DNA of 56,093 bases from Tubiluchus corallicola (Eukaryota; Animalia; Priapulida): NCBI GenBank assembly GCA_030141605.1, contig JAQGDQ010001195.1, positions 1-56,093 on the forward strand, in the 5' to 3' direction. Position numbers and translations under genes: made by a program. The notes beneath the pieces were generated by a model. That model saw only the letters and a program-made list of their open reading frames with translations. It was not told the DNA's origin and did not search any database. Every line of letters begins with the position of its first letter. The stretch's first letter is position 1. This document shows positions 1 through 56,093 of this stretch, in pieces.

Positions 1-208
1 CCGGGTCTTTTATGAACCATGTATAATATATTCTGCAATGTGTATACGGAAAATCATTAGAAATATATTTTCTCAGGGTTACTGGCCCACATTCAGTTCA
101 CAAACCCATCATTTTAGCAAAGCTACTATTAAAATAGTTAACATGAGTCGCACGTTTCTTTTGAAGTTCACTCGTGCGCAGTCTATGGAGCTGGTGACAG
201 GTGACACC

Positions 209-242
<34 letters not shown>

Positions 243-385
243 CAGTTTTGCTGGTTATTAAATTATTTACGAGTTATGAACGAATTTCAGACCAAGTTTT
301 TAGAGGTGCAATCGTAGGCCTACATTCACTGACGCGCGATTCGTCGCCTCTAGACGCACGCTTGAAGCGATTTTGCTTAATTTAA

Positions 386-834
386 CCCTTTCATACCCGT
401 TGTATCCCGTGGGATACGAGAATATTTTCTGCCTTTAAAATTAATAAAATTTTAAAACTGACAGTTATTTGATCTGTTAATAGTTATTTTGATTTAAGCC
501 AATAACAATAGACTAAAAATAGTGATAAAATGGCAAACTAGAAAATCTACATAGCATAAAAAACTGAGCAAGGTACAGTACTTTAGAGATGACTTTGTAC
601 ATATCAGCATAGCATGCATACTAAATGTCTTAAATACTTTAAAAAATTATCAGCAATTGCCAAATGAAGCACATTTTATGCTTCCGCTGAGTCCCGTGGG
701 ATACAGGCTATATTTAGCACGCGGGCACAGGTAGAAAAAATAATTATTATCTGTAAACAAGATGGACATACTGAACAAAAGTACAAAGCAAAAAAATATT
801 TTTCTTATTAAAAAATATTTTGGGATTGAAAGGG
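386..834. mobile_element. piggyBac-like non-autonomous element (MITE)
   Basis: TTAA|CCCTTTCA ... TGAAAGGG|TTAA termini with TTAA on both sides; near-identical inverted copy at 10599-11055. Confidence 0.8.
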
Positions 835-1189
835 TTAAAAGCCTGAAATTGGGCGCGCGTGAAGCGGTCATGGTCCCCCGCACGTAAGCAGAAGGTTACG
901 GACTGTGACATGCGCTGAATGTGTTACGTTTAAGAGTGTGACAAAGCTTACATCGTTACAGTTTGATCTCCACTGTTGCCGTAAACAGAGAAATGCAAAA
1001 ATTAATCATTTCGGTAAGAAATATTTCTAATTCAATTACTGGCGTTAGTGAAATTCTGTAATGCTGTTTTAGTAACAGTTTATTAATTATATAATTAATT
1101 AACACAATTGTTGAAGCTTAGTTACAGTTAGTTACTAGAATTACGATGATTAATTATATACTGTGATTACCTATTAATTAGAAGTTAGA

Positions 1190-2110
1190 CGTTATAACAG
1201 TGAATAAAGTGACTTGTAGAAATTATTGCAGTGAATAACGTTACTTGTAGAAATTATAACAGAGAATAACGTTACTTGTAGAAGTTATAACAAAGAACAA
1301 CGTGACTTGTAGAAATTATAACAGAGAATAACGTGACTTGTAGAAGTCATAATAGAGAATAACGTGACTTGTAGAAGTTATAATAGAGAATAACGTGACT
1401 TGTAGAAGTTATAATAGAGAATAACGTGACTTGTAGACGTCATAATAGAGAATAACGTGACTTGTAGAAGTTATAATAGGAAACAATCGTGAGTTGTACA
1501 AGTTAGAATAGGGAACAAACGTTACCTGTAGAAGTTATAAAGAGAATAACTGACCTGTAGGACTTATAATAAAGAATAAGAGAATAAAGCGATTTATAGA
1601 AGTTACAATAGGGAATAACGTGACTTGTAGAAGTTATAACAGAGAATAACGTGACTTGTAGAAGTTATAACAAAGAACAACATGACTTTTAGAAGTTATA
1701 ACCGACAATAACGTGACTTGTAGAAGTTATAATAGAGAATAACGTGACTTGTAGAAGTTATAATAGAGAATAACGTGACTTGTAGAAGTTATAACAGAGA
1801 ATAACATGGCTTGTAGACGTCATAATAGAGAATAACGTGACTTGTAGAAGTTATAATAGGAAACAATCGTGAGTTGTACAAGTTAGAATAGGGAACAAAC
1901 GTTACCTGTAGAAGTTATAAAGAGAATAACTGACCTGTAGGACTTATAATAAAGAATAAGAGAATAAAGCGATTTATAGAAGTTACAATAGGGAATAACG
2001 TGACTTGTAGAAGTTATAACAGAGAATAACGTGACTTGTAGAAGTTATAACAAAGAACAACATGACTTTTAGAAGTTATAACCGACAATAACTTGATTTT
2101 TATCAGAGAG
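1190..2110. repeat. 31-bp minisatellite (AACGTGACTTGTAGAAGTTATAATAGAGAAT) with a 380-bp higher-order duplication
   Basis: Units start at 1361 and 1392; variant blocks recur 380 bp apart (aaacaatcgt at 1481 and 1861; ttgtagacgtcat at 1431 and 1811). Confidence 0.9.
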
Positions 2111-2269
2111 AACAACGTGGCTTCTAGAACAATTGCAGGCATAGTTGTGATAAGAATGATTCTTGTCCTTACTAAGTAACGAAAAACACAGACTATATAC
2201 ATGTAGGCGTTCTATGTAATATAATAAATGTATTTCCTTTTTTACCAAACATTTGAGAACCTTTACTAC

Positions 2270-2781
<512 letters not shown>

Positions 2782-3234
2782 CAGTACTAAAACACTAGTG
2801 GCTACATTTTAAAATCCTAGGTTAATGGGAACCAATATTACAATTCTAAATAATATATGTTGAGTTATTCTCATATAATTTTACACATCTCAAGTGGAAT
2901 GATAACTGTGCATATTTCCTGTGATACATAACAGCTTAATTGTGTTATGACACTATAATTTTATTATGACTCTATAACGTGTAATTTGTACATGCAAATT
3001 TCGTGGGTAAGCATGCAACAACCATTAGGTATTTTTTACTCAACAAAGCCATTCTATCTGCTGAATTTAGACGAATTTTCACGACGCTTAAACAGGGCCG
3101 TTGCGAAGAAGTGCAGGGCCAAATTAGAAAATTGTCTGTGGTGCCCTCTACCGTACAAAAGTTCAAAAATCGATGTCGTACGCTTTCCGGAAATATTCAA
3201 TTATCTCAGCCAGGAACAAGTAACAATCAGAAGT

Positions 3235-3397
3235 ATAATATAATATATAATAATATAATATAATATAATATAATGTAATGTAATGTAACGTAACGTAATG
3301 TAATGTAATGTAATGTAATGTAATGTAATGTAATGTAATGTAATATAATATAATATAATATAATATAATATAATATAATATAATATAATATAATATA

Positions 3398-3480
<83 letters not shown>

Positions 3481-3715
3481 ATTAATATAATTAATTAATT
3501 AATTAATATAATATAATATAATATAATATAATATAATATAATATAATATAATATAATATAATATAATATAATATAATATAATATAATATAATATAATATA
3601 ATATAATATAATATAATATAATATAATATAATATAATATAATATAATATAATATAATATAATATAATATAATATAATATAATATAATATAATATAATATA
3701 ATATAATATAATATA
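3235..3715. repeat. Compound microsatellite (TAATA)n/(TAATG)n/(TA)n
   Basis: Directly visible. Confidence 0.97.
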
Positions 3716-4132
3716 TTCGTAGCTTTAATTCTGAATGGAACCAAAGGAAAAGCTAGTTTTGTGGCTGTGAAGTAAAAATGCGTTGCTGTCCTAATACTAA
3801 TACTAATTATAGTAATTAATAATAGTAATAATAATAATAATAATAATAATTGTTGCTGTCCTTCCCATGTTTGCTGTTTGGAGGTCATGTAACGTTTCAG
3901 AAAGTAATTTTCTGAAGCAGCACCCCCTGTAATTTTAGCTACGAACCGCCCCTTGCTTCATGTAGTTTGCCAGTCCCAGCTAAAAAGCTGTTGAGGGCTT
4001 GAGGCTCTGCCGTTACCGGCAGTGAAGTGTAGTAGTAATTTGAAAACTGTGCCAAATATTTAACGTTTTATTACAAGTCAAGTTACCTACTGACATACTG
4101 CATGATGTAGTTGTAGGTTGTTATTTACAGTC

Positions 4133-4203
4133 GGTGATAATAGCTCTTTGAGCTAATGTTAATTGTTGACCCAAAAGCCGACTTTAAATAAAGATTATTA
4201 TTA

Positions 4204-4240
<37 letters not shown>

Positions 4241-4263
4241 TATTGTTGTTATTATTATTATTA

Positions 4264-4314
<51 letters not shown>

Positions 4315-4360
4315 CATTATTATTATTATTATTTTATTATCATTATTATTATTAATATTA
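4133..4360 (+). mobile_element. 3' fragment of the SINE family at 43028 with an expanded (ATT)n tail
   Basis: gataatagctctttgagctaatgttaattgttgacccaaaagc.gactttaaataaagattattatt is shared with 43210-43280. Confidence 0.7.
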
Positions 4361-4414
4361 TTAATAAGAATAGAAAGCATAGAAATAGAAATAGCATAAT
4401 AGAAATAAGAATAA

Positions 4415-4857
4415 GCATAGAAATAAACCCGAGTTTGTAAATTACTTGACTTTTCCATTAAAATTAATGCAGTTTTACTTACAACTTTGCAACTGAATGG
4501 TAAAGTGAGCACTTTATACAAAATTGTATCTAATTCACGCTGATTATTTACAACTAAGGCATAGAAACAAGCCTAAGTTTGTAAATTACTTGATTTTTCC
4601 ATTAAAATTAATGCAATTTTACTTACAACTTTGCAACTGAATGGTAAAGTTAGTACTTTATCCAAAACTGTATCTAATTCACACTGATTATTTACAACTA
4701 AGGCATAGAAATAAGCCTAAGTTTGTAAATTACTTGCCTTTTCCTTTAAAATTAATGCAATTTTACTTACAAGTTTGCAACTGAATGGTAAAGTTGGTAC
4801 TTTATCCAAAATTGTATCTAATTCACACTGATTTTTTTTAAACTAAGGCATAGAAAA
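4415..4857. repeat. Three tandem copies of a ~144-bp unit
   Basis: gcatagaaa recurs at 4415, 4559, 4703 and 4848 with matching intervening sequence. Confidence 0.85.
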
Positions 4858-5597
4858 TTGAATCAAATTGCTATAACAAACCTTCTGAGTTTACAGTATT
4901 ATAGAACAATTCTGAGTCGCCGCCTTACTCAACCATATTTTGACAAAACCCCATGGATTTGAATAGTGGCGTATCTAATGGGGGAGGAAAGGGCGCAACC
5001 CCTCCCCCGAACTCATTTTTCAAAATTGGCACCGCTACAGCAATTTTTAGTTCATTTGTGAAGTTGCTGAAGGATCCTTTAGTCTCGGTTCAATTCATTC
5101 ATAAATGGATAAAGTCCTACATTCACTTTACAATGGGCGAGGATAGGATTGTGTGGGTTAGCTTTGCCGTCCATTGAAAGAAAGTTGACTATGGAGATGG
5201 ATTATAATGAAGTTTTAACGGAAGTGGTGCTGACAAGCCACTGGCGTAGCAGTGTCTAGTTTTTTGCTGGATTACTCTGTGTTTACCTGTCTGAAGGCAG
5301 ATTTCTTTTATTTTAGAATTCTGCTTGCCCAATGTCTACAATAGACGTGACGGGCGTATGATGATGATGATGATGACGACGACGACGACGACGACGACGA
5401 TGATGATGATGATGATGATAAAGTTGCAAATTACTTTGCTAGAATGAAGCCTAGATGAAAGAGACCGTTATAGTTCCTTCATGATACATTTTCCCTAATG
5501 CTTCGTTTTTTTCATTTCACATTTAGAAGCAAAATAATTAATCAACATACTTCTTTCCATTATGTTTCGAGTTTTATGATACTGTTTTAATTTTAAA

Positions 5598-5980
5598 CTA
5601 GCAAAAGCCCTGCAAAAAATTTTGCATATAAATACACGTATAATCAAAAATACGCAAACATCCTACATAGTCTGCAGTTATAACGCAAAGCCAGCAGTAG
5701 CAGCTTTTACTGAATTAAAGTTATAGAAAGAGTATAATGGATGACGTCACAACAATGGCTTTGCGTCAGCAGTTTTCCAAGCGAAAATTGCCGAAAATAG
5801 ACCATGTAATTAACTCGTCGTCACTCCTCTTGGTGGACGTGTCCTAAAATATAACCCACATCATCAGGTAGCCCTGTTCCTGCTCTTTCTAAAGAGCCGT
5901 ATATCTCCTTCCGAGAGTCCCACCAGGCGCCGCTAGAACGTTGTTTCCGCAGGCTGTTTGGAAAAAAATTTCGAAAAATT
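5598..5980 (-). mobile_element. Non-autonomous Helitron, 3' half
   Basis: Reverse complement of the 3' half of 6110-6907; CTAG terminus at 5598 with an adjacent tgcaaaa/ttttgca hairpin. Confidence 0.75.
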
Positions 5981-6109
5981 GTTTAGTGTGGTCACGGAGC
6001 CTTTTTTATGTGCTTGCCCCCCCCGAACTTTAGAACTTCCCCTTGCACTTGAGAGCCTAATTAACAAAAAAAACACAATACAAACATTAAGACAATAGCT
6101 GCGCTAATA

Positions 6110-6907
6110 TCTATACTCTTATATTAATATTCTTGGTATGGGCTTTATATATATATATAAGATTCGAGGCTACAGCCCGAACGAGGGCACCATTTGCGGC
6201 GATCTATACATCAAACGAAAGGTCTCGATCTAGTGTCGTCTCATTGGGGGTTTATTTTTCGAATCGGGCCCACCGGGACGAACGGGGGGCGAAAAACCTC
6301 CAAAAATGGCCATTTTTCGGCCGTTTTTTGCAAAAGTTATACGGCTGAGATGTAGAGAACGGGAACGGCCCGAGGGGGGTACTGGGTATGGATAGATAGC
6401 CCGTTCAGCGGTGGGTGTAGTAGGCATATTTAGAATTCCCGAGAGGGCTACGGGGTCCCGCAACGGGCGTTTTCCCGGACCCAACTCGCGATTTTTTCGA
6501 AATTTTGACCAAACAGCCTGCGGGAAAAACGTTCTAGCGTCGCCCGGTGGGACTCTCAGAAGGAGATATGGGGCTCATTACAAAGAGGAAGAACGGGGCT
6601 ACACGATGATGTGGGCTATATGTTAGGGCAGGTCCACCGAGAGAAGTATCGACCAGTTAATTAGGAGTTCTATTTTCGGCAATTTTCGCTTAGAAAATTG
6701 CTGACGCAATGCCATTGTTGTGACGTAATCCATTATACTCTGCTTGTACTTTAATTCAGCAAAAAAATGCAGGCTTTGCGTTAGTTAAACAAACAGTAGG
6801 CATGATGTTACGGGCTTTGTGTTATAAATGAGGACTAGGTAGGATGTTCGCGTATTATTGATTACACGTGGTTTTTTACGCAAAATCTTTTGCGGGGCCT
6901 TTGCTAG
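6110..6907 (+). mobile_element. Non-autonomous Helitron, full length (~800 bp)
   Basis: A|TCTATACTCTTATATT 5' end; subterminal hairpin CGCAAAA..TTTTGCG about 10 nt before CTAG|T; no TIR and no TSD. Confidence 0.85.
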
Positions 6908-6933
6908 TCTCTTATATTAATATTCTTGGTATC

Positions 6934-6967
<34 letters not shown>

Positions 6968-7742
6968 ATTCGAGGCTACAGCTCCGACGAGGGCACCATT
7001 TGCGGCGATCTATACATCAAACGAAAGGTCTCGATCTAGTGTCGTGCCATTGATGGTTTATTTTTCGAATTGGGCCCACCGGGACGAACGGGGGGCGAAA
7101 AACCCCCCAAAATAGCCCTTTTTCGGGCGTTTTTTGCAAAAAATTGCAAAAGTTATACGGCCGAGATGTAGATAACGGGAACAGGCCGAAGGGGGTGCTG
7201 GGTATGGATAGATAGCCCGTTCAGCGGTGGGTGTAGTAGGCATATTTAGAATTCCCGAGAGGGCCACGGCGTCCCGCAACGGGCGTTTTCCCGGACCCAA
7301 CTCGCGATTTTTTCGAAATTTTGACCAAACAGCCTGCGGGAAAAACGTTCTAGCGGCGCCCGGTGGGACTCTCGGGAGGAGATTTATAGCTCTTTACAAA
7401 GAAGAAGGACAGGGCTACACGATGATGTGGGTTATATTTTAGGGCAGGTCCACCGAGAGGAGTACCGACGAGTTAATTAGCTGTTCTATTTTCGGCGATT
7501 TTCGCTTAGAAAACTGTTGTGACGAATTCCATTGTGCTGACGTCATCCATTGTACTCTGCTGTAATCTTATAACTTTAATTCAGCAAAAAGCTGCCTGCT
7601 ACGGGTTTGCGTTAGATAAACAGACATACAGTAGACAGGATGTTACGGGCTTTGTGTTATAAATGAGGACTGTGTAGGATGTTCGCGTGTTATTGATTAT
7701 ACGTGGTTTTTTACGCAAAATCTTTTGCGGGGCCTTTGCTAG
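6908..7742 (+). mobile_element. Non-autonomous Helitron, head-to-tail with the previous copy
   Basis: Junction CTAG|TCTCTTATATT; ends cgcaaaatcttttgcggggcctttgCTAG|T. Confidence 0.85.
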
Positions 7743-7761
7743 TAAGTAATTAATTAGCTAA

Positions 7762-8748
7762 CTAGCCAAACCTCACAAAAAGAATTTTGTGCACAAATCA
7801 ACACACAACCCACACCACACCACTCCACCTCATCGCACCACACTGCACCACACAATACCACCACACCGCACCGCACCACACCATACCACCTACACACCAC
7901 ACCACCCACACCATACCACTCCACCACATCACATCACACTGCACCACACCATACCACTGCACCACACCACAAAAGATTTTGCGTATAAATACACATGTAA
8001 TCAATAATACGAGAACATCCTACCTAGTCCTCATGTATAACGCAAAGCCCGTAACATCATGCCAACTGTTTGTTTAAGTAACGCAAAGCCTGTAGCTTTT
8101 TGCTGAATTAAAGTTATAAGCAGCGTAGAGTACAATGGATGACGTCACAACAATGCCTTTGCATCAGCAGTTTTCTAAGCGAAAATTGCCAAAAATAGAA
8201 CATCTAATTAACTCGCCAGTACTCCTCTCGGTGGACATGCCCTAAAATGTAGCCTACATCATCCTGTAGCCCCGTTCTTCCTCTTTCTAAAGAGCTATAT
8301 ATCTCATTCCGAGAGTCCCACCAGGCGCCGCTAGAACGTTTTTTCTGCAGGCTGTTTGGCCAAAATTTCGAAAAAATCGCGAGTTAGATCCAGGAAAACG
8401 CCTGTTGCGGGGCACCGTGGCCCTTTCGCGAATTCTAAATAGGCCTATGACACCCATCGCTGAACGGGCTATCTATCCGTACCCAGAACCCCCCTCGGCG
8501 CATTCCCGTTCTCTACATCTCAGCCGTATAACTTTTGCAAAAAACGGCCGAAAAATGGCCATTTTTGGAGGTTTTTCGCCCCCGTTCCTCCCGGTGGGCC
8601 CAATTCGAAAAATAAACCATCAATGAGACGACACTGGATCGAGACCTTTCGTTTGATGTATAGATCGCCGCAAATGGTGCAGTCGTCGGAGCTGTAGTCT
8701 CGAACCTTATATATTAAGATACCAAGAATATTAATATAAGAGAATAGA
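7762..8748 (-). mobile_element. Non-autonomous Helitron, inverted, with a CA-rich simple repeat in its 3' end
   Basis: 5' end A|TCTATTCTCTTATATT on the minus strand at 8748; CTAG at 7762; hairpin-like motifs at ~7775 and ~7968 separated by a CACAC/CACCA repeat. Confidence 0.8.
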
Positions 8749-9699
8749 TTAGTCAAAATTTTTGTTTAATCTTTAGGTATATATAATGACACCTTTACTT
8801 TTAATTGTTGAAATATTGCATTTTTTTCAGATAGCTTTAGTGCTAAGTTTCTGTGCTTGCACACTTCCTGTAAAAATTCGGGAAAGGAATAATCCCAGTT
8901 TCGTGGGATATGAAAGACGCAGAAGGGAAAATAAAGGTAAGGGGAGGGGGGGTGTAAATGTGAGACGTGAAGCACAAGAAAACCCTTCATAAACATCAAG
9001 CTTAAAAAATTCGTTTTGAAATTTTATATCACTTACATACTGCCTTTTTGCGTGCAGGACTTCAATCGGCAGTAGCGCTGTATAAAACATGTAAATTTAA
9101 ACTCCCGCAATGACCGTTAGGCGCAGCCATTTTATTATATTCTATATCGTTATGTATTGAAGTTGGCAGTCATATGGCTACTGCTACTGCAATAAGCTTC
9201 TTCACAGTTCCAGGATTGATAATGATCGTGAAAAGATCAAAGGTCAAAAGGTCAAAAGCAGACAACACATTTATGTACACTTGACAACGCCTCGCAGCCC
9301 ATGCTGCTGTAATAATAACAGTGTTAACAGCTAGCTGGAACCTTACCTAGTTTATTTTTTGTTGCCAAGCAGTAAAAATGAAGCGAGTTTATTGGAGTTT
9401 GTAGCTGTTGTTGGTGTATTGCTCGTGACGCATTGCGATGTGAACAGCCAAGAGGGCACGCCAAACTCACAGGTCTTTATTTAACCTGCAGCAACCTACA
9501 CTTAACCTTTGACCTGCAGCAAATTCAACAATATGGGAAATCTTCAACAAACTAAGATAACAAACAGATAGTTTCAAATTGCGTTTCAACACTACTACGG
9601 ACTTCTTTAAGATGGTCACGCAGTCAAAAAAAGTAGTTCTAAAATTGTGAATTTTCTGAACAAGAAGAACATTCAGACAACACAATAATGAATTAATGA

Positions 9700-10190
9700 C
9701 ATAAATGATGAATTAAAAACTGTTCAGCTAATTCAAAAATTTAAAAAGAAATACAGAGCAATGATTCTCAACAAGTACAACACTTCCTAATTTCCCACAC
9801 CTACTGCAGCAGTCATACCACAATCCTGGTACAGATTATGCAAAACAAGGCATCATTGATAAATCTTTAGAGCTCATGTCAGCATAGCGCAATCTATTAT
9901 CTTTTCTTCCTACCATTTCCACTAACACATACTTCTACCCTTCCTGTGTGATCTAACCTTTCTACCAGTTCTTTTTTTTGTTCACTCATCCATTCTTTTT
10001 TTATCGGGTTCACATGACAGTGGGCTTATACAAGCCTTTGCTTCTCTAGCCCACTGCAATACAATTATTCTTCTATGATAACGATAGTGTATGAAACGTA
10101 ACAATTTAATATAGTAGATGTAATAATTTTGATGTCACTGTGTGCTTTATATTGTACTGAATGTGATAATAATAATAAATAAAAAAATAT
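9700..10190 (+). mobile_element. Interspersed repeat, probably a LINE 3' end
   Basis: 9803-9898 matches 29971-30050; ends in aataaataaaaaaa. Confidence 0.45.
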
Positions 10191-10267
10191 AAAAAACTGC
10201 GCGTGCGCACAACGAAAGTGTGAAAATGCTTATATCGTCTTAAATTTTCTGTTCTTCTTTTTCGCAG

Positions 10268-10540
10268 GTTATAGTGTGGTTAGCACGAAGGTTTTACCGC
10301 CTAGAAGACTGGTTCAAAACGGCGTCGCACCAGCAGCACGTGATTCTCACTCACATCACCACGAACAGCCGTTGTCGTACGGCAGCCATCAGCGGAAGTA
10401 CTCCCCGGCAAAAATACTCGCGAAAAGAGATAACCGCCATAGACTTGGGCAGACTATATTTCGTCATCAGCGCTCCCTGTTGAGAAAAGATGAAAACAAA
10501 CGGGACAACATTCTAGATACACAGAGCGTGTTGGCAGATG
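10268..10540 (+). CDS. Pentraxin-domain gene, putative pro-region exon (phase 1-1)
   Basis: Strong acceptor ttcttctttttcgcag, donor G|GTAACT, open 273-nt frame (YSVVSTKVLPPRR...TQSVLAD) with KR and RHQR sites; phase fits the exon at 14985. Confidence 0.55.
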
Positions 10541-10598
10541 GTAACTATATAGTATTATTCAAACACGTTTTGATAGCACGACCTACTACTTTAATTAA

Positions 10599-11055
10599 CC
10601 CTTTCAGTCCCAAATTATTTTTTTATTAAGATAAATTTTTTTTGGCTTGGTACTTTTGTTCAGTATGTCCATCTTGTTTACATATAATAATTATTTTTCT
10701 ACCTGTGCCCGCGTGCTAAATATAGCCTGTATCCCACGGCATACATTGGGATTCAATGGAAGCATAAAATGTGCTTCATTTTGCAACTGCTGATAATTTT
10801 TTAAAGTATTTAAGACATTTAGTATGCATGCTATGCTGATCTGTACAAAGTCATCTCTAAAGTACTGTACCTTGCGCAGTTTTTTAAGCCATGTAAATTT
10901 TCTAGTTTACCATTTTATCACCATTTTAGTCTATTGTTATTGGCTTAAATCAAAACAACTATTAACAGATCAAATAACTGTCAGTTTTAAAATTTATTAA
11001 TTTTAAAGGCAGAAAATGTTCTCGTATTCCACGGGATACAACGGGTATGAAAGGG
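10599..11055. mobile_element. piggyBac-like MITE, inverted copy of 386-834
   Basis: TTAA|CCCTTTCA ... TGAAAGGG|TTAA. Confidence 0.8.
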
Positions 11056-11675
11056 TTAAAGGAAAACAGTACAAATTTTCATATGCTACCCCATTTTGCA
11101 GTACAGTAGAAAGTATCTCTTATCACCTATTGATGTCAAAGTGTTTCTGATAATTAAATAATAGGTTGAAAACTCATGTAACGACCGTGTGCCCAGCTGG
11201 TGATGACATCACAAACGAACATAATTTTCAACAACACAAACATTCGTTGAGCGAGTCGTGCGTGTTTGGGAAAGCAAAAATTAAGGTACCGTGTTATTGC
11301 ACAACATTCAGTGTGATGCGACAGATTTTAAATTTAAAATTAAAATTTCAACTTTACCGCTGTGCTCACGCATGAGCTAGAGAAGGTGTGCACTACGTCA
11401 CAACTGAACAATAACTGAACGAAAACGTCTGTCTTATGTTCAAAGCGTTTTCGAGATGTGTGTCTGTTCCCTTCGATATTTCATAGGTTAAATTGTTTTG
11501 GTATAGTATAATATATATAATATAACCTAATACATTATATTTTATAGTGTAAGATTTGATCTGGTTTTCCTTTAGGTTTTCACATAGAAGCTAAAGATGT
11601 AGTATAGTAGAATAGACATGCAGAGAAAAAGTAAAACCATAGCTAGGTGTTTGAAACAGAGTTAAAGGAATAGAT

Positions 11676-12127
11676 CAGGGGTGTGCAAATTATCCGGGCC
11701 ACATTAAACTTTCCCGCAATTCCTGCAGGCCACAGGCAGTTTGTTTAAGGAGCCAAGTACAGAAATGCCTAATAACGATTTTTTTGCATCCGACCTGCGT
11801 ACATCATTACTACTACACTCAAGAAACTATTTTAGAAGTTATTAAAATTTATATTATAAACCATATATTTCTACTTTCAGGACAGATAGTGGTAATTTCA
11901 TTACAATGCACATTAGTAATGTGTATCACACAGTCTGTGTAGTACAGTGACATTAAGCTACAACCGTCTTGTAAGGGTTAATGGCATCCGATCTAGTAGA
12001 AAAAACTACCCGCACTATCTTTGGGATCGTGGCACAGACTTCAGCTGGATACACTCAATTAATCGCCCTGGCTGCACTTTCATTAGGTTGACAAATCTCT
12101 TCGCGGGCCGCAATTTGCACACCCCTG
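11676..12127. mobile_element. hAT-like MITE
   Basis: TIR CAGGGGTGTGCAAATT / AATTTGCACACCCCTG; 8-bp TSD gaatagat/gaatagag; inverted copy at 51333. Confidence 0.85.
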
Positions 12128-13076
12128 GAATAGAGCTACTTTGCACATTAAGAGAAGGCTGACTAGGGCCCATGGGTAAAGTTTCTATACGATTATAGAT
12201 CACTGTTATTTGTAGCATTGACTGCAATGCTGAAATTATTAAAGCAACACCGGACCCAATCTTAAACTGTAGGTCAAAATAAATCTACTCTCTGAAATAT
12301 TGAAAGGAAACCTACTATTTTTTCCAAAAATGACTTGCGAGAAAGAATTATTAACACACAAACACAATTTTCATGTTCACGCCACTTGCTCTTTGCTGTT
12401 ACATGCATTTCGCCATTCGTTAGTTAGATCTGCACTAACGCCTGCATTTCAGAAACGCATTGCACAAAAAACATATGCTGTACCTCTCAGTTCAGATGTG
12501 TTAGTTTGTGACGAACTACACACGTTCGACAGCTCATGCGTGAGCACAGCAGTAAATTTGAAATTTGAATTGTTATCTTAAAACTTGCCTAGTTTTGCTA
12601 CAATACACCGAATATCTTACAGTAGCACTGTATTTCAATTTTCGCTTTCACAAATTCAACAAACACGTGCAACACGCCCGTGGAATATTTTGCTGTTGAA
12701 AGTTATGTTGGTTTGTGATGTCACCAATAGTTGGGCTTACCCGCCGTTAATTAAGTTTTTAATTTATTGTTTAATCATCAGAAACGCTCTTGCTGTATTT
12801 ATTGTTTTAAATTTTATAGTTTTTACATGACTTGAAAATAGGGTAGTATACGAAAAATCATCCCGTCTTCCTTTAAAATCAGCCTTGTAGTGCAAAACCT
12901 AAATTGAAGAGGACTTTTTAATTTCTTACCAGTTCTAGACGAAATACCCAGATGTTCAGACATTCTTAACGAGAAAAGACACTTTTAAACGATGTTCCAA
13001 AAACCTTACCACTCACCATTACCTGTTACCTGTTACTTTTCATAATGCTTACCTGCTTCAAAGACTTATGTAATTA

Positions 13077-13764
13077 CAGTCATTTGCAAAAGTTTAAGAC
13101 CAAGCTCGAGTTTTCGGGTTTTTCATCATACTGTACCCTGATTGCATCAGATTCTTTGTTGATTGCATCATACTGCTAGTGGTTTGAAACAGTGACGTCT
13201 AGTGAGTATGAGTGACTTATTTGCCTGCCGCTATCCATACAGATCGGCCATTTTTGTATTTTCCTTGTGATCCAAAAAATGGGCAAAAAATCGTCATTGA
13301 GTGAGACTCAGAGGGTTCAGCTCCTTGTCACAAATCGAAGGTGACCACCAATTTCCTCAGAGAACAACATCGCCGTACTTGAATGGCCTGGAAACAGCCC
13401 GGACCTCAATCCGATAGAGAATTTCTGGGAGATACTGAAGGATAAGGTGGCAGACAGGCAGCCATCAAGTGCTGAAGACTTGCGAAGAGTTATCAAGGAC
13501 GTTTGGGTTAAAGAAATTACTTCCGAGTTGTGCCAAAACCTAATTTCCAGTATGCCTCTTAGAATGAAGGCAGTGATTGACAACTTCGGCGGCCATACAA
13601 AGTACTAAAATGTTCAAGGACTGTGACTATTTTTGGATAAAAACATACAAACTATGCTGTAGTATATGTTTCTAGAAGAATAAATGATGGAACCGTGTTA
13701 AACGATGGTTTTGTCAATTTTCATGAAAAAAATCACTTTGGTCTTAAACTTTTGTAAATGATTG
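13077..13764 (+). mobile_element. Tc1/mariner internal-deletion derivative with a transposase remnant
   Basis: TA|CAGTCATTTGCAAAAGTTTAAGACCA TIRs|TA; MGKKSSLSE at 13279 and LEWPGNSPDLNPIENFW...GGHTKY* at ~13378-13607, the Tc1 C-terminal signature. Confidence 0.92.
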
Positions 13765-14984
13765 TAGAAGAGAAAATCGTTAGTAATTTAAATGTTTTCG
13801 CCAAGTGGTAAAATGACAATGACTCGACTTCCCAGTGTGCACTGCTGGCTCACTAAAATGTATTTTGGATTTATTGACAAGACACAGTAATTTGTATTTT
13901 TGCTAGTGAAACTGCTTTAAGTGACGTGTGTACTATGAATGCTCTGATTAATTTTTCAAATTTTACGTAATGTTATCAAAACTGGCTTCAAATGATTTAC
14001 AGTTAAAATAGCTGCGCCTAACGGTCATCCACGGAGTTTAAATTTTCAAGATTTATGCAGCTTTGCTACTACTACAAGCTCTGAATGCAATAAGATATGG
14101 ATTTCACGCCAATTTTTTTAGTTTTATGTACTTTCTTGTCCTTTAATAGACTGAGTTCTAGTCATTGTCTTGCTTTTAGTTGTTAAGTTATAATACGCAA
14201 GAATGGAATCTTTGCAAAGACAGGACTTTTCCTTCTGTTCTGTGACGTCATCGCTGCTAATACAAGCTCTGCATGCAATAAGACAAAATGTAGATGACAT
14301 AAATTTTTAAGAAGTTTTTAGTGTTATGTAAGTAAATGGTTTTCTTGTGCTTTAAACTGTCTGGATATTTTGCCACATGGTAATTATAAAGATACGTCAT
14401 TTCTTCATTATTTTTTATTTTTATTTATTTATTTTTCCTTATTATTTCACTTTATTTTATTTTACTCAGCCACCGATGCCAAAAAGTTTTCGACTGACTG
14501 ACTGACTAACTGACTCTCCAACTGCAGCACAAAATCTATTAAATCTAACCTAAATCTTAACTTCTCCTCTAGTATAATAGTATTTTTATTACTTCCCACC
14601 CGTATTTATATTTGTATATATTGTAATATTCTATCTGTACGTATTGTAATTTTTTCGCAACTAATTCTAGTGGCCTACCATAAGCTAGCTTCTTAGGTCT
14701 CTAGCGCAGAATTCATGAATTGTATCATAATTTGTATTAACAAAAACTATTATCGATGCACACGTAATGTATATGTTTTATGTTTATTGCGAAATAAATC
14801 TATTAAATCTAATCTAAATCTAATCTACTTTTCAACACATAACAAGCTGCAAAAAGCTCTTTTTGTATCTAACATTGGGTGTAGTTGTCAGGGGGAGGGG
14901 GTGGGGGTAATTATTGATACTAACCCAAAAAACAATTTAGCAATCAAATAATTTAAATTTTCTATTTCTTATTATATTTTCAAG

Positions 14985-15100
14985 CCACGTTTGAACTTTG
15001 TGAACCTGGATTTCTCGTGAACTTCGAAGAGCAGCAGGATACAGACTACATAAAGCTTGAAACTCCGACTGATGATATATCAGAGTTTACAGTGTGTCAG
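14985..15100 (+). CDS. Pentraxin-domain gene exon, start of the domain
   Basis: ttttcaag|CC ACG... TFELCEPGFLVNFEEQQDTDYIKLETPTDDISEFTVCQ|GTAAAA; fits the pentraxin 'F...TDY..L......FTVC.W' pattern. Confidence 0.8.
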
Positions 15101-15119
15101 GTAAAAATTAAGTATCCGA

Positions 15120-15735
15120 TTTCTTTCTGAGATTTTGCAATGCGTAATTTCTATCCAGAAAGCGTGTGTTCTCAATACTACAGGTTTTACATGTCAAATG
15201 TAAAACCTATTATCTCTGACGACCTCGAGAACACAAAACAACATATCAGGGATTCCGAAAGAACTAAACTGTGCACCTATCTCTATCTGAATCCCGAACT
15301 ATCTGTTAGTGCAATGTATAGCGTTAAAGTAAATGAGCTCCATAGGATTAAAACATCTCGGTTACGCCTCTCCTCACATAACCTAGCTATTGAGACTGGA
15401 AGATGGGCAAGGATAAAAAGAGAGGACAGGCTATGCTCCTGTTCTGGCTTAAACATTCAAACAGAAGAGCATGTTATCTGTTTTTGTCCACTTACTAATC
15501 ACCTTCGTGAAGATAACACTGAATTGAGCTTCAACGATTTGCATGAATTTTTCAATGGAAACCCAAAGTCATATTGTGAATCTGTAAATAACTGTTTAGC
15601 GATTTTTGGACAGTAATTTATGGACAGACATGTTATATGATCAAAAGTCCTTTTTTGTAGTGATCTATGGACTGAACTAAAGTATCATGTTCGACTATCT
15701 CGTATTCAGTCAATAAACATATATATATATATATA
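15120..15735 (+). mobile_element. 5'-truncated non-LTR retrotransposon (ORF2 C-terminus and 3' UTR)
   Basis: ORF 15140-15616 has RLRLSSHNLAIETGRW..REDRLCSC...TEEHVICFCP (LINE C-terminal CCHC region), followed by AATAAA and an (AT)n tail. Confidence 0.8.
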
Positions 15736-15957
15736 GACCTACGTTAAGTCAAATGTAGACTTAGGTGGTTAAAATGTGTTAACAATGGTTTTCAACAAAT
15801 CTTGAGTGCTTTTGGTAAGTCAAATGTTTACATGGATAGCAAAAATCAGACTCTGATACCCTTTTCCTTATACCCGTCAAGTACCCAGGTACCCGATTGA
15901 TAAGACTCAGCAGCAGTGGAGAAATTGTAATGATTTACGTTCATGAATAAAAACAAC

Positions 15958-16668
15958 GGCGCGCTATTACACTTTTGCACCTCCTAGTTTTTTCTGGCCT
16001 ATTGGTTGTTTTCACGCCTGCAGGCCAGAAAGCAGACCAACAGGCATAATATACACCATATTCCCATAATATTATTGCTTTTTACGCTTTATAATTCCAG
16101 ATTAAAATCATACATTACTTACCTTCACCAACACGCAAGAAGCTCCACGTGCATATCTGTGTTTACACCACTAATGCGCAATCGCTCTCGCGCAGTGACG
16201 ATGTGGCCCTTAACATCTATTTTTAGTTTCTTTGCATATTTTATGGGTTTTATTAGGGTTGCAGCTACGGGAGTTTGTATCGTATCGCGGGTGGGCCTGG
16301 AACGCACTACAGTTATTTATTATTAATTTTATTTATTACTGTAGTATTATTACTATTAGATTATAAAAAAGTAAAGGTTTTTTCTTTATTTCGTAATTGC
16401 GGTCAAGCTGAAAGTGTGTCACGTGCCTTTTAAGCTAGGCCCTGATAATGCATAAACTAGTACGAAATTTATCACGTGACTACACACACAAACATGATGG
16501 TGATACGAACTGTATAGTGTACAACTGTGAATACAACGTAATTATTGGTAATTATACACTAAATATATGAGTAAATTACCACGAGATTAGCGGAAACATT
16601 CACTGATGACGTGAGAATAATAGAATAATGACCTACGAGCCTAGAAACGAGTAATAACCTAGAAAAAA
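15958..16668. mobile_element. Degenerate copy of the TIR element at 37747-38478, right TIR lost
   Basis: Colinear similarity over ~700 bp. Confidence 0.8.
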
Positions 16669-16727
16669 CTGCATGTTGGGAGAAGTACATTGCAATGCTT
16701 ATTTTAGCAGCACTTTTTATTTTTCAG

Positions 16728-16858
16728 TGGATCAAACCAGATGCAAGTGTGAGGCTGCCCGATTTTCACACTCTAATTTCTTATTACCATGTGGAAAACT
16801 CTATACTGATAGCATTAAAAGATGATGAGTTGATGTTATACGTCAATGGACAGTTGGG
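16728..16858 (+). CDS. Pentraxin-domain gene exon
   Basis: ttttcag|WIKPDASVRLPDFHTLISYYHVENSILIALKDDELMLYVNGQL..|GTAAGT; supplies the W after FTVCQ; 3' phase (2) does not fit the next exon. Confidence 0.7.
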
Positions 16859-17570
16859 GTAAGTTGGGGAAACCGGGGCAACTTTTTGCATGCCCTGGTT
16901 GTTACAGCAGTTGTTTTTGCAACTAAAGACCATTGAACCACTGAGGTCAAATTGTTTAGCGATCAGCTCCAGGTTATGAAAGTCAATGTTCCTGTACTAA
17001 CTTATCAAAACTAGAGTGAATCTCGTTTGGGCTTTACGGTGACAAACAAAGTCATCATTTTGCTCAGCATAACTGTTTATTGTTTGTGTACCATCTTCAC
17101 GTCACGTGCCCCTTAGTCATTTATTTCATCATTTCTGACACTGTGACGCCATTACCCAAAATATTACATTTTATCTGAAATAAGATATATAAATTTCTTT
17201 AATAAACTAATTCGTTTCTTATCAAAAGATCGATTACGATTACGTGAAATTAATGAGAGACTTACAGTAAATAAAATAAATGACTAAATAAAATTAAGGT
17301 ACATCGTTGGCATTAAATCGTGAGTTCACAGAAACACGTCATCACATGAACACCTTGAAACTTAAATGACCGGAAATTTACTAGGATGCAAATATTGAGG
17401 CCAGGTGTCGCCACTTGTAACTGTATGGCTATATTAAATTTAACAAACAGAAATGCTTGACATAACTTGTACTTCTTTACTTGTCCTGTGCTGCGCATTT
17501 ATAAATATTACAACGTGTACTGCATAATTCTTTTCAGTTTTGGGTAGAGATTTGGTTTGTGTATTTCATG

Positions 17571-17711
17571 AGTTTGTATTTTTAGTGGATAGATGGCGCT
17601 AGCAGGTCGAGCGCGGTAAACAATAATCAACAGATAGTCGCAGTTTGTATTTTTAGTGGATAGATGGCGCTAGCAGGTCGAGCGCGGTAAACAATAATCA
17701 ACAGATAGTCG
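17571..17711. repeat. ~70-bp tandem duplication
   Basis: agtttgtatttttagtggatagatggcgctagc... at 17571 and 17642. Confidence 0.9.
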
Positions 17712-17988
17712 AATACATATGCGAACAAGTTATTTAAGATACAAGTAATGACTACTGTATTTACAAAATCCGTTGTTTTATCACATTTGTATTTTCGTCT
17801 TAAATAAAAACGAAGTTAAAACAACTACAACATCCTACTTGTTGAAACATTTGCCAAACTAACCAGCGTTACCAAACTTATCTTAAGGCAAAACAGCTAA
17901 CCTGTGCCAAATAACGAAAAGGTTTAGTAGTCTAATCTAATACATAAGTTGTACTGAACTTGAGTTTTAGTAATTCAAGTATTGTTAT

Positions 17989-18393
17989 TAGGGGTGAGCG
18001 TTCTCTACCAGAAAGCGAATTCGAATCGAACCGAATTTGTGGCTTTCGAATTCGAATTGAACCGAACTTCAGTGTTTCGGATTCGAACCGAATTCGAATT
18101 AAGATGAAAGATTTTCGAACAAATTTTCGAACCACCAGTAAAAATTAGTCTTACAAAGATCATGCATATCACTAGATTTTGTTCTGCAATAAAACGACTA
18201 GTAATTTGTTTAAACTTGTGCACAGAAATCACAGCTAAATCACGCTAATTGCATGATGTTTCAATCGTTTTAGTGATAAAGGACATATGTGATTGAAGTG
18301 CTGAATTATTCGAATCTACAGTTTTGGATTCGAATCGAGTCCGAACTAAAAAACTCTTTCGAATCGAATTCGAGCGTTCGATGCTCACCCCTA
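17989..18393. mobile_element. hAT-like MITE with subterminal TTCGAA repeats
   Basis: TIR TAGGGGTGAGC / GCTCACCCCTA; many ttcgaa/tcgaat motifs near both ends; no clear TSD. Confidence 0.65.
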
Positions 18394-18856
18394 GTGTACG
18401 GGACTGCGTTCGTCAACTTGTGTCATAGGCCCAATTTAACGTGTGGTTTCCAGCTGACATGTGAAAGTCTTCTGATGATGATGATGCCAGCCGTGTTGTT
18501 AGCAATAATAGCCGTTGTTTTTTTGCATTAATATAGATATTTTTGATTGCATTTTCATCCTTCAGTTATTTAAAGTTGATTAGTGAATTTTAAACAGACC
18601 AAGTTGCTAAGTAAAATAGTAATAATGGAATTTCACTACTATCATGAGTGAAATAGTTACAGTGTCATCCCAATAATCACATACACCCATTGAAGGATGG
18701 CTTGACTAGTTGACCTTCTTGGTCTTTTGCCATCCTATTTGCATTGTGATAATTAAATACATTTACTTGCCTCAGTTGTGTCATGAATATGGAAATAAAT
18801 GCACGTTTTGAATTGAATTGAATTGATAGTGTAATCTACTTTGCTGACATTTGCAG

Positions 18857-18978
18857 GGATTTTACAGCCGATAATGCTGTATCCCTCTTTAATGGGGAGT
18901 GGCACCACGTTTGCGTTGCCTGGTCGAGTAGCATTAATCAATATGATATGTATATTGATGGAACCCTGGTGACAAGCA
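18857..18978 (+). CDS. Pentraxin-domain gene exon containing the family signature
   Basis: ttgcag|GFTADNAVSLFNGEWHHVCVAWSSSINQYDMYIDGTLVTS|GTAAGT; HxCxxWxS pentraxin signature. Confidence 0.88.
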
Positions 18979-19155
18979 GTAAGTATAAAAGCTTTTATTA
19001 CAAAACCAGTTATGGACAGTGTTTAGCTTCAGATAAGAATTCATTCACATGTCTGTTTCTAAATTGACACTGTTGGCATACGGACTATTTAGTGTGGAAT
19101 CAGGCAGCATTTTGAGTGCCGGAGTTTTGATGGTTCAAGGCGGTTACAGAATGTA

Positions 19156-19587
19156 CAGTCATTTGCAAAAGTTTAAGACCAAAGTGATTTTTATACAAAA
19201 ACTGACAAAACCATCGTTTAACACGGTTCCATCTAAAAACTATTCATGTATTCTTCTAGAAAAATATACTACAGCATAGTTTGTATGTTTTTATCCAAAA
19301 ATAGTCACAGTCCTTGAACATTTTAGTACTTTGTATGGCCGCCGAAGTTGTCAATCACTGCCTTCATTCTAAGAGGCATACTGGAAATTAGGTTTTGGCA
19401 GTACTCGGAAGTAATTTCTTTAACCCAAACGTCCTTGATAACTCTTCGCAAGTCTTCAGCACTTGATGGCTGCCTGTCTGACCACTAGCAGTATGATGCA
19501 ATCAACAAAGAATCTGATGCAATCAGGGTACAGTATGATGAAAAACCCGAAAACTCGAGCTTGGTCTTAAACTTTTGCAAATGAATT
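19156..19587 (-). mobile_element. Tc1/mariner deletion derivative, shorter inverted copy of 13077-13764
   Basis: Same TIRs; reverse-complement match with a larger internal deletion. Confidence 0.88.
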
Positions 19588-20559
19588 TACATAGCTGGAT
19601 TTAAAACGATTATGGATAAGCTATTAAATTCATATTTTAATCGTGATTTACATCTTTAGCTACATGCCTGTTATGACATATAAGTGTTGATTATAAAACA
19701 GCACGAAAAGACGGAATTGGTACAGCATAACAGTTTATAGCATAATAATGGTGTAACATAACTCGCCATAAAAAGAACTAAAAAACGACCCAAGCAATGG
19801 AAACAATGGAATGAACGTAACCTCTGTAGCACAATGCGAGAAAAGGACAACAAAAGCAGCACAAGAAGCACAATGAATAAAATAATTCGTTGTATTGGTT
19901 GTGTAAAGCTGATTATTGGTGTTTTACGGATGGCAAAACTATGAAGAGTCAGATTATAAAACTACACGTTTATTGAACATCAAACACAATAAATATAACA
20001 GATAGTAATGCCAAGCCCCCTGACCTAGCCTCCACTCCTTCAGCTCCCAGACTCAATCCCCTGAGCTGGGCGCATCACAAGGCTTATATATCGTGCGCGG
20101 AGCTTCGACACCTACGCTTCAGTTCTGAATCACTTGATCACGTGACACCACACCTTAACTGGGCTTCATACCAGCATTCATCAGCATAATTATCTATCAT
20201 AATCTAACGCTTTTAACATAGTTTAACAGGTCCTCTTTTACTCAATGAATTGCAACAATAATTGATTTTATATTGATTTTTAAAATTTACTTTTCTAAGC
20301 AAAACACACTATATGTACAATACTAGCCAGTTCAATGACTATCATATACCAAAAGTGAGAACTGACCTTATGAAACATTTTACTGGTTATCAGCAGGGGC
20401 GGATGCAGAAAGGGGTGGGCCCAATGAAAAAGCAACTAGGTGGTCTGGGGAGCCCCAGCTGCCAATGCATTTTATTGCATTTTTTGGAAAACTTATACCT
20501 CTTGTTTGTGGAAATCCGAAGTAGGCTATGCGTGGTGCTGGTTATGGTTAGACAGTCCG

Positions 20560-20900
20560 TTCAAAGGTTCAACGATGGGTATTTAGAATTCGTGCAAGAG
20601 CCACGGTGTCCATCGATGGGCCTTTTCCCAGACCCAACTGTCGATTTTTATATTTTTTGATAATATAAACAGCCTATAGAAAAACGCTCTAACGGCGCCT
20701 AGTGGGACTCTCCGAAGGAGATATATAGCTCTTTAGAAAAAGGAGATACCGGGCTACAAGATCGTTCGGGTCGCAGTTTAGGACGCTTCCACCAGGAGGC
20801 ACACCTATGAGTTGATTAGAGGCTCTATTTCGGAAGATTATCGCTTAGAAAACTGCTGACGCAAAGTCATTGTTCTGATTATATTCTGTCTATAATTTTG
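20560..20900 (+). mobile_element. Internal fragment of the Helitron family, diverged
   Basis: Matches 6410-6740 (atttagaatt, gacccaact, gtgggactc, cgcttagaaaactgctgacgcaa). Confidence 0.7.
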
Positions 20901-20989
20901 TCTGCAAACACTGTGTAGAATGTCTGTGCATTCTATAAATATAATCATCTATTTCATCCATTTGTCAAACCGCCTAATGTTTGCTGCAG

Positions 20990-21154
20990 GTAGTTACGCG
21001 ATGGCACAACCTCCCATACCTTCTGGAGGATGCCTGATCTTTGGTCAAGATCAGGATGGCGGTCCAGAACAGGGATTTAATGTCGGTCAGAGTTTCCAGG
21101 GAATGGTCACAGATCTTATTTTCATGTTGGACTACCTGGATGGAGCTACTATAG
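20990..21154 (+). CDS. Pentraxin-domain gene exon (phase 1-1)
   Basis: ctgcag|..SYAMAQPPIPSGGCLIFGQDQDGGPEQGFNVGQSFQGMVTDLIFMLDYLDGATI|GTACAG; GQ(E/D)QD..GF...QSF.G calcium-site motif. Confidence 0.9.
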
Positions 21155-21372
21155 GTACAGTACTACTGAATTAGGGAAGATGGAGACGATGCAAATGATG
21201 AATCTAAATCTTAAAACATTCTTTAAGTGATAGAGACATGTGACATTTTCATTGTCACCATCATCGTCACCATCATCTTGAACATTATCGACCATGACAC
21301 ATCAAATTTAACAGAGAGCATAAAAGTAGGCTAAAGTTTGCATATCTTCACACAAGAAATTAGATAATGAAG

Positions 21373-22024
21373 AGGATTAGGATTAGGATTAGGGCTAGGA
21401 TTAGGATTAGTGTACGGGTTAGTGTTAGCATTGGGGTTAGTGTAAGGGTTAGAGTTAGAGTTAAGCTTGGGGTTACGATTAGGTTTAGGGTTGGGGCTAG
21501 GGTGAGGGTTAGGATTAGGTTTAGGGTTGGGGCTAGGGTGAGGGTTAGGATTAGGTTTAGGGTTGGGGCTATAGTTAGGGTTAGGATTACAATGAGGGTT
21601 AGGATTAGGATTATAATTAGCGTTAGGATTAGGTTTAGGGTTGGGGTTAGGGTAAGGGTTAGAGTTAAGCTTGGGGTTACGATTAGGTTTAGGGTTAGGG
21701 TTAGGATTACAATGAGGGTTAGGATTAGGATTAGGGTTAGGATTAGGATTAGGGTTAGGATTACAATGAGGGTTAGGATTAGGTTTAGGGTTGGGATTAG
21801 GGTTAGGGTTAGAGTTAAGCCTGGTATTATGATTAGGTTTAGAGTTGGGGCTAGGGCTAGGATTAGTGTTAGAGTTAAGGTTGGGGTTACAATTAGGTTT
21901 AGGGCAAGGATTAGGGTTAGGGTTACGGCTAGGGTTAGGATTAGAGTTACGGCTAGGGTTAGGATTAGAGCTACGGCAAGGATTAGGATTAGGGTTACGG
22001 TTAGGGTTAGGGTTAAGATTAGGG
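21373..22024 (+). repeat. Degenerate telomere-like hexamer array (TTAGGG/TTAGGA variants), intronic
   Basis: Directly visible; explains the NPNP/LTLT/RVRI ORFs. Confidence 0.92.
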
Positions 22025-22511
22025 TATATATAAATTGTGTGGAGAATTGTAAACAACTTCTTAAAATTGATATTTTTATATATTTCAAATCACATTTATA
22101 AACTGGAATCTTAACTTACAATATAATCTTAATTTACCTTAAAAAGAATAAATTGTTTTTGTTTAGAAGACAAAAAATAGCACTAAATGATATGAAACTA
22201 CTTATCAATATAATATAGTGACTTTTACCATATTAACTTTATTTTTACTATATTGCCTTTACTCTATTAACACTTATCGGTGGCGATTGGCAAAAAAAAT
22301 CTGTATCTATTTGTAAAATAACACAGTCGGCTTGACTTAAAGTGGAAGAAAACGCCATTTTGAAGTACGTCCCAAAACATTTCCCGCGCAAAGTTATATT
22401 ACTTTGCATTTTACTTGCCTGCGGGAAAGATTTGTGTAGCAAGAAGAGAAAATTTTTAATTATTTAAAATGTTTAACACTTTGATTTTTATTGATTTTTT
22501 TTTCATTTCAG

Positions 22512-22885
22512 CTCAAATGGCTACCACCTGTTATAATATAGGCACCACGGCTGACTTGATCATGTGGACAGAAGCTGAGGTCATCAGTCGCTTGAGGGGG
22601 AACCTTGAAATCATGTCCCCAAACACCTGTCCTCTAGGAGCCAACGCGGAGTTGTGTCTGGCAACTCCGCTAACCGAGGACCAAGTGCAGTTACTCAATG
22701 ACTTTATCACTTACGTCATTCACAACAACGACCTGACCGACAACAGATTGAACTGGTTAACACAGAGTAACAACTGGTTGCTTCGGGATAATGAAGTTAC
22801 TCAAGATCAGGTCAGATGGTTGACTGAGAAAGTTAATTATCTGGTGAAAGACAAGGAGCACAACAAGTACCCTTATATTCAATGA
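22512..22885 (+). CDS. Pentraxin-domain gene terminal exon: end of domain plus heptad-repeat tail
   Basis: tttcatttcag|CT CAA ATG (phase 1 fits); AQMATTC...DLIMW...TCP then NWLTQSN/NWLLRDN/../RWLTEKV/NYLVKDK; TGA at 22883; AATAAA at ~23010. Confidence 0.85.
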
Positions 22886-23717
22886 ACACATTCATAATTT
22901 ATAGTCGAATGTTTTTTGGTAACTCAAATGTGACTTAGGTAAGTCAAATTTAGACATAGAATTCTACATTTTCTTTCTCAACGTTTTACAAAAAATGTCG
23001 GTAGAAAAGAATAAATCGGTTCCCACTTCCCAATGAACAGTGAATCACTAATTAGTGTTTTAAGTAATGCATTAGCACTGCACTAATGAATTAGTTTCTC
23101 TCAAGAAACATTGTTTATTTTAAGAATGTATTGTTTTCTCTAACTGTTCAAATGGTATGAAAAGTTTGCAGAATATTAGTGAACTATTAGTAGGCCTATA
23201 ACGTTGTTATTTTAACTTAAGAGCAATTATTAAATTGAAAATTAAGGAAGATTAAATTTAACATCCTTAAACTTTAACACCTATCCACATTTGAGATACC
23301 AATGTCACATTTGACTTGACATGTGTCTACATTTGACTTACCAAAAGCGCTCAAGATTTGTTGAAAACCATTGTTAACACATTTGAACTACCTAAGTCTA
23401 CATTTGAGTTACCAAGACACATTTGAATTACGTAAATCTACATTTCAGTTACCAAGACACATTTGAATTACCTAAATCTACATTAGAGTTAACGCAGGTC
23501 TACATTTGACGTGTAAAACCTATAGTTAAGTTGCAGTGGTGAGGCACTTGACCTTTGACCCACAGCAATTGCGCATGCGCGAATACAATATAATAGCTAG
23601 CTGCTATATTAACAGTACTTACGTAAATTGGTACGTTAGAATAGAATAAAGGGGACGCTAAACCTGAACTTATAAAGAAAATAAACAAAGCTTGCAAAGT
23701 TACATCTATATATTAAT

Positions 23718-23990
23718 ACTAGCGGCGCCTGGTGGGACTCTCAGAAGGAGACATATGGCTCTTTAGAAAGAGGAAGAACAGGGCTACACGATGATGTGGG
23801 CTATATTTTAGGACACGTCCACTGAGAGGATTAACGACGAGTTAATTAGATGTTCTATTTTCGGCAATTTTCGCTTGAAAACCTGCTGACGCAAAGCCAT
23901 TGTTCTGACGTCATCCATTATACTCTGCTTATAACTTTATTTCAGTAAAAGCTGCTACTACTGGCTTTGCGCTGTAAATGAGGACTATGT
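23718..23990 (+). mobile_element. Helitron family internal fragment
   Basis: Matches 6534-6840. Confidence 0.75.
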
Positions 23991-24151
23991 ATTTCTATAG
24001 CAAACCAGTAACTGCGGCTGTAAGAATGTACCTAAGTCACGATATGATACATATCACAACACTTACGTTACGATAAAAACTGACAGTCAGGAAGTGAATA
24101 CTAGGTCATGTCCCAGGTGGTTTAACAACAGTCTGCAGGCAAATTTAGAAT

Positions 24152-24210
<59 letters not shown>

Positions 24211-24994
24211 CAGACAGACAGAGAGACTATAAAACTCAGAAAACAATTTCTCAAAAGACAAGAAAAGTTTATGAATAATAATAATAATATTGTGTAAATA
24301 TATTCGTATTTACATGATAAGCCTAACTTTTATAATGTCAACAAATTTTCACTTTTATGAAAAAGAACACACGACGTTTTGGGTGTTGTACTACCTTTTT
24401 CAAATAATCAGTAAAACGGAGTTAATTAAAATTTAAAAAAATAAATTAAGTTTATAGTGACTTTTGAAACACCGTATACTGTATATCTTGGGCCTGAACC
24501 TTCGGTACAGCAAAATGCAGTTATAACAAAGCTTTGTTAATAATTTTAACGTATTAATAATACTGGTCAGGTTTTTGCAACATATTATGTTTTATATTAT
24601 ATTATATTTTTATATTTATTTTGTACTGATTATATTCGTTGTAGTTACAATAAAAATGAATAAAAATTCTAAAAAAATGCTAAACCATTTTTATTGTTAA
24701 GATTCTTGTGTTTCTAGTGTTAAGTTTGTTACTGATTTAAAGGGGAGGAAAAGGTATTTTAAAGTATGGAAGGGGGTTACAATTTAAATACCCCAACCCC
24801 AACCCAACAATAACTGTATCATTAACACATACCTGCCCCCAAAAAATTGCATTTAATAATTTTCCTATTTTTTTCTTTTAATATTTTGTCGCCACAATAG
24901 CAGTTCAAAGTGTTCTCTTTTGTTCTTGATCCTGAGATTTTTCATTAGTTGCACCTGTCCTTGTAATTGTTATGCACATACACGTTTCCCAACC

Positions 24995-25390
24995 TGTAAA
25001 ATTTGGTCTTGCCCCTTTAACTGTCATCAGTCATGTGACCAGGTAGTTGGCCAGGTAGACATTACCTGACATGCAATTCAATTGATATGATGTGAATGTT
25101 GTAGTTGATTTCTTATTGTGTTTCTTGCAAGTTATAAGTGCCAAAACTCAGAGAGACCACCTGTAAGTGTCTAATCATGTTTATTGAACTGCTTTATGCT
25201 ATTAGAACAATTTCGCTGTTATTTTTTTGTGTAATTATTGACGAAAATCACGTAACCTAATTTAGTAATTTACCTGTATCAAACTTATGTTTTTCGCTGA
25301 AAACTCATTGGTGTAATTTATTATTACAGATAAAACAACAATTGCTGCATATTAAACATATTTGATGTTCTGGAGTTTAAATGTAGTACA
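24995..25390 (+). mobile_element. Possible solo LTR of a second, diverged BEL/Pao family
   Basis: TG...CA ends; shares the ordered motifs ttgcccct, gtcatgtgacca, cacc.tgtaagt, cagat.aaa and tg.tgtt..ggagttt with the LTR at 30051; no TSD found. Confidence 0.4.
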
Positions 25391-25615
25391 GTAATTAAGA
25401 ATTAAAATTGAACTACAGTCTTGTCATTTTGGGACTGCAAAACAGTTTGCAAAAGGCGAGTTTGGCATTATAACAAGGTGCATTAATACATATGAATATT
25501 AATATTAATACATATTAATACATGCATGTCTTTGCAAATATGGATAAAAATCTGGGCGTTAAGCGAGGTTGGCTTTCTAAACCGGACATTAACTGTAAAT
25601 TAATTAATTAATTAA

Positions 25616-26043
25616 GAGTGTCCCGTAACGGGCGTTTTCCCAGACCCAACTGGCGTTTTTTTTTTTGAAATTTTGGTCAAACAGCATGCGGATAAAACGT
25701 TCTAGCGGCACCTGGTGGGACTCTTGGAAGAAGATATATGGCTCTTTAGAAAAAGCTAGAACAGGGCTACACGATGGTGTGGGCTATATTTTAGGATACG
25801 TCCACCAAAAGGAGTACTGACGAGTTAATTAGATGTTCTATTTTCGGCAATTTTCGCTTAGAAAACTGCAGCAAAGCCATTGTTGTGACGTCATCCATTA
25901 TACTCTGCCTATAACCTTAATTCAGTAAAAGCTGCTGCTGCAGGCTTTGCATTAGGTAAGTAAACAAACACTAGGTAGCATGTTCGCGTATTTTTGATTA
26001 TACGTGTATTTAAACGTAAAATTTTTTGCGGGGCCTTTGCTAG
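25616..26043 (+). mobile_element. Non-autonomous Helitron, 3' half with terminus
   Basis: Matches 7270-7742; ends cgtaaaattttttgcggggcctttgCTAG|T. Confidence 0.8.
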
Positions 26044-26134
26044 TTAATTAATTAATTAAACGTGGTCTGACTGTAAAAATGCAAAACAAACAAAAATTAT
26101 TCGTAACTAGAATACTAAAATATTTCATTTGTCT

Positions 26135-26367
26135 CTGCCAAGGCCACAGTCACACTGCCAAGGCCACAGTCACACTGCCAAGGCCGCGGTCACACTGTCA
26201 AGGCCACAGTCACACTGCCAAGGCTATGGTCACACTGTCAAGGCCACGGTCACACTGCCGGTCACACTGCCAAGGCCACAGTCACACTGCCAAGGCCACA
26301 GCTACACTGCCAAGGCCACAGTCACACTGCCAAGGCCACAGTCACACTGCCAAGGCCACAGTCACAC
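26135..26367. repeat. 20-bp minisatellite GCCAAGGCCACAGTCACACT (~11 copies)
   Basis: Directly visible; starts at the splice donor of the G6PD-like exon. Confidence 0.93.
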
Positions 26368-26569
26368 CTTATAACGGCTGCCGTATGTCAGATCCAGTTC
26401 CATTTCCTCAGCGCCGAACGACATGCCGGGTGTCTTCGTCATCATCTTGCAGTAAACGGCCTCGTTGGGCTGCACACGTACGACCAGTTACGCTTCGTCG
26501 CCTGCTGAAATATATCCCCCGGTACGTCTTTGAACTGGATGCGAATCTCCGCTTTTCTCTCGTTAAGTG
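26368..26569 (-). pseudogene. G6PD: Glucose-6-phosphate dehydrogenase exon fragment with a frameshift
   Basis: Minus strand tttttcccag|[68 protein letters not shown]|GTGTGA; conserved RNELV is broken by an apparent 4-nt deletion at ~26487; absent from the ORF track. Confidence 0.9.
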
Positions 26570-26631
26570 CTGGGAAAAACACCAGGGATGAGAATTACAA
26601 ATTGCAAAATGAAGCAGGCCGTAGCCAGCAA

Positions 26632-27489
26632 CAAATTACAATTTTGTTACCATAGAGAGCCTCTAAGTGGACTTAAAATATCAATTACAATTTTGTGACC
26701 ATAGAGAGCCTCTAAGTGGACTTAAAATATCAGTTACAATTTTGTGACCACAGAGCCCCTAAGTGGACCTAAAATATCAATTACAATTTTGTGACCATAG
26801 AGAGCCTCTAAGTGGACTTAAAATATCAATTACAATTTTGTGACCATAGAGAGCCTCTAAGTGGACTTAAAATATCAATTACAATTTTGTGACCATAGAG
26901 AGCCTCTAAGTGGACTTAAAATATCAATTGCAATTTTGTGACCATAGAGAGCCTCTAAGTGGACTTAAAATATCAATTACAATTTTGTGACCATCGAGAG
27001 CCTCTAAGTGGACTTAAAATATCAATTACAATTTTGTGACCATAGAGAGCCTCTAAGTGGACTTAAAATATCAGTTACAATTTTGTGACCAATTACAATT
27101 TTGTGACCATAGAGAGCCTCTAAGTGGACTTACAATATCAATTATGATTTTGTGACCATAGAGAGCCTCTAAGTGGACTTAAAATATCAATTACAATTTC
27201 GTGACCATAGACAGCCTCTAACTGGACTTAAAATATCAATTACAATTTTGTGACCATAGAGAGCCTCTAAGTGGGCTTAAAATATCAATTACAATTTTGT
27301 GACCATAGAGAACCTCTAAGTGGACTTAAAATGTCAATTACAATTTTGTGACCATAGAGAGCCTCTTAGTGGGCTTAAAATATCAATTACAATTTTGTGA
27401 CCATAGAGAACCTCTAAGTGGACTTAAAATGTCAATTACAATTTTGTGACCATAGAGAGCCTCTAAGTGGACTTAAAATATCAATTACA
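26632..27489. repeat. 49-bp minisatellite (~17 copies) inside the G6PD-fragment intron
   Basis: caattacaattttgtgaccatagagagcctctaagtggacttaaaatat at 26682, 26731, 26778, 26827... Confidence 0.95.
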
Positions 27490-27901
27490 TTGTTTCATGC
27501 ATAATTTAAAATACCCAACTATCAAGGATACATGATACCTAATTGTCTCAAAAACACTGGCCGCTGCTATGCAAAAGTACATAAAAACTGTCTGCAATTG
27601 ACTCAAATAACTCCGCACAATTGATTCTATATTTTTATACATCGAGATATACACGTGGTTACACTGATGTACGTGATGTAAACAAAGTGACAGCCTGCCA
27701 ACTAGCGGTCAGTTTGTGAAATAATGTACTGGGTCCGTAAAAATTTTGTCAACGAATTTACGCGATTTACAAAAATGGCGCTACTCTGAATTCCGCGTGT
27801 CCGCGGATAATTCTCATCCTTGAAAAACGAGTGAGGTCAAATCAAGGTGACCAGTGGTCACAGTTTCATGCTACTCGATCTGCTTAATACAGCGAGATTA
27901 C

Positions 27902-27991
27902 CTTTCCAACAGCGCATAATGAACGGCACTCCCTCCCATCTCTCGTTATTGATGTACCCGACAACAGTAGCATACGTGGGCGTGACGGAGC
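27902..27991 (-). pseudogene. G6PD: G6PD exon fragment (90 nt, phase 1-1)
   Basis: cttctttcag|[30 protein letters not shown]|GTAATC; matches G6PD 'T.T.A......NERW.GVPF..RCGK' with G>W; splices in frame to 26569. Confidence 0.88.
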
Positions 27992-28727
27992 CTGAAAGAA
28001 GAGGGCGCATTACGAAAGCCAAAACGCCAGTGAATAGTGAAATCAAAGCAAATCAATCAAGCAATCAAGCATTTACTAAAAAAAAGGGTTAAACTTTTCC
28101 CTAACTGTAGCGTTCACAAATTGTGAGGTGTATCTTAACCAGCCAGTTTACTTTTCAGGCATTAATAAGCCTTTTCATAGTTCCAGTGATTGACGACAAT
28201 CGTGAAAAGGTCAAAGGTTAAGTGTACCAAACAACACATTTGTGTACACTTGACAACGCCTCACAGCCCATGTTGTTGTAATAGTAACAGTTTTAACAGC
28301 TAGCTAGAACCTTACCTAGTTCATTTTTTCTTGTTCCCAAGCAAGATCCTGCTAGTAAATCACCCTATGTACAGACTAATGCATAACAATTAAACAAAAT
28401 CGACATAAAACAACTGAAGTTATTGAACTGATGTGACAGGCGGCTTTGCTTTACACACATATCATGTGACGGTTGTAGCTAAGACGTATTGCAGTGATGC
28501 ATTTAACCTTTGATCTACAGCAACTACGCATCGCAGTCCATGTTACTATAATTTTAAAATTTTAACATGTTTTAACAGCTTACTAGAACTTTACCTAGTT
28601 CATTTTTTTTGTTCCCAAACAAGATCCTGCCAGTAAATCATCCAATGCACAGACTAATGCGTAATTAAGTTAAGTTCACGAAAAACAACTAAGTTACTAA
28701 ACCGACGCGGCAGCCGGATTTGTTTTA

Positions 28728-29545
28728 CACGCACGTTACATGATGATTGTAGTTAAGATGCGCTGCTGCGGTACACGCACGTTACATGATGGTTGTAGTT
28801 AAGATGCGTTGCTGTGATACACGCACGTTACATGATGGTTGTAGTTAAGATGCGTTGCTGTGGTACACACACGTTACATGATGGTTGTAGTTAAGATGCA
28901 TTGCTGTGGTACACGCACGTTACCTGATGATTGTAGTTAAGATGCGTTGCTGTGGTACACGCACGTTACATGATGGTTGTAGTTAAGATGCGTTGCTGTG
29001 GTACACGCACGTTACATGATGATTGTATTTAAGATGCGTTGCTGTGGTAGACGCACGTTACATGATGTTGTAGTTAAGATGCGCTGCTGTGGTACACGCA
29101 CGTTACATGATGGTTGTAGTTAAGATGCGTTGCTGTGATACACGCACGTTACATGATGGTTGTAGTTAAGATGCATTGCTGTGGTACACGCACGTTACAT
29201 GATGATTGTAGTTAAGATGCGTTGCTGTGGTACATGCACGTTACATGATGGTTGTAGTTAAGATGCGTTGCTGTGGTACACGCACGTTGCATGATGATTG
29301 TAGTTAAGATGCGTTGCTGTGGTACACGCACGTTACATGATGTTGTAGTTAAGATGCATTGCTGTGGTACACGCACGTTACATGATGATTGTAGTTAAGA
29401 TGCATTGCTGTGGTACACGCACGTTACATGATGGTTGTAATTAAGATGCGTTGCTGTGGTACACGCACGTTACATGATGATTGTAGTTAAGATGCGTTGC
29501 TGTGGTACACGCACGTTACATGATGATTGTAGTTAAGATGCGTTT
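28728..29545. repeat. 46-bp minisatellite (~17-18 copies)
   Basis: gcacgttaca at 28731, 28777, 28823... Confidence 0.95.
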
Positions 29546-29657
29546 CTAAAGGCATAAAAATGTAAAACTAAGAAGCTTTTATGGTGAAACTGTTGAGAAT
29601 TTATGACAGCCATATCACAATTATAAACAATAAGTTGATGAATGCAAAAATGCAGCA

Positions 29658-29688
<31 letters not shown>

Positions 29689-30050
29689 CGATGGTGGTGG
29701 TAGTGTGAAGGCATTAGACGAAGTGTTCAGAAAAATTCTGAGATTCTTCCTGTAGGTAAACTCTCTCTGACTTTTCCCTTGCGTGCGAACTCAAACATTA
29801 TTCAAACGTAAGCTCTGCGACGACAAGTCTATAAACATTTTCAGCGGAGAAATTTTATGAATATATTTTATGAAATTTTATTTTTTCACTGAAGTCCACA
29901 CACACACACGCACGCACGCACATGCACGCACACACACACACACACAGAACTCATTTACAATATCCTTATACTGCAGCAGTCATACCACAATCCTGGTACA
30001 GATTATGCAAAACAAATCTTTAGAGCTGATGTCAACATAGCGCCATCTTT

Positions 30051-30475
30051 TGTGCTGATTTAAACTTGTATTGCCCCCTCTTTTCTGTTATAAACTGGTT
30101 TCCTTTTAAACAGGTCATGTGACCAGTCTTTTACCTGTACACTTACCTGTAGATTGGAGTAACTCAGGCGTTCACACACTGCAGTGACAAATTGTTTAGC
30201 GTCATTCATTGATTTGTTGTTATAATTTCATAATTACACTTATAGAAGTCACCATGTAAGTTGATTTCTTAATTTCTTAAATCTTGGACCTTTGTTTATT
30301 AAAAAGACTAGAGATTAGATTTTATAATTTGCGTAAACGTTTGTTAAAGTTAATTAGATCAATTTGGTTTAGATTTCGCCGTAAAATTGAGCAAAATTAT
30401 ATTATTTGTTTTCAGATTAAACGATGCAAGCTACACAATTATGTTGTTGGAGCTTTTTTATAAGAAGGTAGCACA
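30051..30475 (+). repeat. 5' LTR (425 bp)
   Basis: TGTGCT...AGCACA inverted termini; TATAAA at 30089; ATTAAA at 30416. Confidence 0.93.
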
Positions 30476-30523
30476 GTTTAATATGCTTCTTGGTGTAATT
30501 GACATGGACGACAGCTATACCGT

Positions 30524-33500
30524 GTGTCCTTGAGCCAAGCTGGTATCTGGGTAGCTAGTAGCACTCATGACAAGGAAGCCGGAACTGACGCGGATGAAAA
30601 ATCAGCAAAAGCAACTTCAGAGCGGAAAAGCAAGCATAGCGCAAAGGGAGCTGAGAGGGATTCTCAATTCGCATCTTCCAAGACAGCTTCAAAGATGAGT
30701 GAGAGAAAGTTACGACTTCATGAACTGAAAATACAAGAGCAGGAATTAAAGCTGCAAGCAATGAAAATAAGGCATGAACGTTTGCAGAGTGAATTCTCAG
30801 GTGAGCAGAAGTCGCAGGTAACTGACATTAAACCAGCCAATTATGTGGCGCCACCTGTTGCCAAAAAATCGACTAAACAAAAGGTCGCTGAGTGGTTGAA
30901 GCAATCTGAAGACGTATCTGCAGATTTGCAACAAATAAGTGGAAAGTTTGAAGGCTCCAATAGTACAAATAAATACAAAACGGAAGCCTTCGTAATTCTT
31001 GCAACAAATGACAAGTAGACTTTAGGCGCTTTAGTTTTAGCAAGCAGCCTGCGTCGTGTTAGTACAGCTCGTTACTTAACTATCATGGTCACAAATAATA
31101 TATCGCAAAATATGATGAGGCATCTTCACGATAAATTTGACTATGTTCAACTAGTTGAAACAATAGATAGTAATGATCCAGAAAACCTGTATTTATTAGG
31201 AAGGCCTGAGCTTAATGTAACCTATACCAAATTACATTGTTGGCGCCTCACACAATTTAGCAAGTGTATTTTCTTGGACGCCGATACGTTGGTCCTGCAA
31301 AACATTGATGAACTCTTCCAAAGAGAGTTCCGACTGTTTTAATAGCGGCGTGTTTGTGTTTCAGCCAAGTATAGACACGTTCAATCAACTTGTTTCGTTT
31401 GTGACGTCCACGGCTAGCACGTTTGATGGAGGTGACCAAGGAATGCTAAACCAATACTTTAGTAATTGGGCTACAGATTATGAAAAACATTTACCTTTCG
31501 TTTACAATACTTCAATGCAAGGGCAATATGGTTACCAAAACGCCATCAAGTATTTCGGCGAGAATATCAAAGTTGCTCCTTTTATAGGTGCACACAAGCC
31601 TTGGGATGATATCCATAATTTACGACACAGGTACGTGGCTCCTCCTATGGGCGACGCAAGGTATGAACCAAGAATGTTCAGCGAGTGGTTTCATATTTAC
31701 AATGCTGACGTTATGCCTATGTTACATGAGCAACGTATAAGCAATGAAGCGCGCTATAATTTCCGTGATTCTAAAAACTTGCCCGCGGATGACTTAAATG
31801 TTTCAGCACCCACATTTGCCCCCGGGTTTCCAAGTAAAAGCGTGAGCCTTTGCTCAACCTCATACGTAGGCAAACATAAACAACTGCCAGCAACGTCGGC
31901 TGTGGATGAACCTGCTCGCGGATTGCAATGGATGGACCAATCTCAGGACATGACAGCATTCATGAAGATCATGCGTGAGGGACAGCGTCAGCAAATGAAC
32001 ATGTATAATGCCATGCAGCTTCCTGCGGTTGAGCTTGAAAAATTTGATGGCAACGTGATGCATTTCTGGTGTTTTATTAAGCGCTTCGAGGCCAGTGTAG
32101 AGAATTACACAGAAGATGAAGCAGCAAAATACACAAGGTTACTACAACTTTGCACTGGAAGAGCTAAGGCTGTCGTGGAGAGTTGCCATTATATGGATCC
32201 CCATATGGCCTTTAGACGTGCTAAGTATTTGCTAACAGAACGGTTTGGATCTCCCTACATGGTAACTCAGGCTTGGTTGGATAAAATTAACAATTTTAGT
32301 TGTATAAAAATACAGGAGCCAGAAAAGTTACAAGAGTTCTCAGATGCACTTGTTGGGTGTATTGAAACATTAAAATGCATGAACAATTTGAGTGAAATCA
32401 ATACTCAATCCGGTTTACTGCAAATTATTAGAAAACTGCCATATAAGTTCCAAGACAAATGGAAGGATGTTGTGTGCCGGTTACTGAAGACGCAAAACAG
32501 GAACCCATCCATATATGATGCAGTTGACTTTGTGAAAGAAGCAGCAGAGAATATGAATCATCCAGTATATGGAGAATTGTATAACAATGGCCCAAAGAGA
32601 GTGAAGCAAAGTAGTGCAGCCAAAAACTTTGCGAGCATTTCTAAAAATATTGCAACTCCTGGTGCTTCTACGCAAGTTACAAGGGTGAAAGAACGCAATC
32701 TAGAAGAGAGCAAGAAGCCAGGAAACAATGGCAAACAATGCTTGTTGTGTGACTCAGCTGAGCATGTATCATTACAAAAATGCAAAAAATTTAGCACGAT
32801 GAATGACATGGAGAAATTGGCATACACAAGGAAAGAACGTTTGTGCTACAATTGCCTGGCTAAAGGGAGACACAGAGCCTACCAGTGTACAAAACCCCCC
32901 TGCGATGTGGATGGATGCAACCGGAAACACTCTTCCTTACTTCACCATGCATTAGAAAGAAATGCACAAGCGCAGCAGAACAATGCAGCTAGCCAAACGG
33001 AAATGGATCGGCAAAGCACAACTCGAGCAGTCTCGTGTCTAAATAAAGCTTCCCGCACAGTCACAAAGGTGGCGTTACCAGTAGTGCCAGTCTTAGTACA
33101 TGTAGAAGGGAAACAACCTGTAAAAACATTGGCATTATTAGATCCAGGTTCTACAAACACCTTTTGTTCGGAAGCACTGTTTAATCGACTTGGAGCCAAA
33201 GGAAAAGAAAATGTTCTGTTGTTAATTACTATAGAGAAGAAACATAGCAGGACTGACACTATGGTAACTAGCATGACAGTCATGAGGATGGATAGAAACA
33301 ACCATATAGAGCTCCCTTGTGTATTTGTTCGGCCTACTCTCATGTTAGATGTTCAGTCTCTAGCAACGAATGAAGATGTGATAAAATGGCCGCAACTTCG
33401 AGACTTAGATGATGTTCTAATGAACATAGAGAAGAAAGATGTAACGGAATTAGGTCTCTTGATTGGTCAAGATGTCGGTGAGGCATTAATTCCCCTTGAA

Positions 33501-33560
33501 GTAAGGACGGGGGGAAAGGACGCCCCATATGCCATTAGAACCAAACTAGGTTGGACTTAA
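30524..33560 (+). pseudogene. gag-protease polyprotein region with an embedded glycogenin domain (one stop at 31016, one frameshift at ~31330)
   Basis: N-terminal charged/coiled-coil segment; LPAVELEKFDGN..FW..F (DUF1759-type Gag core); CLLC..H..C, CYNC..H..C, CDVDGC..H...LH; protease ALLDPGS and LLIGQD..A.RTKLGWT; possible start ATG at 30504 is out of frame. Confidence 0.88.
30983..31724 (+). pseudogene. GYG: Glycogenin-like GT8 catalytic domain, intronless, inside gag
   Basis: EAFVILATND, GALVLASSL, RPELNVTYTKLHCWRLTQFSKCIFLDADTLVLQNIDELF, DCFNSGVFVFQPS, FDGGDQGMLNQYFSNW, HLPFVYN, QYGY, FIGAHKPW and EWFHIY are colinear with animal glycogenin. Confidence 0.93.
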
Positions 33561-36500
33561 TGGCCCTGTAGGTGGCGGTAGAGTCAATATGTCAGTAGCA
33601 AATAACATGATTTTAACAAACGAAATGCAGAACCAGGATGAAAAACTGCAAAACCTTGTTGAGAGATTTTGGAAATTGGACAGTGTAGATGACGGTGGAC
33701 GTCTGTCCAGAGAAGACATTAAAGTACTAGACATTCGGGAGAAATCAATCACAAAACGAGGTGACCATTATGAACTGCAGATACCATTCAAGGAGGAAAA
33801 ATGCAAATTACCAAATAGCCGGGAGATGGCAGAAAAGAGGCTGGCTAGTTTGGGCACCAGACTAAACAAGAATCTAAAATTACATGAAAAATACACCGAG
33901 GAAATGAATGATTTACTTAGAAAGGGATATGCGGAGAAGGTTGAAGAAGCAGACGACCAAGATGTCACAATGAAATGGTATCGCCCACATTTTCCTGTTT
34001 ATAATGAAAATAAGCCTGACAAAACTCGGATAGTTTTCGATTGTGGAGCGAAATGTGATGGCATCTCGCTGAACATACTAGCATTACAGGGACCTGATCT
34101 GACCAATACACTTCTTGGAGTACTATTGCGGTTCAAGGAGAAGCCCATTGGAATGATGGCAGATATAGTGGGCATGTTTCATCAAGTCTTCGTTGCTCTT
34201 CAGAACAGAGACATGCTACGCTTCCTGTGGTGGCCAGATGGACAATTGGATAAACCACCACAAACTTATAGGATGACAGTGCATTTATTTGGAGGGGTTT
34301 GGTCCCCGAGTGCAGCGTCCTTTGCAGTCAGGCGCACAGCAACAGATAACGTAGAAAACTTTGACTATGAGGCAGTCAGTACTGTACTGCGCAATTTCTA
34401 TGTTGATGACTGCTTGAAATCCGTGGATACAGCAGAGCAAGCTATTAACCTAATTTCTTGCTTGTCTGCATTACTTGCCAAGGGAGGCTTTTGTTTAACC
34501 AAATGGACCAGCAATATCAAGCAGGTTTTAGCAGAAGTTCCAGAAGAGCACAGAGGCAAACTGGTTCAAAATTTAAACTGGGCTCATGATCCACTTCCCA
34601 TTGAGCGTGCCCTTGGGGTCAAATGGGAGGTCGAAGGAGACACCTTTGGAATCCAGGTCAAAACTAGGGATAAATCTCACACCAGGCGAGGACTTCTAAG
34701 CTCACTGGCTTCGGTATACGATCCCCTAGGAATGGTAAACCCATTTGTTTTGCAAGCAAAATTGCTTTTCCAGGATGAATGCCGCATCAAAACGAAGTCC
34801 TGGGATGATAAATTGGAGGATGCAACTGAGAAGAAATGGATTAAGTGGAAGAGCGAATGCCAACTTCTAGAGAGTTTCAAACTAAGCCGTTGTGTGAAGC
34901 CTTGTGATTTTGGCGCGGTTTTGACAAGTGAACTGCACCACTTTTGTGATGCATCGCAATATGCATACGGAGCTGTTAGTTATATACGTTTAACGAATGA
35001 CTGTGGTTCAGTTCATGTATCATTCCTAATGGCAAAGTCTCGACTAGCGCCAATTAAGGGTCTCACAATACCCAGACTGGAGCTGTGTTCAGCAGTACTA
35101 GCAGCAACAATGGACAAAATCCTAAGAGACAAGTTGTCTTTATACATAGATTCCTCAACTTTCTGGACTGATAGTGTCATAGTTCTGCAATATATAAGAA
35201 ACACTACAAAACGGTTTCACACGTTTGTGCAGAACAGAGTGACTCAGATTCTTGAAGTTTCATCTCCCATGCAGTGGCGTCATGTAGATTCACTGGAGAA
35301 CCCTGCTGACGACGTCTCCCGTGGGATGGATGCGGCTTCATTGATAGCCTTGGAAAGATGGAAACATGGACCAAGCTTTCTGCTAGAAACTGAAGAACAT
35401 TGGCCACAACTGAACATAGATGCAGAGAAAGACAGGATAGAAAACGACAAGGAAGTCAAGAAAGTGGCTACAGTTAACAACATTGAAGCGAAAAGTGAAG
35501 CAGATGTAGATGTCATCAATCAGCTGATAAAGCATTACTCATCGCTATATCGATTAAAGATGTCAGCATGGATACTGAGAGTCAAAAGAACACTTCTGGC
35601 TAAAATTAAAGGAAAAGATCTCCCTGAACTGGCTCACCTGACAAAGCCTGAACTGGATGAAGCCTTACACGAAATTACAAGGCATGTACAACGAGAATGC
35701 TTTGGTGCTGAACGTAGAGCATTAAAGTCAAAGGATCAGAATGTCGCAAAGTCAAGCACCTTATACAGACTAAATCTATTTATGGACGAAAAGTGTATCC
35801 TGCGTATTGGAGGCCGCCTGAAGAGATCAACCATGAATAGAGAAGTCAAGCATCCAATTATTCTACCTAAACGTCATAGACTTTCTCGGCTTATTGTAAA
35901 ACAATTCCATAAAGAGAATGGTCATGTTGGAAGAGACCATGTAATGGCATTGGTAAGAGCCAAGTTTTGGATCGTAGGCATAAGAGTGATTGCTCGACAA
36001 GTTTGCCATGAATGTAGAGAATGCCGACTACGTCATTCGCAACCTATGAAACAGAAGATGGCTGACTTGTCGAAAGAGAGGATTGAATGCACTGATGTGT
36101 TCTCTGTGGTTGGAGTGGACTGTTTTGGTCCTTTTCTTGTCAGACGTGGCAGAGTAGAAGTATAACGCTATGGAGCACTATTTACGTGTCTCTCAACTAG
36201 AAGCATCCACTTAGAAGTGCTATACGCCATGACAACAGACTCTTTCAACAGCTACTGCAGAAAGATATTGAGTGGGAGTTTAACCCTCCAAGTGCACCTC
36301 ATATGGGAGGAATATGGGAAGCTATGGTAAAAAGAGCAAAGAAAGTGTTACAGTCAGTAATGATGGAGCAAATCACCGATGACGAAGGCCTACACACACT
36401 ATTTTGCATAGTGGAAAACATTATCAATAGCAGGCCTCTAACGACACTTTCTGATGATCCTGCGGACTTTAACCCTTTGACGCCAAATCACCTTTTGCAG

Positions 36501-36857
36501 ATTCATTGTAAAACCAGCCTACCACCTGGCAAATTTGTTTCGGCAGACATCTACAGAAAGAAGTGGCGGCAGATTCAGCATTTAGCAAATATCTTCTGGC
36601 ATCGATGGCGAACTGAGTATTTGCCAATGTTACAGTACCGCTCTAAATGGAACAAAGAGAGAAGGAACATCCAAGATGGAGATGTCGTTCTCATCATGGA
36701 CAATGCTCCCAGAAATTGCTGGCTGCTAGGGCGCGTGATTGAAAGGCATGTTAGCAATGATGGATTAGTCAGAAGTGTCACCCTCAAGACCAAGGATGGA
36801 CTTCTACGAAGACCCATCCACAAGCTCTGCCTGTTAGAAAGTGTATATGATAATTAG
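33560..36857 (+). pseudogene. pol (RT, RNase H, integrase), disrupted
   Basis: RIVFDC, LQGPDL, ADIVGMF, FYVDD; HFCDAS, TIPRLEL, FWTDS, NPAD; integrase H..GH..C..C, VDCFGP, PHMGGIWE, INSRPL, RPIHKL; frameshift at ~33557, TAA at 36163, deletion at ~36250 removing the SDNG-type catalytic segment. Confidence 0.93.
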
Positions 36858-36940
36858 TTTTGGTAGTAATTGACACATTACTTAAAATGTTAATTAAAGG
36901 GGGTAATGTAAATGCTAAAAGGGAGCATTTAAGGGGGCAG

Positions 36941-37380
36941 TGTGCTGATTTATTTAAACTTGTGTTGCCCCCTCTTTTCTGTTATAAACTGGTTTCCTTT
37001 TAAACAGGTCATGTGACCAGTCTTTTACCTGTACACTTACCTGTAGATTAGAGTAACTCAGGCGTTCACACACTGCAGTGACAAATTGTTTAGTGTCAGT
37101 CATTGATTTGTTGTTATAATTTCATAATTACACTTATAGAAGATCAACATGTAAGTTGATTTGTTAATTTCTTAAATCTTGAACCTTTGTTTATTAAAAA
37201 GACTAGAGATTAGATTTTATTATTTGCGTAAAAGTTTGTTAAAGTTAATTAGATCAATTTGGTTTAGATTTCGCAGTAAATTGAGCAAAATTATATAAAA
37301 TTATGTTATTTGTTTTCAGATTAAACGATACAAGCTACACAATTATGTTGTTGGAGTTTTTTTTATAAGAAGGTAGCACA
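36941..37380 (+). repeat. 3' LTR (440 bp)
   Basis: About a dozen substitutions plus a few indels versus the 5' LTR by eye. Confidence 0.93.
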
Positions 37381-37746
37381 TCTATTGTGCTACCTTCTTA
37401 TAATAGCACATCTATTGTGCTACCTTCTTATAATCTTCTTATATCATAATATAACAATAGATAGCACATATGTGCTATCTATTGTTATATTTTCTTTCTT
37501 TTACTATGTATTGTTTCTTTTTTACTTAGAATTGTGAGTTACCGCTGAATTGCTTCAAAAGTCACATTTGCCCTGAAATACATTCATTGACTTTCTAATG
37601 TAGCATAATTTTGTGATATCAATTACCTCTCTGTATTCTAAACGAAAAACCCGTTTTCTGTTAATGTAGAAAACCATGGATCTTAAAGCAAATTGCATAA
37701 TCTTATGCATAACATTTCATTTCTTATTTACACGTATGAATTGTTA

Positions 37747-38478
37747 GGCGCTATTACACTTTCGCACCGCCTAGCTTTTCCTGGCCTATTGGTTCTTTTC
37801 ACGCCTGCAGGCCAGAAAGCAGACCAACAGGCGTAATATACACCATATTCCCATAATATTATTGCTGCGTACGCTTTATAAGTCCAGATTAAAATCAGAT
37901 TAAAATCATGCATTACTTACCTACAGCCGCCATTAAAAGCTGCACGTGAATAACCGTGTTTACATCACTGATGCGCAATCGCTCTCGCGCAGTGACGTGT
38001 GGCCCTTAACCTGTATTTTTAGTTTCTTCGCATAATTTATGATTATTAGGGTTGCAGCTACGGGAGTTTGTATCGTATCGCGGGTGGGCCTGGAACGGAA
38101 CAGTTATTTATCATTAATTTTATTTATTACTGTAGTATTATTACTATTAGATTATAAAAAAAGCAAAGGTTTTTTCTTTATTTCGTAAATGCGGTGAAGA
38201 TGAAAGTGTGTCACATGCCTTTTAAGCTAGGCCCTGATAATGCATAAACTAGTACGAAATTCGTCACGTGACCACACACACAAACAAGATGGCGATACTG
38301 TGTCGAACTGTGAATACAGCGTAATTATTGGTAATTATACCTAAATATATTATTAAATTACAATTAGATTAGCGGAAACATTCACTGATGACGTAAGGAT
38401 AATAGAATGATGACTTACGAGCCTAAAAACGAGTAATAACCTATAAAAAGCTAGGCGGTGCGAAAGTGTAATAGCGCC
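37747..38478. mobile_element. Non-autonomous TIR element with 8-bp TSD (Merlin- or MULE-like)
   Basis: Perfect 33-bp TIR GGCGCTATTACACTTTCGCACCGCCTAGCTTTT; TSD aattgtta on both sides. Confidence 0.88.
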
Positions 38479-38634
38479 AATTGTTATTCTTCACTGTGTT
38501 ATTATGTGCTGTTGTAAGACTCAAGATATTTATTATTTAACTATTAATAATTGTATTTATAATATTATTGTTGTTCAATTTTCAGTATTGCCGAATTTTG
38601 TGTGTTAAATACTCGTATCTCGATTTGCCAGACA

Positions 38635-39022
38635 AAAGCTTGGAGACGTTGATCCAAATTTGCCGATTGTCCATATTTTCCGATACTAAGCTAATACAGT
38701 AGGCGCCGTGTATTAGACTCACGGTAATGTAGAACAATTGCCTAATTGTCTCAAAAATGTCCAGTATGGGCCGCTCCTATGCAAAATTACTAAAACAAAA
38801 ACTGTCTGCAATTGACTCAAATTATGAATATTAAGTCACTTAGACACTCTAACATGTGTCCGTTACACATTGCTTTGTTACGCTAATGTAAACAAAGCGA
38901 CGTCCCGCCAACTAGCGGTCAGCTCGCGAAACGGATTCTGTCCATAGTATGCAAGACTTTTATGTCCAGATTGTGACCGATCAGTAAAAACCTGGTCCAG
39001 CAAACAAGTGTCCGGATAAGAG
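38635..39022. repeat. Unclassified interspersed repeat
   Basis: Matches 45015-45355 (ccgatactaagctaatacagtaggcgc..., agtccagcaaac) and partly 27538-27720. Confidence 0.7.
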
Positions 39023-41042
39023 TGTAATTATGTTTGATTAACTTATTCTAAAAGCTGTTTCATGTTTGTTTCAATGTTTGTTAAGTTTAGTTAAGCAAAG
39101 ATTACATTCTTTATTTAACACGTGCTTCTCTACATGGAGCAAAGCAAAGCATCCATGTAGATAAATAATGAAAGTTTCTTTGCTACAATGTCAACTTTTA
39201 TTAATGAATTAATTACAGTTTAATCATTTATTTAATTGCAGTTCATTTTAGTTCAATGATTATTAGCAACTAATAATTTAGTTATTAATGTTTAATTCTA
39301 TCGCTAAATTAAATAAACTGTTGTTTGTCACTAATTGTTGTTTATCAAATTATCCTTGTACCAAATGTTTTGTTGTCAATTATATGCATTTCAGATACCT
39401 TTTTACAAAATTTCTTGTTTACCATGTATTTTTATGGATTTCGCCTAAATTTTGGTAAAGTCTGTTTTGAAATATTAATTGTAATTGTAGCTGTAATTAT
39501 TAGTTTCTTAATTATTGTTTTTTATGATGTGTCCTTAAGATTTTGAAGCTCATTTTCTGAATTACAAAATTTACAGTGAAGCTTATTTTTATGTTAGCTC
39601 TTAATCGTTTTATTCATTGTTTGCTGCTGTTTTTTGGTAAATACATTTACAGTTTTTAATTCTATGCTTTGTTTATATTTATCAAGAAGTTTATTTACAT
39701 TTTATAATTATTTTTGCTGAATCACACACGTACCTACAGTGTTGATGTAGCTTGTTCACTGAACTGCTATATGCTTTCTCACTTTAAGTTTAAGTGTAAG
39801 AACAGAAAAATATACCCATTTTATTTACACAGACAATTTAACATTCTTACAATTTAGCAAACAGATGAACTGAAGTGAAACTAACGATTATAAAAACAGT
39901 ATGGTATTAGTTACCTTTAAAACTCAACATTTAAAACAACTGAAAGGTTATTAGCCAATCAATTAGTGTCAGTAGGCCAAGAGAGCCCAGTTGGAATTAA
40001 TTCGGATCGTATACTTCTGACTCATAAACACGCTTCATTGTTATCCTTCCGTTGACAACGTTAAAACTGTATAATTTAAAACTCAACATTGCCCTGAGAC
40101 TAATAACCGTGTAATTAAACTATAAAAACGTAATTGGTCTTCCCATTTCGAGCACCTTTTTATTGACTGAACCATTGAGAACTGATTCGAGAGTAGTCAC
40201 AATTTTAATGATGAAAATTTTTTTCAAAGCATCTAATTATCAATGCTGTAAACATAAACAAACCTAAGAAGTGTTATTAGCCAATCAAATAGTATTAGTA
40301 AGTCAAGAGAGCCCGGTTGGAAATAATTCGGATCCTGGACTCCTGATTCATAAATGCACCTCATTGCCGTAACATTAAAACTATATAATTATCTCGAGAA
40401 TGGAGTTACAGTTCTAATGCACCTAAATTGTTCCCTCATTCGTTGCACATTGCCTTCTGTGTCATAAATGTTTGCATACCAGAACTTAACTAGAAGCAAT
40501 GGGAGAGACATGGAATTCAAACTGAGTAAGTATGCTCTTTGAACACTGAATAGGAAGCCCATCTTGCTGAAACAAAATATTTATTATTTCCTTGCTTGCC
40601 ACATCAGCCATATAAATTAATCACAGGAATAGTACTATTAATATATTCTTGCTTAAAGTGGAAGACACATGAGATAATTTGACAATTCAACTACAAAACT
40701 AGCTGATTAATTAATTGGCTTATTATCATTAAAATTATTTTAGATAAAAACCTTGCCTACTTTAATTATAGTTATCGTAGTATACTGTTATTTTGAAATT
40801 AGAAGGAATTGTTTGGCAAGTTTTAGATAACCCTGGTAGCCACTAGCCATACAGCGCTCCTGACTCCTGGCGCCTAGGTACGTAAACTTGAGCCGAGTTT
40901 GTCGTAGTAATGCGTGGCACATTGTAAAATCACCAATAACGCATTCGTGCAATAAAGTTGAACAAACTTGAAGACGAAAACAAATTGCCACGTGATTTTG
41001 CTTACCATAGTTACAAGAGAAGACATGTTTTTTAACTTGTAG

Positions 41043-41072
41043 GAGTAGTGTGGGGGAGTTCTGCATTTCAAG
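41043..41072 (+). CDS. Possible 30-nt phase 1-1 micro-exon of the WSC gene (VVWGSSAFQ)
   Basis: ttttttaacttgtag| ... CAAG|GTAAGT, strong sites and compatible phase; no homology support. Confidence 0.35.
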
Positions 41073-42463
41073 GTAAGTGCTTTGCAATTCAAATACCTTA
41101 ATACATTCACTTCCTTATTTAGTGCGAGGAAAAATGACACAGGAAACATTGGCACAAACGTGACCTTGCATAGCAAAACCGCCCATAGTGCACTAGGTAT
41201 CAATTTTTAGTTATTAATATTATGCATATTCTTATTCTCCTGTTCATGCTGATCATTTTGCTAGCAGTTTTTCAGTGTGTATTACGTTGTTCCTGAGCCA
41301 AGATATTGGCGTTTTTTGTTGAGCGAATGGCGAAAAAAATACAAAATTAAAATTGGGAGAAAATGGCTTTCAAAGTTTATGTTACAATTTTCAGTAAATT
41401 TGCATAGCAACTAAGAAAGATATGGAGAGTACTATAAAGTATAAATTTTTTTCTTGCAATTAGTATGCAAGCATAGCCAGTGCACTTATTCTGATGAATT
41501 TTGAGTAGCTTTGTTATTTACCTCTGCTACCTTATCACACAAGACTTTAAAATTTGTTTACGTGAAATTTTATGTTTGTCTTTTTAAAAAATTTGTATAA
41601 CTTATGAAGAAATATACCTGCAGGAGTAACTTTGGAGTGTTTGTGTTATCCTTTAGGCAAAACTGGATCCAACCTTAAACTGCAGGTCAAGACAACCTAG
41701 TATTTAAAATATTGAAAGCAGACATGCTATTTTTTCAATAAAGACTTACTTGAGAGAATTATTACCACACAAACAAAATTCCACGTTTGTACCACTAGTA
41801 TTTCGCTGTTACATGCATTTCGTCATTCGTTAGTTAAACAGGCACTAGTGCCTGTATTTCGGAAACGCATTGCTCAAAAATCAGGTGCCTCCCATTTCAG
41901 ATGCGTTAGTTTCTGACAAACTGCACATGTTCGACACATCCGCATGCACATTTATTTATTATTATTTATGGGTAATTTTAGCACAACCGGTAGCCAAAAA
42001 TTACAACAAAATGCAATAATTTCAGTTTCCCAAAGTAGTTCCTGCACAAAGGGGACACAGTGCAGCGTACTACTACTACTACTACTTCTAATAATAATAA
42101 TAATAACAATAATAATTATTATTATTTTTGTTATTTTAGATCACAGCTGTCGATAATGCTCAGACCATTGAAGTGTCCTTTAATAAGTTAATTTCACTAC
42201 GGTATATTCAGCTAAACAATTATTTATTTACTGATATATTTTATTCTTTTTATTGAAGTTATCTGCTGATCTTATTAATATAAATGATACATTAACAATT
42301 TTTTAAATTTCAGTAGCTATGTGTGAATTTGCATTGTCGCACAGATCTGTCATTTTTGGGGATGGTGGCCATGTTTGCTTCATTCTCAACATTCTTCTGC
42401 TACTTATGCATTCACTTGCCTGTTATCTATGGACAAGGTTAGTGCCATTTTCACTTTTTACTT

Positions 42464-42939
42464 CAGTCATACCTCGGTTTTCGACCAGAAAATTTGAGTT
42501 GAATTTGTCTCCGGTTTCGACCAGAATTTCAGTGCTCGAGCAACCGCCAAGCATGTGATGAACGCATGCGCGGCGAGCCGAGCGTAATCGACCGAGCCCG
42601 AGAGTAGTCACACGCGTGTTTCTGCTCTTGCTTACATATACCATCACACTGCTACCAACACGTAAGGTTTTTTCATGCAGGAATAATTATGTTTTTCTTT
42701 CTAAGGAGTTCTATTATGTTTTTCTTATCAATAATATCACATCTACTGTTTCAATAAACATTTTTGCATTATTATTATATTTCGTTTTAGTAATACTTTA
42801 CAGTTCCTTTGGTGCTTGAGAACGGATTATTTGCTTTTACATTTTTTCTTTTACCGGAATAAATGATTCAGTTCTCAACGAAATTGGTTTTAAAACACTT
42901 TTTAGGAACGAATTATGGTCGAAAATCGAGGTATGACTG
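42464..42939. mobile_element. pogo/Tigger-like MITE
   Basis: TIR CAGTCATACCTCGGTTTTCGACCA / TGGTCGAAAATCGAGGTATGACTG|TA. Confidence 0.8.
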
Positions 42940-43027
42940 TATTAAAAAAGACATAGTCATGAAATAAAAAGATTTAGTGATTTTTTATAACACGTTCTGT
43001 CAACATCATACAACATCTACAACATCA

Positions 43028-43280
43028 GACCAGACGGTTTAGTCTAGTGGTAATGCGTCTGCTTTCCGTCTGGGAGGTCGTGAGTTCGAACCAGCGGCCG
43101 GGTCATACCAAAGACTTTAAAAATGGCACCTGCTGTTGCCCTGCCTGACGCGTGGTATTTAGGGTAAAAGTGGGGTAATAATAGTCTCTGTTATGTAGTT
43201 ACACTCGGGGATAATAGCTCTTTGAGCTAATGTTAATTGTTGACCCCAAAAGCTGACTTTAAATAAAGATTATTATTATT

Positions 43281-43327
<47 letters not shown>

Positions 43328-43330
43328 TAT
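43028..43330 (+). mobile_element. tRNA-derived SINE with an (ATT)/(ATC) tail
   Basis: A box TAGTCTAGTGG, B box GAGTTCGAACC, body ggtcataccaaagactttaaaaatgg, then AATAAA and a trinucleotide tail; 3' part repeated at 4133. Confidence 0.82.
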
Positions 43331-44128
43331 TACTGTTATTATTAATCACCAACTTTGAAAAGTTAAAAATAAAATTTCTGCTTCTAATTACAAAGTGAAT
43401 TCACCAAAAGTTTGTAGATCTTATTGCCATCTTATGCACTTTCCTAATTATATATCTGTTTTTCTAGCACTTTGGGGAACTGTACACTGCCGTAACATTT
43501 GCTTTTGGTGATACGAAGCAGAAATAAATTTCATAGCAAGAATGACTCATGCTTATGTCTGTCAAAGAAATTTATGAAGTAAAATGATGTTACACAGTAG
43601 TTCTTACAACAGCGTAATGATCTAGAGTTATTCCTTTTTCTTATTGTACATATTTCATCTTATGTACATCTTAAGATTTTCAATAGTACAGTAGGCTGGA
43701 ATTTTTATATTATATGTCCAATCTCCTTTAATTTGTAACGTTTATGTTTTTGTTATTTATTTGTTTGCCCATTGGTTACTCATTTGCCTGCCTGTATATA
43801 TAAGTTTTTTACAATTACATTTTTAGTTTCTAGCCAGAAAAGTGGGGAAGGGGTTATGAAATTAGATTTTCTGTATTTTTTAAACCTTTTCTTAATAATT
43901 TGAGGTTAGAATATAATACTCAAATATATTTACTGTTTGTTTTTATAAAAAACAAAAAAATGTCATTTTGACTAAATTTTTGGTACATTTTACTTTGAAG
44001 CATCATAACTTAGTTTTAACTATGCCGACTTATAGACGGTTTTGGTTTTCCGGTATACAAATGTCAAAGTTGATCTCCTTTTATGCAAGACTAAATGTCT
44101 GGGATTGGCTGAGAGCAAAGAATATGAT

Positions 44129-44566
44129 TGTGCTGATTTAAACTTGTATTGCCCCCTCTTTTCTGTTATAAATTGGTTTCCTTTTAAACAGGTCATGTGA
44201 CCAGTCTTTTACCTGTACACTTACCTGTAGATTGGAGTAACTCAGGCATTCACACACTGCAGTTACACATTGTTTAGCGTCATTCATTTATTCGTTGTTA
44301 TAATTTCATAATTACACTTATAGAAGATCACCATGTAAGTTGATTTGTTAATTTCTTAAATCTTGAACCTTTGTTTATTAAAAAGACTAGAGATTAGATT
44401 TTATAATTTGCGTAAAAACGTTGTTAAAGTTAATTAGATCAAATTTGGTTTAGATTTCGCCGTAAAATTGAGCAAAATTATATAAAATTATCTCATTGTT
44501 TTCAGATTAAACGATACAAGCTACATAATTATGTTGTTGGAGATTTTTTTATAAGAAGGTACCACA
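44129..44566 (+). mobile_element. Solo LTR of the same BEL/Pao family
   Basis: Colinear, high identity with 30051-30475; gaata follows it and also occurs 4 nt before its start (imperfect TSD). Confidence 0.93.
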
Positions 44567-44660
44567 GAATACTTAGCCTTAACAGAGCCCTGTTGATGCC
44601 ATTTTTTCTTCAGCTTGAGTTCTGCAAAATAATCGACATTTAAATTTTTTGCATTTGTAG

Positions 44661-44969
44661 CGACCCAATCCTTGATGTACGTGGGATGTAGCATCGATGC
44701 AAGAGACTTCACAACAAGGATAGCATCCGCAGATGGAAAGGATCCGAGCGAGTGCGTGCATTCATGCTTATCCAGTGGTTTTCCATACGCCGGCCTGCAG
44801 ATTGAGAGTTCATCCACCGCCTGCTACTGTGGAGTCAATTACGGAAAGTTCGGATTAGTGTCATTGGATTTGAACAGTTCAGCTGACAATCCGTGCCAAC
44901 CATGTGCATCTGGCAATCCACAAGAGTTGTGCGGTGATTCTCAACACTACGCTGTGTATGAGACCAGGT
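44661..44969 (+). CDS. WSC-domain exon 1 (309 nt, phase 1-1)
   Basis: gcatttgtag| YVGC...ECVHSCLSSGFPYAGLQ....CYCG...C..PC.SGNPQELCG....AVY |GTAAGT; canonical 8-Cys WSC pattern. Confidence 0.9.
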
Positions 44970-45937
44970 GTAAGTTATAACAGACCTGTATACTCACATC
45001 TCAGTTTGCTGGGCAAAAGTGGGGAGACGTCGGTCCAAATTTGCCAATTGCCCGTATTTACCGATACTAAGCTAATACAGTAGGCGCTGTGTATTAGACT
45101 CACGGTAATGTAGAATCAATCATCTGATTTTCTCAAAAACATCAAGTACGGGCCGCTCCTGCTGTACAAGCTACACACGTGTAGATACACGCTACTTGGT
45201 TGCACTGATGTAAACAAAGTAATGGCCTGCCAATTAGCGGTCAGCTCACGAACCAACAGACTGTGTCCATGGTATGCGGGACTTTGTAACGGTTCAAATT
45301 TTGTCCGATTCTTATGATATCCGCAAAAGCGAAGTCCAGCAAACCGAGATATAAGTGTTTTCTTCCTGCACAATGTAGGCCTTCTTTTATTTTGTCTTTG
45401 GTTTAAGCGTTAGGAATTGTTTAGAATAGTTGTTTAGACATCAGAATAGATGTGAAATTATTTGAAGCAGGATTCTAACCTAAGCTGAGTATATACACAC
45501 ATATATATATATATATAAACATCCTTTATAAGAGTCAAGCTTCTATCATATCAAAAATATCTCTTTGCGTAAATGCTGCCTTTAAGTGCTTTCCAGTGCC
45601 GGAGTGTTAAATAAGAGGTAAATTCACTTTGAATCTTGGGAAATCCTCGAACATGAATTACAATGCGAAACCTTTTCCCTGCATGTGAATTCAGCTGTCC
45701 CATAATGTTATCCCTAAAAATTAAAAAACTTGTGTGCAGGTGGTATAGTTCACAAAAATCATGGCTGCAATAAAGTAGATGTCATTTCCGCATGGCTCCT
45801 GTAATCTTTCGTAATTTATTTTTTTACTATTGTCCTGAAATGATTATAGAAGTAAACAGTAATATTATGAAGACTTCTCTACGGTCACCGTAGTTCAGTG
45901 TCCCATAATAAGGTTTACATATTACTTTTTCCTGTTA

Positions 45938-46433
45938 CAGTGGCCGCCGCTTATTGTGGACACCTCGGGCCAGCAGTGTATGTCCATATTAAGCGGCTGT
46001 CCATATTAAGCGAAGTGACCCATGAAGACCCTTCCCCTTCATTAAAAAAGGCAAAAAACTGTCTGTATCAACTCGTCTCCTGTTTTATTGAAAAAAAGAA
46101 GTCAGACGAGTTTGTTTGGCAGGAAACTTTTCTCTCAACCTTGAACGGAAGGAAGTTATCACAGTTTCGAAGCTCTCAAGGCCACGGCAAACGGCGAACT
46201 GACTGATGCAATGACTCACACAGGCAGCAGAGCGGGAAGCTCTTTTCAATCACGCGCGCAGGCCGTGGTTGGCACGGCTGGTTCACGTGCCAAGAATGTT
46301 CGCTGTCCATATTAAGCGGCGGTTGTCCATATTAACCGGCGGATTTCATTAGGGGAAAATTCCGTCCCTCGCGAGTTGTCCACAATAACCGGCTGTCCAC
46401 AATAACCGTGTCCATAATAAGCGGCGGCCACTG
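45938..46433. mobile_element. pogo/Tigger-like MITE
   Basis: TA|CAGTGGCCGCCGCTTATT.TGGACAC TIRs|TA with subterminal gtccatattaa repeats. Confidence 0.87.
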
Positions 46434-46932
46434 TATAACCATCGGCATAATGAGCAACAGCTTCCATTGAGTACTGGATAAAATTTGTGCTGTTTTACAC
46501 AACCAAAGTTGATGACAATGAAAGGTCATGTGGTCCAGTTTACCAAGTTCCTTGCATTTGGTTGAAGAGATACAAACCAGTCGGAATTAAACTCGTTCAG
46601 TGAATGAAAGATGATAGTCAAATCGTATAATAAAGTTTTTATTCCTACGAAATCATTCTTCCATAGTGTAAGTAATTGTCTTTTGTAACTTCTGTAAGTT
46701 TTACTCACAATTAATCAACAAAATGATATTAAAAATGGTGAATTTGTTACTGATCGTTCGAGCTCAATGTATTTCTTTCTCCAAGTGACAAAACACGGTA
46801 AAGCGGTAAACATCAACCAACCGAAAATTTGACGAAGTTTAAAAACTTTTAGTATGACTTCATAAGAAACTAGACTAGTTCTATGTATGGGGAGTGTATC
46901 CGATGACATTGATTAGTTATTGATTTTTACAG

Positions 46933-47259
46933 TGTTCAGCAATGTGAGGCATGAATTCCGGGGTTGCTTCAGTGACCAGCTCGCTCAGAGACAGACAAAT
47001 CTGACAGCGAATTCATCTTACGATTGTCTTCACGAGTGCAAAATGAGAAATCTTGAGCATAAGCCAGGTTTCTTCAACAGAGATCAAGCGGATGTTAGTT
47101 GGAAGTACACGTACTCAATGTTTCGTACACCCGATCAGTGCTTCTGCCAAGACCAGCTGATGACCGCTGAGTGGTCAAGTTGTACCCGTTGCCATGGAGA
47201 CCAGGACGGATTCTGTAGCGCAGATACTGATTCCAAAAATGCAGTGTATAGCACTGGTG
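46933..47259 (+). CDS. WSC-domain exon 2 (327 nt, phase 1-1)
   Basis: tttttacag| FRGCFSD...CLHEC...QCFC...CTRCHGDQDGFC....AVYST |GTATGT. Confidence 0.85.
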
Positions 47260-47726
47260 GTATGTCATCAAAATATATACTATTTCATTTTTTAAAATCA
47301 TAATTTTACGGCATTTTTGCCATTTTTTTCACTGAAAAAATTTTGTTATTTCAAGTCATTTTTGGCAAATAAAATCTGGTACTTATGAAATCTGGCCAAA
47401 GAATTGCTACTATGAGTTCATTAAATAATAAATTTCGCATTGTGAGTCAATAAATTATTATAAGTGTATTACTTGGTGCATATTCCAATTATGATTAAAA
47501 ATTCTATAACTAAATATAATTGAAATATATTGATAAAGAAGCTTTAGATAGTTCATGATTTCTGAATAACAGAACTCTATACTTTTTGCAGTTTTCTCTA
47601 GTTTCTTTGTGGGTGATCTGCTGTCATACATAATCTGAATGTACAGAGAGTAAAAATCGCACTGTTCATGCTGCCATGTGTTGTTGGCTTCCTAACTCTC
47701 TGCAAAGCATAATTATTTTAAAGCAT

Positions 47727-50272
47727 AAGTAAACTAATGTTGTGTTTAGAAGTAAACTAATGTTGTGTTTAGAAGTAAACTAATGTCGTGTTTAGAAGTA
47801 AACTAATGTTGTGTTTAGAAGTAAACTAATGTCGTGTTTAGAAGTAAACTAATGTTGTGTTTAGAAGTAAACTAATGTCGTGTTTAGAAGTAAACTAATG
47901 TCGTGTTTAGAAGTAAACTAATGTCGTGTTTAGAAGTAAACTAATGTTGTGTTTAGAAGTAAACTAATGTCGTGTTTAGAAGTAAACTAATGTTGTGTTT
48001 AGAAGTAAACTAATGTCGTGTTTAGAAGTAAACTAATGTTGTGTTTAGAAGTAAACTAATGTCGTGTTTAGAAGTAAACTAATGTTGTGTTTAGAAGTAA
48101 ACTAATGTTGTGTTTAGAAGTAAACTAACGTTGTGTTTAGAAGTAAACTAATGTTGTGTTTAGAAGTAAACTAATGTTGTGTTTAGAAGTAAACTAATGT
48201 CGTGTTTAGAAGTAAACTAATGTCGTGTTTAGAAGTAAACTAATGTTGTGTTTAGAAGTAAACTAATGTTGTGTTTAGAAGTAAACTAATGTTGTGTTTA
48301 GAAGTAAACTAATGTTGTGTTTAGAAGTAAACTAATGTCGTGTTTAGAAGTAAACTAATGTCGTGTTTAGAAGTAAACTAATGTTGTGTTTAGAAGTAAA
48401 CTAATGTTGTGTTTAGAAGTAAACTAATGTCGTGTTTAGAAGTAAACTAATGTCGTGTTTAGAAGTAAACTAACGTTGTGTTTAGAAGTAAACTAATGTT
48501 GTGTTTAGAAGTAAACTAATGTTGTGTTTAGAAGTAAACTAATGTCGTGTTTAGAAGTAAACTAATGTCGTGTTTAGAAGTAAACTAATGTCGTGTTTAG
48601 AAGTAAACTAATGTCGTGTTTAGAAGTAAACTAATGTCGTGTTTAGAAGTAAACTAATGTTGTGTTTAGAAGTAAACTAATGTTGTGTTTAGAAGTAAAC
48701 TAATGTTGTGTTTAGAAGTAAACTAATGTTGTGTTTAGAAGTAAACTAATGTTGTGTTTAGAAGTAAACTAATGTTGTGTTTAGAAGTAAACTAATGTTG
48801 TGTTTAGAAGTAAACTAATGTCGTGTTTAGAAGTAAATAATGTCGTGTTTAGAAGTAAACTAATGTCGTGTTTAGAAGTAAACTAATGTTGTGTTTAGAA
48901 GTAAACTAATGTCGTGTTTAGAAGTAAACTAATGTTGTGTTTAGAAGTAAACTTGTTGTGTTTAGAAGTAAACTAATGTTGTGTTTAGAAGTAAACTAAT
49001 GTTGTGTTTAGAAGTAAACTAATGTTGTGTTTAGAAGTAAACTAATGTCGTGTTTAGAAGTAAACTAATGTTGTGTTTAGAAGTAAACTAATGTCGTGTT
49101 TAGAAGTAAACTAATGTCGTGTTTAGAAGTAAACTAATGTTGTGTTTAGAAGTAAACTAATGTCGTGTTTAGAAGTAAACTAATGTTGTGTTTAGAAGTA
49201 AACTAATGTCGTGTTTAGAAGTAAACTAATGTCGTGTTTAGAAGTAAACTAATGTCGTGTTTAGAAGTAAACTAATGTTGTGTTTAGAAGTAAACTAATG
49301 TTGTGTTTAGAAGTAAACTAATGTTGTGTTTAGAAGTAAACTAATGTCGTGTTTAGAAGTAAACTAATGTTGTGTTTAGAAGTAAACTAATGTCGTGTTT
49401 AGAAGTAAACTAATGTTGTGTTTAGAAGTAAACTAATGTTGTGTTTAGAAGTAAACTAATGTTGTGTTTAGAGTAAACTAATGTTGTGTTTAGAAGTAAA
49501 CTAATGTCGTGTTTAGGTTTGTGTTTGAAGTAAACTAATGTTGTGTTTAGAAGTAAACTAATGTTGTGTTTAGAAGTAAACTAATGTTGTGTTTAGAAGT
49601 AAACTAATGTTGTGTTTAGAAGTAAACTAATGTTGTGTTTAGAAGTAAACTAATGTTGTGTTTAGAAGTAAACTAATGTTGTGTTTAGAAGTAAACTAAT
49701 GTCGTGTTTAGTAGTAAACTAATGTTGTGTTTAGAAGTAAACTAATGTTGTGTTTAGAAGTAAACTAATGTTGTGTTTAGAAGTAAACTAATGTTGTGTT
49801 TAGAAGTAAACTAATGTTGTGTTTAGAAGTAAACTAATGTTGTGTTTAGAAGTAAACTAATGTTGTGTTTAGAAGTAAACTAATGTTGTGTTTAGAAGTA
49901 AACTAATGTCGTGTTTAGAAGTAAACTAATGTTGTGTTTAGAAGTAAACTAATGTCGTGTTTAGAAGTAAACTAATGTTGTGTTTAGAAGTAAACTAATG
50001 TTGTGTTTAGAAGTAAACTAATGTCGTGTTTAGAAGTAAACTAATGTCGTGTTTAGAAGTAAACTAATGTCGTGTTTAGAAGTAAACTAATGTCGTGTTT
50101 AGAAGTAAACTAATGTTGTGTTTAGAAGTAAACTAATGTTGTGTTTAGAAGTAAACTAATGTTGTGTTTAGAAGTAAACTAATGTCGTGTTTAGAAGTAA
50201 ACTAATGTCGTGTTTAGAAGTAAACTAATGTCGTGTTTAGAAGTAAACTAATGTCGTGTTTAGAAGTAAACT
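47727..50272. repeat. 23-bp satellite AGTAAACTAATGT(T/C)GTGTTTAGA, ~110 copies, intronic
   Basis: Period 23 (47730, 47753, 47776); homogeneous except a T/C dimorphism. Confidence 0.97.
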
Positions 50273-50303
50273 TTCCACTCCTAAAAACTCTTTCTTATTA
50301 CAG

Positions 50304-50609
50304 CATCAGACATCTGGTTCTATCAGGGATGTTTTTGGCTTTTAGAAGTGCCAAAACCTTTCTATGTCGACGCTTCTCTTTCAATTCCATTACAATGCAG
50401 AACTGAATGCCGTAAGAAAGGATTCTACTTTGCCTTTGCCGTTTTCGCCAGCTTGTATAATACGTCCATTACGGACAGGTGTCAGTGCGGCAACGAATAT
50501 CCGTTTTTCAACTTTTCTTCCAACTGTAGACCGTGTCCGTCGGTTAGCGGTGGTTTAGCCGAGATGTGTGGTGGAGTTCACATGGCAGCTGCTGTGTATT
50601 ATACTGAAA
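50304..50609 (+). CDS. WSC-domain exon 3 (306 nt, phase 1-1)
   Basis: tttcttattacag| YQGCF...QCRTECRKKGFYFA...RCQCGN...CRPCP...MCGG...AVY |GTAAGT. Confidence 0.88.
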
Positions 50610-51332
50610 GTAAGTGTTCTTGCACAAGCAGTGTTAATCTATAGTTATTGTTTAAATATTCGTATTCCTGTGTGTTACATTGTTCACAGTGTTGCATAGT
50701 AACACGCACCACCTATTTCACCTGTCAAGAGAGAGAGAGAGGAGGCAGTATGTTCGCATAAAGCAAAAAAATGTTACCTTGGCGGGAGGCCCCGGGGAAG
50801 TATCCCCACTCCCCCCCCCCCTTGAAATAGGCCCTGGTAACACGTTGTAACTGCTAAGTAACTAATAGGACAATGACAGTTATCATCACAGATAAGAATG
50901 TTTCAAGGCTTTATCACACTCTGAGCTCATAGTTCTGTTTTGCCCATCTCTATTGTGAATTTATAGTTACTTATGTAATGAGCAGATTAAGCAATTACTT
51001 GTGGTGTGTTAGAAACACCATTAAACTAGTTTCTATGTGATGGTTATTAATTACATGTATTTGCATAGTGCTTATATACAAGCAGGCTACGTAACTGCTT
51101 GTTGTGTAATATCTTGCCTTTGTTCATTATGTGGTACTTATATAATAGCTGTCTTATAACTGCCTGTGGTGTGTTATAAAATGCGCTTTTTATATGAATA
51201 TGAAAGTACACACATTTTCCAAGAACAAGATTTTTTCCCAAAATGTGATGCCCTTCCGAAATGTGATGCGCCTAGACTACAGTCTAGTTAGCCTGTTAAG
51301 TGATGCCCTTCCGAAATGTGATGCGCCTAGAC

Positions 51333-51793
51333 CAGGGGTGTGCAAATTGCGACCCGTGAAGAGATTTGTCAACCCAATGAAAGTGCGGCCCGGGCGATTA
51401 ATTGAGTGTATACAGCTGAAGTCCGTGCCACGATCCCAAAGATAGTGCGGTTAGTTTTTTCTACTAGATCGGATGCCATTAACCCTTACAAGACGGTTGT
51501 AGCTTAATGTCACTGTACTAAACAGACTGTGTGATACACATTACTAATATCCATCGTAATGAAATTACCACTATCTGTCCTGAAAGTAGAAATATATGGT
51601 TTGTAATATAAATTTTAATAACTTCTAAAATAGTTTCTTGAGTGTAGTAGTAATGATGTACTCAGGTCAAATGCAAAAAAAATCGTTATTAGGCCTTTCT
51701 GTACTTGGCTCCTTGATCAAACTGCCTGTGGCCCACAGGAATGACGGGAAAGTTTAATGTGGCCCTGCTAGTCAGATAATTTGCACAACCCTG
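51333..51793. mobile_element. hAT-like MITE, inverted copy of 11676-12127
   Basis: Same TIRs; perfect 8-bp TSD gcctagac. Confidence 0.88.
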
Positions 51794-52549
51794 GCCTAGA
51801 CTATAGCCTTGTTAGCCTGTTAAGTTAATATGGTTAAGACAGATTAGATTTAGCCTCAGATAGATTTAGGCATGCTCTGATTTCACTGAACTTTTCAGAT
51901 AGCTGCACACTTTTCACTGAAACCTCACAGAAGTAATGAGTGATCAATAAAGGATTACCTTTGCTAAAAGTAATCAGTAATAAGTAATTTGATTACAATT
52001 TTTATAAAGTAATTAGCAATCACGACAGATTACTTTTCAAAATGTAACGAACCCAATATTGCCTCGTTTAGTTAACAAATTTTCCCAGTTCTGATTTGTG
52101 CACAGCTATTTATAATGAGTTTCATGAATTTAGCTGCACGATTGGCGATGAACAAAATTGAAATACGTTAAAGGACAAAGAAAAGGGTAGGTAAAAGACG
52201 CACCATCTAAGGGTAGATAAAAGAGACTTCAGAGAAATTGGCTTAAAAAATGATATCACTTTATAGCAATTATACCTATGTATTTCACTCGCATTGATGA
52301 GATGATATTTTGTTTGTCTTAATTTTAAATCTCTCGCAATACTATTCTGACCGCACCATCGCATGGCATCATATATGCACAATGTAAATCATGTGTGAAA
52401 ATCATGTTTGAAGTTGTAGATCACTCACTTTGTTTTGATTGAGTTTAGGCACAGAAGTATGAACAAGAATAAAAAATCTATAATACATATTTGCACTGCA
52501 CACAACAGAAAAGTGTTTATTAAACTACAGACACATGAGTAGCACGACT

Positions 52550-53218
52550 GCTGCACTGAACACTGAGAGTGAGAGTGAGAGAGTCTCCTGCACTGAACAC
52601 TGAGAGTGAGAGAGAGAGAGAGAGTCTCCTGCACTGAACACTGAGAGTGTGAGAGTCTCCTGTACTGAACACTGAGAGTGAGAGTGTGAGAGTCTCCTGC
52701 ACTGAACACTGAGAGTGAGAGTGTGAGAGTCTCCTGCACTGAACACTGAGAGTGTGAGGGTCTCCTGCACTGAACACTGAGAGTGAGAGTGTGAGAGTCT
52801 CCTGCACTGAACACTGAGAGTGAGAGAGTCTCCTGCACTGAACACTGAGAGTGAGAGTGTGAGAGTCTCCTGCACTGAACACTGAGAGTGAGAGTGTGAG
52901 AGTCTCCTGCACTGAACACTGAGAGTGAGAGTATGAGAGTCTCCTGCACTGAACACTGAGAGTGAGAGAGGCTCCTGTACTGAACACTGAGAGTGAGAGT
53001 GTGAGAGTCTCCTGCACTGAACACTGAGAGTGAGAGTGTGAGAGTCTCCTGCACTGAACACTGAGAGTGTGAGAGTCTCCTGCACTGAACACTGAGAGTG
53101 AGAGTGTGAGAGTCTCCTGCACTGAACACTGAGAGTGAGAGAGTCTCCTGCACTGAACACTGAGACTGAGAGTGTGAGTCTCCTGCACTGAACACTGAGA
53201 GTGAGAGTGAGAGAGTGA
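52550..53218. repeat. Variable 28-36-bp minisatellite (GTCTCCTGCACTGAACACT plus a GAGAGT/GTGA tract)
   Basis: Directly visible; explains three overlapping repetitive minus-strand ORFs. Confidence 0.93.
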
Positions 53219-54375
53219 CTAGAAAGCAAAACCAGTCAGTACATAAAGGTATAGGTGACCTATGCAGACTTGCACAGGCTTCACAACAACCATTACTTTA
53301 AAATAGGGAGAGAACCAGTGAATATGCATTCACTGGACCGTACATTTATACTGGGGGTAAGTTGGCTGGTAGAATGTAACAGAATTAGCTCATAGATGGC
53401 AGCACCTAATTAAAATGTACAATTCCAACTTCTACATCAGGGGAAGAAAAGGAAATGTTATGCTATGTCTAAAAAAACTCCGTGCAAATCTATATTACCT
53501 TGCATTTCACTTACCTGCTAGAAAGATTTAGGCATCTAGAAAAGAAAATTATTAATTATTCAAAATGTTTTCATCAAATGGGCAAAATGTCGTTGACTCA
53601 CCCTCCCGGGTGCACCACTCACTAATCAAAAAACATAATTTTAACCTTATTGACAAGATACAATAATTTATTATTTTACTTAGTTAGTAACGTGTGCGCT
53701 ACGAATGCCGTGGTTAGTTTTTCAAATTTTACTCGGTGTTATCTAAACCTAACGTATTTGCATTACTAAATATCATTCTTGAAGTGTGTTGTACAAGAGG
53801 CTCTTGTGTGTTGTACAGGAGTAGCAGCCGAAACTCGACTCAATTTCCTCTTGATGACTCCAAAAACCTGTAATTGTATTTGTCTTTTTGTTCTCCTTAC
53901 TCCTTTCATAACATTTTCATTGCAAAATATTATAACTATACGTATACAAAATTTTTCTCCATTAACACAAACTATTTTAAAATTATTAATTACAATCCTG
54001 CAAAAATAAAAATATAATCACCTCTAAAAAAACTAAAACTATAATATCTAAAACATACTCCAATGAGCCTCTTTCTCCAAACTGTTTTTTATTGCTGTCC
54101 TGTTCTTACTGACCCACCTGACTTTCCCTTTTTCTCATTTATTACATAATTCTTTTCTCTCTAGTACAAACTACATATACCAACAAATGCCAGGTGCCAC
54201 TTGCTGGTCGGCCGCTGCTTAGCGATATACTTCAGTACAACCTAAAGACATGTGCTCGCACCTAGCATAACCTCTTTGGTTATCGCATTTCAAAGACCAA
54301 TTTTATATTGGTTTTCATAAAGAGTCTAGCGTTTCTTCTCTTTTCTTCTCTCATCTAGTGTTTCTTCTCTTTCAG

Positions 54376-54765
54376 ATTTTGATGTGCAGTCAGACAATTT
54401 GGGATGCTGGGAGGTATCAGAAGGAGACAAGATTCTCGTCGATCCGCTGGACGATACCTCCTACGTTGCGTGGCGCCACTACGGCAGTGGTTCTCAAGTG
54501 TTAAACGATTGCAAACATTTCTGTGGAAACCGGAGCTACCCTTACGTGGGCCTGACGAGCAATAGGGTCGGAATCGAATGCTCTTGTCATTATAAATACG
54601 GAAGTGGCGGTCCAGCGAATAACTCTTGCAATCGGATGTGTACTCGCTACTACAAGACTTGTGAGTACAAGCGCTTGAATGAACGCAGCGATGGATGGTT
54701 TGTCGATGAGACACAGTGTCAAACGTGCGGTGGGCAGAATGCTATGCAAGTCCATCCTTCTACAA
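54376..54765 (+). CDS. WSC-domain exon 4 (390 nt, phase 1-1) with an extra Cys pair
   Basis: tttcttctctttcag| LGCW...DCKHFC....PYVGL....ECSC...YG....CNRMC...TCGGQNAMQVH |GTAAAT; could instead read through to the stop at 54860. Confidence 0.85.
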
Positions 54766-55640
54766 GTAAATACATGGTTTTTGAATATGTATCAGAAAAG
54801 TTAATGATAGTTTGTCGCTTCGTGAAACTAATTTCTTTTACTTTGTTAAGTTGCAAATGATTTCAGTTTATGAACTAATTTTGAACAAGATTATTTTGTT
54901 GGTGGTTCTTTGTGAAATCTTGACGTTTATTATTACTAATAAACAATAAATGCATTGAAGTCCAAGTTGATTTTTTAATTTTAAAACCAATAATTTAATT
55001 ACGCGCTAAATTAAAAGGCAACTAATAGATGCCAAACGAGCAAAAAAATCTATAAATCAAGAAAATCGGAGATCTACGAAGAAAAACAGATTGGACAGTA
55101 GACATACAATTGTATTTTTACTTGAAATCACAGTCGGGTTTATAGAGTTTTTGATTTACTCGTGCGAAATATTTACAAATATACCTAGACCACTGCAAAG
55201 TCTTTCTACTCATATCTCAATGTAAAACTAATCCAAAACAAATAACAGTATGTATTCTGACTCCCGAATTTCAGACACAAAGGTAAAGTAGAAAAACCAA
55301 AAATATTTTGCAAAATGCGTCTTAGATTTTAAAATTTTCTATGCATACTACATTAATTTTTCCTACGTCCATGAAATCAAATTTCTTACTTTTCACGAAT
55401 TAAAATAACAATGAAATAATAAATAAGAATATATAAGTTGTTAATACTTACAGAAATTTTTGATAGTAAATTTATAACACAATTTACACGATTCTAGATA
55501 CTTCACTAGAGATTGGTAATCAATAATTGAACACTCTTGAGCGAGAAGAATAAAAGTGAATTTGTTGCACAATCATCAACACTTAAATAATGTATGAAGA
55601 CAAAACATTGTCATGACCAAACAACAGCGACATTCAACGT

Positions 55641-56093
55641 TCATAGTTTCTCTAAACTTCTGGAATTAGTTAAAAGTTCTCTTGTCAATCTCCACGTTTG
55701 CTTAGCGGCCGTCTCGAGTCCAGCTGGACTTCTGCCCTTGAAGAGGTCCATTGCTGGAAGAAAGTAGTGCGGACACCTCCGACACTGTAAGCAGGAGATG
55801 AGCTGCAGAAAGATCCCATTTATCCTGTATCCTAGAGCAGTTTCATCCCAGTCACTTTCCCGGGGATGTTTTTCACATTCGTAAAGTAACAGAGTTTTCA
55901 TGTGGTAGTTCGTGATGGGTTGCCCCGTGAGATCTAGATGTCTGTCACGCATCGCTTTGAGGATGCTGAGGCATCTCTTCCGACAGCCGCCGTAGAGGAG
56001 CATGTTTTCTGCTTCATCGAAGGATATGACCCAGGCATCTCCTTCAGCAGAAGACTGCTTGGCGTGAACATGTGGAAGTTCTTTAGACAAGAG
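55641..56093 (-). CDS. mab-21: Protein mab-21 (MAB21L1/2 orthologue-like), C-terminal part; runs off the window
   Basis: KQSSAEGDAW, GGCRKRCLSILK..RDRHL, NYHMKTL..YECEKHPRE, LQLISCLQCRRCPHYFLP and AAKQTWRL.RE.LTN..SLEKL* match mab-21. Confidence 0.96.
   Translation of the reverse strand, partial: LLSKELPHVHAKQSSAEGDAWVISFDEAENMLLYGGCRKRCLSILKAMRDRHLDLTGQPITNYHMKTLLLYECEKHPRESDWDETALGYRINGIFLQLISCLQCRRCPHYFLPAMDLFKGRSPAGLETAAKQTWRLTRELLTNSRSLEKL

Follow-up and report, generated by a model that had tools for sequence, protein, structure and literature searches.

The window, a stretch of 56,093 nucleotides from Tubiluchus corallicola, contains a BEL/Pao retrotransposon on its forward strand, complete from one long terminal repeat (LTR) to the other but decayed (Table 1). 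The two LTRs could be aligned over 424 sites with 412 matches and 12 mismatches and are thus 2.9% apart (K2P 0.029). The element is bordered by TCTTT and TCTAT, a candidate 5-bp target duplication with one mismatch, which is doubtful owing to fold-back repeats. Members of Belpaoviridae have LTRs of 0.2-1.2 kb, a total length of 4-10 kb and TG..CA ends (PMC8742986), and the lengths and ends listed in Table 1 agree with this description. A triple Cys-His box in Gag, which is a hallmark of Pao-like elements (PMC554778, partial text), is also present. Protease, reverse transcriptase (RT), RNase H and integrase follow each other in the expected order, with the motifs LLDxG, YVDD (at 34399) and DAS (at 34948) and with the Pao-specific profiles PF05380 (Pao peptidase, E 1.7e-45), PF18701 (DUF5641, E 1.6e-31) and PF03564; PF17921 was matched in pol as well. 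The integrase core is broken by a stop codon at 36163-36165 and by frame changes. No primer binding site for tRNA-Arg or tRNA-Gly was identified in a comparison made without the host tRNA set.

Table 1. Features of the element, and of a related solo LTR, in the window
Feature	Position	Strand	Basis and remarks
Whole element	30051-37380	+	7330 nt; complete but decayed BEL/Pao (Belpaoviridae)
5' LTR	30051-30475	+	425 nt; TG...CA; LTR-LTR alignment
Gag N-terminal remnant	30560-30982	+	Ser-rich stretch, coiled coil, V..WL motif (30884-30898)
GT8 N-half	30983-31327	+	PF01501 E 7.7e-9; premature stop 31016-31018; DxD 31277-31285
Frameshifting deletion	31323-31331	+	Glycogenin residues 119-129 absent; other copies 29 nt longer
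GT8 C-half	31332-31724	+	PF01501 E 2.7e-7; NSG 31341-31349; GGDQG 31428-31442; acceptor Tyr 31527-31529
His212-equivalent codon	31578-31580	+	Reads Pro
Gag linker	31725-32003	+	LN..A..F.P motif (31794-31823)
Gag capsid core	32004-32600	+	DUF1759 at 32043-32468; PF03564 E 1e-7
Triple Cys-His box (nucleocapsid)	32739-32945	+	Pattern as in PMC554778 (partial text)
Aspartic protease	33135-33560	+	LLDPGS; frame break at about 33550-33560
pol	33550-36857	+	RT, RNase H, integrase zinc finger, broken integrase core, DUF5641; Pfam and motifs
Polypurine tract	36931-36940	+	Sequence; directly precedes 3' LTR
3' LTR	36941-37380	+	440 nt
Solo LTR, same family	44129-44567	+	94% identical; second insertion within the window

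A glycogenin-derived domain within Gag

An entire glycogenin catalytic domain, of glycosyltransferase family 8 (GT8) and intronless, lies inside Gag, after the coiled coil and ahead of a Gag motif that is itself followed by the capsid. Its N-half aligns with residues 4-118 of the solved glycogenin-1 (GYG1) at E 1e-35 and its C-half with residues 130-265 at E 4e-34. The closest type of GT8 enzyme is glycogenin, the E-value being 1e-35 for GYG1 versus 1e-8 for Gat1. When compared with mammalian glycogenin-1, Thr83, Lys86, Asp102, Asp104, Asn133-Ser-Gly, Asp160, Asp163-Gln-Gly, Tyr195 and Lys218 all have identical counterparts: the DAD of the element aligns with Asp102-Asp104 and the tyrosine of its QYGY with Tyr195. 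The premature stop aligns with Tyr15, and a proline aligns with His212. The DxD aspartates (Asp102, Asp104) serve Mn2+ (PMC5203857, partial text), the role of the metal-binding histidine has been demonstrated in the homolog Gat1 (10.1101/764241, partial text), and Tyr195 is the acceptor residue (PMC7046021, partial text). Glycogenin forms dimers, and its glucosylation relies on cross-dimer contacts (10.1101/764241, partial text). Some near-invariant positions are altered in the element, the equivalents of Pro199 and Gly81 both being Asn. The GC content at third codon positions is 0.37 and 0.42 in GT8 and 0.39 in the Gag core and pol, which is compatible with long residence in the element, although the comparison is uninformative without the sequence of the host gene.

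In glycogenin, a C-terminal tail binds glycogen synthase. An HMM of this tail built from 104 hosts reached a best E-value of 0.32 against the six frames of the element, and 115 of 120 host controls were positive. Because the tail is absent, we class the insert as a glycogenin-derived domain rather than a full glycogenin, and its absence makes it less likely that the domain docks directly onto glycogen synthase. The same tail binds TRIM7 (PMC8203840, partial text).

The domain is flanked by two Gag motifs, each in the frame of the capsid, the second of which precedes the capsid. A motif resembling V..WL, found before GT8, occurs in 13 of 79 relatives (mean of shuffled sequences, 2.3), while the LN..A..F.P motif after GT8 lies upstream of the Gag core in 8 of the 79 (shuffled mean, 0.06). 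Similarity of the N-terminal remnant to relatives is weak (best E 0.0017 among 79), and a profile built from the N-terminal regions of these relatives scored the remnant at a non-significant E of 1.6. Since the linker carries the LN..A..F.P motif, it is Gag, and the frame in which the window crosses it is the natural one; the two other frames of the linker contain 7 and 10 stops. The AF2 model of the capsid core has a pLDDT of 94.6. Its best Foldseek matches were the capsid of PNMA2 (prob 1.0, E 0.0099) and the MLV, dArc1 and Copia capsids, with no match at E<=0.001, so that the predicted fold indicates homology to Ortervirales capsids at weak E-values.

Three open reading frames cover this region. 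The first (30503-31018) reads through into EAFVILATNDK and ends at the premature stop; the second (31019-31342) holds the N-half of GT8; the third (31221-33560) is stop-free over 779 aa and contains the C-half, DUF1759, the three Cys-His boxes and the protease motif. A first-pass annotation of the same DNA had described a BEL/Pao element in which an intronless glycogenin catalytic domain, entered in frame from the upstream reading frame at EAFVILATND, sits between the coiled coil and DUF1759 and continues unbroken into the Gag core, zinc knuckles and protease. The LTRs, Pfam profiles, Cys-His boxes and protease, RT and RNase H motifs bear out the identity of the element, the alignments to glycogenin-1 that of the domain, and the first and third reading frames its continuity on either side. 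The motifs that it had listed as intact (DXD, NSG, GGDQG and QYGY) are intact in the alignment to mammalian glycogenin-1. The lesions it had reported, a TAG at a conserved Tyr, a His-to-Pro change and the deletion of a segment, are located at Tyr15, His212 and residues 119-129. Its starting position did not hold: the codon at 30524 is GTG and not a real start, and the gag frame has its first ATG at 30695.

Other copies and searches for fused relatives

Four public sequencing runs contain part of the element: three (X1-X3) come from one sample and X4 from a second study. The N-terminal junction between Gag and GT8 is bridged without gaps by contigs of X2 (30809-31195), X3 (30893-31127) and X4 (30560-31101). 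The C-terminal junction is bridged by contigs of X3 (31129-32300, with two further unplaced gaps), X2 (31448-31971) and X4 (31618-31899). Position 30560 is exactly where contigs of X1 and X2 start, while a contig of X4 has at least 255 differing letters before this position, of which the 30 displayed are stop-free in the gag frame. Since the contigs diverge or begin at 30560, the part of gag that lies 5' of this point has most likely been lost from the window copy.

The main type of contig, A, is about 98% like the window and may stem from a separate insertion or be the allelic counterpart of the window insertion. In all four runs it departs from the window at the stop codon (X1 additionally has a stop-bearing contig) and, at full depth, at the His codon. 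At the frameshift it is 29 nt longer, as seen in the variant table for X2 and X4 and in gap counts for X1 and X3. None of the three lesions (stop, 29-nt loss and His-to-Pro change) occurs in the main contigs, and they are therefore decay private to the window copy. A second type, B, is about 12% diverged, with 23 differences over 252 nt and 70 over 524 nt, and carries the insert at the identical place, continuing into the linker. X4 holds one more type, with 24 differences in 309 nt. In the listed rows of B, both DxD aspartates and the codon of the acceptor Tyr are kept, and the second Tyr of YxY is changed. The anatomy of the insert and its presence at the level of the family are solid. The first-pass annotation had read the lesions as decay following insertion, as they prove to be. 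It had also considered that other copies might lack the segment or that the junctions might be misassembled; the insert is present in two studies and in the copy diverged by about 12%, and contigs of both studies span both junctions.

Among all contigs, the open frame from GT8 to the capsid is displayed by the window alone. B has indels at 31268, in the break region, at 31434 and at 31586, and a 1-nt loss in the linker; one class of A-type contigs has a 4-nt insertion at 31818 that is missing from an X2 contig of comparable depth. Such scattered, differing indels are the pattern expected from independent decay, and the case for an open frame relies on the window together with the argument from the linker motif. 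Contig depths, read without a single-copy baseline, suggest few copies. Two other, distant GT8-like sequences were observed in the same runs. No RNA run was listed among those containing the element, and no contig of X6, a run presumed to be RNA, aligned to it, which speaks neither for nor against transcription. A loose end before 31444 resembles a splice acceptor and was first taken as a host intron; this reading was dropped because one contig joins 31475 to 31635, so that a truncated copy with an internal deletion is equally likely, and the loose end is not used as evidence.

No protein that fuses GT8 to Gag was found among 9 matches from 495 long candidates, in the best 120 of 572 matches, or in the best 150 of 5071 matches, where a fused relative should rank first. 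The best match in the last set was a 157-aa fragment of Gag only (P0131), 93% in the core. In a further search, none of the best 120 of 1988 matches had DUF1759. Of 274 proteins fetched, 136 had GT8, 138 had the Gag core and none had both. Viral contigs contained no GT8-Gag fusion, and metagenome contigs contained none by a single query. At glycogenin loci, 0 of the 80 fetched (from 297) encoded retroelement proteins, and the ESM Atlas gave no usable match to the C-half of GT8 joined to the capsid. We found no published description of the fusion, with Repbase, Dfam, GyDB, most subscription journals and supplements lying outside the scope of the search, and 'glyco' does not occur in the main text of a BEL/Pao survey (PMC3118150). 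The capture of enzymes by LTR elements was already known; within the sources searched, a BEL/Pao Gag that houses a glycogenin-derived domain would be a new instance.

Signs of selection on the GT8 domain

Types A and B were compared over 31274-31321, 31335-31421 and 31479-31610, the three intervals in which the depth cut-off left the variant table complete; the 15 rows missing from the listing lay outside these intervals or at their edges. The intervals comprise 89 of the about 250 codons of the domain. They contain 16 silent and 15 amino-acid changes, distributed over the codon positions as 10/5/16, which correspond to a dS of 0.35, a dN of 0.075 and a ratio of 0.22 (binomial p 0.0002). When the null was made stricter by preserving the observed mutation types, silent changes numbered 14 of 29, with 9.0 +/- 2.4 expected (p 0.035), and these figures correspond arithmetically to a dN/dS nearer 0.4. 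As an internal control, the 8 changes private to the window copy in the C-half comprise 3 silent and 5 amino-acid changes, matching neutral decay. These comparisons point to purifying selection on GT8 after its capture, with a dN/dS of about 0.2-0.4; the value of about 1 that the first-pass annotation had named as fatal to its reading did not appear between A and B. The evidence is of moderate weight, the test comprising one pair of copies, 89 codons and variant rows from short contigs. During active replication dN/dS was probably lower than measured, because B, with indels of its own, will have gained some of its amino-acid changes through decay at a later stage. Selection for folding and frame alone, without catalysis, would produce an identical signal.

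The domain is also divergent. Its identity to 83 animal-type glycogenins is at most 56% (mean 52%), versus a mutual average of 63% among those 83. In a quick tree it nests among animal-type glycogenins, at a place that is not exactly sure, on a branch of 1.12 versus a median of 0.19. It retains 67 of the 76 columns that are near-invariant in glycogenin and 7 of the 60 variable columns; for the near-invariant columns, the kept fraction is 0.88 in the element, 0.98 on average in hosts and 0.88 in the lowest host. In simulations of neutral drift (400 each, indels uncounted), 28, 15 and 4% of sequences were stop-free at 90, 85 and 80% identity. Such divergence makes a modest argument for constraint, since the most divergent hosts score alike and drift of the needed size leaves 4-28% of simulated sequences stop-free.

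Possible roles and known systems

How the element may have acquired and used this domain can be sketched as follows. A glycogenin mRNA would have been captured through template switching during reverse transcription, the tail being left behind; the intronless, tail-less domain fits the capture of a spliced mRNA. Translation would yield a single Gag-GT8-capsid-nucleocapsid-Pol polyprotein. Because the region that precedes the capsid domain faces outward in retroviral Gag, GT8 would be displayed on the outside of the virus-like particle. Assembly of the capsid would crowd the GT8 domains and favour the dimer for self-glucosylation with cytosolic UDP-glucose, whereupon short glucose chains would be added to GT8's own tyrosine. 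The resulting coat of maltooligosaccharide, and pairing with host glycogenin, could anchor particles at glycogen granules or keep them hidden from surveillance by the host. A short coat would be likelier than a full glycogen granule, because a domain without the tail would not dock glycogen synthase directly. The first-pass annotation had likewise suggested capture from mRNA, with glucosylation of the element's own capsid or routing of particles to glycogen granules as possible functions. We favour this reading over the others, at about even odds that GT8, captured from mRNA, was indeed kept as an active self-glucosylating domain that makes a short glucan coat on the outer face of the particle. 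Only tentatively do we extend this to a working Gag glycosyltransferase that builds a glucan coat or glycogen seed, with glycogen granules as a place of hiding or transport and with the two distant GT8-like sequences as further families from an old radiation of sugar-coated retroelements.

The retention of GT8 might also be explained without any benefit to the element. A host glycogenin paralog, perhaps already divergent, could have been captured in frame and carried as a useless passenger through few rounds of replication, with selection acting only against frame-breaking and misfolding. The contig depths, which suggest a few units, agree with this, as do the moderate dN/dS signal, the great variability of the pre-capsid region among relatives (140 to 526 aa) and the lack of a fused relative elsewhere in the database searches; given the two distant GT8-like sequences in the runs, the host may own divergent paralogs. 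However, a useless insert of 770 nt in a variable region should be easily lost, yet it was retained at a dS of about 0.35 and in two studies; its trimming closely follows the catalytic domain (residues 4-265), and no long host exon of high identity covers the stretch in the rows listed at 80% likeness. We consider such a tolerated insert somewhat unlikely. An origin as an assembly chimera, or as a one-off processed pseudogene in an old element, is hardly credible. It could be entertained in that the best-matching DNA sample may be the window's own source, but contigs of X4 span both junctions (unless X4 is the same individual) and the insert has the identical place in a copy 12% diverged. A processed pseudogene is further contradicted by the lack of poly(A), UTR or target duplication around the insert, by the two in-frame ends and by the excess of silent change among diverged copies that share it.

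If the domain was useful, its use need not have been enzymatic. As a docking module, it could link Gag molecules to one another, or to host glycogenin at glycogen granules, through its dimer surface or glucan-binding cleft, catalysis being dispensable. The dimeric nature of glycogenin and its reliance on cross-dimer contacts would suit this role, as would the changes at several near-invariant positions such as the Pro199 and Gly81 equivalents, and the viral homolog R707 shows that altered chemistry is possible (PMC9614988, partial text). Nevertheless, the counterparts of DxD, Thr83, Lys86, NSG, GGDQG, Tyr195 and Lys218 are all kept, which exceeds the needs of a dead scaffold, and the loss of the histidine is private to the window copy; we regard non-catalytic docking as unlikely. 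It is very improbable that the locus is a chimera domesticated by the host, i.e. a variant of host glycogenin to which the retroelement parts are incidental. The enzyme fold looks intact and gag genes have been co-opted across many eukaryotes, but the window copy is interrupted by a stop and a frameshift and shortened by a 5' deletion, its two LTRs and the entire pol are present and decaying alike, and there are several insertions.

Stable gain of an enzyme by LTR retrotransposons is rare, and the known cases hint at what limits the elements: m6A marks, RNA ends, membranes and entry. If a self-glucosylating coat is the correct reading, a glycogen-priming enzyme in Gag would link the particle biology of retroelements with glycogen metabolism and, within the searches made, would be the first self-encoded glycosylation of a capsid outside large DNA viruses. 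Particles of BEL/Pao elements are almost unstudied (PMC8742986), and the Gag-glycogenin fusion offers a testable handle on the site of their assembly.

Like other BEL/Pao elements, e.g. Sinbad (PMC554778, partial text; PMC8742986), the window element has LTRs of about 430 nt, a length of 7.3 kb, a DUF1759 capsid, the triple Cys-His box, LLDxG, YVDD, DAS, the PR-RT-RH-IN order and a DUF5641 tail. It differs from them by a glycosyltransferase of 250 residues in frame within Gag: the ICTV profile of Belpaoviridae names only gag, pol and occasionally env (PMC8742986), and none of the 138 Gag-core relatives fetched had GT8. With glycogenin-1 (GYG1, CAZy GT8; PDB 1ll2, 3q4s, 7q0b) it shares the catalytic domain, DxD, NSG, GGDQG, the acceptor Tyr and KPW, whereas the element's domain is intronless, tail-less, fused at both ends and on a long branch, and is broken in the window copy.

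A viral parallel is found in Mimivirus R707, a glycogenin paralogue proposed to glucosylate viral proteins (PMC9614988, partial text). R707 is a stand-alone gene of a giant DNA virus and 26% identical to glycogenin-1, while the window domain, at about 50% identity, is fused to a retroelement's capsid polyprotein. Since R707 retains the Tyr and yet does not self-glucosylate (PMC9614988, partial text), the kept Tyr of the GT8 insert does not prove activity. Among retroelements, the planarian Burro/GYPSM1 elements, giant Gypsy elements of 25-30 kb, likewise have host-derived domains, for apoptosis and ubiquitin control, fused in frame, there in the ORF1 polyprotein, and the accessible part of their description contains no glycosyltransferase (PMC6431247, partial text). 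Ty3/Gypsy elements of orchids carry an AlkB m6A demethylase (PMC9289625, partial text), and LTR elements of rotifers carry a GDSL or DEDDy ORF3 (PMC5408684, partial text). In these lineages too, a host enzyme was captured and kept by an LTR element; there, however, the enzymes are separate ORFs that act on RNA or lipids, whereas the GT8 of the window is a sugar transferase within the structural polyprotein.

Ends of the element and solo LTR

The final 18 nt of the decayed BEL/Pao element's 3' LTR recur as their reverse complement at 37386 and 37416, within a stretch (37381–37490) that also holds further palindromic bits. These fold-back repeats make the target duplication call for the element uncertain. 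The window also carries a solo LTR of the same family, next to which no clean target duplication was found.

Other features of the window

The long tandem arrays include one with a 23-nt unit in more than 100 copies, one with a unit of about 42 nt a short way upstream of the element, and simple repeats. The Cys-containing open frame had no match in Pfam; it is possibly an exon.

Further features in the window
Feature	Position	Strand	Detail
Inverted-repeat elements	5600–8700		several
Long tandem arrays	2100–2800; 21330–22115; 29000–29540; 47562 to about 50300; 52430–53300
Solo LTR of the element's family	44129–44567		94% identical
Cys-containing open frame	54330–54857	plus	176 codons
Mab-21-like coding stretch	55644–56093	minus	PF20266, E 2.9e-29; cut by window end

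Variant and distant relatives in the sequencing runs

The public runs that hold part of the element (X1–X3 from one sample, X4 from a second study) also contained divergent contigs. One contig of X2 joined 31444–31475 to 31635–31698, skipping 159 nt that include the region of the acceptor Tyr, and a loose end before 31444 in this run terminated in a sequence resembling a splice acceptor. Together these would fit either a copy that is truncated and internally deleted or a relative with an intron. At 30805–30868 and 32001–32044, contigs of the same runs gave short matches that point to Gag relatives of greater distance.

Two distinct, distant GT8-like sequences were also recovered. The first, in contigs of X1–X4, matched the element over only 40 nt (31233–31272); its continuation beyond this match resembles coding sequence and includes a DxD motif. 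In X1–X3 the depth of its contigs was about 2–3.5 times that of the main type (contigs ~98% like the window), and in X4 the depth was about 4380. This sequence seems to be either multicopy or highly expressed, and appears to come from a further family of elements or from a gene family of the host. The second, in contigs of X1, X2 and X4, matched at 31422–31460; its segment before FDGGDQG is one residue longer, as in the element, whereas the segment after this motif is shorter than that of the element.
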